Shown: positions 1 through 64,000, counted from the stretch's first letter. The stretch: DNA of 64,000 bases from an uncultured delta proteobacterium (GCA_963771325.1 CAVYTJ010000004.1:28740-92739), one strand, 5' to 3'. Made by a program: numbers and translations. Notes: generated from the letters alone by a model not told the origin.

Positions 1-734
1 CGAAGAAAAAGCGCAACCTGGGTTACTTGCTGGTCTGGTACTCCGAGCAAAGTTTGGGCCACGGACAAAGGCAAATGGATTACATTGGCATCCACCCCCT
101 CTATACCAGTGCGAAAGATCCCGTGCACCCGCAACAGAGTACTTTGCATCTCTCCCGGAGTTACGTCCTTGACTTTAGTGCCAGGTTGCCGCACTGCCTG
201 CGTCATCAGGACCACTTTCGAACCTATCTTCACCTCGAGTTTGCGAGCCACCTCGGCGCCAATGACTATTCCAGCGGGTTTATCGTCACTCAGATATTTC
301 CCAGCCACCATCCGCTGAGGGATCAACGACACCGCGCGCTCCTCTCGTGGTATGACGCCAATGATAGTCACTCCGGCTGAGTTGGCCGCGGAACTCAGCA
401 GTCCGGTAGCCAGAAGCCGGGGACTCACTCCCAGCAGAACTCGCTTCATGGGTTCGGTCTGCAGGAACTCGTTGATCGTGGACACCACCCGGGCTGGAAG
501 CAGCAACTCCTGCGAGCCGGAGTCCTGGAAGCCCTTGGCCTGGATGACTACATGCCCTGGGCCAAAGCGCACTCCGTTGGCGATCGTCTGCTCGTGGCCG
601 CCGTCGAGCAGGCCCAGGGAGATCAGCAGCAGGGCGAGACCCAAACCCAGGGCCAGGGCGGTCAGCAGGGTACCGCGGGGATTGCGCCAGACATTGCGCC
701 AGCTGACTTTTACCAGCAGCAGAAAGCTTGTCAC
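1..734 (-). CDS. ABC transporter permease, FtsX/LolCE/MacB family (partial, C-terminus beyond window start)
   Basis: Manual minus-strand translation from the GTG at 734 gives VTSFLLLVKVSWRNVWRNPRGTLLTALALGL..., which aligns residue-for-residue with the N-terminus of the adjacent permease (MSGRLFQLAWRNLWRNPRRT...). It starts 2 nt after the upstream stop. The ORF runs off the window edge and is absent from the ORF track because it has no in-window stop. Confidence 0.75.
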   Translation of the reverse strand, partial: MTSFLLLVKVSWRNVWRNPRGTLLTALALGLGLALLLISLGLLDGGHEQTIANGVRFGPGHVVIQAKGFQDSGSQELLLPARVVSTINEFLQTEPMKRVLLGVSPRLLATGLLSSAANSAGVTIIGVIPREERAVSLIPQRMVAGKYLSDDKPAGIVIGAEVARKLEVKIGSKVVLMTQAVRQPGTKVKDVTPGEMQSTLLRVHGIFRTGIEGVDANVIHLPLSVAQTLLGVPDQQVTQVALFL

Positions 735-736
735 CG

Positions 737-1996
737 CTAGACCTTGCGGATCGCTTCCGTCGGCCGAAAATGAGCGGCTCGCCACGCGGGATAGAGCGCG
801 GACACAAGGGCCGTAACGGCCAGCCCCACTGCCGCCTGCGCGTAAGCGGAAAAATCCTGCCGGCCGTACCACAGATGGCCTACCACTACCCCGGCGACAG
901 AAACGACCTCGCCTGTGGCACCGCCCAGGTCGAGCCCATGCTCCTGCAAATACCACAGCAGCGGAGCGCCAATCGCGGCTCCCAGAACCAGACTGGCCGC
1001 GGCCAAACCCGCCGCTTCCGCCATGATAAGACCAATCACCTGAACAGGACGCATCCCCAAGGCCATCAGCATGCCCAACTCACGGGTGCGCTCAAAGACC
1101 GCCATCAGCATGGTGTTCATGATGCCAATGACCGCCAGCAGGAAGAAGATGAAAAAGAGCACAAACGTGACGCCGTGATTGAACTGCACATAATCGGCCA
1201 AGTCCGGCGCCAGCTCGGGCCACGCACTCACTTGAACGGGAAGTGTCTTACTCAGTCGAGTCTGAAGTGCCGCGGCCACCGTCGTAGCCTCTGTAATGTC
1301 GTATAACTTAATACCAACTTCATGGACCCTTCCCGGTGGCAGATGCAGAAGGTCCTGTAGAGAGCTGAGCGGCATCAGCACCAGGTTTCGGTCCATAACA
1401 TCGAGACCAGTGTGAAAAATCCCTTCGACCGTGTACAGGTCATTTCCCATCGAGCCATCGACTGCTTGCGTCAGCAATACGATTTCCGACCCCACCCCGA
1501 CACCAATTACGCTGGCGAGTTTGTCTCCCACCACAACCTTGTTTTGCAGTTTGGTCAGATAGCTTCCTTTTACTATCTGCGTATTCAGGACCGTGATCTT
1601 TGCTTCCTGGTCGGGGACCACCCCCATAAGCGCGACCCCCGCCGAAGAGCCATGCGAAGCGCTTGCCAGGCCATAGCCATAGACCCGCGGAGCCGTGGCG
1701 TAAACCCGGGGGTCGGCGGTGATCGCGCCAAGCAGCGCGCCGAGATCTGTTCCTTTTGCCCCTCCCAGAGTCTTCTGGATAGAACGGTTGGGGTAATAAC
1801 CTGGGGCGTGCACCTGGATCTCGGAGAGCACAAGGCGTGTCCCGTTCTCGATCATCTGCCAGCGCAGGCCCGCCATCAGGCACGCGACAAACAGCAGCAT
1901 CGCATATCCCAGGGCGATGGCGGCCATAGCGATGAACGTACGCCGGGGATTACGCCAGAGATTGCGCCAGGCAAGCTGAAACAGGCGTCCGCTCAT
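737..1996 (-). CDS. ABC transporter permease, FtsX/LolCE/MacB family
   Basis: 419 aa with an N-terminal TM, a large periplasmic domain and a C-terminal FtsX 4-TM bundle (…FVLFFIFFLLAVIGIMNTMLMAVFERTRELGMLMALGMRPVQV…). Its start overlaps the upstream gene's stop as ATGA. Confidence 0.85.
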   Translation of the reverse strand: MSGRLFQLAWRNLWRNPRRTFIAMAAIALGYAMLLFVACLMAGLRWQMIENGTRLVLSEIQVHAPGYYPNRSIQKTLGGAKGTDLGALLGAITADPRVYATAPRVYGYGLASASHGSSAGVALMGVVPDQEAKITVLNTQIVKGSYLTKLQNKVVVGDKLASVIGVGVGSEIVLLTQAVDGSMGNDLYTVEGIFHTGLDVMDRNLVLMPLSSLQDLLHLPPGRVHEVGIKLYDITEATTVAAALQTRLSKTLPVQVSAWPELAPDLADYVQFNHGVTFVLFFIFFLLAVIGIMNTMLMAVFERTRELGMLMALGMRPVQVIGLIMAEAAGLAAASLVLGAAIGAPLLWYLQEHGLDLGGATGEVVSVAGVVVGHLWYGRQDFSAYAQAAVGLAVTALVSALYPAWRAAHFRPTEAIRKV

Positions 1997-2754
1997 CGCT
2001 TCAAATTGGGCAGAGAAAAGGTCTCCGCGCCGATCGGCACATCGAACGCGATATCTTCGTACACGATCGTGCTTTGCTGACCCGGCTTGTCCAGGGATCG
2101 CATGACCAGGCGTGTGGGCATCAGCCTTCCGCCTATTGTTTTGTAGTCGGAAAAGGTCAGGTCCCGGTCCAGCTTCCCATCTTCGTCATAGAAACCCTGC
2201 CATGCAGGCATCAGGTTGGCCTGACGGACCTGCAACACAATTTTTCCCCACACCACCGCAGCGCCAGGTCTGGGTGTCATCGTATATTCATACACCGCGA
2301 CCTCGCCCCGCTTGCCCTCAAAGGAATTCGCCAGGGAATAGTCACGCACCAAGCCGCTTTCCTTTACCAAATCATCAAGAGTGAAATCGCTTCCCATCCA
2401 CGAGGTCATCGTCATCGAAGAAGGAGCCTTGATCGTGCGGTTCACCTTGGGCAGATAGTACCAGACATCGCTGCCTATTTTCAGGATGGCAGTACCCGCA
2501 TCCTTTTGGGGACTGATGATACGAACCAGAGCGTCATCTCCCTGCGTCCAGATCTTCATCGCGAGATCGCGTTGCCCATTTTCTCCGAAGATCTGCATTT
2601 GCAGCGTTGCGATGCTGGACTTGCCGCTGAAAAGCCGAGCCACTCGATCCACCGTCTCACGCGCCAGCCGATCGTCGCTGGCGTGAGAGATATGACCCAG
2701 GCTCAGCAAAAGCAGCCCCACGATCAGCGCACTAATTGTTTTGTGCCATCGCAT
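1993..2754 (-). CDS. LolA-like outer-membrane lipoprotein-sorting/carrier protein (periplasmic partner of the FtsX permeases)
   Basis: Signal peptide MRWHKTISALIVGLLLLSLGHISHA, then a beta-rich domain typical of LolA_like proteins found with MacB-type transporters. The start is taken at the internal ATG at 2754; the longest ORF begins at 2787. Confidence 0.6.
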   Translation of the reverse strand: MRWHKTISALIVGLLLLSLGHISHASDDRLARETVDRVARLFSGKSSIATLQMQIFGENGQRDLAMKIWTQGDDALVRIISPQKDAGTAILKIGSDVWYYLPKVNRTIKAPSSMTMTSWMGSDFTLDDLVKESGLVRDYSLANSFEGKRGEVAVYEYTMTPRPGAAVVWGKIVLQVRQANLMPAWQGFYDEDGKLDRDLTFSDYKTIGGRLMPTRLVMRSLDKPGQQSTIVYEDIAFDVPIGAETFSLPNLKR

Positions 2755-2796
2755 GATAGATCTGCTGCACGGAAGAGAATGAACCAATGATCGCGA

Positions 2797-3795
2797 CTAG
2801 TTGCCGGGATCCGTTCGTAACGTGCCGAACGGCCTCACGCGCTCGGCCGTGAATTCGCGCTTGACCTCGGCCACTTCTTCGAGCGGCGCTCCCATAGCCA
2901 GTCCCATCGGTATCCGAATCAGAAGGTTAAAGGCGCTCACGGCGAGAGAGAGCGCGAAGAGGTCGCTCTTGCCGGCAAACTGGGCAAAGCCTATCGTGAA
3001 GACGAGCTGAGTCGTTCCGATTCCCCCAGGTGAGAATGGTGAATTACCTATCGCCACAATCAACGGCGTCAGAGCCAATACCTGCGCCAGTGGGATCCGG
3101 ATATGAAAGCTGGCTAATTGCCCGTATAGTGCAAAACCTGCCCCCAGACAAATAAGGAACCTGACGGAAAGCAGCTTGATGTAGTGCGAGGGCCGCGCCA
3201 TGCGGAAACTCAACATCGACGGCCGCTCGTAGAGCCATCGGAGCCAATTGCGGCGATTGAGCTGCGCTCCCCACAAGAGCCAAAACGAGGTGATGATACA
3301 GCCTGCGACTAGCACGCCGGCCGCGTAGTCTCGGCCGGGTCGAATCGGTGACGTCGGCAAGAGAACGATCGCGATGAGCGACAACACGGCCAGCAACATG
3401 ACGTCGACGTAGCCCTGGAACATCAAGGTGCATCCACCGGTTATCCAGGGCACCCGCTTGCGCGCGTGGAGGAAAAGCACATACGCGCCGCTTGCGACAT
3501 AAGAGTTGATGAGCTGCAGGAAGTATACGGAGGCCATGGTCGGAAGCAGCTCGCGTGCGCTGGTCGAACCATGAAAATAGCTGAACAGGCGGGAATACAG
3601 GATCGTGTCGCCGACAAACCAGCATAGAAAGCCACCGAGGCTCGCGCCGAGAAAGAGCCAGAGCGTGGCGTGGCTTGAGGCGTCGATGACCCGCGTCCAC
3701 GAAACGTTACGCGCAGCGTAGTAGACGATCGCAGCCATGAACGCGTAGACGGCAAGGCGCTGCATCACTGTCTTGCGCAATGGACTTTCACTCAC
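2797..3795 (-). CDS. flippase-like / lysylphosphatidylglycerol-synthase-TM (UPF0104) family integral membrane protein
   Basis: Polytopic membrane protein (about 8 TM) with a GNSPFSPGGIG motif resembling LPG_synthase_TM. It is the first gene of the minus-strand operon with LolA-like and the FtsX permeases. The start could instead be the internal ATG at 3765. Confidence 0.6.
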   Translation of the reverse strand: MSESPLRKTVMQRLAVYAFMAAIVYYAARNVSWTRVIDASSHATLWLFLGASLGGFLCWFVGDTILYSRLFSYFHGSTSARELLPTMASVYFLQLINSYVASGAYVLFLHARKRVPWITGGCTLMFQGYVDVMLLAVLSLIAIVLLPTSPIRPGRDYAAGVLVAGCIITSFWLLWGAQLNRRNWLRWLYERPSMLSFRMARPSHYIKLLSVRFLICLGAGFALYGQLASFHIRIPLAQVLALTPLIVAIGNSPFSPGGIGTTQLVFTIGFAQFAGKSDLFALSLAVSAFNLLIRIPMGLAMGAPLEEVAEVKREFTAERVRPFGTLRTDPGN

Positions 3796-4822
3796 TCAGA
3801 CACAGGGCGCAACAAACCCGTTGCTGTAGCACTGCAGCCTTGCATCAATTCCGGGACAGACTAATCGGGCCAAAACGACGGCGTGTGGCTTCGCAAAACG
3901 CCAGCACTGTAAGCAACTCTACCGACCGAAATGGCATGGAAGCTCGTCCATCGTCGCCGCCGTTCCCAGGTGAAACGCTGGGCCTTCGGCGACAGTATAG
4001 CTTCGGCGCAAGATCCAGGTGTTGTCGTATGTTGGCCTGGAAGATAGTGCTCTTCTGGCTGGATTTTCGACCATATTTGCCTGAACGTCAGGACATAATC
4101 ATCTTACGCTCGGAAGGCAAAAGGATGAAAGGAAATTATCCTAACGAGGTGAAAAAGGTTCTCTAGAGAACTAAATAAGGAATCTTTCGCGTCAATCTGA
4201 AATGTCTGGAAATAGAACTTGACCCTACTTACTAATCGGCCGACATTGGCGATTAGGCGACCGCTACAGTTTAGTCTCTGGGTAGCAAGGCGAACCGTAG
4301 AGGAAGTTATCGGACCGAATCTTCTGGAGTTTGTCCGTATCAAACCGATCGTCGTGCCGGTCTTGCCCCTTGAACAGTTTCGAGTCGCAGACTCGCTCCC
4401 GGATGACAAGCTCTTGCTACCAATGAGGCCGGACGGCGTGCTGGCTTGCCCGCGCTCGTGTTGCGTTTCGTCACGTATCCGCGCAGGCGGGTCCGTCCTC
4501 TCGAAGATATAGATTCCCGTTGAACAGAATTGGTCGCATAAGCGACTGAGTTGCTGCTGGCACGAAGGTTGCGCCCACACGAACGTGGCGGTAGCTACGT
4601 GGAAGGCGTTTGTTCGAGCGGGGGCTACGACGTTCTTTCGCCTTGGTGTTGAGGGCCTGGCCCTGGGGTGCGAGGCGGTATTATCGGAAGCCGGTACCGG
4701 AGTCTATAATTGTCCCCGCTATTGGTCATACCGTTGCTGCAGTTGGCGGTACTAGGCGCACTGCTCGGCAACAGGTATAAAGGGAGTCCCGTGAGGGCCG
4801 AGGGCGCACTGCGAAAGGGGCA

Positions 4823-6390
4823 ATGCATTACTATCAGTATTTTCGGCTGAAAGGTCCACCGTTCCAACCCGCATCACCTGACGGCGCGGTCTATTTGAGC
4901 CCAACTCATCTCGAGGGTCTCGCGACGCTGGAGTCGGGACTGTCGGGGGATCTGACCGGCTTGACCCTGCTGACCGGCGAAGCCGGGACCGGAAAAACCA
5001 CGCTCATATATTCCCTGCTGCAGCGCGATTTCAAGCGGGTTCGGATCGCGCACATAGAGGATCCCAAGCTCTCGTTCCCGGAAATAATGCGGGTAGTCCT
5101 GACTCATCTGAATCTGTACTCGACCGGATCGACGAAGCTGGATCACCTCGAGGCGCTGGACCGATTTCTGGAGCTTCGCGGCAAGGATGAGCGGATTGCG
5201 CTGGTCGTCGATGAGTCCCAGCTCTTAAGCGATGACGTCTTGGAGGAACTGCGGCTCCTGTCGAATCGCGGTGACCGCCGCCTGCAACTCATCCTGGTGG
5301 GCCATCCTGAACTCGCTGAGCGGTTGAAGAAACCGGAACTGCGCCAATTGAATCAGCGAATTTCCTCGCGCGGGGTACTTAATCCGCTCACCGCAGCGCA
5401 GGCCGCAAAGTACGTCGAGTGCAAACTGAGTGCTCAAGGCAGCAGCAGCGCGGCAATCTTCGACCGTGGCGCTTTGAAACGCCTGCTTCGGCGTAGCGAT
5501 GGAATACCCCGAAAAATCAACATGCTCTGCCATACCGCGATGCAGTCCGCGTATAACGCAGGGGAAAGAAAGGTCAGCTACAAGACCGCGAACAAGACTG
5601 CCGCCGATTATCACGACTCGGTTAAGGTCGCGAAACCGGGATTCGACATGCGGCCTCTGGTGTGGTCCGCGGTGGGTATCGCGCTCGCGGCGCTATTGCT
5701 CTTGGGTTTCGTCCATCCGAACATCTGGTCAGAGTTGAAACTCAACCATACCGGCACGGCGTCGGAACAGACGGTCCGGCCATCCAAGCGAGCCGGCAAG
5801 TTAAACCCATCGAACAGGCCAAGCCCGTCGAGCAGGCCAAGCCAGCCGAGCAACCCAAGCCGGTCGAGCAGGCGAAGCCGATCGAGCAGCCTAAGCCGGT
5901 CGAGCAAACTGGCGTCGAGGATCGTGCGGATTCCGGCGCGAAACCCAACGCCGCCGCTGCTACAGCGCCCGAGCGGCCCGAATTGCGGTCCTCACTTCCT
6001 CCTCTACCGGCCGCACCTCCGGCGTTCAAAAGCGATGTTGCCGGGCCGGCGACGGCCCCGGAAAAGCGCATCGCCTCAACCACTCCTGCCGCGGGCGCCC
6101 AAGCCGCCGCGACTGGGAAACAGACCGGGACGCTCACCACAGGCCCTGAGCGGCGAAGTCAAATTGCTATCACGGATGGTGACACACTCGAGAAAATTGC
6201 CATTCGTTATTTCGGATCGAAGAACGGAGTTAACGAACTCGTCGCGGCGAACCCGCAGCTGACCAACATAAATCAGTTGACTGTCGGACAGATCATTTAC
6301 CTGCCTCCCGGCATCACTCCGAAAGCCTCGCAGGATGAGACCGCAGCCGCACGGTCAGTCCCGGACGCGGACGATTCTTCCGCGCGATAG
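4823..6390 (+). CDS. ExeA/GspA-like AAA ATPase (AAA_22) with a TM helix, Pro/Glu-rich KPxEQ repeat linker and C-terminal LysM domain; apparently frameshifted near 5793
   Basis: N-terminus [33 protein letters not shown]…[11 protein letters not shown] matches the ExeA/GspA family. A TM helix follows ([17 protein letters not shown]). Frame 2 reads sensibly to about 5790, after which frame 1 encodes (AKPxEQ)n and a LysM domain ([16 protein letters not shown]…VGQIIYLP). Restoring one G at ggcaag|ttaaaccc gives AGKVKPIEQ. RBS AAGGGG at 4811. Confidence 0.7.
5795..5905 (+). repeat. 18-nt imperfect tandem repeats encoding (A/Q)KP(I/V/A)EQ x6 within the exeA-like gene
   Basis: Direct reading: aagcccgtcgagcaggcc / aagccagccgagcaaccc / aagccggtcgagcaggcg …. 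Confidence 0.7.
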
Positions 6391-6512
6391 ACGAAGCCGC
6401 CGCACGTGCGGAGCTTCACCTGGCTCCGACGCAAGGTCGGGCCTGTTGTCCTCTGGAACGCGAAGCCCTGACCAGTTTTAATGGACGTTGCACGCTCGCG
6501 GGAGCGGCGATT

Positions 6513-8153
6513 ATGGATGTCAGTCCACTAGCGGGTAAACTCGCCGATCCGTCGATTCTCATCGACGTCTCCAATCTCCTGGCCGCCTATTACACGGGGC
6601 ATCCGGACCCATCCGTGCCCGCGGAGCGCGTGGCGTTCGGGACCTCCGGGCATCGCGGCTGCTCGCTCGACCGCTCCTTCAACGAAGCGCATATCCTCGC
6701 GATAACCCAGGCGATCTGTCTTTACCGCAAACAGCAGGGTATCGACGGGCCGCTTTACATCGGTATCGATACGCACGCGCTCTCGGAACCGGCTTTCAAA
6801 AGTGCACTGGAGGTTCTGGCGGGCAATGGCGTCGACGTGATGGTCGATGCGAGAAATGGCTACACCCCTACTCCGGTGATCTCGCACGCGATCCTTAGCT
6901 ACAACCGGGGCCGCAAGCGCGGCCTCGCCGACGGTATAGTCATCACGCCATCCCATAATCCGCCGCGATTCGGCGGCTTCAAATACGATCCTCCGCATGG
7001 CGGACCCGCGGATACTCAGACCACTGGATGGATCCAGGAGCGGGCCAACGCTCTCATCGCGGAGGGCTTGCGTGCGGTCGTGCGGATGCCGTTCGATCGG
7101 GCGCGCACAGCCTCGACGACCCATCCGCACGACTACCTGAACTTCTACGTGAACGATCTCTCCACCGTGGTGGACATGCAGGCGATAAGCGAGAGCCGCG
7201 TTCACATCGGGGTCGATCCCCTGGGCGGCGCGAGCGTCGCCTACTGGGACGCCATCGGCGATCACTACGGACTCAACCTCGAGGTTGTCAATCACACCGT
7301 CGACCCGACGTTCGGGTTCATGACCGTCGATTGGGATGGCCAAATCCGAATGGACCCTTCATCGGTGTACGCGATGGCGCGGATGGTCGGACTGAAAGAC
7401 CGCTTCGACGTTGCCTTCGCATGCGATCCCGATGCCGACCGCCATGGAATCGTGAGCCACAGCGAGGGATTGCTCGATCCGAACCACTATCTCGCGGTTG
7501 CCATTTCATATCTTTTCGCGAACCGTCCGTTATGGTCCACGGCGGTTGCCGCCGGTAAAACCATCGTCAGCAGCGGCATGATCGATCGGGTGGTCGCGAG
7601 TTTAGACCGCCGTCTGATCGAAGTGCCGGTGGGATTCAAGTGGTTTGTCGAAGGTCTCATCGACGGCAGCGTCGGTTTCTGCGGCGAGGAGAGTTCGGGC
7701 GCGACATTTCTGCGGCGCGACGCAACGGTGTGGACGACGGACAAGGACGGGCTTGTTCCGAACCTGCTTGCCGCGGAGATCACGGCTCGCACCGGCAGCG
7801 ATCCGGGGGAGCATTACCGCAGACTCACGGTCCAGTTCGGCGACCCACAGTACGAGCGCGTGGACGCGCCTGCGACCCCGGAGCAAAAGGCCAGGCTGGA
7901 AAAGCTTTCTCCGGAAGCGGTAAGAGCATCAAATCTCGCGGGCGAGCCGATTACGGGCAAGCTGACCAACGCTCCGGGCAACAACGCCCCGATCGGCGGC
8001 CTTAAAGTGATCGCCACCAGCGGATGGTTCGCCGCGCGCCCGTCCGGAACGGAGAGCATCTACAAAATTTACGCGGAAAGTTTCAAGGACCGCGCGCACC
8101 TCGACGCCATACTTCGCGAAGCCCAGGAGATCGTGGACGGCGCTCTCAGGTGA
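6513..8153 (+). CDS. pgm: phosphoglucomutase, alpha-D-glucose phosphate-specific
   Basis: 546 aa with the active-site motif GTSGHRG. N-terminus …[19 protein letters not shown]…[10 protein letters not shown] is colinear with E. coli Pgm. Mg-loop [10 protein letters not shown]. Confidence 0.9.
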
Positions 8154-8175
8154 GATCGTAAAAGCTGCCCGGCTA

Positions 8176-8901
8176 TCACCTCGTCGTCATTTTGCTCTGG
8201 GTCCGGTCGTATTCGTCTCCGGCCTCGCAAATACCCTGGTAGAAAAGCTTCGTCGCGTTGAGCGTGGAAATCAGCCCTGAGAAGATTTCATCACGATCCG
8301 CGTCGTTCTTTACATGCCTAAGAATCGGGCCCCAGACTTCCTGACCCGCGTGTTCTTCGTCGGCTTTGAGATGATAGCTGAAGAAAAACACCTGCTCGTC
8401 GTTGAGGCCGAAGGTTTTTTTCCAAACTTGCGGACGAAAGTTGTTCTCGGGCAGCGTGCTGAGGATAAATTCGTCGGTCGAGGTCGTCAGCCAGCCGACG
8501 ATCCAGTGACGCGTCCGGCACAGATTTTCCCAAACATTGAATGCGGCGTCGACCAGTGGCAGCGCCTTGACGGCATTCATCTCGGCGTCTTTGAGGCCGA
8601 CATTGCGCCCCATCTGCCAGAGAATTGTGGTGTGTCCGGTGCCGATCTCGTCGTCCATCACCAGTTCCTGGCGAATCTGGCCGATCGTCTTTCTGACCAC
8701 TTCAAGGTCGGGGCATCGGCTCATCCACGCGGGCCGCAGGACGGAGCTCAGCAGGCGGTTTCTCAAGATGTGCTGAAGCAGATACAAGCGCCCACGGCCC
8801 GGTGTCAGCGGATCGGAGAACCAGCCGATTTCCTTCCCGCTCTTGAGCGTGTATTCGGCGATATCGTCGATCAGCGTTCTCGCATGTTGATTTTCGCTCA
8901 T
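8176..8901 (-). CDS. heme-oxygenase-like fold protein (TenA/PqqC / iron-containing redox enzyme family candidate)
   Basis: 241 aa, all-alpha, with acidic/His residues spaced as in HO-like diiron enzymes. Family assignment is tentative. ATG at 8901 with an AGGGGA RBS-like sequence upstream. Confidence 0.45.
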   Translation of the reverse strand: MSENQHARTLIDDIAEYTLKSGKEIGWFSDPLTPGRGRLYLLQHILRNRLLSSVLRPAWMSRCPDLEVVRKTIGQIRQELVMDDEIGTGHTTILWQMGRNVGLKDAEMNAVKALPLVDAAFNVWENLCRTRHWIVGWLTTSTDEFILSTLPENNFRPQVWKKTFGLNDEQVFFFSYHLKADEEHAGQEVWGPILRHVKNDADRDEIFSGLISTLNATKLFYQGICEAGDEYDRTQSKMTTR

Positions 8902-8970
8902 TACGATCCCCTGCTTAAACTCGAAGTTTGGATCACGCATTCTACACAGTCGAAATGAAAGACGTCATTG

Positions 8971-9669
8971 TTACGGAAACCGCGATGGCACCGGACGCAG
9001 GAGGTCATCGTCAAACGTCTGGGGAGCGGGGTAAGCTTTCTTGCTATGGGTCAGCCCGAGGTCGAGCAGCGTTTCGCAGAGCTTGAAAGCGACGAGACCG
9101 GGGTTCAGGATCGGCACCTCGAGCCGCTCCTTCAGGTACGTGTGAGACTGATGCATCGTCGTCGATCCGAGAACCAGGGTGTCCGCGCCGTCATGATCTA
9201 TGGCAGCACGGCAAGCTCGTTCCAATTTCTCGAACACGAAGTCCTCTTTTCCCGACAGCAACTCCTGCGCATCGGGCCGCGTGTCGATGTTCCTGACCGA
9301 CGCCAGCGCATGTTGGAGCCCGGTCTCGCGCGCAAGCTTCTCGTAGATCCAATCCCAGCGTTGCCACATCGTAATGACCGAAAATCGTTTTCCGAGCGCA
9401 GCCGCCATCAGGAACGACGCCTGGCCCGGCCCGACCACGGGGATCGCGAGACGCGAGCGCAACGCGGAAACGCCCGAATCGCTCATGGAGTTGATACAAA
9501 CCGCCGCGTACCCCTCGGTTTCAGCGCGGGCGCCGAGGTCGAGGCAGAACGCGTCCGCCAACGTCGCTTCATAGAGCGAATCAAGGATATGAGCGCCGTT
9601 ACGGGTCGCGACGAAGTCGACTTCGATATCGGATCTGATTAGTTCGGCAGGAATCTGCGCGCGAAACAT
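8971..9669 (-). CDS. Asp/Glu/hydantoin racemase family protein
   Basis: Resembles the Asp_Glu_race fold (…AVCINSMSDSGVSALRSRLAIPVVGPGQASFLMAAALGKRFSVIT…LVLGSTTMHQ). The ATG at 9669 is preferred over the TTG at 9705. Confidence 0.7.
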   Translation of the reverse strand: MFRAQIPAELIRSDIEVDFVATRNGAHILDSLYEATLADAFCLDLGARAETEGYAAVCINSMSDSGVSALRSRLAIPVVGPGQASFLMAAALGKRFSVITMWQRWDWIYEKLARETGLQHALASVRNIDTRPDAQELLSGKEDFVFEKLERACRAAIDHDGADTLVLGSTTMHQSHTYLKERLEVPILNPGLVAFKLCETLLDLGLTHSKKAYPAPQTFDDDLLRPVPSRFP

Positions 9670-9875
9670 CGAGAGTGCCGGTCGCCGGAATGGGAACCGG
9701 GACAATCATTTTGATTCGCTTCTTGATGAGTTGGTCCTTGATAAGTTTGTCCTGGACCCGATTCACGTAGGAGCCTCCTTGACGCAGTGGTAGTTCCGCC
9801 CGTGCGGCTCTATCTCCCACGACGCTCGTGGACGGCGGCCGTGCAACGGCAGGGCCGCGGCGGCCGACAATGACG

Positions 9876-11912
9876 CTAGGCGGGCGCTACCTCCACGGCG
9901 GCGTCGAAGCTCGCCTGGCCGCCGGAGAAACCGAAGGTGTCGACCGCTTCGTCCGGAATCACCGCGGCGCCGTCCGTCAGCGTGTTCAGCCCCAGCCATC
10001 CGTCGTGCATCCAGACCGTGCCCGGCGGTACGTCGTCGGTGACGCGCGCGCGGGCGTGCATCTCGCCGCGCTGATTGTAGATGCGGATCGCGTCGCCGTC
10101 CTTCACGCCACGTGCGGCCGCGTCGTCCAGCGAGATCCATAGCGAGGGCTCGGGATCGGCGGCGGCGAGCGTCGGCAGCGCGCGGCCGTGGTCGTAGAAG
10201 CCATGGAACTGCGTCAGCGTGCGTCCCTGGCGGAACCTGAGCGGATGTCGAGCGGCGATCAGGTCTTCATGCACCGGGAGCGGCGGCAGTCCGAGCGCCT
10301 TCGCGCGCTCCGAGTACAACTCGATCTTGCCCGACGGCGTCGGGAAGCGCAGATCGGGATGCGCCACGTGCGAGACCTTCAGCGCGCGGATGCCGTCTTC
10401 GGCCCGGAGCGCCGCCACTGTCGCGTGGCCGGTCGCGGGATGATCGAGAATCGCGTCGAGCACCCCCTCGTCGCTCGTCCATGGATAGAAGTCAGCCAGA
10501 GCCAACCGGCGCGCCAGTTCGCTCAGCACCCATGCGATCGGCCGTGTCTCACCGGGAGCCTCCAGGATCTTCGGCATCAGGTAGAGATGCGTATTGGTGC
10601 TCTTGCAGCCGAGTTCCTCCAGCCATGACGTCGCGGGCAGGACGACGTCGGCAAAGCGGCGGGCTGTGTCGTTCATGAACAGGTCATAACTGACCACGAG
10701 ATCGGTGCGCGCGAGCCCTTCGGCGACGCTGCCCGCGTCAGCGTACGACGACAGCATGTCGGTGCCGAACAGCAGGAGCACGCGCACGTCGCCATCACGG
10801 AGAGCCTCGGTAATGCGCGGCATCTGGTTCGGGATGTAACGTCCGGGCGGGCGCCGGTCGAGCGCAAGCAGGTCGTTGTTGAGTGCCTGGCCATGCGTGG
10901 CGCTGCCGTGACGCGGGCCCAAGCCGCCGCCGGGCACGCCGACGTTGCCGGTGAGCGCCGGAAGGCATCCGACGGCGCGGGCGCCCTGCCAGCCGTTGCT
11001 GCCCTTGTGCATCGAGCTGCCGCCGAGGACGAGCATCGCGGGCTTCGTCGTCGCATAGCGCCGCGCGAGATCGGCGATCCGCTCGGGCGCGATACCGCTG
11101 ACGGCGGCCGCCCATTGGGGCGAGTGCGCTTCCACGTGCGCCGCGAGCGCGTCGAAGCCCACGGTGTTGCGGGCGACGAAGTCAGCGTCGTACAGCCGGT
11201 CGCGGACGATGACGTGCATCATGCCGAGCGCGAGCGCCGCGTCGGTGCCCGGACGGATCACGAGCGTCTCGTCGGACTGCGCGGCCGCCTCCGTGCGGCG
11301 CACGTCGATCGTGACGACGTGGGCGCCGCGCCGTCTGGCGGCCACGAGATGGCGCGCCGTGTTCGGCTGGCTTGCGAGGTTCGCGCCCCACAGCACAATC
11401 AATGCAGCGTGTGCGCCCATGTCCTCCTTGGTGTTGGCCTCGAGGATGCCGGTGAGCCCCAGGCCGAAGGCGCCGAGACCCCAGCAGATCATAGCCGGGT
11501 TCCACCACTGACAGCCGTAGAGATTCGAGAAGCGGCGCACGAGATGCGATCCAACGCGCGTACCATAGTTGCTGGTGAAGATTCCGTGCCCCACCCAGGT
11601 GCCGACCGCCTCGCGCCCCGCCGCCCGCATGCGCTCCGTGACTAGGTCGAGCGCCTCGTCCCACGAGGCGCGGCGCAGCTGTTCGCTACGTTGCGCGCGC
11701 ACCAGCGGCGCCAACAGGCGCCGCGGGTTACCGATGATCTCCCGCGAGGCCTGACCGCGGATGCACAGGAAGCCGCGGCTATCAGGGTTGTCCGGGTCTC
11801 CGCGGACGCCGACGACGTCTCCGTCCTCGACGTCAACCAACATCCCGCACAGCGTGGGATGGCAGTTCATCGGGCACATCGTGCGGATGGTGGCGGGCAC
11901 GACGGGCATCAT
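9876..11912 (-). CDS. molybdopterin-dependent oxidoreductase (MopB family; assimilatory nitrate reductase/formate dehydrogenase-like catalytic subunit)
   Basis: 678 aa. N-terminal 4Fe-4S motif CPMNCHPTLCGM…C, then the molybdopterin-binding domains and a C-terminal MopB_CT barrel. Confidence 0.85.
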   Translation of the reverse strand: MMPVVPATIRTMCPMNCHPTLCGMLVDVEDGDVVGVRGDPDNPDSRGFLCIRGQASREIIGNPRRLLAPLVRAQRSEQLRRASWDEALDLVTERMRAAGREAVGTWVGHGIFTSNYGTRVGSHLVRRFSNLYGCQWWNPAMICWGLGAFGLGLTGILEANTKEDMGAHAALIVLWGANLASQPNTARHLVAARRRGAHVVTIDVRRTEAAAQSDETLVIRPGTDAALALGMMHVIVRDRLYDADFVARNTVGFDALAAHVEAHSPQWAAAVSGIAPERIADLARRYATTKPAMLVLGGSSMHKGSNGWQGARAVGCLPALTGNVGVPGGGLGPRHGSATHGQALNNDLLALDRRPPGRYIPNQMPRITEALRDGDVRVLLLFGTDMLSSYADAGSVAEGLARTDLVVSYDLFMNDTARRFADVVLPATSWLEELGCKSTNTHLYLMPKILEAPGETRPIAWVLSELARRLALADFYPWTSDEGVLDAILDHPATGHATVAALRAEDGIRALKVSHVAHPDLRFPTPSGKIELYSERAKALGLPPLPVHEDLIAARHPLRFRQGRTLTQFHGFYDHGRALPTLAAADPEPSLWISLDDAAARGVKDGDAIRIYNQRGEMHARARVTDDVPPGTVWMHDGWLGLNTLTDGAAVIPDEAVDTFGFSGGQASFDAAVEVAPA

Positions 11913-11954
11913 ACGCGAAACGCGCGCCGCCCACCAAAGCCGCCGAGGCGTCCG

Positions 11955-12395
11955 CTACGAGCCCGAAGAAATGTAGCTCCGCAACTCGTTCAGCTCGGAT
12001 TGCGCTTCCGCGAGACGCTGCTTCACGACGTCGCCGATGCTGACGATCCCCTCGAGCGCGCCGTTGCGAACCACGGGCAGGTGACGGATGCGCTGCAGCG
12101 TCATCACCTCCATCAGTTCGACAATCGCGTCCTCCGGCGAACAGGTCCTGACCTCGGTCGTCATCAGACGCTCGACCGGAAGCGCGGTCACCGAGTCTCC
12201 GTGTTGGGCCATGCCGCGGATGACGTCGCGCTCCGAGATTATCCCGGCGAGGCGGCCGTCTCCATTGACCACCGGGGCGGCGCCGATTCGGTTTACGCTG
12301 AGCACCTTGACTAGCGAGGCGACGGTGTCGCGCGGCGCGACAGTGACGACCTTGCGACCCTTGCTCTCCAGGACCGCGGAAACCTTGGTTGCCAT
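11955..12395 (-). CDS. CBS domain pair protein
   Basis: Two CBS motifs (…VVTVAPRDTVASLVKVL…GAAPVVNGDGRLAGIISERDVIR…; …LMTTEVRTCSPEDAIVELMEVMTLQRIRHLPVV…). Start taken at ATG MATKV. Confidence 0.8.
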   Translation of the reverse strand: MATKVSAVLESKGRKVVTVAPRDTVASLVKVLSVNRIGAAPVVNGDGRLAGIISERDVIRGMAQHGDSVTALPVERLMTTEVRTCSPEDAIVELMEVMTLQRIRHLPVVRNGALEGIVSIGDVVKQRLAEAQSELNELRSYISSGS

Positions 12396-12533
12396 CTTGC
12401 GATCTCCTGGGCGTGATTCGTCCGGCCCATAGTCAAGTCTGCGCGCGCGGCAACTCAAGGGTCAAGCCGGGGTTTTTGACGATGCCCTGAACTCGGCGTC
12501 GCGTGGAGGGGCGCTTAGCGAAGCACCGCCGCC

Positions 12534-14903
12534 TCACTGACGAAGCGCGACGTCGAGCACCGCTGCCAAGGCGTCCAGCGTAACCGGCTTGGCCACGTAC
12601 TCGTCCATCCCCGAGTCCAGGCAACGTTCGCGCGCGCCTTCAAGGGCATGCCCGGTCATCGCGATTATGGTGGTGTGCCGCTCGCCGTTTTCCCGCCGCC
12701 TGATTTCGACGGTGGTGGCGTAACCGTCCATCTCCGGCATCTCACAGTCGAGCAGCACGACTGGATACGGTGCGCTGGCCATTGCCGCCAGAGCCGGCTT
12801 GCCACCGTCCACGACGTCGACCAGGTACCCCAGCCGCTCGAGCTGTTTTCGCGCCACCTTGCGATTTACCAGGTTGTCATCGACGACCAGGATTCGTATC
12901 GGGTCGGGAGATTTCCCATTACTCGGCACCGCCGCTGCCGGCCGAGCCGCCAATTCAACTTTGTCATGCGGCCCCTGAAGGGTCAGCGGCTCTGACGCGA
13001 GCAAGGCACAAAGCGTCGCGTGAAGGTGGGACGGCTTGATCGGTTTGTTCAACCAGTGATCGGAGCCATCCCTTTCCCGGACCATTGAGCCTTCAGCTTT
13101 TTTTGCCGCACCCATCATGATCAGAGAAGTTTTCGCGAGATCCGGATCCAGTCCGATCGTGCGTGCAAGTGTGGCGCCATCCATGCTCGGCATCTGGGCG
13201 TCGACCAGAATCACGTCGAACGGCTGCGTACCGGCCGATCGCAGCCGTAGCGCAGCCAGCGCTTCATCACCCCCGTGGACGGCGTCAGCGATCATCCCCC
13301 ACGAGCGCATCGTATCCACGAGCGCGGCGCGATTGGTCGCGTTGTCATCGACGACCAGGGCAGACAGGCCGGCAAGCGGCGATATCCGCGGTATCTGCTG
13401 CGCCGCAGCGGCAGTCGGCAGGCCAAAGACCGCGGTCAAATAAAATATCGAACCCTCGCCCGACGCGCTTTCGATATCGATCTTCCCCTCCATGCCTTCG
13501 GCCAGTTTCGCCGAGATCGTCAGGCCCAGACCGGTCCCGCCGTACTTGCGCGTGGTTGACGCGTCGGCCTGCGAGAAAGGGCTGAAAAGCCGGGCCTGCA
13601 GGGCTCTCGGGATACCGATCCCGGTGTCGCGGATCGCGAATCGAATTGTCGCCTTGTCGGGGGTTTGCGCGTTCGCGGTCACGCTTACCGCGACCTCGCC
13701 GCCGGCGGTGAATTTCAAAGCGTTTCCGATCAGATTGTTCAATACCTGCCGGAGCCGGTTGGGGTCGCCCGTAATGATTGAGGGCACGCCGGCTGCCAGC
13801 GCCAGGACGAGCTCGAGACCCTTGCTGCGGGCCTTTTCGGCGAACGACTCGATCGTACTTTCGAGAACTGCGGACAAGTCGAAATCGATTCGTTCGAAAA
13901 CCACCTTGCCCTCGATCAACTTGGAGAAGTCGAGGATGTCGTTCACGATCGTCATCAACAGGCGGCCGCATTCCGCGGCCGTCTTCGCGCATTCGAGCTG
14001 TTCCGCGTTCAGACCGGAATCGAGCAGCAGTTCGTTCATCCCGATGACGCCGTTGAGCGGCGTGCGAATCTCGTGGCTCATGTTGCTCATGAACTCTGAC
14101 TTGATCCGCATGCCCTCGAGCGCCGCGTCGCGCGCGCGGCTCAATTCCTGCTCGGCGCGCTTGCGTTCAGTGATGTCCACTGAGACCTCTTCGTAGTGGT
14201 CGATTTTGCCGGCGGCGTCGCGCACTACGTGGGCGCTTACCACGCACCAGACGATCGTTCCGTCGGGGCGGCGGAACTCCACCTCGCGGTTTTCAACCAC
14301 GCCGTCGCGCGCGAGGAGAGCGTTAAGCTGCGCGCGCTCCTCCGGACGATTCCATAGCTCACCCACATTGACCCGTTTCAGGCTCTCCTCGTCCGCGAAT
14401 CCGAGCATCGCGACGAATCTCGGATTGGCCTCGATGACCTTTCCTTCGGGGGTGGTGATGAAGACGCCGACCGGAACGCTATTGAACAGGTTGCGATAGC
14501 GCGACTCCGCCCGCCGGCGCTCGCGCCGCAACTCGGCGTCACGCAACTCGCGCTCGACGGCGGGCGCAAGCCGCGCCAGGTTGTCTTTCAGGATGTAGTG
14601 ATGCGCGCCGGCCTTCATCGCGTCCACCGCGACGTTCTCGCCGGCGTTGCCGGAGACCAGGATGAAAGGCAGATCGAGTTCCTTGTCCTGCAGCAGCTTA
14701 AGCGCCGCAAGCCCGCTGAAATGCGGCATCGAATAGTCCGAAATGACCAGGTCCCAGGAGCCGCGCGCGAGCGCCGCTTCCATTGCCTCGGGCGTTTCAA
14801 CCCGCTCGTAGGTCGGGTCGACGCCGGCGCGGCGCAGCGCCCGCACCATCAGTTCGGCGTCGTCCGCCGAGTCCTCGACGATCAGGAGGTTTATCGCGGT
14901 CAT
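12534..14903 (-). CDS. hybrid sensor histidine kinase: REC-PAS-HisKA-HATPase-REC-REC
   Basis: 789 aa. N-terminal receiver ([18 protein letters not shown]…ISDYSMP), PAS, H-box [13 protein letters not shown], the N/G1/G2 boxes, then two C-terminal receiver domains ([11 protein letters not shown]…; [13 protein letters not shown]…[11 protein letters not shown]). Confidence 0.9.
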
Positions 14904-15359
14904 GCGCTGTTGGCCACGCCGCTGCGTGGCTTCTCGTTCAGAACGAGCCAGTAGAGGCCCAGTTGCCGTACCGCTTCGACGAACTGTTCGAAGTCAACCG
15001 GCTTGCGGATGTAGCTGTTGGCGCCCAGGTCGTAGCCGTGCACTATATCCTGCTGCTCCTTGGAGGAAGTCAGGATGACGACGGGGAGACGCTTCGTGCG
15101 CTCGTCCGCGCGCAACCTCGTCAGCACCTCGAAGCCGTCGAGTTTGGGCAGCTTGAGATCGAGGAGAACGAGTTGCGGCAGGTCATTGGGATCACGCCCT
15201 GCGTAGAATCCTGACCCGAAAAGGTAGTCGGTTGCTTCCACCCCGTCGTGGGCCACCACGACCTTGTTGGTGATGTTGTTCTTCCTGAGCGCGCGAAGCG
15301 TGAGCGCTTCGTCGTCGGCGTTGTCTTCCACCAACAGAATTACTTGTTGTTGATGCATT
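14900..15359 (-). CDS. single-domain response regulator (CheY-like), paralog 1
   Basis: [34 protein letters not shown]…[15 protein letters not shown]…[12 protein letters not shown]. Its stop overlaps the hybrid kinase start as ATGA. Confidence 0.85.
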
Positions 15360-15401
15360 TGCGGCGTCCTCCTTGTGGTTCTATCCGGAGGTGCGGTGCA
15401 G

Positions 15402-15878
15402 TCACGCGCTGCTCGCCACACCGCTCGGCGGGTTTTCGTTCAAGACCAGCCAGTACAGCCCGAGTTGACGGACTGCTTCGACGAACTGCTCGAAGTCGAC
15501 CGGTTTGCGCACGTAGCTGTTGGCGCCCAGGTCGTAGCCATGCGCTATATCCCTCTCCTCCCTGGAGGAGGTCAGGATAATCACGGGAGTGGTCTTGGTC
15601 CGCTTGTCCGCGCGCAGCTTAGCCAGCACATCGAAGCCATTTAGCTTGGGCAGCTTCAGATCGAGGAGAACGATTTGTGGCTGATCGTTGGGATCGCGCC
15701 CTGCATACTGCCCCGTCCCGAAGAGGTAATCGCAAGCCTCGACGCCGTCGCGCGCCACCACCACGGTGTTGGTGATATTGTTCTTCTTCAACGCGCGGAG
15801 CGTCAGCGCTTCGTCGTCGGCGTTGTCTTCCACCAACAGAATGACTCGTTGTTTATGCACTGGGATGTCCTCCCTCAT
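15402..15878 (-). CDS. single-domain response regulator (CheY-like), paralog 2 (tandem duplicate of 14900-15359)
   Basis: [45 protein letters not shown]…, about 85% aa and about 80% nt identity to paralog 1. ATG at 15878; the longer upstream ORF is Ser/Pro-rich junk. Confidence 0.8.
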
Positions 15879-18039
15879 GTTCCGCAAGCGTAAACGAAAA
15901 GGTCGCCCCTTTGCCCACGGCCCCTTCAGCCCAGGTTTTGCCGCCGTGACGCTGGATGATCCGTCGCACCGAGGCGAGTCCGATTCCGGTGCCGGGGAAC
16001 TCGGTAGCCGCGTGGAGCCGCTGGAAAGTGCCGAAAAGCTTGTCGACGTAGGCCATGTCGAACCCGGGGCCGTCGTCGCGGACGAAATAGACCGGCGCTC
16101 CATTCTGCCGCGACATGCCGAGTTCGATCCTTGCCTGCGGCTTGTTCATCGTGAACTTCCACGCGTTGCCGAGCAGATTCTCGAGCACCACCCGCAGCAG
16201 GCGCGAATCGCCATGGCCGACGACGTGATCGCCAACGACGCATTCGACGTGGCGCGCGGGGTCGCCGCTCTGCAGGTCCGCCAGGACCGAACTCGCCATC
16301 GCACTGAGGTCCACGACCTCGTAGCGCATCTCGGTACGGGTGACTCGCGCCAGGTTCAAGAGGTCGTCGATCAGTTGCGCCATGCGTTTGGTTGCGGCCC
16401 GGATCCGGTCGAGGAGACCCTTGCCTTCCACATCGAGCTGGCCGGCATAGTCCTCGACCAGGGCCATGCTGAAACCGTCGATGCTGCGCAGTGGCGCGCG
16501 CAGGTCGTGCGACACCGAGTAGGAAAAAGCCTCCAACTCCTTGTTGGCGGCCTCGACCTGTACGGCATGGCGTTGTTGTGATTCGTTCAGTTCGCGGACG
16601 GTATCCTCGGCCTGTTTGCGGTCGGTGATGTCGCGAATGGCGCTGGAGACCAGTCGCCCGTCATCGGTTTCGATCGGGCTTAGACTAATCTCGACCGGGA
16701 ATTCGCTCCCATCCTTGCGCAGGCCATAAAGTTCAAGCCCGGCCCCCATCGGGCGCACCTTGGGCTCGGCGAAGTACTGGCTGCGCTGGCGCGGATGCTT
16801 CTCGCGAAAGCGCGGCGGCACCAGCTTATCGACCGAGTTGCCGAGCAACTCGGCGCGCGCGTAACCGAAGAGCTTCTCGGTTTGCGCGTTGACCAGCACC
16901 ATGCGGCCGTCCGCGCCCGCCAGCACCATCGCGTCGGGCGCGGTTTCGAGCAGCGAGCGGAAGCGCGCGTTCAGCTCCGCCACTTTTTCCTCGGCCCGCT
17001 GGCGATCGGTGATATCGCGAATCGCGCTGGAGACCAGTCGCCCGTCATCGGTTTCGATCGGGCTTAGACTAATCTCGACCGGGAATTCGCTCCCATCCTT
17101 GCGCAGGCCATAAAGTTCAAGCCCGGCCCCCATCGGGCGCACCTTGGGCTCGGCGAAGTACTGGCTGCGCTGGCGCGGATGCTTCTCGCGAAAGCGCGGC
17201 GGCACCAGCATATCGACCGAGTTGCCGAGCAACTCGGCGCGCGCGTAGCCAAAGAGTTTCTCGGTTTGCGCGTTGACCAGCACCATGCGGCCGTCCGCGC
17301 CCGCCAGCACCATCGCGTCGGGCGCGGTTTCGAGCAGCGAGCGGAACTGGTCATCGGCCTTCTTGCGGTCCACGGCGGTTTGCTTCAAGCGGTTCGTAGT
17401 GAGTCCGGCGTAGCCGCCAACCAACAGCAGCCACGTAAAGATGACGGTCCCCCCGATTCCCATCACCATCGCACTTCGATGTAAGGTCGTGCGGGCGTTT
17501 GCCGCGCGCTCTGTCAGCAGCGCCTGTTCAGCCACGGACATGGGGTCGAATTGCGCGCGGAGCTGATAAAGCGCGGCGGCGAGCTCGACGAAGATCGGCA
17601 TGCTGAGCGCGTCCTCGCGCCGTATCGTCGAGGCTGACTGAGTAGCGTCGTGCGTGAGGGTCGCCACGCGCCGCGCGGACTGGTCGACCCGATCGAGGCG
17701 GCGCTGCTGGGACTCGTTGTCCACGGTGAGGACGCGGAGCGCCGCGGCGGTACGCTGGAGTTCGGAAACACTTAGCGCGAGTTGGTCCAGGTTTTTCCGA
17801 TCTCCGCTCTGGTAATAGGTTTGTAGCGCGGCGACCGAGCCGAATGTATCTCCGCGGGCCGCGTCCAGCGTTCTGAGAACCACATCGGTGTGGGTTACCC
17901 AATCGACCCGATTGTAGTATTGGTTGATGTCGCTATAGGAAGCCAACGCCACCACGGCGGCGGCCACGATCGCAATTGCGAAACCCGCTACAAGGTACCA
18001 GCCTTCGTTTGTCTGCAATGAAAGGTTGTTCCCAGTCAT
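15853..18039 (-). CDS. sensor histidine kinase, CHASE3-TM-PAS-PAS-HisKA-HATPase
   Basis: 728 aa. N-terminal TM plus a CHASE3-like periplasmic domain, two nearly identical PAS domains, H-box SHDLRAPLRSI and an ATPase domain. Placed at the head of the RR-RR-hybrid kinase cluster. Confidence 0.9.
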   Translation of the reverse strand: MTGNNLSLQTNEGWYLVAGFAIAIVAAAVVALASYSDINQYYNRVDWVTHTDVVLRTLDAARGDTFGSVAALQTYYQSGDRKNLDQLALSVSELQRTAAALRVLTVDNESQQRRLDRVDQSARRVATLTHDATQSASTIRREDALSMPIFVELAAALYQLRAQFDPMSVAEQALLTERAANARTTLHRSAMVMGIGGTVIFTWLLLVGGYAGLTTNRLKQTAVDRKKADDQFRSLLETAPDAMVLAGADGRMVLVNAQTEKLFGYARAELLGNSVDMLVPPRFREKHPRQRSQYFAEPKVRPMGAGLELYGLRKDGSEFPVEISLSPIETDDGRLVSSAIRDITDRQRAEEKVAELNARFRSLLETAPDAMVLAGADGRMVLVNAQTEKLFGYARAELLGNSVDKLVPPRFREKHPRQRSQYFAEPKVRPMGAGLELYGLRKDGSEFPVEISLSPIETDDGRLVSSAIRDITDRKQAEDTVRELNESQQRHAVQVEAANKELEAFSYSVSHDLRAPLRSIDGFSMALVEDYAGQLDVEGKGLLDRIRAATKRMAQLIDDLLNLARVTRTEMRYEVVDLSAMASSVLADLQSGDPARHVECVVGDHVVGHGDSRLLRVVLENLLGNAWKFTMNKPQARIELGMSRQNGAPVYFVRDDGPGFDMAYVDKLFGTFQRLHAATEFPGTGIGLASVRRIIQRHGGKTWAEGAVGKGATFSFTLAEHEGGHPSA
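16580..17350. repeat. 384-bp direct tandem duplication (two copies, >90% nt identity) inside the histidine kinase gene, duplicating a whole PAS domain (128 aa)
   Basis: ctgcgctggcgcggatgcttctcgcgaaagcgcggcggcaccagc occurs at 16781 and 17165 (offset 384). The ORF track shows two identical peptides, …ALETSRPSSVSIGLRLISTGNSLPSLRRP, from both copies. Confidence 0.9.
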
Positions 18040-18470
18040 AAATTGCGATTTTGCGAGCGTCTCAAATGATCATTCAATGTACGACTCAAGAGCCGTGCCG
18101 CTAGGCACTTGTACTTTGGGCTCCTACAATTTGCTCTGGCGGTCCTCACACGACATGCTGGGCAATTGGATGACGCCGGCGGCATCAATTTGCCACGATC
18201 GGACCTCCGCGCGATCAAATCGCAACTCAGTGCGAATGAGCTTGAAAAAATCCGCAGGCGTCGCGAACCGTATTTCCGTTCTGCACGGAACCACATGAGG
18301 AGGTTTGCCGTGGTTTTTGCTTTACGCTCGATGTAAGCTGACTGAGTAGGGATCGACATAGGAATCGAGTCCCACTTGATCCAGCCCTACGGTGGCCCTT
18401 TCGCTCGCCTTTGACCACGTTACGCTAGACCATCCAAATTCTCTCGATCGCAAGGCTTGCGGAGGTCCCG

Positions 18471-19598
18471 ATGGGACACTCTCGTTTCCGTGCATCCCGG
18501 CTGGCGTGGTTCGGCGCGACCCTGCTCGCGCTTGCGATGGCCGCGCCCGCCTCGGCACAGGTACAGGTAACAATTCAGTTTGGAAGGCCGCAGGCACGCG
18601 GCTTCTCGAATAACTATCCATGGTTCAACGATGTCCCGCAGTACCGGGGAAACCAGACCTTTCAGTATTTTCTGGCGTACCATCCGGATATCGCACAGGC
18701 TCTCGCACTGAATCCCGGGCTGCTCTACGACGCCGCCTGGCGCTCGGAATATCCAGACCTGGAGCAGTACCTGAACACGCATCCTTACGAGTGGCAGGCA
18801 CTTAACAATGCAAACTGGTCCACCGGGCCGGCCGAAACCCAGTGGGGTTACTACGATAACCAGCACCAATGGCGCGATGCCTATTGGTGGCATGAGAACG
18901 ACGCCAACTGGTTTTACGACAATCATCAGGACTGGGCTTCGCTCGACTCGCGCTGGCTCATCCAGGATGGCGCCTACGACCAGCAGAACCAGTGGCACTA
19001 TGGCGAATGGTGGTACAATCAGAATCCTACTTGGGTAACGAGTAATCATCCGGTCTGGCTAAGCCAACACCAGAATTGGTCAAGCGCGTCAGAGCAGCAG
19101 AGCTATCGTCAAGCACACGCCCTGCCTGCGCAAAATCAGCTCGGGCAGCGAGCCAGCGTACAAGCTCGGCCTGTCGCACAGGCGAGCCGTCAGCAGAATC
19201 AGTCCGCCGTGCAGGCGAGCCGTCAGGAGGCTCGGCCAGCCGCGCATGCGAGCCGTCAGCAGGCCCGGCCCGCCACGCAGGCGAGCCGTCAGCAGGCTCG
19301 GCCAACCGCGCACGCGAGCCGTCAGCAGGCTCGGCCAGCCGCGCACGCGAGCCGTCAGCAAGCTCGGCCAGCCACGCACGCGAGCCGTCAGCAGGCTCGG
19401 CCAGCCGCGCACGCGAGCCGTCAGCAAGCTCGGCCAGCCACGCACGCGAGCCGTCAGCAGGCTCGGCCAGCCGCGCACGCGAGCCGTCAGCAGGCCCGGC
19501 CCGCCGCGCACGCGAGCCGTCAGCAGGCTCGGCCCGCGACGCACGCAAGCCGTCAGCAGGCTCGGCCTCAGCAGGTCGCGCGCGCCAACAAACGCTAA
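18471..19598 (+). CDS. secreted repeat protein: signal peptide, W/Y/N/Q/H-rich domain, then 15 copies of ASRQQARPAAH
   Basis: Signal peptide MGHSRFRASRLAWFGATLLALAMAAPASA|QVQ and a GGAGG RBS 5 nt upstream. The N-domain is exceptionally aromatic (WW, WY, NQNP…). The C-terminal half is an 11-aa (33-nt) tandem array. Confidence 0.75.
   Translation: MGHSRFRASRLAWFGATLLALAMAAPASAQVQVTIQFGRPQARGFSNNYPWFNDVPQYRGNQTFQYFLAYHPDIAQALALNPGLLYDAAWRSEYPDLEQYLNTHPYEWQALNNANWSTGPAETQWGYYDNQHQWRDAYWWHENDANWFYDNHQDWASLDSRWLIQDGAYDQQNQWHYGEWWYNQNPTWVTSNHPVWLSQHQNWSSASEQQSYRQAHALPAQNQLGQRASVQARPVAQASRQQNQSAVQASRQEARPAAHASRQQARPATQASRQQARPTAHASRQQARPAAHASRQQARPATHASRQQARPAAHASRQQARPATHASRQQARPAAHASRQQARPAAHASRQQARPATHASRQQARPQQVARANKR
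19180..19565 (+). repeat. 33-bp tandem repeat array (about 12 copies) gcgagccgtcagcaggctcggccagccgcgcac, coding
   Basis: Seen directly. The period is 33 nt, copies differ at 1-3 positions, and it encodes ASRQQARP(A/T)(A/T)H. Confidence 0.9.
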
Positions 19599-19654
19599 GG
19601 CCCCGTCGTACTGGCGTTAAGCGTATCGCGCTCAGCAAATGGTGAAAAAGTGAG

Positions 19655-19700
19655 CAGCTGCACCGGTCATCACGACGGTGCGGCCTTTTTTACGACCCCC
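19655..19700 (+). terminator. putative Rho-independent terminator after the repeat-protein gene
   Basis: GCACCG-N10-CGGTGC stem followed by GGCCTTTTTTAC. Confidence 0.5.
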
Positions 19701-19727
19701 GATGCCTAGAAAAAGGACGTGCCGCCA

Positions 19728-20033
19728 ATGAAATGGAGTCAGCTGCTGAATCCGCCGAGGGGAGTGGGGCGTTTGAGCTTGCTCGCGGGCTACGTTGCAG
19801 GTGAGGCCTGCTCGCTGTACGCGATTTTCATCGCGCACACGATGAGCCCGGTGAGTTATCGTATGGTCGAAAATAATTTCGAGCTTCGATCGATATACGG
19901 CAGGTATCAGGAAATTTACAACCTGGATGGGTTGGCATTCACCCTGATAGCGTCATTCGCGGTGTTCGCGATGGCATTGTGCGCCGTACGAGGAATCGCC
20001 TGGACGATCGGGGAGCGATCGTTGGCACCCTAA
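19728..20033 (+). CDS. hypothetical small membrane protein (two predicted TM helices)
   Basis: MKWSQLL…LSLLAGYVAGEACSLYAIFIA…GLAFTLIASFAVFAMALCAV. AAGGA lies 10 nt upstream of the ATG. The local GC is lower than surrounding DNA. Coding status is unproven. Confidence 0.35.
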   Translation: MKWSQLLNPPRGVGRLSLLAGYVAGEACSLYAIFIAHTMSPVSYRMVENNFELRSIYGRYQEIYNLDGLAFTLIASFAVFAMALCAVRGIAWTIGERSLAP

Positions 20034-20071
20034 CTGACGCTCCCTGCCGGAACCGTGTTTCGCCGTGCGCG

Positions 20072-21187
20072 CTACAGATCCTTGTCGCTCCTGACGAACC
20101 GCATCCCCGACGCCGCCATCGAATGGCCCAGTTCGACGTCGGTGAGATGCTTGAGGTTTTCGGTATCGTACACGTTGAGCGAGTGCCACTGGCCGCCGCA
20201 GTAGAGCTTCTTGCCGTCGGGATGAATCAGCGGGACCGCCTGGCTGTTGGCCAGCGAGACCTGCGCCTCTCTTTTCCGGGTCTTGTAGTCGACCTTCCAC
20301 AGATCGTTCCACACGAAGTATGCCTTGTGCAGATCGGGCGCGGTGCCGATTCCTTCGACCGTGTACCAGTTCTCGACGAACGGTTCGAGTTCGGCAATCT
20401 GCAGCGTCGGGTTCTGCTGCTTGAGGTCGATAACACCGAGCGCCAGCGTGTCGGTGTCGGTGATCGAGTCTTCGACGATGATCGCGAAGCTGAGTACGTA
20501 ATCCTGCTCCTGGTAGTTAGCGAGAATCGGCAAGCCGTAGGTCGCGCGAATCCCCGTGATGTTCCGATGGGCGAGCGGGATCGTGCCCAGCCGATGACCG
20601 TCCTCGGAATCGAGCACCAGGATGTCCTGGCCGATGCAGAAGGCGTAGATCCGCTTGCCGTCGGGCGAGAACGCGAACGACATGGTTTGTTCCGGCGCGG
20701 GAAGCGTCTTCACCACCTGGTTGGTGGCGGTGTCGAACACGCGGAAGCGCGGCTCTTCGTGCTGATAGCGGCCGAGGCTTTGCTTCAGCGGCAGCTCGTA
20801 GACGTAGAGCCGATCGCCTTTCGGATTCAGGTTGGTTGCCTCGACCCGTACGATCTCGGTGTCGCTCGAGAGCTTGTAGGTTGCGACCTGCTTGCCCTGT
20901 TCCAGGTCCACGACCGCGACGGCCTGGTCAAGATTGGTCGTCGCATAGGCGTAGCGCGGCGCGGCCGGGTTGGTGGCGATCGCGAGCACCGGTCCCTGGC
21001 CCTCCAGCGCGATGGTCTTGACCACCTTGTCGGTGGTGGTGTCGACGACCTCGACGTTATTGGGCAGCGTGCCGACGACCACGTACCACTTGGCCGACGC
21101 GCTGGTGGCCCACATCGTCAGGGCGAGTCCCACGACCCACGAAAAGCCGACTCGCAGATGCCGATCGTCTCTCTTGATCGCTTTCAC
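20072..21187 (-). CDS. YVTN-family beta-propeller repeat protein, secreted
   Basis: Signal-like N-terminus LRVGFSWVVGLALTMWATSASA, then repeated about 40-aa units of the type (Y/K)VVVGTLPNNVEVVDTTTDKVVKTIAL. The start is uncertain (GTG about 21187 or ATG 21280). Confidence 0.6.
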   Translation of the reverse strand: MKAIKRDDRHLRVGFSWVVGLALTMWATSASAKWYVVVGTLPNNVEVVDTTTDKVVKTIALEGQGPVLAIATNPAAPRYAYATTNLDQAVAVVDLEQGKQVATYKLSSDTEIVRVEATNLNPKGDRLYVYELPLKQSLGRYQHEEPRFRVFDTATNQVVKTLPAPEQTMSFAFSPDGKRIYAFCIGQDILVLDSEDGHRLGTIPLAHRNITGIRATYGLPILANYQEQDYVLSFAIIVEDSITDTDTLALGVIDLKQQNPTLQIAELEPFVENWYTVEGIGTAPDLHKAYFVWNDLWKVDYKTRKREAQVSLANSQAVPLIHPDGKKLYCGGQWHSLNVYDTENLKHLTDVELGHSMAASGMRFVRSDKDL

Positions 21188-21354
21188 TGGAATACCATCC
21201 TTCGGCGCGGTCTCCGAATTCGCAGTATTATCCAGACCGCCCGCTTTTTGCAAAGCGCCGGGGCGCTCACTTGACCCCACAGCGCGCGGTTCCTACTATC
21301 CGCGTCGGGACAGATTGCGTTCCGAAGAGGCCAGCACCGAAGAGGCTACTACCG

Positions 21355-22236
21355 ATGACTAACGAAACCGGGTCGCAGCGCCGTTATCTGAGCGACGAAC
21401 AGATCGACGCCTACCGGCGCGACGGCTACGTGTCGCTCCCGGGCGTCATCGACGCCGGGCGTATTGCTGAGCTTCGCGCGGTGACCGGGCGATTCGTTGA
21501 CCGTTCGCGGGCGATTAGCGCGAGCGACAACCTATTCGACCTCGATCCGACTCATTGCGCGCAAACCCCCACGCTCCGACGAATCAAGAATCCCGCCGAC
21601 AACGATCCCTTGTATCGATGGGTCGCTTTCGAGTCCCCGATTCCCGACATCGTGGCCGAGTTGATCGGCCCCGACGTCAAGTTCCATCACAGCAAGCTCA
21701 ACCTCAAGGGCGGCCGCGTTGGAGCGCCCGTCGAGTGGCATCAGGACGCCGCCTTCTATCCGCACTCCAACGACGACGTTCTCGCGGTGGGCCTGCTGCT
21801 GGACGACGCCACCGCCGAGAACGGATGTCTGGTGGTACTGCCCGGAAGCCATCGCGAAAGAGTCCACGAGCACTACGACGGCGGCGGACGCTTCATCGGA
21901 CGGATGCGGGAGGAAGATATCGGCCGCTTCGACGCCCGCAAGGGCCAATTGCTCGAATTGCCCGCCGGCAGCATCCACATCCATCACTACCGGCTGATTC
22001 ACTGGTCCGCGCCCAACACCTCTGCGGACGACCGCCGGCTCCTGATCAACGCGTACAGCGCCGCTGACGCGATACCGCTCAGCGCCGACCCGACCAAAAC
22101 GCGATTTTTCGGCGCAATAGTTCGCGGCCGCGCGCCGCTTAGCGTCCGGCGCACGGCGGGAGATATCCGTCTGCCTCCCGACTTCAGCAAGGGTTACAGC
22201 TCCATCTACGAGCTCCAGACCCAGGCCGACGGCTAA
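21355..22236 (+). CDS. phytanoyl-CoA dioxygenase (PhyH) family Fe(II)/2-oxoglutarate-dependent oxygenase
   Basis: HxD…H facial triad context (WHQDAAFYPH…; …IHIHHYRLIHWS) in a PhyH-like fold. ATG MTNETG at 21355. Confidence 0.75.
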   Translation: MTNETGSQRRYLSDEQIDAYRRDGYVSLPGVIDAGRIAELRAVTGRFVDRSRAISASDNLFDLDPTHCAQTPTLRRIKNPADNDPLYRWVAFESPIPDIVAELIGPDVKFHHSKLNLKGGRVGAPVEWHQDAAFYPHSNDDVLAVGLLLDDATAENGCLVVLPGSHRERVHEHYDGGGRFIGRMREEDIGRFDARKGQLLELPAGSIHIHHYRLIHWSAPNTSADDRRLLINAYSAADAIPLSADPTKTRFFGAIVRGRAPLSVRRTAGDIRLPPDFSKGYSSIYELQTQADG

Positions 22237-22262
22237 CCGGGCGACGGCGCCCCATCAACCGC

Positions 22263-23507
22263 TTGACGCGATACAAGCTACCGCTCACCAGTAGTCAATC
22301 GCGCACGGCGGCCTGGATACTGATCGCTTTCTATCTCATCGGATTCGCTATTTCGGCGTCGCTCCGCTCCCAGAGCGATCTGATTATCTACCGGGATGCC
22401 GGCATTCATGCCGCCCAGTGCGCGCCGATCTACAACTTTCACGATCCAAGCCCTTTTCAATACGCCCCTGTATACGCTCTGGCTTTCGTTCCATTCGGCT
22501 TGCTTCCAGTGCGCGCGGCACAGCTTCTGTGGTTCCTGATCAGCACTGCTCTGGCTTTGCCCGCGATGATCCTGGGGACGAGCCGCCTGCTTTTCGGGCG
22601 CGGGTTTGAGTTGCGCGGAGAATTGATCATCGTCCCGGTGCTGCTTTGTGCGCGATTCATTCAACCAAATTTCGATCACGGCCAGATCAACCTGCTCCTG
22701 ATGGCGACAATAGTATGGGGGCTCGCCTTTGCGAACGAAGCAAGGCCGATAGCGGGCGGAGCGCTTCTGGCGGCGTCGATGCTGGTCAAGCCGATTGGCT
22801 TGCCGGTGATATTCTACTCGCTCGGCCGAGGGCGCATCCTGTTCTTCATTTCGCTCACGTTTTGTGCAATCGCGCTTTTATGGTTACCATCCCTATTTCT
22901 AGGTACTGGATATGCCTTCCACGAGACATCTGAGTATATAAGAAGCCTGACTACCCGTGTTCCGCATCTCTCGCACGATCTGTATAACAAGTATAATCAG
23001 TCGGCCGCCGCGATCGCGGTGCGATTATTTGCGCCAAGGCACGGCCGCGGATTGTTCAGCCAGGGCGCTGCGGCGACCGCCGGGTTCGTCTTCCAGCTTG
23101 CTCTGTCGACTGCTGTTGTCGTCTGGATATTGGTCCGCCGAAGCGGCGCGGCCGGGTCTGTTTCGAGACTATCGCTGGCGGCGCTTTTTTGCACGATGCC
23201 CGCCTTCTCGCCGGTCTCCTGGCTGGAATACTACATGGTGCTCGAAGTTCCATACATGGCGTTGACGTTCATCGCCTGTTCGGATGCCGCCGGCAACCGT
23301 GCCCGCGCATTGACGGCGCAAATCGTGCTCGCCGGCGCACTAATCTTGAACCTCAGCACCCGGCTGTTCGAGCCGCTCCTATACTGCGGCGCCGAATATT
23401 TCGGTTCTCTGGCGATGCTGGCGGCAGTCCTTGCCCTCACCGGAACAAGCAGGGTCCCGTCAGCAAAAGTCCCAGCCGAGCCGGACTTGGCCGCTGGTTC
23501 TACTTGA
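22263..23507 (+). CDS. GT87/DUF2029 family integral-membrane glycosyltransferase (mannosyltransferase-like)
   Basis: 414 aa with about 10 TM helices. The N-terminal loop (…[17 protein letters not shown]…[16 protein letters not shown]) is typical of DUF2029/GT-C enzymes. Confidence 0.6.
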
Positions 23508-24063
23508 GCTTGGGCAGGTTGACGAACACCGCGGCCGCCACGACCGAGGTCCACAGCCCTTCGCGATCGCCGATCGCCGACTGCGTGACGTTGCGGGTGG
23601 TGACGATCTTGTCCGACACCTTCCAGATGTCCTTGCGCTCGTCGTAACTGGCGTTGGGATCGAAGTCGACGCCCAGGATGGTGGCGAGCATCGTGGCCGC
23701 GAGGTCCTCGGCATAGTCGCCGGCTTTCTGGTCGGTCTCGCCGAAGCTCTTGTGCTCCGACAGGTAGCCGTACTGATCCTTGTCGGCCGGGATGGCGAGG
23801 CCGACGGACGACGCCACCAGGCGATGCGGTTCGTTGGTGGCGTTGTCGTACATCACGGCGTAAACGATCTGGCCGGGTTTCAGATGCTTTAGCCCTTCCT
23901 GGATCGGAATCACCTTGCATCCGGGAGGAAAAATCGAACTCACCCGCACCAGGTTGAACTCCGCGATGCGGGCGTCGCGCAGCGCAAGCTCGAATGAGGT
24001 GAGCTTCTCGCTATGCCGTCCCACGCCCTTGGTCAGAAAAATCGCGTCTCCGATCGGCCCCAT
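23500..24063 (-). CDS. pdaD: pyruvoyl-dependent arginine decarboxylase
   Basis: 187 aa. [47 protein letters not shown] contains the Ser-Ser self-cleavage site of PvlArgDC. Its 3' end overlaps the convergent GT87 gene by 8 nt. Confidence 0.85.
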
Positions 24064-24347
24064 CTATTTTTCTCCGCTGCGCGCGGCCGGTTTCGCAAGC
24101 CGCACTCCCACCAATTTTGAAAATAAGCTGGCGGGCAACCGTAACCGCTCAGCCATTGCCGCGGCATTACGTCCGTGTTTCAGTCGGATGATCGCGACGC
24201 CGCCACTTTGTGGATACATTGCGCCACGCGATCCCGCAACAGGGGTCTCGCAAAAGGGACGATTCGATTCGATCGATTTGCCGCTGCAACGCGAAATGTG
24301 GTAACGCGGCGTTAGCTCGATCGCGATTTCTGAGGGAGGATTCGGCG

Positions 24348-25793
24348 ATGATTTCGCTCCGCGATTACACGGCGCACGACGGACTGGGACTGGCTGAACT
24401 GGTAGCTCGCAAGGAGGTGACGCCCGACGAACTCGCGGCCGCCGCCTTCGAGGCGGTGGCAAAAGTAAATCCCCGAATCAACGCGGTGCTGCATACAATT
24501 CCCAAAGAAGCGGCCACCGAGATTCGCGCCGGACTTCCTCGCGGCCCGTTCACCGGCGTCCCGTTCCTGATCAAGGAGATCGTGCTGCACGCCAAAGGCG
24601 TCCGCTGCGAGATGGGCTCGAAGCTCGCGCAGGGCTACGTCCCCGACGCTGACACCGAATTGATGGCGCGCTTTCGCCGCGCCGGCTTGGTGCTCGCCGG
24701 CACCACGCAAACGCCCGAGTTCGGCTACAACCCGACCACCGAGACCCGCGCGTTCGGCCCGGTGCATAATCCGTGGGACCTCGGGCGCAGTCCCGGCGGC
24801 TCCAGCGGCGGCTCGGGAGCGGCGGTCGCGGCGGGGATCGTACCGATCGCCCACGCCAACGACGGCGGCGGATCGATTCGAATCCCGGCCTCGTGCAACG
24901 GCCTGGTCGGGCTCAAGCCCTCGCGCGACCGCATCCCGTCGGGCCCCGACTACGGCGATCTGCTCTGCGGCCTGGCGTGCGAATTCGCGCTGACCCGCAC
25001 TGTGCGCGACGCCGCCGCGCTGCTCGACGCCGTGGCCGGCCCCGACCCGGGAGCGCCGGGCCACCCTGTTCCTCCTGCCCGCCCGTATCGCGAGCTAATC
25101 GGCACACCACCGGGCCGCCTGCGTATCGCATGGACCGCCACACCGGCTTCAGGAGCCAAGGTCGACCCGGAATGCGAAAAGGCGGTGCACGAGACGGTGC
25201 GCCTGCTCGAAGGTCTCGGCCATACGCTGATCGAGGATCGCCCGCGCTACGATTGGGACTCGTTCCTCGAAAACGTGAATGTCATCTGGGGCGCTTTCGG
25301 CGTCGCCTCGATAGATTTCGCGGCGGCGATGACCGGCCGCAAGCCGGGGCCGGACAATCTCGAAGCCGTCACCCTCGCCTCTTACGAAGACGGCAAGCGT
25401 TACTCCGCGATCGATCTGCTCAACGCGATGACGCACTGCAACGTGGTGTCGCGCCAGGTCGGCGCTTTCTTCGAGAAAGTGGACGTGCTCGTCACACCGA
25501 CGATCGCGCGCCTGCCCGCGCCATTAGGTGAGCTCAATCAGAATCGCGAAGGGATGACCGCGATGGAATGGACGCGGCAGATTTTTTCCTACGTGCCCTT
25601 CACGCCGGTATTCAACGTGACCGGCCAGCCGGCCATCTCGCTCCCGCTGCATTGGAGCGCCGACGGGCTTCCGGTCGGAGTGCAGATAGCCGGGCGTTTT
25701 GGCGACGAAGCGACGCTGCTCTGCCTGGCCGCGCAACTCGAGCAGGCGCGTCCGTGGGCCGCCAGGCGTCCACCGATACACGCGGCCGCCTGA
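24348..25793 (+). CDS. amidase (amidase-signature family)
   Basis: AS signature [33 protein letters not shown] with a Ser-cisSer-Lys context. ATG MISLRDY has a GAGGGAGGA RBS 7 nt upstream; the longer ORF from 24210 is junk-like. Confidence 0.9.
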
Positions 25794-25846
25794 ATAGCCT
25801 GTTGCCAGCGTTGATCTAACCGAGGGGAGATACTAACTGGCCGCGG

Positions 25847-27100
25847 ATGAACACGCACGCGGAGCATAGCGGACTCGACGAGCGGTTCGACCCGTTTAGC
25901 GAGTCATATCTTTCGGACCCGTACGAGTTCTTCACCGAGGCTCGCGCGGCAACGCCTGTGTTCTACAGCGCGAGGCTGAACTACTGGGTGGTCACGCGCT
26001 ATCACGACATCCGGCAGATCTTCGAGAACCCGAGACTATTCTCAGCCAGCAACGCCCTGTCAGCGCTGAAGCCCGCGTGTCCGGCCACGGAACGGATTCT
26101 CGCCGACGGCGATTTTCGTCCCGTCCCGACGCTGACCAACGTCGATCCGCCCGCGCACACTCGAGTGCGGAGGCTCGCCAACGTCGCGTTCAAGCCGCGC
26201 CGTGTCGCGGCAATGGAACCGTTCATTCGCGACTTGGTGGTCAAGTTCAGCGAGCAACGCCTTACGCGCGGGAGCGCCGATCTGATTCGCGATTTCGCGT
26301 GGGAGCTTCCCGCCCTGGTCATCTTCAGGATCCTGGGCGTTCCCGACGAGGACGTGCCTCGCATCAAGGCGGGCGCGGAGAGCCGCGTCCTGTTCATGTT
26401 CGGCCACCCCAGCGACGAAGAGCAATGCCGGCTCGCGCGAGGAATGGCGGCGTTCTGGCGTTACGCCGAGGAATTGGTCGCGGCGCGCGCCAGGGAACCG
26501 CGCGAGGATTTCACGAGCGATCTGCTGCTCGCGCGCGACGGCGACTTGCCGGCGCTGACGCATCCGGAGGTCACGACGATCGTCTATGGCCTGCTGCTCG
26601 CCGGTCACGAGACGACCACCAATCTCCTCGGCAACGCGTTTCAGCGCATGCTCGCCGATCGCTCGGCCTGGGAGGATCTTTGTCGCGATCCTTCGCTGAT
26701 TCCGAACGCGATCGAAGAAGTATTGCGCCTGGATTCGTCGGTGATCGCGTGGCGGCGCAGGACGAGGCAGGCGACCGAGATTGGAGGAGTTCCGGTCCCC
26801 GCCGAGGCGGACTTGCTGCTTTTGCTCGGAGCGGCCAATCGTGATCCGACGATGTTTCAAGATCCCGAACGATTCGATATCCGGCGTCCGAACGCTCGCG
26901 ATCACATCTCGTTCGGACATGGCGCTCACTTCTGCCTCGGCGCGCCACTTGCGCGTCTCGAGGCTCGCGTCGTATTGGAGGAATTCACGTCGCGTTTTCC
27001 GGCGCTCCGTCTCACGGCCGGTCAGACGCTCCGCTTCTCGCAGAACATTTCGTTCCGCGGCCCGCTGTCGCTACTGGCGGAATGGCACAGCAAACAATGA
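25847..27100 (+). CDS. cytochrome P450
   Basis: Heme-binding loop FGHGAHFCLGAPLAR, EXXR (EEVLRLD), and I-helix AGHETT. Confidence 0.9.
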   Translation: MNTHAEHSGLDERFDPFSESYLSDPYEFFTEARAATPVFYSARLNYWVVTRYHDIRQIFENPRLFSASNALSALKPACPATERILADGDFRPVPTLTNVDPPAHTRVRRLANVAFKPRRVAAMEPFIRDLVVKFSEQRLTRGSADLIRDFAWELPALVIFRILGVPDEDVPRIKAGAESRVLFMFGHPSDEEQCRLARGMAAFWRYAEELVAARAREPREDFTSDLLLARDGDLPALTHPEVTTIVYGLLLAGHETTTNLLGNAFQRMLADRSAWEDLCRDPSLIPNAIEEVLRLDSSVIAWRRRTRQATEIGGVPVPAEADLLLLLGAANRDPTMFQDPERFDIRRPNARDHISFGHGAHFCLGAPLARLEARVVLEEFTSRFPALRLTAGQTLRFSQNISFRGPLSLLAEWHSKQ

Positions 27101-27170
27101 CGCCGAGGCAGTGTCGCTACTCTCCGCTAATTGCCTGACACCGCCCGGATTTCGTTGATTTTTTAAATAC

Positions 27171-27641
27171 TCAAACCAGGAACGTCAGATTGTCGATCGG
27201 CTCGTCATTGTTCAGCAGCAGTACTTTCTTGAGCGCAATCCGGAAGCTCTCACCCGCCGGCCGCAGCGTATGTAACATCCGGGCGGCGAAGATATCTTGC
27301 TTCGACCGCCGCAATTCCGCGATTATGCAGTTGGACTCGACTACGTAGCCGCCTTCATTTAGCCGCACCTCGACATTCGAGATCAGCCGCCGCGTTCGCG
27401 ATCGCGGTTGCTGCGCCCACGCCGCCCCGCTTGTCAGACGATAGATCCGCTCCCCCAACCGCGCGCGATTGTCATAAATAATCATCGCCTGACGCGCCGG
27501 GTCGGCATCGTCCGTATTGCACGGCACCCAATACAGCCCGTCCTCGGTCCACAGCGCGAGCCATTCGTCATAAAGATGCTCGTCGATTAGCTTCGCCTCA
27601 TAGAAGAGGAACTCCTCGACGCGCTCCCGCAGGCTTCCCAT
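27171..27641 (-). CDS. aromatic ring-hydroxylating dioxygenase beta subunit
   Basis: 156-aa SnoaL/NTF2-like Ring_hydroxyl_B fold (…FLFYEAKLIDEHLYDEWLALWTEDGLYWVP…) immediately downstream of the alpha subunit. Confidence 0.85.
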   Translation of the reverse strand: MGSLRERVEEFLFYEAKLIDEHLYDEWLALWTEDGLYWVPCNTDDADPARQAMIIYDNRARLGERIYRLTSGAAWAQQPRSRTRRLISNVEVRLNEGGYVVESNCIIAELRRSKQDIFAARMLHTLRPAGESFRIALKKVLLLNNDEPIDNLTFLV

Positions 27642-27656
27642 TTCAAGCGCTCCGGC

Positions 27657-28964
27657 CTAGTCCACCGCCACGAGCCGCATCGTGTCGATGCTTTCCGCCT
27701 GCTCTTCGCGCCCGGTCATCAAGCGTTTCCATTCGCGCCAGATTCCGCGCTGCGTCACCTCATCCGTCACGTGGCCGACCCGAGTCCCATCGGGCTCGCG
27801 GCGCTCGCGATGCATCCCGCGCGACAGGATCAGCCACGGATCGAGATCGTTGCGGAAGCCAATCTGCATCCGCTCGAACATCTCGAGGTCGTCCGGCGCG
27901 CCGAACCCGGCCGGTCCGAAAAAGCTCTCATGGCCACGCAGGCGCCATTGATTCATCTCCGGCTCGACCTCTTTGAGCAGTGTGGGATATAGGTACACTT
28001 CGGTCTGATCGGGGCCGATCGGCCGCACGACTCTTAGCTGCACGCCGATCATCACCAGGTTCGGAAATACCAGCAGATGGGTGCCGCCGCTGTTGATTAT
28101 CTCTTTCGCGCGCGCCTCGCCGTAACGTGCAATCATCGTCTCGCGGTATTTGTCGGCACCCTGCACCACATTCAGCAGCTGCCCGTCGCGATTGCACTCG
28201 CGATAGTCGAGCATCACATGCCCATGACCGAAGTCGCGCGTCACCGCAATCGAACTGCCGCCGAAATGGCGTGTCGGTGTCTTGATCCCTCGCCGACCCA
28301 TCATTCCGAAAAAACTCTTATGCACGAAATTTGGATGATACCCATCCATCGAATTTTCGATCTGCAGCTTCCAATTGCCGCGATAGCCGTACTTATGAAT
28401 CCCACCGCGCGCGTCGATCTCACCGATCGGCGACAAGTCGACGAACAGATCGATCTGCTCGGTTGCCTTTCCCAGATGTTCCTTGAGACTCATTCCATGC
28501 GGCGCGATACTGCCGAAGATGAACCCGCGATAGTTCGCCATCCGCGGTAACGGGATCAGCCCATAGTCCTCTTTGCGCAGCGAGTGATCGTATCCCTCCG
28601 GATAGCTCACCGAGGCAAGCTTGCCGTCATTGCGGTACATCCAGCCGTGATAATCGCAGCGGAAAAACCGCGCATTCCCGCGCTCGCTCTGACAGACCGT
28701 GTTTGCCCGATGGCGGCAGCGATTCGATAGGAGCCTGATCTCGCCATCTTCGCCGCGCACCATGATAATCGGGTAGCGTCCGACCCACGCGAGCCGGTAA
28801 TCGCCCGGCTCCGGAATCTCGCTGGAATGACCGACGAAGACCCATCCGCGATGGAAAATTCTTTCCATCTCGTCTTCGAAAATCTGTTGGTCGATATAGA
28901 CGCGGGAATGGACTCGGTCTTCCCGCACGAGGGCGTTGTAATCGACGGTCACGTTCGCTGCCAT
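27657..28964 (-). CDS. aromatic ring-hydroxylating dioxygenase alpha subunit (Rieske [2Fe-2S] plus mononuclear Fe)
   Basis: Rieske motif CRHRANTVC…CDYHGW plus a catalytic domain with His/Asp ligands. Start at ATG MAANVTV with a GGGAGGG RBS; the longest ORF starts at 29072. Confidence 0.85.
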   Translation of the reverse strand: MAANVTVDYNALVREDRVHSRVYIDQQIFEDEMERIFHRGWVFVGHSSEIPEPGDYRLAWVGRYPIIMVRGEDGEIRLLSNRCRHRANTVCQSERGNARFFRCDYHGWMYRNDGKLASVSYPEGYDHSLRKEDYGLIPLPRMANYRGFIFGSIAPHGMSLKEHLGKATEQIDLFVDLSPIGEIDARGGIHKYGYRGNWKLQIENSMDGYHPNFVHKSFFGMMGRRGIKTPTRHFGGSSIAVTRDFGHGHVMLDYRECNRDGQLLNVVQGADKYRETMIARYGEARAKEIINSGGTHLLVFPNLVMIGVQLRVVRPIGPDQTEVYLYPTLLKEVEPEMNQWRLRGHESFFGPAGFGAPDDLEMFERMQIGFRNDLDPWLILSRGMHRERREPDGTRVGHVTDEVTQRGIWREWKRLMTGREEQAESIDTMRLVAVD

Positions 28965-29064
28965 CGCCATACCCTCCCGAAGAGCGCTTCGCCTTCCGGT
29001 TATCTGAAATCTATTGTTACGTATACACCAGAAAGCCTGCCTTTTGCACGTTTCAGTCTGGGCC

Positions 29065-30420
29065 TCATGCAAGGCGCGCGATTCGCGCGACCACGCGGTC
29101 GACGAAGGCGCCCGCCGATCCCAGGTACGCCGCCGGATCGGTCAGGCGATCGATCTGTTCGTCGCTAAGATGCGCGCGGACCTCGGCGTCGTCGCGCAGT
29201 GCCTGCGCAAGGGTTTTGCCTTCCGCGATCGCGCGATCCGAAACGCGCTGAAGCGCATGATGCGCCGCCGCGCGGCCCATCACCGGCGCAAGCCCGGTCG
29301 ACACCGCCTCGGCCATGATCAGCCCGCCGCCCAGCTCGAGGTTGCGGCGCATCCGCGCAGTATCGACAGTCATTCCCCCGGCGATCGCGAGCGCATGCGC
29401 CATCGCACCCGCGCAAAGGACGAAGCATTGCTTAAGCGCGAGCGCCTCCGACTGCCACGGACCGGTTGCGCGCTCGTGGTCCTGCGTCATCGCGGTCAGC
29501 ATCAAGGGCACTAGTGCATGCACGCCGCGCGCGGCGGCGATGATGTATTCGGCGGCGACCGGGTTGCGCTTTTGCGGCATCGTGCTCGAACCGCCGCGGC
29601 CCGGCGCGTGCGGCTCGAAAACCTCGGCCACCTCGGTCTGCATCAGAAGCGAAGCGTCGAGCGCGAATTTGGAGAGGCTGCCGCACACCAGTCCCAGCAG
29701 CGCGACAATTTCGGCCACGGGTCCGCGCACGACATGCCACGGCAAATCCGGCACGCCGAGGCCAAGCTCGTGTGCGAGCGCCTCGGCCACCGCCACTCCG
29801 TTCGCGCCGAGCGCGGCGAGCGTTCCCGCGGCGCCGCCGAATTGCACGACCTGGCCGCGGCGCGCCGCCTGGTCCAGGCGTTCGACGTGAGCGGCGAGCG
29901 GCGACGCCCAGACCGCGCACTTGAGTCCAAAGGTTATCGGCACCGCGTGCTGCAAGTGCGTGCGCCCGGCCATCGGCGTGTCGCGATACTCGCTCGCACT
30001 CCTCGCCAGAGTGCGCGCGAGCGCCACCAGGTCGCGGCGCAGATACTCGAGCGCGCGGCGCATCTGGAGCACCAGCGCGGTGTCGAGAATATCCTGCGTG
30101 GTCGCTCCGAGGTGGATGTAGCGCGCGGCCTCTTCGCCTGCCGCGCGGCCAAGCTCGCTCACCAGCGCGGGTACCGGGACGCCGGTTTCACGCGTGCCCT
30201 CGGCGATCCGCTCGATCCGCAGGTTCTCGACTCGCGCCGCCTTCGTAATCGCCTCGGCGACCTGTTGCGGCACCAGGCCGAGCTTTGCTTCGGCCCGCGC
30301 CAGCGCGGACTCGACGTCAAGCATCAACTGAAGCTCGGTCGCGTCGGAAAAGAGCGCGCGCATCTCGGCCGTTCCCCACAGCGCGCCGTAAATTTCCGAA
30401 TCGGCTGGGTGAACGCTCAT
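29065..30420 (-). CDS. pcaB: 3-carboxy-cis,cis-muconate cycloisomerase
   Basis: Fumarate-lyase superfamily with signature GSSTMPQKRNP, 451 aa, next to pcaGH. Confidence 0.85.
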   Translation of the reverse strand: MSVHPADSEIYGALWGTAEMRALFSDATELQLMLDVESALARAEAKLGLVPQQVAEAITKAARVENLRIERIAEGTRETGVPVPALVSELGRAAGEEAARYIHLGATTQDILDTALVLQMRRALEYLRRDLVALARTLARSASEYRDTPMAGRTHLQHAVPITFGLKCAVWASPLAAHVERLDQAARRGQVVQFGGAAGTLAALGANGVAVAEALAHELGLGVPDLPWHVVRGPVAEIVALLGLVCGSLSKFALDASLLMQTEVAEVFEPHAPGRGGSSTMPQKRNPVAAEYIIAAARGVHALVPLMLTAMTQDHERATGPWQSEALALKQCFVLCAGAMAHALAIAGGMTVDTARMRRNLELGGGLIMAEAVSTGLAPVMGRAAAHHALQRVSDRAIAEGKTLAQALRDDAEVRAHLSDEQIDRLTDPAAYLGSAGAFVDRVVARIARLA

Positions 30421-30453
30421 CGATTCTGCCCGCGCGATTGCAAGCGCACCGTC

Positions 30454-31031
30454 TTACACGTCGAGGAACACGGTTTCGTTGTCGCCCTGCAACACGATAT
30501 CGAAGTGCAGGATAAACTCGGCCGCGCCGGCATCCGCGACGCGCGCGATCAGCGTGGCGCGGCGATCGATGGGCAGCGCGCTCAGGAGTGCATCGGTCTC
30601 GTTGAGCGGCTCGCCGGGAAAATAAATCCGCGTGACGAGCCGCTTTAAAAGTCCTCGCGCGAAAATAGACACGCTGATGTGTGGCGCCTGCGGCGCGCCA
30701 TCGCTGCCCGGCACCGGACCCGGCTTAACCGTGCGCAGGCGGAAGCGTCCGTCGGGGCCGGTGGCGACACGGCCAAAACCGTGAAGCTGGGATCGAGCGG
30801 CTTGGTCTCCTGAAGATCCTCCGGATGGTCATAACGGCCGGCGGCGTTCGCCTGCCACACCTCGATCATCGCGTCGCTGACCGCCGCGCCGTCACCGTCG
30901 AGCACGCGCCCCTCGATCGCGACGCGTTCGCCAGACGCGCCGCGCGCGGCAAGATCGTTCCATCCTTCATGCAGCAGTGCGCGATGGAAAAACGGGCCGA
31001 TAGTTTGCGACGGCGTCGCGCGGCAAGTCAT
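30454..31031 (-). CDS. pcaG: protocatechuate 3,4-dioxygenase alpha subunit, interrupted by a 1-nt frameshift near 30776
   Basis: N-terminal part (30645-31031: TPSQTIGPFFHRAL…EVWQANAAGRYDHPEDL…LDPSF) and C-terminal part (30454-30714: …PHISVSIFARGLLKRLVTRIYFPGE…FDIVLQGDNETVFLDV) lie in different frames. One extra G at ttcacgg|ttttgg restores …LDPSFTGFGRVATGPDGRFRL…. The start overlaps pcaH's stop as ATGA. Confidence 0.8.
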
Positions 31032-31747
31032 TTCGCGCCTCCGTCGCGTTCCAGCGGCGTCGGGACGCGGCCGCGCAGCACTATATCGAAACGATAGCCC
31101 AGCGCGCGTTCGGGCACGGTCGCCTCGATATCAAACGCACAGACGAGCCGCTCGCGCGCCGCCGGATCGGGCACGCTCAGGTAGATCGGATCGAGTTTGA
31201 GCAGCGGATCGCCGGGGAAATACATCTGCGTGATGAGGCGGGTCGCGAAGCCGGGGCCAAAGAGGCTGAAATGGATATGCTGCGGACGCCACGCGTTGAA
31301 GTGATTTTTCCACGGATATGCGGCCGGCTTGATAGTGGCGAAGCGATAGACGCCGTCGGCACCGGTCGCCACGCGGCCCACGCCGGAAAAATGCGGATCG
31401 AGCGGCGCGTCGTGCTGATCGACGTCGTGCGCGTAGCGGCCTGCCGCGTTCGCCTGCCAGATCTCGACCAGCGCGTTGGAGACCGGACGCCCGTCCTCGT
31501 CGAGCACGCGGCCGGTCACGACGATACGCTCGCCCAGCGCCTCGCCGCCGGCAAAGTGCGTGAGATCGGCGTCGCCGCCACGCACCAGTTCGGCGCCGAA
31601 ACGCGGCCCCGTGATCTCGGAGAGCGTATGCGCGATCCGAATCTGCGGGCGTTTTGGCGCCCGTTTGTGCGTACTCGTATAAGCACCGTGGTCGTAGGGC
31701 GGATCGACTCCCTCCGCCGTGCGCCGGTAGCCCGGGAGCGTGCTCAT
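31028..31747 (-). CDS. pcaH: protocatechuate 3,4-dioxygenase beta subunit
   Basis: 239 aa. …EIWQANAAGRYAH…YPWKNHFNAWRPQHIHFSLFGPGFATRLITQMYFPGDPL… carries the intradiol dioxygenase Tyr/His ligands. Confidence 0.9.
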   Translation of the reverse strand: MSTLPGYRRTAEGVDPPYDHGAYTSTHKRAPKRPQIRIAHTLSEITGPRFGAELVRGGDADLTHFAGGEALGERIVVTGRVLDEDGRPVSNALVEIWQANAAGRYAHDVDQHDAPLDPHFSGVGRVATGADGVYRFATIKPAAYPWKNHFNAWRPQHIHFSLFGPGFATRLITQMYFPGDPLLKLDPIYLSVPDPAARERLVCAFDIEATVPERALGYRFDIVLRGRVPTPLERDGGAK

Positions 31748-32947
31748 TTCAGCTCTCCTTTTGGCTCGGCCTGCGCCGTCTCCATCGCGGCTTCAACGTC
31801 GTGAGCATAGAGCCAGCTGCGCGAGCCGAGCCCGCTTAGCGCAGAGGAAAGGTTGGCGTCGCGCATGCGCTGCTCCTCGCCATCGGGCATATGAAACATC
31901 ACGGCGTTGTTCCGCGAACCGAGCTGGCATTGGGAAGTGCGCGGCTTGCGAATCGCTTCGTAGCGGCGAAGCGCGGCGAGCAACGCCGCCGTTGTCCACT
32001 GCGCCAAGGCATTTGGCCAGCACCGCGGCGTCCTCGATCGACTGCACCGCGCCCTGCGCCATGAACGGCAGCATCGCATGCGCCGCATCGCCGAGCAGCG
32101 CGACGCGCCCGACTGCCCATGTATCGAGCGGGTCGCGATCGTACAGCGCCCAGCGGTTGGTGATGTCTGCGGCGGCGATGATCTCGCGCACCTGGCGATG
32201 CCATCCCTCGAACTTTGCCAGTGCGTCGGCGATCTCGCCCTTCGCCGTCCACGACTCGACACGCCATTCGTCGGGGACGACACCAACCCAATTGACGTAG
32301 CGGCCGGCGCCGACGAAGTAGTGTACGAAATGGCGGTTCGGCCCAACCCATAAGTTCGACTTGGGCTCCATCCCGAGATGGGCGAGACGCGCGGCCGGCA
32401 CCAGCCCGCGGTAAGCGACGTTGCCCGAAAAGCGCGGCGACTCGGGACCAAGGATGGCGCCGCGCACCGCGGAATGAATTCCGTCGGCCCCGATTATCGC
32501 GTCGGCTTCGGCAATCGAACCGTCGTGGAAGCTTGCCTCGACGCGGTCATGACGCTCGGCAACGCCGACGCATCGATGGCCGAGATGGATGCGTTTCGAC
32601 GGCACTGCGGCGGCGAGCACCGCCAGCAGATCCGCGCGATGAAAATGATAGTAGGGCGCGCCGAAAAGCCGAACGCATTCGTCGCCGAGCGGCGACTGCA
32701 TCAGGACGCGGCCGTCGTCCCAACGCAGGAACTCGAACGTAAGCGGCCGCACCCCGATCCGCTCGAGCGCTTCGCTCAGTCCGAGGCGATACAGGATGCG
32801 CGTTGCGTTGGGGCTTATCTGAATGCCGGCGCCGACTTCGTGCAGCTCCGGGGCTTGCTCGAAGACCTCGACGTCGATCCCGGCGCGAATCAGCGTGAGC
32901 GCCGCCGTCAGGCCTCCAATTCCGCCTCCGACAACTATGATTCGCAT
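31744..32947 (-). CDS. FAD-dependent aromatic monooxygenase (salicylate/3-hydroxybenzoate hydroxylase-like), C-terminus shifted by a 1-nt indel near 31975
   Basis: MRIIVVGGGIGGLTAALTL…; DAAHAMLPFMAQGAVQSIEDAAVLAKCL, then the frame is lost. The conserved tail LAALRRYEAIRKPRTSQCQLGSRNNAVMFHMPDGEE…WLYAHDV is encoded in the overlapping ORF 31744-32451. Removing one C in ctcgc|cgcgc fuses them. Confidence 0.8.
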
Positions 32948-32966
32948 GCTTCACCTGCCTTTGTGA

Positions 32967-34691
32967 TCATAGCGGGCGGCAAATCACATTGAGCACCGCC
33001 TGGCGGCGCTCTTCGCGCACCGCGCGCAGCGCGCGCCCCAGTGCCGCAGGCAGTTCCTTCGGATCGCTCACCGCCTCGCCGTGGCCCCCATAGGCCTGCG
33101 CGAACATCTCGTACGCCGGCTGCATCCCGAATCGCACGAACGGCATCTCGCCGGTGCGCATCGACCATCCTTCGGGATGCACGTCATGGACGGCGCGATG
33201 CACCGCGCCCCATCCGCCGTTGTTCGCGACGATCGTCAAGGTCGGCAGTCCCAGCGTCGCCGAAGCCAGATGGCACGCGCTCGGCACGCTGAAGATGTAG
33301 CTGCCGTCCCCGACTACCGCGACCACCGTCTTGTCGGGCGCGCCCAGCTTGACGCCCAGCGCCGCACCCACGCCCCATCCGAGATAGCCCGCGGTCGAGT
33401 GGCCGAACTGCGTGCCGGGACGGTCGAGAGTGATATGGCGCAGGCTCAAATCGTACTCGTTGATGAAGACCATCCGCTCGTCGCGCACGCGGTCCAGACA
33501 GTGGGCGAGCCATTCGAGCGTGATGTGCTGATGCTTCGCGGCTGCCTCGATCTCCGCCTGCGCCGTCGCGATTAGACGCCGATGCTGCTCGGCGATTCGC
33601 GCCGCGCGTTTCTCGATCGCTCCCTGACGCGCCGCGCGCATCGCGGCGAGCGCCTCGGTCAGCATCGGGAGCGCCACGGCAGAATCGGCCTGCACCGCGA
33701 GATCGGACGGGAATCCCCAGATGGGGTAGCGATCGTAAATCGGGTTGACGCCGAGATGGACGACCTTCGCCCCGGCGCCCGGACTGCGCAGATGCGGAAT
33801 CCACGGAACGTCGGTATCGATCACGACGATGAGATCCGTGTCGTCGAGGTAAGGCGCGGGATCGTAGCCGAGATGCAGTGGATGGTTGTTGGGAAAGTTG
33901 ACGTATGCGGGATTGGGATGCTCGACCACCGGCAGCGCGAACGACTCGGCCAGCGCGACCAGACTCGCAACCGCCGCCGGATTGCGCCCCAGCATGCGCG
34001 TGACGATGAGCGGCCGCTCGGCGTCCGCGATCAGCCGCGCTATCGCGGCCAGCGCCTCGGGCGACGGCGCCGGCGGCATCACCGGCGGCTCGAGTCCTTT
34101 GGGCGAGTAGCTGAATTCGCGATTAGCCTCGGCCAGCACCTCGCGCGGCAGGCTCAAATAGACGGGGCCGCGCGGCTCCGCCATCGCGACCGTAAACGCG
34201 CGGCGCATCACGGCTTCGAGCTGCTCGAAATTTCGCAACTCGTAGTCCCACTTGACGAACTCGCGCACGATCGAGCCCTGATCGAACGACTCCTGGCCCC
34301 AATGGATCAGCGTGTCGCGGCTGCCGGGCATCCCCGCCTCGGTAAGCGGCGTGCGGCCGGCGCACAGCACCAGCGGCACGTTCGAGCGATACGCGTTCAT
34401 CAGCGCGCCGAGCGCGTTGGCCGTGCCGGGCGTGGTATGGACCATCGCCACCGCCGGCTCGCCGGTCACCAGGTAGTAGCCGTGCGCCATGCTGACGGCG
34501 CAGCACTCGTGCGCGACCATCATCGCGCGCGGCGCAGCCTTGCCGTCGACGATGCGTTTGGAAAACGCGTCGATGATCGAGGCGAAATCCGTGCCCGCAT
34601 TGCCGATCAGATACCGCACGCCCAGCGCTTCGAGCATTTCGAGGAAGGCCTGCGCGGTGTTCTCGACCGCAACCGTCTTGCGTGTGCTCAT
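32967..34691 (-). CDS. thiamine-pyrophosphate-dependent enzyme (benzoylformate decarboxylase / acetolactate synthase large-subunit-like)
   Basis: TPP_enzyme_N/M/C architecture with the TPP-Mg motif GDGSYIFSVPSACHLASATLGLPTLTIVANNGGWG. First gene of the aromatic operon; ATG MSTRKTVAV. Confidence 0.8.
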   Translation of the reverse strand: MSTRKTVAVENTAQAFLEMLEALGVRYLIGNAGTDFASIIDAFSKRIVDGKAAPRAMMVAHECCAVSMAHGYYLVTGEPAVAMVHTTPGTANALGALMNAYRSNVPLVLCAGRTPLTEAGMPGSRDTLIHWGQESFDQGSIVREFVKWDYELRNFEQLEAVMRRAFTVAMAEPRGPVYLSLPREVLAEANREFSYSPKGLEPPVMPPAPSPEALAAIARLIADAERPLIVTRMLGRNPAAVASLVALAESFALPVVEHPNPAYVNFPNNHPLHLGYDPAPYLDDTDLIVVIDTDVPWIPHLRSPGAGAKVVHLGVNPIYDRYPIWGFPSDLAVQADSAVALPMLTEALAAMRAARQGAIEKRAARIAEQHRRLIATAQAEIEAAAKHQHITLEWLAHCLDRVRDERMVFINEYDLSLRHITLDRPGTQFGHSTAGYLGWGVGAALGVKLGAPDKTVVAVVGDGSYIFSVPSACHLASATLGLPTLTIVANNGGWGAVHRAVHDVHPEGWSMRTGEMPFVRFGMQPAYEMFAQAYGGHGEAVSDPKELPAALGRALRAVREERRQAVLNVICRPL

Positions 34692-34888
34692 CGTGATCGC
34701 CTGCGCCTCCAGGTATTCGATAGCGCGTCCCGCGCCGGGAAAAAAGCATACCCCGGTGTGGCCGCGCTTGCGACCCATCGGCGGCGCGCGGCTTTCGATG
34801 GCGACGCTTTTCGATGCGCGAAGCTTTCAATGCAGAGACCTTTCAATGCGCGTCGCGTTGGATGGAAGATTGCGCCAAGATCGCGACA

Positions 34889-36234
34889 TGACGCGCCGTA
34901 TCACGGTCCCGCGCGGCTCTACGCGCTACGCGCGTTCTCGCGCGCGCAATCCTGGTGGCGCTCGCTCTAGCGACGGCTTCCATGGCCTGCGTCGCCTCCC
35001 CTGCCCTCGCCGATTCATCCGCGCCGAATTGGCGAACAATCGTGCTCAAGGGCGCCGCAATGCCGCAACTCGTCGGCAGCCGGAGAGCCATCTTGAGGTG
35101 CTCGCGCTGCATGACGGACGCCTGGCGCCCATTCCTTTCCAGGTCGATGAGGTCCTGCCTGATGGCCGTTACGCGCTGCCCGACGGGCCCGAGCCGTTGT
35201 CCAGCGACAGCCCCGGAATTCTCGACCGCGACGATGAAATCGCGATGATGCTTTCCGACTTTGGCGATCGCGCATCGTCACCGCCGCGCGAACTTCCTCC
35301 CGATGCGCTCGAGATCGAAACGGTCGACGCCGCGAGCGGTGCGCACCGGTATGCGTATATCGCGGCCGTTCCTTCGCCGCATCTCAGCCCCGCTTCCTAC
35401 GTCAGCTACGATCCGGCCCACAGCACTATCGAGGGTGGAAGTTACCGGATGACGTTTCGCGGCGATTTTCCGATCGGCCTCGCGCTGAAGGACGGCCGCG
35501 GCAAACTCTCGCCGAGTCTCATCGAGGGCTCTCAGGTGCAGGTGACGGCGCGAGTGCTGAGGCTGTTCAGGCTGCGGTTCAGCGCCAACGGGGTGACGAA
35601 TCGCGTGCTGGCGTGGCACAGCGGTCCGATCCGGCTTATCCGGCGCGTGAGCCATTCGGTGAAGCTGATCTTCGGAGTCAAATCGCCGCCCGTGCTCAGC
35701 GAAGAGATCTTCTACCGCGATCGTGCGGAGGATTCCTTCACCGCGCGAGTGCTATGGCTGCCGCGCCTGTTCTTCAGCGACGTTCGAGTGCGCACGTGGC
35801 TCGATTTCGTCGGGCTCGATGGTTTCGCGCTCTCGTGGACGGGGATGGAATGGCAGCCGTTGGAGCCCGGGACCAGGAGTGCTCTGGCAGCAGAGGTTTC
35901 GAGCGATCCGCCGGAGATTAAATGGCTCGCGATTAAGGGCGGCGGCAAGGTCGTGATGCAGACTTTCGCGCCGTCACCTGATTTCGCGACACTTCAGCGC
36001 CGGCTTTACTATTGCGACGGGGCGGCGGCGGATGCTTCGCGGCAAGCGCCTTCGGACTGCGAGGGCGCCGCGCTGCAAATCGGATACTTGATGACCGGAT
36101 GGGAAAATCTCGCGCCCGGAGTCCATCGAGTAAATTCGATACTGATGATTCTGCCCGCGAGCGCCGAGCCGGACGTTGTCGCGCGTGAGCTTGAGATCGC
36201 GCCGGTCGTGAGCGTCCGCCCGATGCGACGCTAG
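34889..36234 (+). CDS. hypothetical secreted protein; N-terminal 200 nt appears split over two frames
   Basis: Frame 1 (MTRRITVPRGSTRYAR…, then from about 35075 SHLEVLALHDGRLAPIPFQVDEVLPDGRYALPDG… to 36234) is protein-like. Between about 34940 and 35070 frame 2 encodes a textbook signal peptide, ILVALALATASMACVASPALA|DSSAPNW. No recognisable domain. Confidence 0.5.
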
Positions 36235-36244
36235 CCGGCGGTGC

Positions 36245-37363
36245 TCAGCGGATCGTTCCGAGCTGACGGAGCAGCGGCATGATCTCGCGCTCGAAGCGCA
36301 GCGTGTCCTCGTAGTATGAGAGAAACACCATCAGCACGCCGTCCATGCCCGAGCGGTAGATCCGGTCGAGGCCTTCGGCGACCTGCTCGCGGGTACCGAA
36401 GATCGGTAAGGCGCCGCCGCCAAGGGCAAACATCTCGAGCGTGAAGTTGTCGAACGAGCCGCTTTGGGGAAGCAGGCCGCGCGCCCAGTTTTCGGTGGCT
36501 TCGCGATCCATCTGTTCCAGGATGCGGCGGCGTTCCTCGTTGGCCTCGCGCTCGGTCTCGCGCCAGACCACGAACGGATAACAGCAACATCTGACGCTGC
36601 GTCCGTGGCGCGCGGCGCGCCCTTGAAAATCGGCGGTCAGCCCGGCACACGCTTCCAACGACGGCGGAGCGATAAAGGCCCAATCGCACAGGCGCGCAAC
36701 CAACTCGCGCGCCTCCTCCGAGACGCCGGCGTTGGCGATTGGCGGATGCGGTTTCTGGGTCGGCTGCGGCATCACCCATCCATCGCGAATCCGGTACCAC
36801 TTCGATTCGTGGTTGAAGGTGCCGGGCTCGCAGGTCCACAACCCCTTGATGATTTCGATATAGGCCGCGGTGCGCTCGTAGCGTTCGGTGTGCGGCAGGA
36901 CCTCGATCCCCATCATTCCGAACTCGCGCTCGCTCCATCCGCTGACCACGTTAAGGCCCCAGCGCCCTTTCCCGATATGGTCGAGCGTCGCGCCCGTCTT
37001 GGCTGCGACCAGCGGATGGAAGATCGGCACGTGCACGGTGGAGAAGACCTGGATGCGCTCGGTGGTTGCAAGCAGCGCGCCGGCCCAGGTCATGGTCTCG
37101 AGCGAGGTGCCGAGAAAATCGGTTTTGCCGCCATAGCCCTTCCACTTGGCCACCGGAAAAAGAAAATCGAACCCGGCGGCCTCGGCGGCGCGAGCGATCT
37201 GCGCGTTGGACTCGTAGGTCCAGTCGTCGGGCACCGGTTTGTACGTGCTAATCGAGTACGCGTTGCTGCAGTTGGGCATGAAGAGCCCGAGCCCCAGCGG
37301 CCCGCGTTGCTCTCGATCAAAGGCGCCCGGCGCTCCGGTCTCGGCTTGGCGAATCTCGCTCAT
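36245..37363 (-). CDS. LLM-class flavin/F420-dependent oxidoreductase (luciferase-like monooxygenase)
   Basis: 372-aa TIM-barrel LLM signature (…GFDFLFPVAKWKGYGG…RIQVFSTVHVPIFHPLVAAKTGATLDHIGKGRWGLNVVSGW…). Confidence 0.8.
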   Translation of the reverse strand: MSEIRQAETGAPGAFDREQRGPLGLGLFMPNCSNAYSISTYKPVPDDWTYESNAQIARAAEAAGFDFLFPVAKWKGYGGKTDFLGTSLETMTWAGALLATTERIQVFSTVHVPIFHPLVAAKTGATLDHIGKGRWGLNVVSGWSEREFGMMGIEVLPHTERYERTAAYIEIIKGLWTCEPGTFNHESKWYRIRDGWVMPQPTQKPHPPIANAGVSEEARELVARLCDWAFIAPPSLEACAGLTADFQGRAARHGRSVRCCCYPFVVWRETEREANEERRRILEQMDREATENWARGLLPQSGSFDNFTLEMFALGGGALPIFGTREQVAEGLDRIYRSGMDGVLMVFLSYYEDTLRFEREIMPLLRQLGTIR

Positions 37364-37385
37364 CGCTTACTCACTCTTCGTGGCT

Positions 37386-37961
37386 CTAACTAACCTTGGC
37401 GAGCAGGTTGGCCATATCGTCGGCGTGCTCCTCTTCGGTCTTGAGGATGTCCTCCATGAGGCGGCGCGTGGTCATGTCGTCATCGCCGAGCCATCGTATG
37501 ATCTCGGAATAGGATTCGATCGCGACGCGTTCGGCGATCAGGTCCTCCTGGATCATCGTAATCAGGTTGCTATGACGGCCGTACTCGGAATGGCTGCGTT
37601 CCGGCAGGCCCTTGGGATCAAAGTTGGGCTCGCCGCCGAGCTGGGTGATCCGTTCCGCGACCCAATCCGCATGCTGCTGCTCTTCGCCCGCGTGCTGGAG
37701 AAACTCGGCCCGCGCCGGCTCCGCGTCGAGCCCTTTGGAAAAGTAGAAATGCGACTTGTAACGCAGGATGCAGACGATCTCGGTCGCGAGCACGTCGTTG
37801 AGCACCTTGATGACCTGCGCGCGGTCGGCGCGATAGCTTTCGGTGACGGCGCCGGACTGCATGTGCCGGCGCGCGCGCTCGCGCATCTTCTTTACGTCGG
37901 CGACGAAACGCTGTGGCGTAGCTTTGGCTGATTTTTTTTGTACTGCCATCGCGCTCTCCAA
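37386..37961 (-). CDS. bacterioferritin-like ferritin-superfamily diiron protein
   Basis: Four-helix-bundle ferritin ligand pattern (…LATEIVCILRYKSH…; …EQQHADWVAERI…; …AERVAIESYSEII…; …EEEHADDMANLL). Confidence 0.65.
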   Translation of the reverse strand: MESAMAVQKKSAKATPQRFVADVKKMRERARRHMQSGAVTESYRADRAQVIKVLNDVLATEIVCILRYKSHFYFSKGLDAEPARAEFLQHAGEEQQHADWVAERITQLGGEPNFDPKGLPERSHSEYGRHSNLITMIQEDLIAERVAIESYSEIIRWLGDDDMTTRRLMEDILKTEEEHADDMANLLAKVS

Positions 37962-38049
37962 GTGAAAACTCGCTCGATGCTATCGCACTTTCCCTGCTTA
38001 GCGCGTCCCGGGCACACCGGAAAAGGTTCAGACGGCAGCCGGCTCCTCG

Positions 38050-39051
38050 CTAGGCGATTGCAAGTCGCTCGATCGCGCGCAGGATCCGGGCACGCCGCTC
38101 CTTGGGATCGGGCGCGAACGATTCCGGCTCCAACGCCGTCGCGGTCACGCCCGCCTTCGCGTATTCGGCAAGCCGCGCGCGGCATTGGTCGACGCTGCCG
38201 AAGACGTAAATCTCCTCCAGCATCCGGTCCGGCACCGCGGCCAGCGCGGCCTTGCGATCGCCCGCGTTCCAGGCCTCGGCGGCGGTCGTGGCCTCGCGGT
38301 CGAAGCCGATCTCGCGGAAGAAATTGTTGTACTGCGGCACCGTCATGTAGGCGGTCAGATGGCGGCGCAGTTCGGCGCGCAGCGCGTCGCTGTCTTCATC
38401 GACCGCGACGAAGATGCGGCAGACGACGTCGAGCGGCGCGCTCACGTCCTTGCCGGCGGCGCGCTGGCCCTCGCGCACATGTGCGATCATCGCGGGCAGG
38501 GTCGCCGGCGTGATGAAGTTGGTGATAAGGCCGTCGGCGATCTCGCCCACCAGGCGAAGCATCTTCGCGCCCTGCGCGCCGAGGTAGATCGGCGGCGGCG
38601 TGTCCAGCGTGACGTTCATGCGAAAGCCGCTGACCTGCACGGTCTTGCCCTTGAGCGTGACCTTTTCGCCTTTGAACGCGCTGCGAATTGCGGCGACGGT
38701 TTCGCGCACCCGAGTCACCGGATGCTCGAACGGCACGCCCATCCACTGCTGCACAATCACCCGCGACGAGGTCCCGAGCCCCAGGATAAGCCGGCCGCCG
38801 GAAAGCTGCTGCACGGTCGCCGCCGACATCGCGATCAAACCCGGCGGCCGGGTGAAAACCGGCACGATCGCGGTGCCCAGCCGCATTTTGGGCGCGAGCA
38901 TCGCCGCCGCCGCGAGCGGGGCGAAGGCCTCGGTCGCATACGATTCGAACGACCATGCGTCGACGTAGCCGCAACGCTCGGCCGTGCGCACCAGGTCGAC
39001 GAAATGCTGGTTCTGAAAGGCTTCCAACGGGATTGTGATTCCCTGTCGCAT
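38050..39051 (-). CDS. LLM-class F420-dependent oxidoreductase
   Basis: MRQGITIPLEAFQNQHFVDLVRTAERCGYVDAWSFESY…LGLGTSS… is the typical LLM/F420 family start. A GGAGA RBS lies 5 nt upstream of the ATG at 39051. Confidence 0.8.
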   Translation of the reverse strand: MRQGITIPLEAFQNQHFVDLVRTAERCGYVDAWSFESYATEAFAPLAAAAMLAPKMRLGTAIVPVFTRPPGLIAMSAATVQQLSGGRLILGLGTSSRVIVQQWMGVPFEHPVTRVRETVAAIRSAFKGEKVTLKGKTVQVSGFRMNVTLDTPPPIYLGAQGAKMLRLVGEIADGLITNFITPATLPAMIAHVREGQRAAGKDVSAPLDVVCRIFVAVDEDSDALRAELRRHLTAYMTVPQYNNFFREIGFDREATTAAEAWNAGDRKAALAAVPDRMLEEIYVFGSVDQCRARLAEYAKAGVTATALEPESFAPDPKERRARILRAIERLAIA

Positions 39052-39310
39052 CGTTATCTCCAACTCCATTGCGCGCGCGTCAGATAGAGGTTGGCTCGTC
39101 GCGCGTCAGTCTTTATTACACGGCGGCGCGGGTCGAGGCCATGCGCCGGCGCGGATTAGCCGAACGCATCTCACGAACCTCGATATCGCGGGGTTATATG
39201 TGGCCGGCATCGCTGTACCACCTGGGCGAGCCGGTTTGCCGCTAAGCGGCGGCGCGAATAGGATGCGGCACTTGCGGCGCCGCTCCTCGGCGCCGCGCGA
39301 TGCGTAAACG

Positions 39311-40600
39311 ATGCGCGAGAGAGCTGACACTCAAAACGCCTACGCATCGGCCGGGACTCCCGGCCGGCGCGAGCGCTTCTCCGCGTTCGATCATGTTTTG
39401 CGCATCCTGCCGACCGAGCCGGATTCGCCGCAGGCCTGGATAATCGCGTTCGCCGCGTTTCTCTCGATGTTCACGTTGTTCGGAGTGGTCTACAGCTTCG
39501 GCGCCTTCGTCAAGCCGATGGCCGACGAGTTTCATTCCAGCCGCGCGGCAATCTCCGCGGTTTTCTCGATAACCGCCTTCATCTTTTTTATCTTCGGTGC
39601 CGCCGCCGGCCACATTTCGGATCGTATCGGGCCGCGTCCGGTGATGGTCGCGAGCGCGCTCTTCATGGGCGCCGGCCTCGTGTCGACCTCGCGGATCAGC
39701 AGTCTGTCGCTCAGCTATCTCACCTACGGCATCGGCGTCGGGATGGGAGTTGCCTGCGGATATGCTCCGATGGTGGCGGTGGTGAGCGGATGGTTCGTGC
39801 GCCGGCGCAACACGGCGCTCGGGATCGCGGTTTCGGGCATCGGCTTCGGCACGATCGTGGGCGCGCCGCTGGCCGCGAAGTGCATCCCGCTCTACGGATG
39901 GCGCGCCACTTACGTACTGTTTGGCGTGTTGAGCGCGGCGCTGCTGTTGCTCGCGGCCGCGCTGGCGAGGCGCTCGCCGATCGCGCGCAGCAGGAGCGGA
40001 CCCAGCACCGGCGAGGCGCTGCGGACGCCGGCCTTCATGCTGCTCTACGCGTCGTCGTTTCTGTGCTCGGTGCCGCTGTTCGTGCCGTTTGTATTTCTAC
40101 CCGCATTCGCGCGCGACCTCGGGGTAAGCGCGGTCGCGAGCGCCGCGCTGATCGGCGTAATCGGCATCGGCAGCGTATGCGGACGGCTGGGCCTCGGCAC
40201 GCTGGCGGACAGGCTGGGCCTGATTGGTCTCTATTTGCTGTGCTTTCTGCTACAGGCGCTGAGCTACGCCATCTGGCTTGGCGCGCATTCCTACCTGACG
40301 CTGGTGATCTTCGCGCTGGTGATCGGCACCGGCTACGGCGGTTACTCCGCGCTTGCGCCCACGGTGCTGGCGCAGTTCTTCGGCATCGGCAACCTCGGCG
40401 CGCTGGTGGGCACGCTTTACACCAGCAACGCGTTCGGCACGCTTATCGGACCGCCGCTCGCCGGCTTCATCATCGATCGCACGGGAGGCTACCGATGGGC
40501 TATCGCCGCGGCGCTCGCGATGGCGACCGCCGCGTTCCTGGTCCTGCTGCCGCTGCCGAACTGCGAGATTCCCGACGCCACGCCTCAGAAGATCGGGTGA
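39311..40600 (+). CDS. MFS transporter (oxalate/formate antiporter-like)
   Basis: 12 TM; MFS motifs GHISDRIGPRPVM and GRLGLGTLADRLG. Confidence 0.85.
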   Translation: MRERADTQNAYASAGTPGRRERFSAFDHVLRILPTEPDSPQAWIIAFAAFLSMFTLFGVVYSFGAFVKPMADEFHSSRAAISAVFSITAFIFFIFGAAAGHISDRIGPRPVMVASALFMGAGLVSTSRISSLSLSYLTYGIGVGMGVACGYAPMVAVVSGWFVRRRNTALGIAVSGIGFGTIVGAPLAAKCIPLYGWRATYVLFGVLSAALLLLAAALARRSPIARSRSGPSTGEALRTPAFMLLYASSFLCSVPLFVPFVFLPAFARDLGVSAVASAALIGVIGIGSVCGRLGLGTLADRLGLIGLYLLCFLLQALSYAIWLGAHSYLTLVIFALVIGTGYGGYSALAPTVLAQFFGIGNLGALVGTLYTSNAFGTLIGPPLAGFIIDRTGGYRWAIAAALAMATAAFLVLLPLPNCEIPDATPQKIG

Positions 40601-41700
40601 TCCTGTATCGACTTGTATTTCGGATAGCCCGACGAGACGCCGTACTCCATCACGCCATAGCCGACCGAATTCCCGTCGCGCACTTCGATCACGTGATCGC
40701 TCAGCGTGCGCACGAGACGGCGAATCTCCGGGTCACCAAGGTCCCAGCGGTCGTGCTCGACGTGGAGCGGCCCCTTGTCGTCGCCCTGCGCCCATCCGCG
40801 CAGCCCACCGTACATCCCGGACTTCAGGTAATAGCGTCCCGGCAGCATCTTGATCTGCACGCGACGTTTCGCGCCGCCCACGAAGGTCATCTCGAATTCG
40901 GCGCGGTCCATCGTCTGGCCACGCGGATCGTCGGCCCAGGTGATCTCGTGCGCGACATCAGTGATGCGGCGGCGGCGGTCGGACTGCTGTCCGAGCGGCA
41001 GGACTTCTTCGCCGGTGATGTAGATGAAGTCGCCGGGCGCGCGCTCATTGAAGTACCACTGCAGGCCGTGATCGGCGAACTGGATGGTCGACCAGCTGAA
41101 CAGCAGTGGCGGAAAATAGGAAATCGGCGGCTTGGTCTCGTCGGTGTGTAACTCCGCGCGAATGCCCCAAGAGCGGTCGCGCTGTCCCCACCAGGTCTCG
41201 GGCTTGAGCTCGTAGCGCTTGCCGCCCGCCTTGATCCATCCCGAATAGCGCCCGACCTGTTGCGCACGCGCGATCTGCTCGGCGACCCGGCCGTGACGGC
41301 GGCGGAAATGCGGCTCCTCCTCGTGCGGGTTCAGCGTGGCGTGGAATTCGATATCGAAGCTCATCCCCGAATCGTTCTCCGCCAGCACGACGCGATGGCG
41401 CCGCAGGCCCTCGAGCACCTGGATTTGCAGCGGTCCGACGCGGGTCAGCAGCGGGTCGGGACGCAACCGGCGCGACATCCGGATATTGTGCTGCACATTG
41501 TCGATGGTCACGCCGGCAAACGCGTCCATCACGTTCTTGTTGGGGTAGTAGCCCAGGCCGATGTCGAAGATGATGTCGCCGGCGGGCACGGGATGTCCCG
41601 TGTACCACATCCGCTCCATCCAGGCCGGATCGCTGGTGCCGACGTGGTCGAAAGTGGTGGGAAGCTGATGACCGATGAAATCGTCCTGCGCTGTAAGCAT
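40585..41700 (-). CDS. hypothetical protein (371 aa, no recognisable domain)
   Basis: Long ORF with normal composition (MLTAQDDFIGHQLPTTFDHVGTSDPAWMERMWYTGHP…). Third gene of an APH-like/hypothetical/hypothetical unit. Confidence 0.5.
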   Translation of the reverse strand: MLTAQDDFIGHQLPTTFDHVGTSDPAWMERMWYTGHPVPAGDIIFDIGLGYYPNKNVMDAFAGVTIDNVQHNIRMSRRLRPDPLLTRVGPLQIQVLEGLRRHRVVLAENDSGMSFDIEFHATLNPHEEEPHFRRRHGRVAEQIARAQQVGRYSGWIKAGGKRYELKPETWWGQRDRSWGIRAELHTDETKPPISYFPPLLFSWSTIQFADHGLQWYFNERAPGDFIYITGEEVLPLGQQSDRRRRITDVAHEITWADDPRGQTMDRAEFEMTFVGGAKRRVQIKMLPGRYYLKSGMYGGLRGWAQGDDKGPLHVEHDRWDLGDPEIRRLVRTLSDHVIEVRDGNSVGYGVMEYGVSSGYPKYKSIQDHPIF

Positions 41701-41732
41701 ATTTTACTACCTGCCCTTGCGGCCTTGTCTCC

Positions 41733-42224
41733 TTACGCGTTCGCTCCGCGCGAGATTTCCGCGAAGAGCGGATTCGCGGTCAACGCGAGCTCGCGCTTGA
41801 CCGCCTCGCGCATATAGTTCGTCAGTGTGTCCTCGACCGCTTGCGCGACCGCGGCGTCGAGCGCTCCTCGATGCTCCGTGAGCCATTTGAGCACGCCGCA
41901 CACCTCGGCCTCCAGCCGGTCGCGGCGCTCCTCCAACTCCTTGGTGTCGAGCGTGATCGAAGCCGCGGAGGGCGGCGCGTAAGCCGGCGGGCGCTCGCTT
42001 TGCCCTTGGAGCAAATCGTCGACCCGCTTAAGTGCCGCCTCCTGCAGACCGACCTGCGCGAGCGTAACCTCGCGCGACCACTGAAGGCGCGGGCGCATGT
42101 TGCGCAAGAGGTCCATCACCGCGAAGGCCTGGCCGCGAGCGTAGGCGTCGTCAACGCGCGGAATGATCTCGCGCTCGAGCGCGATTATGATCCCGTCGAT
42201 TAGCCGGTTGAGCGAATTGTTCAT
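41733..42224 (-). CDS. hypothetical protein (164 aa, helical), translationally coupled to the upstream kinase
   Basis: ATG MNNSLNRLIDGIIIALEREI… overlaps the stop of the APH-like gene as ATGA. Confidence 0.5.
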   Translation of the reverse strand: MNNSLNRLIDGIIIALEREIIPRVDDAYARGQAFAVMDLLRNMRPRLQWSREVTLAQVGLQEAALKRVDDLLQGQSERPPAYAPPSAASITLDTKELEERRDRLEAEVCGVLKWLTEHRGALDAAVAQAVEDTLTNYMREAVKRELALTANPLFAEISRGANA

Positions 42225-43258
42225 GGTGTCTCGCCCGACAATAGTCTTTCCAACTGCGCCAGCAGGCGCCACAACTGTGCGCCCATCGCGGCCATCCGCA
42301 AGTCGTCGAAGCCCCCGCCCTCGAAGCAGTTCGCCGCGCCGACGTGCATCACGGCCAGCGTGAAGGTGCCGAATACTTCGTAGAAGGTGACCGCGCGCGG
42401 ATCAACCACGATTCCGCTCAACTCCTGGTAGCGCCGGTAAAGCTCGTCGCGCGCGACCAGATGGCACATCAGCGGCGAGCGGCCGCGAAACGCCCGCATG
42501 CACATCCAGCCGAGGTCCTGATGCGGATCGCCAAGATGAACCAGCTCCCAATCCAGCATCGCGCTGATCCGCCCGTCGAGCACCAGGAAGTTGCCTATCC
42601 GGTAATCGCCGTGAATCACGCTGATGCGCGGCGCGCGCGGGCTATTGGCGCGCAGCCACAGCAGCCCCCATTCCAGAATCGGGTAGGGCCGCCGCTCGTG
42701 CCGCCTCAGATATCGCTCCCAGAAATCGATTTGCGCGGCCGCCGCCTGCGCCACGTCCCGGGCGCCGTCGAGGTGCTCGGCCGGCGTGCCCCGCCACTCG
42801 AAAGTATGCAGGCGCGCGAGACCGGCGACGAACTGCTCCCCGAGCGCCGCACGGGTGGCGTCGTCAAAAGCGGCGCCTCCCCCCGGCACCCATGGCAACG
42901 GCGCCTCACCCTCGACCTTTTCCATCAGGAAGAACGGCGCACCGAGGACCTCGGGCAAATCGGTGTACCAGTAAACCCGCGGCACCGGGACGCCGCTATG
43001 CTCGAGCGCCTTGAGCGCGACGAATTGGGGAACCGCGCTGTAGGGCCCGAAAACCCCGTCTGGCGGACCGATGCGCGCGATCAGCTTGCGATGCTGCCGT
43101 TGGCCGCCCTCTTCCCAGGTCGCCTCGAAGCCGTAGGTCAGCCACGAGAATCCGACGGAGTAGCGGGTGAGCTCGCCAACGGTGACCGGCCCGCCGGTCT
43201 GCTTCTCGATGAAGCCGGTAAGGCGTTCACGCAACTCTGTCTCGGACGGTTGATACAT
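42221..43258 (-). CDS. phosphotransferase (aminoglycoside/choline kinase, APH) family protein
   Basis: Brenner motif HGDYRIGNFLV and DWE (SAMLDWELVHLGDPHQDLGW), 345 aa. Confidence 0.8.
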   Translation of the reverse strand: MYQPSETELRERLTGFIEKQTGGPVTVGELTRYSVGFSWLTYGFEATWEEGGQRQHRKLIARIGPPDGVFGPYSAVPQFVALKALEHSGVPVPRVYWYTDLPEVLGAPFFLMEKVEGEAPLPWVPGGGAAFDDATRAALGEQFVAGLARLHTFEWRGTPAEHLDGARDVAQAAAAQIDFWERYLRRHERRPYPILEWGLLWLRANSPRAPRISVIHGDYRIGNFLVLDGRISAMLDWELVHLGDPHQDLGWMCMRAFRGRSPLMCHLVARDELYRRYQELSGIVVDPRAVTFYEVFGTFTLAVMHVGAANCFEGGGFDDLRMAAMGAQLWRLLAQLERLLSGETP

Positions 43259-43499
43259 GAACGATGTTTTGGGAAATTACACTCTTCCAACGGCGTGGCG
43301 CGTTGTCTGCTGTCCCTGGTGGCGGCGAAAACTAGCAAACCACTCCAGTGTTTGAAAGCATGACGACGACGCCTCGACGGCGGCTGCGGCGTTGCGCTCG
43401 CGTTTCGCCTGAATCATTGCGAAGTGCAGGTTTCATATCAATGCAAACAGCAACCACACGAGCGACTGCATTCTGAAACGTCTCGATTTTCCATGATCT

Positions 43500-43535
43500 T
43501 CGCTCTGGCATGTCTCGTGCGTCGTGCAAAGAGCC
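43500..43535 (+). promoter_or_regulatory. candidate sigma54 (-24/-12) promoter for the kdp operon
   Basis: ctcTGGCATGtctcGTGCg has GG-N10-GC spacing (consensus TGGCACG-N4-TTGCW) about 15 nt upstream of 43536. A sigma54-dependent NtrC-type regulator is encoded at the 3' end of the same operon. Confidence 0.4.
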
Positions 43536-43619
43536 ATGTGGGACCTGATCTTCATTCTGGCAACGGTGGCCTTCTTCGCCGTGAGCCTCGCCTACGTGGA
43601 AGGATGTAAGCGGCTATGA
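43536..43619 (+). CDS. putative 27-aa hydrophobic micropeptide upstream of kdpF
   Basis: MWDLIFILATVAFFAVSLAYVEGCKRL* (one TM helix). Its stop overlaps the kdpF ATG as ATGA. It may instead be untranslated leader. Confidence 0.3.
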   Translation: MWDLIFILATVAFFAVSLAYVEGCKRL

Positions 43620-43708
43620 GCACTTGGGAACTGATCCTGGGATCCGCCGGCGCCGTACTCCTGACCGCGTATCTCGTCTACGCACTGTTGCGCCCCGAGC
43701 GATTCTAG
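43616..43708 (+). CDS. kdpF: K+-transporting ATPase subunit F
   Basis: MSTWELILGSAGAVLLTAYLVYALLRPERF contains the conserved YLVYAL motif and sits immediately 5' of kdpA. It is too short for the ORF track. Confidence 0.7.
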   Translation: MSTWELILGSAGAVLLTAYLVYALLRPERF

Positions 43709-43735
43709 GGGCCCATCCTCTTCGAGGGATCTCAG

Positions 43736-45463
43736 ATGTTCTGGAACGCAGTTTTCCAGGTAGGGATTTTTCTGGCCATCGTCACCGCGCTGAGCGTGCC
43801 GCTCGGGCTTTACATGGCACGCGTCTTCGCGCACGAGCCGACCTTCCTTGACCCGGTGCTCGCGCCGATCGAGCGGCTCATCTATCGCGTCTGCCGGGTG
43901 CGGCCGGGCAGCGAGATGACGTGGGCCGAATACGCGGTCGCGATGCTGCTCTTCAGCATGGTCGGGATGATCGTGCTGTACGCGATGCAGCGCCTCCAGG
44001 CGTTCCTGCCGCTCAATCCGCAGAAGTTCGCGGGCGTGGCGCCCGATCTCGCCTTCAACACGGCGGCGAGCTTCACCACCAACACCAACTGGCAAGCCTA
44101 CGGCGGCGAGTCGACCATGAGCTATCTCACGCAGATGGCCGGGCTCGCCTTTCACAATTTCGTCTCGGCCGCGGCCGGAATCGCGATCGCGATCGCGGTG
44201 ATTCGCGGCTTCGTGCGCCGCAGCGCCAAGACGCTGGGCAATTTCTGGGTCGACCTGACCCGCGCCACGCTGTGGGTGCTGCTGCCGATCTCGGTCGTCT
44301 TCGCGCTGGTGCTGGTCTGGCAGGGGGTGCCGGATAATTTCAGTCCCTACGCGCAGGTCAAGACGGTAGAGGGCGCCCAGCAGGTGATTGCCCAAGGCCC
44401 GGTCGCCTCGCAGGAGATCATCAAGGAACTCGGCACCAACGGCGGCGGCTTTTTCAACGCCAATTCGGCGCATCCGTATGAAAATCCGACGCCGCTGACG
44501 AATCTGCTCGAGCTCCTGGCGATCTTCGTGATCGGCGCCGGCCTGACCCACACATTCGGCCAGATGGCGGGCGATCGGCGCCAGGGATGGGCGCTGTTCG
44601 GCGTGATGGCGATCATGTTTCTGATGGGCGTGACGCCGGCGATTTGGGCCGAGCATCGCGGTAATCCGCAATTCGCCGCGCTCGGTCTCCATCAACACGC
44701 CACCGCGGGCCAGTCCGGCGGCAACATGGAGGGCAAGGAAACCCGCTTCGGCATCATCGATTCGGCGCTGTGGGCGACCGTCACCACCGACACCTCGTGC
44801 GGCGCGGTCAACGCGATGCACGACAGCTTCACGCCGCTGGGCGGCCTCGTGCCGCTGGTCAATATGCAGATTGGCGAGATCATTTTCGGCGGCGTCGGCT
44901 CCGGGCTTTACGGGATGCTGGTGATGGCGGTGCTGTCGGTGTTCATCGCCGGGCTGATGGTCGGGCGGACACCGGAGTACCTGGGCAAGAAGATCGAGGC
45001 CCGCGAGATGAAGCTCGCGATGCTCTTCATTCTGATCTTTCCCGCGGTGATCCTGCTGCCGGCCGCGATCGCAATAGTGACCAAGGCCGGGCTGGCGGGT
45101 ATCACCAATCCCGGCCCGCACGGCTTCTCGCAGGTTCTGTATGCCTACACCGAAGCCTCGGCTAATAACGGCTCGGCCTTCGGTGGATTGAACGCGAACA
45201 CCTTCTTCTACAACACGACGCTCGCGTTCGTGATGTTGTTTGGCCGCTTCTTGATGAAGATCCCGGTGCTCGCGCTGGCCGGCTCGCTGGCCGGCAAGAA
45301 GGTTGCGCCACCGAGCGCAGGCACCTTTCCGACCTATGGCGCGATTTTCGTGGTGCTTTTGATCGGCGTGATCCTGATCGTCGCGGCACTGACGTTCTTC
45401 CCGGCCGACGCGCTGGGTCCGATCGTCGAGCATCTCGCGATGATGCAGGGCAAACTCTACTAG
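43736..45463 (+). CDS. kdpA: potassium-transporting ATPase subunit A
   Basis: 575-aa K+ channel-like subunit with the selectivity-filter repeats [10 protein letters not shown] and [14 protein letters not shown]. Confidence 0.95.
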
Positions 45464-45481
45464 GAGAGGAGTGGAATTTCG

Positions 45482-47524
45482 ATGACCGAGCGTAAAGCGG
45501 CGGCGCTGTGGGACAGCCAGATCGTCAAGGGCGCGCTGGTTGATTCGCTGCGCAAGTTTGACCCGCGTATCCAGGCCCGCAACCCAGTCATGTTCGTGGT
45601 CGAAGTGACCGCGCTCGCCGTGACCGTGATCCTGTGCCGCGATTTCTTCCTTGGGCGCGGCGCGCTTGCCGCTTTCGAGTTTCAGATCGCGCTGTGGCTG
45701 TGGTTCACAGTGCTATTCGCCAACTTCGCCGAGGCCATGGCCGAGGGACGCGGCAAGGCTCAGGCCGACAACCTGCGCAAGACCCGCACCGAAACCCAGG
45801 CCAAGCTGGTCACCGCAGGCGGCAAGATCGAACTGGTCGCGGCGACGAAACTCAAACGCGGAGACGTGGTGCTGGTCGAAGCCGGCGACGTCATTCCCGG
45901 CGACGGCGAAGTGATCGAGGGTATCGCCGCGGTCAACGAGGCCGCGATAACCGGCGAGTCCGCCCCGGTCATTCGCGAAAGCGGCGGCGACCGCAGCGCC
46001 GTCACCGGCGGCACCACGGTCATCTCCGACCACATCAAGGTGCGCATCACCGCCAACCCGGGCGAGACCTTCCTCGACCGCATGATCGCGCTGGTCGAGG
46101 GCGCGCAGCGCCAGAAGACGCCCAACGAAATCGCGCTCAGCATCCTGCTCGCCGGCCTGACGATCATCTTCATGCTGGTGTGCGTGAGCCTGTATCCGTA
46201 CGCGCGCTATGGCGGCACCTCGCTGTCGCTGCCGGTGCTGGTGGCGTTGCTGGTATGCCTGATTCCGACCACCATCGGCGGATTGCTCTCGGCTATCGGC
46301 ATCGCCGGGATGGATCGCCTCGTCCAGCACAACGTGCTCGCGATGTCGGGCCGCGCGGTCGAAGCCGCCGGCGACGTCGACACGCTCCTGCTCGATAAGA
46401 CCGGCACCATCACGCTGGGCAACCGGATGGCGACCGAGTTCCTGCCGATGCTTGACGTGCGGGTGGAGATGCTTGCCGACGCGGCGCAACTGGCGTCGCT
46501 CGCCGACGAGACGCCCGAAGGCCGTTCGATCGTGGTACTGGCCAAGCGCGAGTATAACTTGCGCGGGCGCGAACTGGCGGAGAAGGACGCGCAATTCATC
46601 CCCTTCTCGGCGCAGACCCGGATGAGCGGCGTCGACCTCAATGGGCGGCGAATTCGCAAGGGCGCCGCCGACCAGGTGATCAAGTTTGTGCGGGACAACG
46701 GGGGCCAGGCACCGGCCGAACTGGCCGGCATCGTCGAGCGTATCGCGCGCAGCGGCGGAACGCCGCTGGTGGTCGCCGAGAATACACAGATTTATGGCGT
46801 GATCCATCTCAAGGACATCATCAAGGAAGGCATCCGCGAGCGTTTCGCGCGGCTGCGCGCGATGGGCATGCGGACGGTGATGATCACTGGCGACAACCCG
46901 CTGACCGCCGCGGCGATCGCGCACGAGGCCGGGGTCGACGATTTTCGCGCCGAGGCCACGCCCGAAACCAAGCTCGCGCTGATTCGCGAGGAACAGGCGG
47001 AGGGCAAGCTGGTGGCGATGATTGGCGACGGTACCAACGACGCGCCGGCGCTGGCCCAGGCCGACGTCGGGATCGCGATGAACGCGGGCACCCAGGCCGC
47101 GCGCGAGGCCGGCAACATGGTCGATCTCGACTCGAATCCGACCAAGATCATGGAGGTGGTGGAGATCGGCAAGCAACTGCTGATCACGCGCGGCGCGCTG
47201 ACCACCTTTTCGATCGCCAACGACGTCGCCAAGTACTTCGCGATCATCCCGGCGATGTTCGTGATCGGCTATCCCGAACTGCAGAAGCTCAACGTGATGC
47301 ATCTGGCGACTCCCGAGAGCGCGATCCTCTCGGCCGTCATCTTCAACGCGCTGATCATCGTCGCGCTGATTCCGCTGGCGCTGCGCGGCGTCGCCTACCG
47401 GCCGATCGGCGCCGCCGCGATCCTGACCCGCAACCTGCTCATCTACGGGCTCGGCGGCGTGATCGTGCCGTTCATCGGAATCAAGGTCATCGATCTCTTC
47501 GTGGCCGCGTTCCATCTCGCGTAA
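45482..47524 (+). CDS. kdpB: potassium-transporting P-type ATPase subunit B
   Basis: Phosphorylation motif DKTGTIT, hinge [22 protein letters not shown] loop; 680 aa. Confidence 0.95.
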
Positions 47525-47537
47525 GGAAGTGAAACCA

Positions 47538-48122
47538 ATGCGCACGCTCATAACCGCAATCGCGATGACAATCGCGCTGACCCTGTTGACCGGGATCGTA
47601 TACCCGATAGTGGTCTGGGGAATCGCGCAGGTACTTTTCCCCTGGCAGGCGAACGGAAGCCTGGTGGTGCGCGACGGACACGTCGTCGGCTCCGAACTTA
47701 TCGGACAGAATTTCGCCGCCGCACGATATTTCCATCCCCGGCCCTCCGCCGCCGGTGACAAGGGCTACGACGCGAGCAACTCGGGCGGCTCCAATCTCGG
47801 TCCCACCAACCGCAAGCTGGTCGATACGACCAAAGCCGCGCTGCACAAGGTGCTCGAGGAAAACCCCGGAGCCTCGGCCGCACAGGTGCCGATGGACCTG
47901 GTAACCGCGTCGGGCAGCGGGCTGGACCCGGAAATCTCACCGGCGTCCGCGGAGCTCCAGGTGACGCGGGTGGCGAAGGCGCGCGGCCTTAGCGAGGACG
48001 CGGTGCGTACCGTGCTGCATGACAACGTGCGGACGCGCTTTGCCGGCATCTTCGGCGAGCGGGCCGTCAATGTTCTCGACGTCAACCTGGCCCTCGACCG
48101 GATAGGCGCGCCAGCGCGCTGA
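47538..48122 (+). CDS. kdpC: potassium-transporting ATPase subunit C
   Basis: Colinear with E. coli KdpC (…LFPWQANGSL…IGQNF…YFHPRPSAA…SNSGGSNLGPTN…LVTASGSGLDPEISPASAELQVTRVAKARGL…). AAGGAAG RBS; ATG MRTLI. Confidence 0.9.
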   Translation: MRTLITAIAMTIALTLLTGIVYPIVVWGIAQVLFPWQANGSLVVRDGHVVGSELIGQNFAAARYFHPRPSAAGDKGYDASNSGGSNLGPTNRKLVDTTKAALHKVLEENPGASAAQVPMDLVTASGSGLDPEISPASAELQVTRVAKARGLSEDAVRTVLHDNVRTRFAGIFGERAVNVLDVNLALDRIGAPAR

Positions 48123-48158
48123 GATCGCGCGGCGTCGGGCGTATATACTCTTGCCGGT

Positions 48159-49325
48159 ATGGCTGAGGAGCGCCCCGCGCCCGAATCATTCCTCGACCTG
48201 GTCGCCGAGAAGCGCAAGGGCCGGCTCAAGATTTACGTCGGCGCCGCGGCCGGCGTCGGCAAGACCTGGCGGATGCTCGAAGAAGCACATGAGCTTCGCA
48301 ACAAAGGCGTCGACCTGGTACTCGGCTTCATCGAAACCCATCGGCGCGCCGACACCGAGGATATGGTGGGAGATCTGGAACTGGTCCCACGCCGCAAGCT
48401 CGACTACCGCGGCGTCGCGATGGAAGAGATGGACGTCGACGCGATTCTGGCGCGCAAGCCCGAGGTCGCGGTGGTCGACGAACTCGCGCACACCAACGTC
48501 GCCGGCTCCAAGCATGAAAAGCGCTACCAGGACATCGAGGAACTGCTCGCGGCGGGAATCAACGTGATCACCGCGATGAATATCCAGCACGTCGAGAGCC
48601 TCAACCCGACGATGAAGCGGCTCACGGGCGTGGACGTGCGCGAAACCGTGCCCGATTCCTTTCTCGCGCGCGCCGACCAGATCGTCAACGTCGACGTCAC
48701 CGTCGAGGCGCTGCGCGAGCGGCTGCGCGAGGGCAAAATCTATCCGCCGGCGCAGATCGAGCACGCGCTGAAGAACTTTTTCAAGCCGGGCAACCTTGCC
48801 TCGCTGCGCGAGGTGGCGTTGCGCGAGGTCGCGCGCGGACTCAGCCGCCAGCGCGAGGATCGCGAAGCGCTCCAGCGCGAAGGCGGGCGGCGCACGCTGC
48901 CGACCGAGCGCGTGATGGTCGGCCTGTCCTCCAATGCGCACGATCGCGGGATGCTCCTGCGCAAGGCCTGCCGCATCGCGGGACAGCTCGGCGCCGATTG
49001 GTACGCGGTGCACGTCGAAACGCCGTCCGAAGCCGTCAGCCGGGTCAGCACCCGCGACTTCGTCAAGCTGCTCGACAATATCAACCTGGCCGGCGACCTC
49101 GGCGCCGAAACCGTGTGGCTGAAATCGGATGACATCGTGGCCGCCCTGCTGGAATTCGCACGCGAGCATGGGATCACCAAGATCGTGATCGGCCGCACCC
49201 ATCAGCCGTTGTGGCGCCGCCTGCTCAAAGGTGACGTGACCAAGCGGCTGCTCAGCGCCGCGAACGATTTCGACGTCGAGGTCGTAGGCGGCGACAACGC
49301 CGACGAGGCCGACAAGGAGTCATGA
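48159..49325 (+). CDS. stand-alone KdpD N-terminal sensor domain plus Usp domain protein (no transmembrane or kinase part)
   Basis: KdpD-N Walker-A KIYVGAAAGVGKTWRML and the overall KdpD_N fold, followed by a universal stress protein domain (…RVMVGLSSNAHD…KIVIGRTH…). It ends at 49325 with ATGA overlap onto the next kinase. Confidence 0.8.
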   Translation: MAEERPAPESFLDLVAEKRKGRLKIYVGAAAGVGKTWRMLEEAHELRNKGVDLVLGFIETHRRADTEDMVGDLELVPRRKLDYRGVAMEEMDVDAILARKPEVAVVDELAHTNVAGSKHEKRYQDIEELLAAGINVITAMNIQHVESLNPTMKRLTGVDVRETVPDSFLARADQIVNVDVTVEALRERLREGKIYPPAQIEHALKNFFKPGNLASLREVALREVARGLSRQREDREALQREGGRRTLPTERVMVGLSSNAHDRGMLLRKACRIAGQLGADWYAVHVETPSEAVSRVSTRDFVKLLDNINLAGDLGAETVWLKSDDIVAALLEFAREHGITKIVIGRTHQPLWRRLLKGDVTKRLLSAANDFDVEVVGGDNADEADKES

Positions 49326-51102
49326 GCACCCCCTCCCTGCGCACGCGGATCCGCAACGTCAGCCTGCTGCTGGTGGTGCTGGTTATCGGGCTCGGCCTGT
49401 ACGCCTTGCCCCGCGTTTATCAGCTTGGCACCTCGATTCGCGACACGCTCTATCGCAACTACATCAGCATCGAGGCCGCACAGCACATGCACGATGCGTT
49501 GCGAGTGCTGCAACTGGCCGAGCGCGACGGCCACGCGCGCGACGCGCTACCGAGCTCCCGCGCCACCTTCATGCACTGGATGGATATCGAAGACCATGAC
49601 TTCACCGAGCTCGGTGAGCCCGAGCTCGCGCACGATATCCAGGGCCGCGGACAGCGGCTGTTCGACGAAATCGCGGCCGCGCCGCCGCAGGCGCGCCACG
49701 ATAGCGAGTTCGACGAGCTGCACGCGCGCCTGAACGATCTGATCGCGATGAACCAGGCCGCGATGTGGCGCGCGGACAGCCGCGCGGCGGGGCTCGGCAG
49801 GCGCCTGACCTACGAATTCGCCGGCGGCCTCCTCGCGCTGCTGGTGACGGGTACCGCCTTTTCGTGGGCGCTTGGATGGGCTCTCGCGCGGCCGCTCACG
49901 GAACTGGCCGAGCGGCTGCGCGGGCTCAGCCAGCGCCATACCCAGGTGCGCCTGGGGCCGCAGCCGCTGGCCGAGCTTGACGCGGTGGCGCGCGAGTTCA
50001 ACCAGATGGCCGAGCAGCTCGAGCAGTACGAGAAGCTCAACGTCGAGCGCCTGTTGTATGAGAAGCGCAAGACCGAAGCGATCATCGAAAGCCTCGAGGA
50101 CGGCGTGGTGCTGATCGATTCGGCGGGAATCGTCACCCATATCAATGAAATCGCCGCGCTGATCATGGACATCGAGCCCGCCGACGCGCTGGGCAGCCCG
50201 TTCGACGATCTCAGCAGCAACTCGCCGCACTACCGCCGCGTGCGCGACGCGCTGCGCGGGCTGCGGCGCGCGGCGCCCGACGGACCGCGTACCGAGGTGC
50301 AGTTGCACGTGCGCGGGCGCGATCATTCCTACGTGCTAAAGCCCATCCCGCTCCATCGCACCGAGGGCACGGCGTTCGGCACCCTGCTGATTCTGCAGGA
50401 CGTCACCTATCTGCGCGACCATGACCGGGCGCGCAGCAACCTGGTGGAAACGCTCTCGCACGAGCTGCGCACGCCGCTCACTTCGCTGGCGCTCTCCGCG
50501 CAACTGCTGCAACGCGAAGAGGCGACGCTCGAGCCCAGACAGCGTGAGCTTTTGCGCACGATTCTCGAGGAATGCGCGCGGATGAAGCAGCTCACCGACA
50601 GCCTGCTCAACCTCGCACGCGGCGAGCTGGCCTCGATCTCGCTCGAGCGCGAACGCATCGATCTCGCGCGCGTGGCCGAGGACGTCGCCGGACGCTTCCG
50701 GCTCCAGGCCGAGGAAAAGCACGTCGCGCTGGAGCGCAATATCGCTGAGGTCCCGCCCGTCAGCGGCGATCCGGTCAAGCTTTCGTGGGTGGTATCGAAC
50801 CTGATCGGCAACGCGCTGCGCTATACTCCCCAGGGAGGACGGATTGAAGTCATGACCGGATCCGCGGATGACACGGTGCGGCTGGAAGTTGGCGATTCCG
50901 GCCCGGGCATCGCGCCCGAGCTGCGCGACTACGTGTTCGAGCGCTTCGCGCAGTATGGCGACGGCGCGGATAAAGGATCGGCGGGGCTGGGACTGGCGAT
51001 CGTCAAGGATATCGTGGTCGCGCATGGCGGGCGGATCTTCGTGACTGGCAACGCGCCGGTGGGCAGCCGTTTCGTGGTCCAGCTGCCGGCGTCGCGGGAG
51101 GC

Positions 51103-51106
<4 letters not shown>
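49322..51106 (+). CDS. sensor histidine kinase (2-TM periplasmic sensor, HAMP, PAS, HisKA, HATPase)
   Basis: TM1 VSLLLVVLVIGLGLYAL, TM2 FAGGLLALLVTGTAFSWALGWAL, H-box LSHELRTPLTSL, and N/G boxes (NLIGNALRYT; GDSGPGI; GSAGLGLAIV). It is not a KdpD-type C-terminal module. Confidence 0.9.
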
Positions 51107-52440
<1,334 letters not shown>

Positions 52441-52443
52441 GCT

Positions 52444-52500
52444 TGCTCGCCCGGCGCGACGCCCTTCGCGCGGCGCCTGGCGAAACGCCGGCTAGCGAAA
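52444..52500. repeat. three direct copies of a roughly 15-nt unit (gcgaaa[c/t]gccggcta) in the convergent intergenic spacer
   Basis: cgaaacgccggctagcgaaatgccggctagcgaaacgccgg, read directly. Confidence 0.6.
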
Positions 52501-52506
52501 TGCCGG

Positions 52507-53589
52507 CTAGCGAAACGCCGGAAGGACCATCTCCGCCATGTCGCGGAACACCTTGCGCTGGTAATCCGCCGGCGGCAGCATCGTGAGTTCCTTGATGCCG
52601 GCCTTCTCCAGCTCGCGCACGCGATGGATGATTTCTTCGGGCGTGCCCACGATACAGACCCCCGCGATCGCCTCGGGCGTGATGAAGCGCCGCTCCTCGG
52701 GCACCAGGAAGGTGCAGTGGCCTTCATGGATCTGCCGAAAGCGCGCGGTCTCGGGCAGGCTGTAGTTTTTCACCCGCTTCACATAGTCGTCCCAGATGTT
52801 GGTGAAGAACGGCGGAATCAGTTCATCCTTCTCGCCGCGCTGTTTCCAGATCTCGTAGGCGAAATGGATCGTGCACGCCACCTGCGAGCCAGTCTCGTTG
52901 ACGACTCGTTCGTCGCTCAGCTTTTCCCCGGGCCGCAGGACGCACGCGGTGGTCAGACAACTGGTGTAAAAGTCCGGACCGATTTTGCGCCCGGCCTCTT
53001 TCGCGCCGGCCTCGACCAACTGCATCGAGCGGCGAAAATCCTCGGGGCTGCCGGTTACCGTGATCCAGCCGTCGCCGTACTCGCCGGTCGCGCGCAACGC
53101 CTTGGGACCGTTGGCCGCGATGTAGATCGGGATGGGCTGGTCGAGATTGATGAAGTAGCGGTCGCGATGGAGAAATTTTATCTCGCGCGTTTTGCCGGCG
53201 TAGGTGTAATCGACTTCCTTGCCCTCGAGCAGCGCGCGCACCACGCGCAGGTACTCGCGGAACTCGCGCGGCGGCATCGGATCCTGCCCCATCACGCGCA
53301 TCGCGGTATGGCCGGTGCCGATGCCGAGAAAGACGCGGCCCGGCGCGAGTTGCGCGATGCTCGCGATGGAGTGCGCGGTCACCGGCGCTATCCGGGTGCC
53401 GGGAATTGCGACCCCGGTGCCGATCCTGATGCGCTTGGTATTGACCGCCGCCAGCGCCAGCGTGGCGTAGCAATCCGACCAGATCATCTGCGAATCGGGA
53501 ACCCAGCCGCTATCGTAGCCAAGCTCCTCCGCGTAACGGATCAGTTCCCACTTATCGATGTGGGTGTCGAACATGATTCCGAATTTCAT
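52507..53589 (-). CDS. LLM-class flavin/F420-dependent oxidoreductase
   Basis: MKFGIMFDTHIDKWELIRYAEELGYDSGWVPDSQMIW…LGIGTGHTAMR…; 360-aa luciferase-like TIM barrel. Confidence 0.85.
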   Translation of the reverse strand: MKFGIMFDTHIDKWELIRYAEELGYDSGWVPDSQMIWSDCYATLALAAVNTKRIRIGTGVAIPGTRIAPVTAHSIASIAQLAPGRVFLGIGTGHTAMRVMGQDPMPPREFREYLRVVRALLEGKEVDYTYAGKTREIKFLHRDRYFINLDQPIPIYIAANGPKALRATGEYGDGWITVTGSPEDFRRSMQLVEAGAKEAGRKIGPDFYTSCLTTACVLRPGEKLSDERVVNETGSQVACTIHFAYEIWKQRGEKDELIPPFFTNIWDDYVKRVKNYSLPETARFRQIHEGHCTFLVPEERRFITPEAIAGVCIVGTPEEIIHRVRELEKAGIKELTMLPPADYQRKVFRDMAEMVLPAFR

Positions 53590-53735
53590 CGACGCACCTC
53601 TCTCTTTTTGTGCGACCGGCGCCGAGCGGCCGATCGGCGCGAAGTCTTATGTATGAAGCCTTATGTACAATGTTTCGGCGCGAGCGCAAACCCTGCTGCG
53701 CGTCGGCGGGTGATGCTATCGATGCCCGGATCACT

Positions 53736-54332
53736 CTAGCGCGGGAGCGACAATCCGGCCTCGACGAGCCTTTGCTCGAGTATCGGCAGCCGATCGTGCC
53801 CCCAAAACGGCTCGCGCTCGAAGAAGAATAACGGCACGCCGAAGACGTTGTCAGCCGCTGCTTCTTCCTGCGCCGTCGCGTAGGCCCGCGCACCCTCGCC
53901 GCTTAAGTATTCGCGGTACTCGGCGCCGGAAAGCCCCAGGGTCGCGAGCAGCGCGGCAACCGCCTCGGGATCGTCGGCCTCGAACTCGCGGCGGAAAAAC
54001 AATTCGTAGGCCTTGCGGCTATATTCCAGCAGCAGGCCCTTCGATTCGGCGAACAGGCCGCCGATGAGCGCGGGAGCCGTATCGTAAACCTTCTGCGGCG
54101 CGCGGATCAGAATGCCGCGCGGCTTGGCCCAGCGGCGCGCGTCGAGGTAGGAGTACTTCGCCTTGTAGTCGGAGTAGACGCTGCGCTGGCCGCGATCCTT
54201 GATCCGGAGCTGGAACGGAATCCATCGCACGCGCACGGCGAACCGCTCCTGGAGCGCGAATGCCGGATCGAAGGCGAGGTACGCGAAGGGACTCTTGTAG
54301 TCCGAGTACATCTTGATTTCTTTGGGTTCCAT
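53736..54332 (-). CDS. 2-hydroxychromene-2-carboxylate isomerase / DsbA-like thioredoxin-fold protein
   Basis: 198 aa; N-terminus MYSDYKSPFAYLAF and a C-terminal …VFGVPLFFFEREPFWGHDRL typical of the HCCA isomerase family. Confidence 0.7.
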   Translation of the reverse strand: MEPKEIKMYSDYKSPFAYLAFDPAFALQERFAVRVRWIPFQLRIKDRGQRSVYSDYKAKYSYLDARRWAKPRGILIRAPQKVYDTAPALIGGLFAESKGLLLEYSRKAYELFFRREFEADDPEAVAALLATLGLSGAEYREYLSGEGARAYATAQEEAAADNVFGVPLFFFEREPFWGHDRLPILEQRLVEAGLSLPR

Positions 54333-54357
54333 CGCGAATCTCCATTTTCGCCGCCGC

Positions 54358-57243
54358 TTATGGCTTGCGGTTCAGCAACTGCGCGAGATGGAGCGGCCGG
54401 CGTTCGGGGCAGAAATGGCGAATCTGGGTGCGGCAGGCAAAGCCGTCGGCGACGATCATCGTCTCGGGCGCGCTCTGGCGCACCGCGGGAATCAGCACCC
54501 GCTCCGCGATCGCGCGCGACACCTCGAAGCGCTCCGCGCCGTAACCGAACGGCCCCGCCATCCCGCAGCATCCCGCGTCCGGCGCCTCGACTTTGAGCCC
54601 GCCGATCCCGCCCAGGATAGCCATCTCGCTCTTCATCCCGGCGAGCGACTTCTGATGACAGTGCCCGTGCACCAGCGCGCGCCCCTTAAGCATCGGCGCG
54701 GCGAAGCCCGGCGCTTCGCGCGAGAGAAATTCGTCGAGCAGCATCGCACGAGCCGCGAGCGTGGCGGCGCGCGGGTCGGCGGGGAAGAGACTCGGCAACT
54801 CGTCGCGAAAGGTGAGCAGGCAGCTCGGCTCGAGCCCGACCAGCGCCGCGCCGCGCTCGAGCAGGGGCGCCAGCGTGTCCCTCGCCTGCTCCAGGCGCCA
54901 GCGCGCGCGATCGAACATCCCGGCGTCATACAACGGCCGCCCGCAGCACAGATCGTCCGGCGGAACCACGACCCTGAAGCCCGCGCGCTCCAGCACCTCG
55001 GTCGCCGCGATTGCGACCTCGGGCTCGAAAAAGTTGTTGAAGGTGTCGGGAAAGAGCACGACCTCGCGCGTGTTCGTGTCGACAGCGCCGCCGCGTCCGT
55101 CGGCGGCGCCGCCGCGCCGGGCGAACCACGAACGAAATGTCCGCGCGGCAAAGCGCGGCAGCTCGCGGGCGGGATGGACCTTCAATATGCGCCGCGCGAT
55201 CGCTCCAAAGACGGGCGCATGCGAGAGTGCGTTGGCCAGATGCGGTGCGGCGGCGCCGATCCTCGCGAGCTCGTGGATGCGCGCGAAGAAGCGCACGTCG
55301 CGCGGGCGGCGGTGGTGCTGGTAGTACTGCGCGAAAAACTCCGCCTTGTAAGCCGCCATATCGATCGCCGCCGGGCACTCGGTCTTGCATGCTTTGCATG
55401 ACAGGCAAAGTTCAAGTGTTTCTTTAAGTGCCGGATTGGTGAGTCCGCCTTCGAGCAGCCCGTTGCCGCTCAGCGCCTCCCACAGCAGATGAGCGCGGCC
55501 GCGCGTCGAATGCGCCTCTTCGCGCGTCGCCATGTACGACGGGCACATCGTGCCGGCGTCGCTCTTGCGGCATTTGCCGATCCCCACGCACTTAAGGGCC
55601 GCGCCCGCAAGCCCGCCCTCGGCAGCAAAATCGAAATGCGTCTCGGGCTCTGCCGGGCGATAGGACGGCGTTACCCGCAGATGGGAATCGAGCGGATGGG
55701 GCGCGACGATCACGCCCGGGTTCATCATCGAGTCAGGGTCGAAGATGCGCTTGAACTCGGCGAAGGTCTCGATCATCTGCGCCCCGAACATCCTGGGCAA
55801 AAGTTCCGAGCGCGCAAGGCCGTCGCCATGCTCGCCCGAGAGCGAGCCGCCGAACTCGGTCACCAGGTCACCAATCTCGAGCATCGCGGCGCGAAACGTC
55901 TCGACCCCTTTGGTTGTTGTGAAATCGAAGTTCACCCGGCAGTGGACGCAGCCCTCGCCGAAGTGGCCGTAGTAGGTCGCCGCCGCGAGGTTGTGCCGGT
56001 CGAGCAGCCGCACGAAACGGCGCAGATAGTCGCCCAGGCGCGCCGGCGGCACCGCGGTGTCCTCGGCGCCCGGCCAGGTACGCGGATGGCCCGGGATGAG
56101 CGCGCCGGCGCCGAGCCCCGACTCGCGCAGGCTCCAGACTGCGCGCTGCTCCGCGGCGGCAAAGAGCGGCGCGACCCCCGCGCACGCGCGTACCCGCCGC
56201 GCCTCCGTCGTCAGCCGCTCGGCCGCCGCCAGCGCGTCGTCGGCGCTGTCGGCGCCAAGCTCGACGATCAGGAACGCGCGGCCGTTGGGCAGCAGCCGCA
56301 CCGCGTCGAGCCCCTTGGCGCGCGCGAAGTCGGGCAGATGATGGTCGAAGCCCTCCAGCGCCTGCGGGCGATGCTCTAAAATCCATGGCACCTGATCGGC
56401 GGCGAGGTAGACGTCGTCGAAGCCGAGCACCACCAGCGCGAGCCGGCGCGGACGCGGCACCAGCCTGAGCGTCGCGGCGAGCGTGACGCCAAGCGTCCCC
56501 TCCGAGCCGACCAGCGCTCGCGCCAGATTGTGCCCGCGCTCGGGCAGAAGCTCGTCGAGGTTGTAGCCGGAGACGCGGCGCGGAATTTTCGGATAGCGCC
56601 GCCGAATCTCGTCGGCCGAGCGCTCGGCGAGCGCGCGTGTCGCGGCATAAACCTCGCCCTCGCGCCCACCGCGCACCGCGGCGGCGAAGATTTCGCCCTC
56701 GCCCCCCGCGCCGGGCGCGAGCCGGGTGCCGTCGTAGAGCGCGACTTCAAGCGCTTCGACGTTGTCGACGGTCTTGCCGTGCGCGGCCGAGTGAGCGCCG
56801 CAGGAGTTGTTGCCGATCATCCCGCCGATCGTGCAGCGGTCCTTGGTGGATGGATCGGGCGCGAAGAACAAACCCTCCGGCGCGACCGCCGCGTTGAGCT
56901 GCGCCTGCACCACGCCCGGCTCGACCACCGCGAGGCCGCGTTTGGCGTCGATACGGCGAATCGAATTCATGTACTTGGAGAAGTCGAGCACGATCGCCGC
57001 GTTGCAGGTCTGGCCGGCGAGTGCTGTGCCGCCGCCGCGCGCGAGAATCGGGAGGCGGTTCTCGCGCGCCAGCGCTAGCGTGCGAATCACGTCGCCCTCG
57101 TGGCGGGGAATCACGACCCCCAGCGGAACTTGCCGGTAGACCGAGGCGTCGGCGGCGTAGAGCGCGAGCGCCGCGTTGTCGGCGCGCACCTCGCCGTCGA
57201 TCGAGCGGCGGAGTTCATCCCATAGCGTGTTCGGTACAGTCAT
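54358..57243 (-). CDS. YdiJ-like FAD-linked oxidase fused to Fe-S / CCG-domain oxidoreductase (GlcD+GlcF-like)
   Basis: About 960 aa. N-terminal FAD_binding_4 (…ILARGGGTALAGQ…), a central 4Fe-4S dicluster (CLSCKACKTECPAAIDM), and C-terminal Cys-rich CCG repeats (CCGRPL…; CCGMAGPFG). ATG MTVPNTLW at 57243; the longest ORF starts at 57333. Confidence 0.8.
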   Translation of the reverse strand: MTVPNTLWDELRRSIDGEVRADNAALALYAADASVYRQVPLGVVIPRHEGDVIRTLALARENRLPILARGGGTALAGQTCNAAIVLDFSKYMNSIRRIDAKRGLAVVEPGVVQAQLNAAVAPEGLFFAPDPSTKDRCTIGGMIGNNSCGAHSAAHGKTVDNVEALEVALYDGTRLAPGAGGEGEIFAAAVRGGREGEVYAATRALAERSADEIRRRYPKIPRRVSGYNLDELLPERGHNLARALVGSEGTLGVTLAATLRLVPRPRRLALVVLGFDDVYLAADQVPWILEHRPQALEGFDHHLPDFARAKGLDAVRLLPNGRAFLIVELGADSADDALAAAERLTTEARRVRACAGVAPLFAAAEQRAVWSLRESGLGAGALIPGHPRTWPGAEDTAVPPARLGDYLRRFVRLLDRHNLAAATYYGHFGEGCVHCRVNFDFTTTKGVETFRAAMLEIGDLVTEFGGSLSGEHGDGLARSELLPRMFGAQMIETFAEFKRIFDPDSMMNPGVIVAPHPLDSHLRVTPSYRPAEPETHFDFAAEGGLAGAALKCVGIGKCRKSDAGTMCPSYMATREEAHSTRGRAHLLWEALSGNGLLEGGLTNPALKETLELCLSCKACKTECPAAIDMAAYKAEFFAQYYQHHRRPRDVRFFARIHELARIGAAAPHLANALSHAPVFGAIARRILKVHPARELPRFAARTFRSWFARRGGAADGRGGAVDTNTREVVLFPDTFNNFFEPEVAIAATEVLERAGFRVVVPPDDLCCGRPLYDAGMFDRARWRLEQARDTLAPLLERGAALVGLEPSCLLTFRDELPSLFPADPRAATLAARAMLLDEFLSREAPGFAAPMLKGRALVHGHCHQKSLAGMKSEMAILGGIGGLKVEAPDAGCCGMAGPFGYGAERFEVSRAIAERVLIPAVRQSAPETMIVADGFACRTQIRHFCPERRPLHLAQLLNRKP

Positions 57244-57433
57244 GACGAAAGAGAGCCTGACCCGCGGTTCGCGCCCGCGCGATTGTATTTGATCTTGAGG
57301 GCCGGCAGGTAGCGCGCGACGCAGGCGCGCCACCCCGGATGACGAAACAGCAATTTAATCTGCGGAAGAAGCCGGCGAAACAATCCTGGCCTAGATTTCT
57401 CTCGCGATTTTATCGCGGGAGGATTTATCAAAA

Positions 57434-59141
57434 ATGACAGCGAAAATCTCAAACAAACGACGGCATTCGAGCGCCTTTGCGCGCCGGCTAATCCTGGTTT
57501 CGTTCCTTGCGCTTGTGGGCAGTTTCACAGCTTACGCGCAAAACGGCAGCGTCTACTTCAATCCGGGCAACCTGGTGGTTAGCCGCAGCGTGTACGACAA
57601 CAATCCAAACACTCTCCGGTGGGGGTGACCAACTCCCGCCAAACTGCCAACCTACTCAGGCTCCTGCAGCCAGCCCCGCCCACCACAGCGATAGCTGACG
57701 GGACGTACCCATCCGTCTGGAACAATGACTCCGTCGACGGCAGTTTCGGGATCACATCGAAGATATTTCTCGACCAGATCGCTCCGGACGGCACGCTGCT
57801 GACCTCGCTGGAAGTGCCGAATAGCTCTCAAAATGGAGTTCCGCCGACCAAGGATCAGATGGTCACCAGCTTTAGCTCGAAATCGGAGTTGGCGCTCAAT
57901 CTCTCGTCCGACGGTAGCTATCTGACTTTCATGGGCTACCTCGCGCCGATCGACGCGATCGACGTATCCAACGCCAATACGCCGGGCGTGGTCGACCCGA
58001 CCAATCCGGTGGGCGAAAATGTCTTCCGCGTAGTCGCGCAGGTCAATGCGAAGGGACAGTCCGAGACCAACGCTTACAGCGGCAACAACGGCCGTGCGGC
58101 AATTCTGAACAACACCGCTGGCGCGAATTTTCTTTACACCGCCGGTAATGCCGGCAACGGCGGCAATCCTCAACCAGACGGCATCATTCTCGGCGCGGGC
58201 GAGCAATTTATTGAGCCGCAGGTCAAATCATTGGTCGCGCAAAACCCGGGAGTCCTACGCCCGTCGGTAGCTTCAACATTACGCAACTATGCGACAAGGC
58301 TGATAAGATTGGCAAAGACACCAACTTCCGCGGCCTCACGACCTTCAATAACGTCCTCTATACCACCAAGGGCAGTGGCGGCAACGGCATCAATACCGTT
58401 TACTTCATTGATACCACCGGCAAGGCTTGCCCCACCGGTGCCAACCCGTGCGTTCCTGGCGGCGTCGGCCTTCCTGAAAGTTCCGCAACCCTGCCGACCG
58501 CGGGGATTCCTTATGACCCATCGCTCCTGCAGACGGACGGCGTGGTTCCCTACAACATGTGCATCCTGAACGGCTTCAACCAAGTACTCGCCAAAACCAC
58601 TACAGATGTCTTCCCTTTTGGCGTTTGGTTTGCGAACGCCAACACTCTGTACGTTGCCGACGAAGGCAACGGCGACAACACCAATACCACGGCCACCAGC
58701 ACCGACAATGGAACCTACACGAATGCCGCGGCCCAGACGAAGGCAGGACTACAGAAATGGGTATTGGAGTCGGGCGTGTGGAAAAACGTCTATACTTTGC
58801 AGGCGGGGCTCAACCTCGGCACGCCCTATATCGTGCCTGGCTATCCGACTGGACTTAATGCCGCAACTGGACTTCCCTGGGCGCCGGCTACCGACGGTCT
58901 TCGCAACATCACCGGCGTCGTAAACCAGGACGGCACCGCGACCATCTATGCGATAACCTCCACGGTGAGTGGAAATGGCGACCAGGGCGCGGATCCGAAT
59001 CAGCTCGTCGTGATCACTGATAGCTTAAGTGCCGCGGGACCTACACCCCCGGTTGGAGAGAGCTTCACAACCCTGAAGTCGGCAGGCAACCTGGAAGTTC
59101 TGCGAGGCGTTTCCTTCACGCCCGGTACCGTCACGCCATAG
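57434..59141 (+). CDS. secreted Asn/Thr/Gly-rich protein (putative cell-surface/adhesin-like), disrupted by two 1-nt frameshifts near 57625 and 58247
   Basis: Signal peptide MTAKISNKRRHSSAFARRLILVSFLALVGSFTAYA|QNG. Three consecutive ORFs in frames 2, 1 and 3 (57434-57628, 57619-58569, 58542-59141) each carry protein-like sequence right up to the junctions. The junctions lie at ctccggtggggg and aaaacccggg. Confidence 0.7.
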
Positions 59142-59175
59142 GGACCGCGCAACAAGCGAAGAGCGCATAATAACG

Positions 59176-59211
59176 TGCGGCCGCGAGCGCCAAAAGCGCT
59201 CGCGGCCGCAC
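59176..59211. terminator. bidirectional Rho-independent terminator (perfect 16-bp inverted repeat, 5-nt loop)
   Basis: gtgcggccgcgagcgc-caaaa-gcgctcgcggccgcac lies between convergent genes and is followed by a T-rich tract ttatggtttctctttctc. Confidence 0.75.
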
Positions 59212-59286
59212 TTATGGTTTCTCTTTCTCGGATGGTCGCGATTCGGATATTCGGAATTCGCGCGTCCGATCCGCGACGCCTCTTTA

Positions 59287-60327
59287 CTATGCCGGCAGCA
59301 TCACGATCTTGCCCGCGACCGCGTTGGTTTCCATCAGGTCCTGCGCTCGGGCGAGTTCCTTGAGCTCCATCGTGCGGTCGACGACCGGTTTGATCAGGCC
59401 GCGCTCCACGAAGCGCATCGCCTCGATCAGCTCGCCCTTGTTGCCGAGATGCGAGCCCAGGTAGTTCTGCTGCTTGTTCCACAACAGCCGGATGTCCATG
59501 TGGGCGTCGAAACCGGAAGTGGCGCCGCAGGTGACGATCGTGCCGCCCCACTTCAGGCACTGCATCGAGATGGGCCAGGTGTCGGCGCCGGTGTGCTCGA
59601 ACACGATATCGGCCCGGCGGCCGTCGGTGATGCGGCGGACCTCGGAGAAAATGTCGTCGCGCCTGCGGTTGAGCGTGAATTCGGCCCCGAGCTTGCGCGC
59701 CAGGTCGAGCTTCTCGTCGCTGGAGGCGACCGCGATCGGCCGCGCGTTGAACAGTTTGGCGATCTGGATCGCCATCACGCCCAATCCGCCACTCGCGCCC
59801 CAGACCAGCACGAAGTCGCCGGCCTGCACGTGCGCCCGCGACACCAGCATCCGCCACACCGTGACCAGCACCAGCGGCATCGAGGCCGCCTCCTCCCAGG
59901 TGAGGTTTTTGGGTTTGGCGATCACGTTGACCGCCGGCACCTTGCAATACTCGCCATGCGCGCCGTCGAGCGGGCCGGTCTGAAAGCCCCAGATCTTGAA
60001 GTCATGGCAGAAGAACTCTTCGCCGCGGGTGCAGTAGTAGCAATGGCGGCAGGCGATGCCGCAGTGGACCACCACCTCGTCGCCGAGCGCGACGTCGTGC
60101 ACCTCGCTCCCGCGAGCCACCACTACGCCGGCCGCGTCGGAACCCGAAATGTGCGGCATCAGAATTTTCATTCCGGGCAGTCCGCGGCGGGCCCAGATGT
60201 CGTTGAAATTGCACGCAGATGCCTTGACCTTGAGCACGACCTCGTTGGGGCCGGGTTTGGGTTCGGCAGTATCCTTGTACTGTAAGACCTCGAGGCCCCC
60301 GTTGCGCTCGAAAACAATGGCTTTCAT
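59287..60327 (-). CDS. zinc-dependent alcohol dehydrogenase family (MDR) oxidoreductase
   Basis: MKAIVFERNGGLEVLQYKDTAEPKPGPNEVVLKVKASACNFNDIW…, structural-Zn Cys cluster CRHCYYCTRGEEFFC, and NAD(P) motif GASGGLG. Confidence 0.85.
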   Translation of the reverse strand: MKAIVFERNGGLEVLQYKDTAEPKPGPNEVVLKVKASACNFNDIWARRGLPGMKILMPHISGSDAAGVVVARGSEVHDVALGDEVVVHCGIACRHCYYCTRGEEFFCHDFKIWGFQTGPLDGAHGEYCKVPAVNVIAKPKNLTWEEAASMPLVLVTVWRMLVSRAHVQAGDFVLVWGASGGLGVMAIQIAKLFNARPIAVASSDEKLDLARKLGAEFTLNRRRDDIFSEVRRITDGRRADIVFEHTGADTWPISMQCLKWGGTIVTCGATSGFDAHMDIRLLWNKQQNYLGSHLGNKGELIEAMRFVERGLIKPVVDRTMELKELARAQDLMETNAVAGKIVMLPA

Positions 60328-60753
60328 TAGATTTTGTTTCCCTATGCCGCCCCGCGCGCGTGCGGGCGTGCGCAATTAGCTATACGTTTAGAGAATTCTT
60401 CGCAACCATTCGTGTGATTGAACGGCTTGCGGTCCTCTCCGACTTCGGTCCGGTTGACGACGGTTTATCAATCCCGTAAAACCCATGCGAATCAGACGGT
60501 TTTTTCCGGGTTGAGTGAAAGCCGCCACTTCGCCAGTTGGGCCGTCCCGACAGGTCAGGCGCTCATCCATTATTCGCCCTCCGGGCAGTGGAACAGCAAT
60601 TGCGATGCCAAAAGCAGTTTGTGTCTTTGCGACGCCATACGTGTTGGCCAGCGTAGTTTCCGCTGCAATACAGAGGGTCGCTACGCAAACTTAACGCTAA
60701 AGACGGAAAAAAAGTAAAAAGGTAAAAATGATTGTCGGTGGAGAGAACTAACC

Positions 60754-61791
60754 ATGTACGTACTCGATAATGGCACCCGCTTCGTCATCCCGCGCACGGA
60801 GATGACCTATCCCGGCCACAACATGAAGCTCCATCAGACTGCCGCCGACCCCGTCAAGGCGCCGGTCGACCATGTGATGGCGGATTTCGAGGACGCCTGC
60901 CCCTACGAGTTCAAAGGCCCCAAAAGCCACAAGGTGATGGTCGAGGCGCTCAACACGCTCGACTTCGGCCGCAAGGTGGTCACGGTGCGTCCCAACAATA
61001 TCCATTCGCCGTTTTTCAAGGGCGACATGGAAGCTATCGTGCTGGGCGCGCCCAACCGCTTCCACGGCATCATGCTGCCCAAGACGCGCGGCCCCGAGGA
61101 AATCCGCGAGGTCGCGCGCTTGCTGGATGACCTCGAGCAGCGCGGCGGATGGAAGTACAAGATCCAGATCGAATCGCTGGTCGAGACACCGCAGGCGCTG
61201 GTCAAGGCCTTCGAGATCGCGACCGCCTCCGACCGCATGTGCGGGCTGGTCTTCGGCATCGCCGACTTCGCCGCCAACCTCGGCGTGCGCGAGATCGTCG
61301 AGAACCAGAACCAGAACTTCCACTACGCCAAGCAATCGATGGTGGTCGCGGCCAAGGCTGCCGGGTTGCACGCGATCGACAACGTCTACCTGAGGCTGTG
61401 GCGCAAGGAGGATTCGCCGGCGAAGGTGGCCGAGCTGCAGCGCGGGCTCCGCGAGAAGAACGTCGGCGCCGCCAACCTCGGGATGGACGGCACCTGGGTC
61501 ATCCATCCGCAGCAGGCCGAAATAGCCAACGCCTGCTATACGCCAAGCGCCGAGCAGGTCGAAGACGCGCGCCGCGTGGTGACGCTCTACCACGAGAAGG
61601 GCGGCGGCTCGATGGCGGATCCCAAGAGCGGCGAGATGATCGACGAGGCGACTATCAAGATCGCGCTGATGGACCTCGCCAAGGGTGCGCAGGCCGGGAT
61701 CGTCAGCGAAAAAGAGCTCAAGGAATGGTCCGAGAAGAGCCGCTCGATCACCGGCTACGACATCCTGGAGTTCATGCGCCGCGTGGTGTAG
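60754..61791 (+). CDS. HpcH/HpaI aldolase / citrate-lyase beta (CitE)-like acyl-CoA lyase (malyl-CoA/citramalyl-CoA lyase family)
   Basis: 345-aa TIM barrel. …ADFEDACPYEFKG… (Mg/substrate site) and …IESLVETPQALVKAFEIA…GLVFGIADFAANLG… are typical of the CitE/Mcl family. Confidence 0.7.
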   Translation: MYVLDNGTRFVIPRTEMTYPGHNMKLHQTAADPVKAPVDHVMADFEDACPYEFKGPKSHKVMVEALNTLDFGRKVVTVRPNNIHSPFFKGDMEAIVLGAPNRFHGIMLPKTRGPEEIREVARLLDDLEQRGGWKYKIQIESLVETPQALVKAFEIATASDRMCGLVFGIADFAANLGVREIVENQNQNFHYAKQSMVVAAKAAGLHAIDNVYLRLWRKEDSPAKVAELQRGLREKNVGAANLGMDGTWVIHPQQAEIANACYTPSAEQVEDARRVVTLYHEKGGGSMADPKSGEMIDEATIKIALMDLAKGAQAGIVSEKELKEWSEKSRSITGYDILEFMRRVV

Positions 61792-61964
61792 CCCGCGCCG
61801 GACTGATCTCACGCCAAGCACGCGCGTGCGGCGATCTTGCCGCTGAAGATTCAACGCGCGCGCGGCCACCGCTGCGGGCCGGATGGCGGACTCCTTTCTT
61901 TTTCAGCGCACTCCTGTCAATTTTCGCTCGAACAGCCGGGAGATCCAGTACAGGAGGTCGAGTC

Positions 61965-62759
61965 ATGCAGTTTGAGAGTCAAGTCGTACTGGTAAGCGGA
62001 GCGGGGCGCGGAATCGGCAAAGAGATAGCGCTCGGCTTTGCGCGCGAGGGCGCCGATATCGGCTTCGCCGACGTCAACGAGGAAACGGCGCACACCACGG
62101 CCAATGAGATCAAAAAACTCGGGCGCCGCGTCTTCTTCAGCCGCGCCGACGTGAGTGACTACGGCCAAGTCCAACAATTCGTTGCGGGTGCGATGCGCGA
62201 GCTCGGCCGAATCGACGTGCTGATCAACAACGCCGGCATCGCCAAGCCGCAGCCGTTCCTGGAGATCACGCCCGAGAACTGGGAAAACCATCTGCGGATC
62301 CATCTTTTCGGCGCCTTCTATTGCTCGCAGGCGGCGGCGCGCGAGATGGCCAAGCGCAAGTACGGACGGATCGTTTCGATCGCCTCGGTGGCCGGCTTGA
62401 TGGGGCCGATCGACCTTGCGCCCTACGGCGTGGCTAAATCCGGGATCATCGGATTGACGCGCGCAATGGCCCTGGAGCTTGCCGACTACGGGATCACCGC
62501 CAATGCGATCGCACCGGGACCGATCGATACCGAAATGGTGCGCGCGGCCTGGAGCAAGGAAGCGCTCGAAGAGCGCGCCAACCATCTTCCCGTCCGCCGC
62601 CTCGGCAAGACCGAGGAAATTGCGCGCGTGGCGATGTTCCTCGCCGCGCCCGAGTCGGGCTACATCTCCGGCGCGACCCTGGTGGTCGACGGAGGATCGG
62701 TCGCGGCCGGCGCCTACATGGTCGAAAAGTATCGCCGACGCAAGGCCGGCCAAGGCTGA
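61965..62759 (+). CDS. SDR-family oxidoreductase
   Basis: VLVSGAGRGIGKEIA (TGxxxGxG), NNAG, and catalytic YGVAKSG (YxxxK). An AGGAGG RBS lies 6 nt upstream of the ATG at 61965. The 536-aa ORF from 61149 is an artefact of an open off-frame. Confidence 0.9.
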   Translation: MQFESQVVLVSGAGRGIGKEIALGFAREGADIGFADVNEETAHTTANEIKKLGRRVFFSRADVSDYGQVQQFVAGAMRELGRIDVLINNAGIAKPQPFLEITPENWENHLRIHLFGAFYCSQAAAREMAKRKYGRIVSIASVAGLMGPIDLAPYGVAKSGIIGLTRAMALELADYGITANAIAPGPIDTEMVRAAWSKEALEERANHLPVRRLGKTEEIARVAMFLAAPESGYISGATLVVDGGSVAAGAYMVEKYRRRKAGQG

Positions 62760-62793
62760 CACTTAGCTCGATGCCGCGGCTTAATGTCGCAAA

Positions 62794-63477
62794 TCAATGC
62801 CGATCGACCGCGCGGTAGCGCGCCGCCACCACGTCCCAATCGATATGCTCGATGAACCGCGCGATGTACTTTGAGCGCTCGGCATAGTTGAGCAGGTATG
62901 CATGCGAGGCGACGTCGCATACCACTAGCGGATTGCCTCCCGCCCATCCGCCTGCGTCCTCCTCACCCGCCGGCAAATTGTGCCAGCGATCGTCGTAGGG
63001 ATCGTATTCCAGAATCGCCCAGATCGGCGCGATTCGAGCGCACTCGATAAAGTCCGCGCGCCAGCTATCGAACGAGCCCATGTGCTCAATTAGGTTGTCG
63101 AGCACGTAGCCCGACGGCTTCATCGGTTTGACCGCGAGGTTGCGGAAATAGAATTCGTGCAGCAGCACCGAGTTCGCCGCTTCGATCTGTTGGCGGCGAA
63201 TCAAGCCGTAGTCGTTGCCGTGGGCTGCGTCGCGCGGCATCGTGGCAAGCACCCGCTCGGCCACTACCATCCGTTCGAAGTCGTGGCGGTAGGCCTGGTA
63301 GTTTTGCGCGAGCTGATCGTGCGAGAGAAAGCCGAAGATCTCCGGATGCGGCAGCGCCATCGGGCGGCGCGGCTGAAACCCCGCCTCGCCCTTGAGCAGG
63401 CCTTCGTTGCTAAGCCCGCTCTCCGGCGGCGGCGCCGGCAGTGCGGCGGCCGCGGCGGCGCGCCCAATCCCGCGCAT
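62794..63477 (-). CDS. Fe/Mn superoxide-dismutase-like protein (divergent)
   Basis: The C-terminal domain matches Sod_Fe_C (…LHEFYFRNL…GGWAGGNPLVVCDVASHAYLLNYAERSKYIARFIEHIDWDVVAARY), but the canonical DVWEHAYY is altered and the N-terminal domain is atypical with an Ala/Pro-rich leader. Confidence 0.55.
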   Translation of the reverse strand: MRGIGRAAAAAALPAPPPESGLSNEGLLKGEAGFQPRRPMALPHPEIFGFLSHDQLAQNYQAYRHDFERMVVAERVLATMPRDAAHGNDYGLIRRQQIEAANSVLLHEFYFRNLAVKPMKPSGYVLDNLIEHMGSFDSWRADFIECARIAPIWAILEYDPYDDRWHNLPAGEEDAGGWAGGNPLVVCDVASHAYLLNYAERSKYIARFIEHIDWDVVAARYRAVDRH

Positions 63478-63629
63478 CGCGGCCGCTGCGCCGAGCGTCA
63501 GCGCGGCGCTTAGAAGTTCACGCCGCCCAAGGCGGCGCTCGCCGCTGCGGTTTGTTAGAGCGCTCAGAGAGATCCGGGTCCTTCGACTCGCTCAAACGCT
63601 CGCTCAGGATGACAGCAGGGGAACCCCTT

Positions 63630-64000
63630 TTACGGCACGGGTGCCACGCTCAGCAGCCCCGCCGCCTCGTCATGTCCCAGCATCAGGTTGAGATCCTGCA
63701 CCGCTTGGCCGGCCGCGCCCTTGCCGAGGTTGTCGATCGCGGTGAGCACGAGCAGAGTTTGCGAGCGCCGATCGAGCACGAAGCCGAGCTCGCAGAAATT
63801 GGTGGCGCGGACGTTTTTCAACTCGGGCAACTCGCCCGCCTTGAGCAACCGCACGAAGGGCGACTTGGCAAACGAGGCCTCGAACGCCGCACGCACGTCT
63901 TCCTCGGTCGTGCCGGCGCGCGGGCGCATGAAGATCGAGCTCAGGATGCCGCGCGTGACCGGCAGCAGATGCGGCACGAACATCACCGCGACCTCGCGTC
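63630..64000 (-). CDS. argC: N-acetyl-gamma-glutamyl-phosphate reductase (partial, N-terminus beyond window end)
   Basis: C-terminal ArgC sequence …VPHLLPVTRGILSSIF…LTAIDNLGKGAAGQAVQDLNLMLG. Confidence 0.85.
   Translation of the reverse strand, partial: REVAVMFVPHLLPVTRGILSSIFMRPRAGTTEEDVRAAFEASFAKSPFVRLLKAGELPELKNVRATNFCELGFVLDRRSQTLLVLTAIDNLGKGAAGQAVQDLNLMLGHDEAAGLLSVAPVP

Follow-up and report, generated by a model that had tools for sequence, protein, structure and literature searches.

The 64,000-nt stretch of DNA analysed here, referred to as the window throughout, carries on its plus strand a gene for a 375-residue repeat protein, which is preceded by a conserved leader and followed by a gene for a small membrane protein. 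The features of the locus are as follows.

~18311-18316, plus strand: weak candidate -35 element TGGTTT, read from the sequence.
18334..18339, plus strand: candidate -10 hexamer TAAGCT, read from the sequence by comparison with 96 leader copies, its end being 6 nt from the first base of the leader.
18346..18462, plus strand: conserved leader of ~115 nt, located with nhmmer, comprising a 5' hairpin region, a core, a variable linker and AAGGCTTGCGGAGG.
18461..18465, plus strand: Shine-Dalgarno (SD) sequence GGAGG, read from the sequence, 5 nt 5' of the ATG.
18471..19598, plus strand: coding sequence (CDS) of 375 amino acids (aa), with ATG start and TAA stop included.
18471..18557, plus strand: Sec/SPI-type signal peptide, aa 1-29, read by eye, with cleavage between ASA and QV.
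18648..18809, plus strand: module A, aa 60-113, helical hairpins of the pattern FLxxHPxIAxxLxxNPxLL...PxLExYLxxHPxxW, distantly MHB/hemophore-like.
18843..18968, plus strand: W-module copy 1, aa 125-166 (WGYYDNQHQWRDAYWWHENDANWFYDNHQDWASLDSRWLIQD), recognised as an internal repeat in the sequence.
18969..19082, plus strand: W-module copy 2, aa 167-204 (GAYDQQNQWHYGEWWYNQNPTWVTSNHPVWLSQHQNW), recognised on the same basis.
19083..19148, plus strand: Q/A/S-rich linker, aa 205-226, whose second half (from aa 216) is predicted to be disordered (pLDDT <50).
19149..19577, plus strand: 33-bp/11-aa tandem array of one degenerate lead-in and 12 ASRQ units, predicted to be disordered.
19657..19691, plus strand: terminator-like hairpin (GCUGCACCG...CGGUGCGGC) followed by CUUUUUU, with a folding energy of -19.5 kcal/mol (z = -2.98).
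19719..20033, plus strand: small two-TM membrane protein of 104 aa from GTG, or 101 aa from ATG at 19728.

As judged by comparison with its relatives, the 375-aa open reading frame (ORF) is a real gene under purifying selection rather than a chance ORF, because dN/dS of the N-domain is 0.11-0.33 against orthologues at 68-77% identity and the N-terminal 226 aa retrieve 97 homologous clusters, every one of them unnamed. We also note that the array is overlapped by four further long ORFs (19076..19645 and 19246..19620 on the plus strand, 19027..19638 and 19089..19544 on the minus strand); these other-frame ORFs are by-products of the repeat. A genome scan located homologues at 60 loci, the labels of which are almost all Binataceae, Binatus or 'uncultured delta proteobacterium' MAGs, with a few labelled Acidiferrales or Betaproteobacteria. 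On account of these labels, the host is very probably an uncultured soil bacterium of the Binataceae (phylum Binatota), and we know of no cultured representative of this phylum.

The gene order in the window is a divergent CHASE3-PAS-PAS histidine kinase gene, the repeat-protein gene, the two-TM ORF and then genes for beta-propeller, PhyH and GT87 proteins. The kinase, beta-propeller, PhyH and GT87 genes were rejected as further operon partners, as they are syntenic only in near-identical strains. The two-TM gene, which is situated directly 3' of the orthologues at L007, L008, L011, L014, L018, L022 and L067-L070, is by this comparison the sole neighbour conserved beside them; its product has no match in Pfam or NCBIfam, and where homologues of it occur elsewhere, they are preceded by a leader copy of their own. 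The gene itself looks like a monocistronic unit made up of leader, CDS and terminator. A consensus terminator scan missed the hairpin at 19657..19691.

A preliminary description of this DNA had proposed a Sec signal peptide, and a reading by eye agrees with it. The N-terminus MGHSRFRASRLAWFGATLLALAMAAPASA, followed by QV, has the n/h/c layout typical for a Sec/SPI signal peptide, with MGHSRFRASR as the n-region, LAWFGATLLALAMAA as the h-region and an AxA site (ASA, then Q) after residue 29; in the family alignment, both the layout and the AxA-Q pattern are conserved among the homologues. We infer from this that the protein is exported via the Sec/SPI-type signal peptide, and its presumed localisation would follow from the same reading. 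The domain behind the signal peptide, described earlier as rich in W, Y, N, Q and H, spans ~185 aa and has the composition attributed to it: in residues 30-215, W accounts for 9.1%, Y for 8.6%, N for 9.7%, Q for 12.9% and H for 4.3%, there is no Cys at all, and I, L and V are scarce. The aromatic content of the N-domain reaches 21%. The folded domain is acidic (pI 4.7) while the tail is strongly basic (pI ~12), and both the mature protein and its tail are very hydrophilic (GRAVY of -1.25 and -1.35, respectively). Hydrophilins are defined by a Gly content above 6% and a hydrophilicity index above 1. The window protein has the high hydrophilicity and nevertheless lies outside this definition because Gly amounts to 2.6% of the mature protein (0.6% of the tail).

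The sole Pfam match of the window protein is Apolipoprotein (PF01442) on the repeat, whose 19.1 bits fall far short of the cutoff of 90; NCBIfam returned no match. Sequence and profile searches of the PDB with the window protein, the family profile and the multi-copy relative P0098 gave nothing relevant. CW_binding, LysM, SPOR, CBMs and other models of cell-wall or carbohydrate binding in Pfam and NCBIfam did not match at E<=10, nor did the window protein match nucleic-acid-binding families in these libraries. A confident homology to a characterised family would have spoken against the preliminary description, and the window protein has no match above cutoff in the curated libraries. Among 1.84 billion representatives, the trimmed family profile matched 946 representative clusters at E<=1e-3, 101 of them at E<=1e-30. 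The earlier statement that the domain belongs to no recognisable family therefore holds for Pfam, NCBIfam and PDB but not beyond them, since its modules occur in 946 clusters and residues 60-113 are linked transitively to the hemophore-related MHB domain. The 'W-module' proteins are a large, largely lineage-restricted and uncharacterised family, in which nearly all labelled genomes are Binataceae.

The link to the MHB domain comes from module A. In the AF2 model, residues 61-112 are all helical with pLDDT of 85-96, so that the signal peptide and this segment together give the secreted, small helical domain that characterises MHB proteins. Many of the proteins matching the family profile are 400-750 aa long and repeat profile positions ~23-77, equivalent to residues ~60-113 of the window protein, in 4-8 copies. 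Two such multi-copy relatives, P0098 and P0100, exceed the cutoff of 27.4 for the MHB model PF16525 with 65 and 38 bits and that of 32 for TIGR04529 with 75 and 57 bits, and the relatives that pass these cutoffs match the profile of the window family at E 1e-69. The window protein itself has no match to PF16525 or TIGR04529 at E<=10 and is thus not a member by curated HMM cutoff. Weak MHB matches are seen in 5 of 22 family members (best E 0.013), and neither sequence nor profile searches produced a match or an alignment to the Rv0203 structure. As the cutoffs are passed by P0098 and P0100 but missed by the window protein, the relationship is only transitive, and module A would be a distant relative of the Rv0203-type domain rather than a demonstrated member. 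The features shared with the hemophore-related Rv0203/Rv1174c family (PF16525; TIGR04529) are secretion, small size, an all-helical domain and the 'xLxxHPxhxxxLxxxP' hairpin pattern. The window protein differs from that family in its additional W-modules and long disordered tail, and the hosts of its own family are Binataceae, not Actinobacteria.

This relationship raises an alternative in which the protein shuttles or buffers a ligand (heme, another tetrapyrrole or a metal ion) in the periplasm, the ligand being bound by the MHB-like module together with conserved His, Tyr and Trp residues and tethered or delivered by the tail. Rv0203, a mycobacterial hemophore, has been described as a secreted heme-binding protein (PMC5263243). 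Besides the cutoffs passed by the relatives of module A and the weak matches within the family, the invariance of the HP motifs, H141, H152 and H176 in the family alignment is consistent with ligand binding, as are the His-rich tails (HGHGHGHD, HHHDHDHD) in which many members of the superfamily end and the His at the end of each repeat unit in the window. The absence of an MHB match at E<=10 and of any search path to the Rv0203 structure argues against it for the window protein, however, and no conserved genes for heme, iron or metal transport are found nearby; the co-regulated genes discussed below are of a stress type, not an uptake type. The hemophore-related family, moreover, includes members that are not known as heme binders. 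We regard such a ligand-binding role as rather improbable, though it is the chief competitor of the reading favoured below.

The two W-modules follow module A. The module is ~41 aa long with the pattern G-x-Y-D-x2-H-x-W-h-x3-W-W-x4-P-x-W-x4-H-P-x-W, the W, H, D and G positions of which are invariant in the family alignments; in copy 1, the invariant residues are W134, W139, W140, H141, H152, W155, W162 and D166. Paralogues carry one or three copies. Structure prediction, which the preliminary description had proposed for the aromatic domain, gives a divided answer: against the confidently modelled helices of module A, the W-modules are modelled by AF2 as a beta-hairpin and four short helices with pLDDT of 55-80. 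As the invariant aromatic positions are inside the predicted short helices and hairpins and the domain is poor in I, L and V, the model suggests that the W-modules have an aromatic rather than an aliphatic core, and that these residues do not form a binding face.

The 33-bp tandem repeats encoding 11-aa units, already recognised in the preliminary description, are confirmed by Tandem Repeats Finder, which reports a period of 33 bp over 19164-19567 with 12.2 copies, 88% matches, 0% indels and a score of 612. The number of repeats, previously given as 15, has to be revised to 12 ASRQ-initiated 11-mers (aa 238-369) and one degenerate lead-in unit, RASVQARPVAQ, before them. The first array unit, ASRQQNQSAVQ, is divergent and the last one runs into the C-terminus. 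The units differ by A/T at positions 9-10, H/Q at position 11 and synonymous changes; of the A/T and P/Q substitutions reported earlier, the former are found and the latter are not seen. Two 33-bp variants alternate as (AB)2A in the central five units and thereby create a 66-bp higher-order repeat. In the full-length model, residues 216-375 have pLDDT below 50 (32-40 in the array) and are nearly without secondary structure, the sole exception being a short low-confidence helix at 243-250. The C-terminal 160 aa are thus predicted to be a disordered tail.

The 11-aa periodicity of the array is reminiscent of 11-residue-repeat proteins such as apolipoprotein A-I, group-3 LEA and alpha-synuclein. 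In contrast to these, all units in the window contain Pro and lack an amphipathic pattern, the tail is predicted to be coil and not helix, and relatives in the window family have tails of other periods or none. An apolipoprotein-like repeat was rejected as compositional, the PDB matches to ApoA-I having E values of 0.035-0.16; with the PF01442 score below its cutoff and the tail modelled as coil, the protein does not belong to the apolipoprotein A1/A4/E family.

The net charge of the window tail is ~+27. A long Q-rich tail is universal across 76 homologues (median ~30% Q), but its net charge has a median of +0.04 per residue, is negative in nine of the homologues, and reaches +0.15 per residue or more only in the clade of the window. 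The tails of other lineages consist of different tandem repeats, of repeats with other periods, or of none. The basic ASRQQARPAAH array is hence lineage-specific and not a family trait. Outside this lineage the tails are rich in Q with almost no net charge, which makes it unlikely that the family conserves nucleic-acid binding, cell-wall binding or another function dependent on positive charge.

These observations bear on a second alternative, which takes up the binding role suggested in the preliminary description: an adhesin of the surface or envelope whose aromatic domain binds cell wall or polysaccharide and whose basic array binds LPS, EPS or DNA. Export, an N-domain of which about a fifth is aromatic, and a strongly basic tail on an acidic domain are what such a protein would display. 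On the other hand, the searches found no carbohydrate- or cell-wall-binding family, the aromatics are placed as if to form a core and not a binding face, positive charge is not a conserved property of the tails, and no conserved glycan or EPS genes lie nearby. An adhesin is therefore considered unlikely; polymer binding via the basic tail of this clade is possible, though it would not be a family property.

Comparison of repeat number across relatives, as proposed in the preliminary description, reveals that the length of the array varies, from 2 to 12 units at syntenic loci with near-identical flanks. The close relatives have 2, 4, 5, 7, 8, 8, 10 and 12 ASRQ units (12 in the window), and the terminal sequence ...QVARANKR is kept after arrays of 2-12 units. 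The same position is occupied by 2-5 units in more distant relatives; in P0012 and P0016, two to three ASRQQARP copies are found at the extreme C-terminus and the rest of the tail is N/Q-rich. The syntenic loci L067, L069 and L070 have the neighbours of the window and flanks that are 98-99% identical to it. L067 has two units, L069 has eight, and L070 is frameshifted inside the array. Relative to the window, the 8-unit allele lacks exactly 132 bp, corresponding to two higher-order repeats, and the 2-unit allele was assembled independently twice (L067 and L068, from different samples and assemblers). The array is in frame in the window and in P0001, P0003-P0006, P0010, P0012 and P0016; P0002, P0007, P0008 and P0009 are frameshifted inside it. 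The latter look like indel errors, because all four come from ENA-sourced assemblies and L070, the locus of one of them, differs from the window by single-base gaps. An in-frame length polymorphism of the array is well supported, and in-register slippage or recombination would account for it.

The preliminary description had also considered a phase-variable protein, that is, a contingency gene switched on and off by changes in repeat number. The differing copy numbers among close relatives and the four frameshifted proteins might be taken in its favour. However, gain or loss of a 33-bp unit stays in frame and alters only the length, the array shows no indels, the QVARANKR C-terminus survives in alleles of every size from 2 to 12 units, and the frameshifts appear to be errors of the ENA-sourced assemblies. 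Switching of frame or promoter, which marks a phase-variable contingency locus, is not seen here, and phase variation is hardly credible.

A different doubt concerns the assembly: the array or its length might be an artefact, or the ORF no real gene. An array of ~430 bp exceeds a short read, assemblers can collapse or expand it, and the lengths do differ between assemblies; part of the differences in copy number could be repeat collapse. Against this stand the internal structure of the array (divergent edge units and the 66-bp higher-order repeat), its being in frame in the window and most other alleles, the recovery of the 2-unit allele from two samples and assemblers, the 2-5 units at the same position in more distant relatives, and the purifying selection on the N-domain. 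We give very little credence to an artefact.

The leader first surfaced as a conserved non-coding block when the upstream regions of the orthologues were aligned. It is matched by nhmmer at 18347-18462 with 97.7 bits (E 2.8e-28) as a single copy in the 64-kb window. An invariant core, CTCGCCTTTGACCAC at 18404-18418, is followed by the variable linker and AAGGCTTGCGGAGG, and the leader ends in the SD directly upstream of the start codon. Its identity to the orthologues is 75-89%, in contrast to 34-58% for the 100 nt just upstream, and synonymous sites are saturated. The leader is located directly 5' of nearly all orthologues and paralogues and is absent in one orthologue subclade. No relevant match was obtained in Rfam 15 (4227 families) at E<=10 in the window or for a consensus-like copy. 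The leader thus appears to be previously undescribed and is a candidate new regulatory RNA of Binatota.

Almost every copy of the leader is preceded by a sigma70-like -35/-10 pair, and the -10 ends ~7 nt before the element (96 copies). Owing to this spacing, the leader is probably the 5' UTR, beginning at the mRNA 5' end with the presumed +1. As the promoter sits just upstream of almost every copy, readings by eye of the leader as a tRNA-like T-arm, a sigma54 promoter or an internal sigma70 promoter were dropped. An ECF/EcfG-type promoter, GGAAC-N17-CGTG at ~18287, was dropped as well, being present in the window only and in 0 of 20 orthologous upstream regions.

The folding energy of the leader is ordinary, the MFE of the window copy being not below that of shuffled sequences (z -0.41), and RNAalifold gives weak consensus folds only. 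A hand-built five-helix model comprises the 5' hairpin, two long-range helices and pairing of CUCGCCUU with AAGGC..GAG beside the SD. Pairing in this model reaches 94% and three pairs covary (UA/UG/CG-type series), but a control slid by +1 comes close to it in score. Within its first 30 nt the leader has a tandem GAATCGA...GAATCGA that may represent a direct repeat, and as such a candidate binding site, rather than a hairpin. Conserved 5' leaders shared by a regulon and riboswitch-like RNAs resemble the element in its length of ~115 nt, its start at the presumed +1, its end in the SD, its conservation above that of the flanks and its position 5' of at least 10 unrelated gene families. Unlike known leader RNAs, it matches none in Rfam and its covariation is modest; a role at the DNA level is possible.

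The gene families downstream of the leader were identified by a protein-independent scan of metagenomes with the leader pattern, which found at least 126 copies, at least ~118 of them distinct. Among the ~118 distinct copies listed, 42 precede W-module proteins, 12 precede two-TM homologues and another 12 a 92-aa unknown family. Genes for CsbD, RRM RNA-binding proteins, glycine-zipper lipoproteins, G/Y-rich lipoproteins and peptides of 22-32 aa are each preceded by four of the listed copies, and those for Thr-rich lipoproteins by three; the remainder listed include one BON, one DUF4142, an acyl-AMP ligase and a Crp-type regulator. Genome locus L023 contains another leader copy linked to BON. 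Pfam confirms CsbD, RRM_1, BON and DUF4142 downstream of the leader, and the glycine-zipper match is near its cutoff (27.2 bits vs 28.9). Orthologues without the leader adjoin CsbD, BON, DUF2950 and LTXXQ genes. CsbD, OsmY/BON and OsmB-like lipoproteins are hallmarks of the general stress regulons of sigmaS, sigmaB and EcfG. Because the same leader precedes genes for CsbD, BON, glycine-zipper, RRM, DUF4142 and membrane-peptide products, it would define a general-stress-like regulon, to which the window gene, with the leader directly upstream of its start, would belong. This membership amounts to guilt by association through a shared cis-element.

The reading that we tentatively favour, at slightly less than an even chance, is that the gene product is an envelope protein, hydrophilic and exported through Sec, which belongs to a general-stress-like regulon and consists of an aromatic-core head and a sequence-tolerant, disordered, Q-rich tail. 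Like the envelope proteins of stress regulons (OsmY/BON, CsbD/YjbJ and OsmB-like), the window protein would be exported, is extremely hydrophilic and contains a predicted disordered region; its gene has the leader in common with CsbD, BON and Gly-zipper genes and adjoins such genes elsewhere. It has, in contrast, no sequence relationship to these proteins. As an envelope (periplasmic) protein it might contribute to envelope protection or organisation during stress, for instance by holding or shielding envelope components. The tail would serve as a hydrophilic spacer in which composition and length count more than sequence. The ASRQQARPAAH unit may have started as two to three copies at the extreme C-terminus and then expanded in this lineage by slippage or unequal recombination in a 33/66-bp register. 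The outcome would be the 2-12-unit in-frame polymorphism between near-identical strains and a basic tail on an acidic domain.

A bolder proposal, which we hold to be possible though doubtful, concerns the leader. It would be a new class of cis-regulatory RNA, acting as a riboswitch, a platform for protein or sRNA, or a stabiliser of mRNA, and would exert post-transcriptional control over a general-stress regulon of Binatota; the W-module proteins, as about a third of its cargo, would be the main, hitherto unrecognised envelope stress proteins of that phylum and would possess a new aromatic-core fold.

No major paradigm is changed by these findings; a 'hypothetical protein' becomes a defined question. 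The tail provides a clean natural example of a disordered region with stable composition whose sequence is overwritten by a tandem repeat that is lineage-specific and variable in length. An abundant exported family is now defined, and its undescribed Trp-rich module could join the domain libraries. The leader ties the W-module family to CsbD, BON, Gly-zipper, RRM and small-peptide genes, and may serve as a marker for a stress-type regulon in metatranscriptomes of soil and peat.

The conserved leader upstream of the W-rich gene, which encodes the exported W-module protein with the 11-aa repeat array, is shared with many other loci and precedes genes of diverse families. The leader and its neighbors in the window are as follows.

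15853-18039, minus strand: CHASE3-PAS histidine kinase gene, which holds a tandem duplication
18346-18462, plus strand: conserved leader of ~115 nt, preceded by a sigma70-like promoter and followed by the SD
19657-19691, plus strand: terminator-like hairpin with U-run (-19.5 kcal/mol, z -2.98)
19719-20033, plus strand: gene whose product is a small membrane protein with two TM segments (101-104 aa; ATG at 19728), directly 3' of the W-rich gene

The leader possesses an invariant core, CTCGCCTT(T/C)GACCAC, and has no entry in Rfam. Further copies are found at the compared loci L007-L014, L018, L019, L022, L027-L066 and L071-L190, and the genes 3' of them encode W-module proteins, small two-TM proteins, CsbD, BON, RRM, Gly-zipper and DUF4142 proteins, and tiny peptides. 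Among the matches listed, one of the commonest cargos is a 92-aa family (MAIDDD...ELTWAKLYTKAMHKDL...), which is encoded by at least 12 genes downstream of the leader (e.g., L145, L082, L121, and L148) and gives no match in Pfam.

Two apparent promoter types were discerned by eye in front of the leader at individual loci (e.g., L133, L079, L130, L150, L109, and L102), namely TTGAC(A/T)-N17-TAnnnT and TGGCTT/TGGTTT-N16-17-GATACA/GTAGTn/TAAGCT; by the same reading, the promoter of the window leader (18311-18339) is of the TGGCTT/TGGTTT type. The occurrence of two promoter types on one leader may reflect the use of two sigma factors.

In the window's subclade, the two-TM gene is situated immediately behind the W-rich gene, and its homologues at other loci are each preceded by a separate copy of this leader. 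The two-TM protein, for which neither Pfam nor NCBIfam provides a family, may be a functional partner of the W-rich protein. The hairpin at 19657-19691 is strong; it was overlooked by the consensus scan.

Alignment of the class B paralogues reveals GCG or ACG where the window has ATG (e.g., L027:5680-5720 and L038:5640-5690), while GAGGAGG is conserved. Their start codon likely lies ~30-40 nt farther downstream, in which case GAGGAGG would not be a functional SD there, or else a non-canonical start would be used. In four relatives, P0002 (L070), P0007, P0008, and P0009, all taken from ENA-sourced assemblies, a frameshift inside the repeat array leads into an alternative S/R/A/E/P-rich frame; these frameshifts are probably indel errors.

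The 384-bp tandem duplication inside the kinase gene (16584-16883 and 16968-17267; 94% identity over 300 nt) yields two near-identical PAS domains, and appears to have arisen by recent duplication of a domain within the gene.

Within the wider superfamily, P0098, P0100-P0104 and others are secreted proteins of 400-750 aa in which the hemophore-related helical module recurs 4-8 times in tandem. In many small relatives (e.g., P0110, P0183, P0225, and P0097), the C-terminal tail is rich in His, a trait suggestive of metal binding by some superfamily members.
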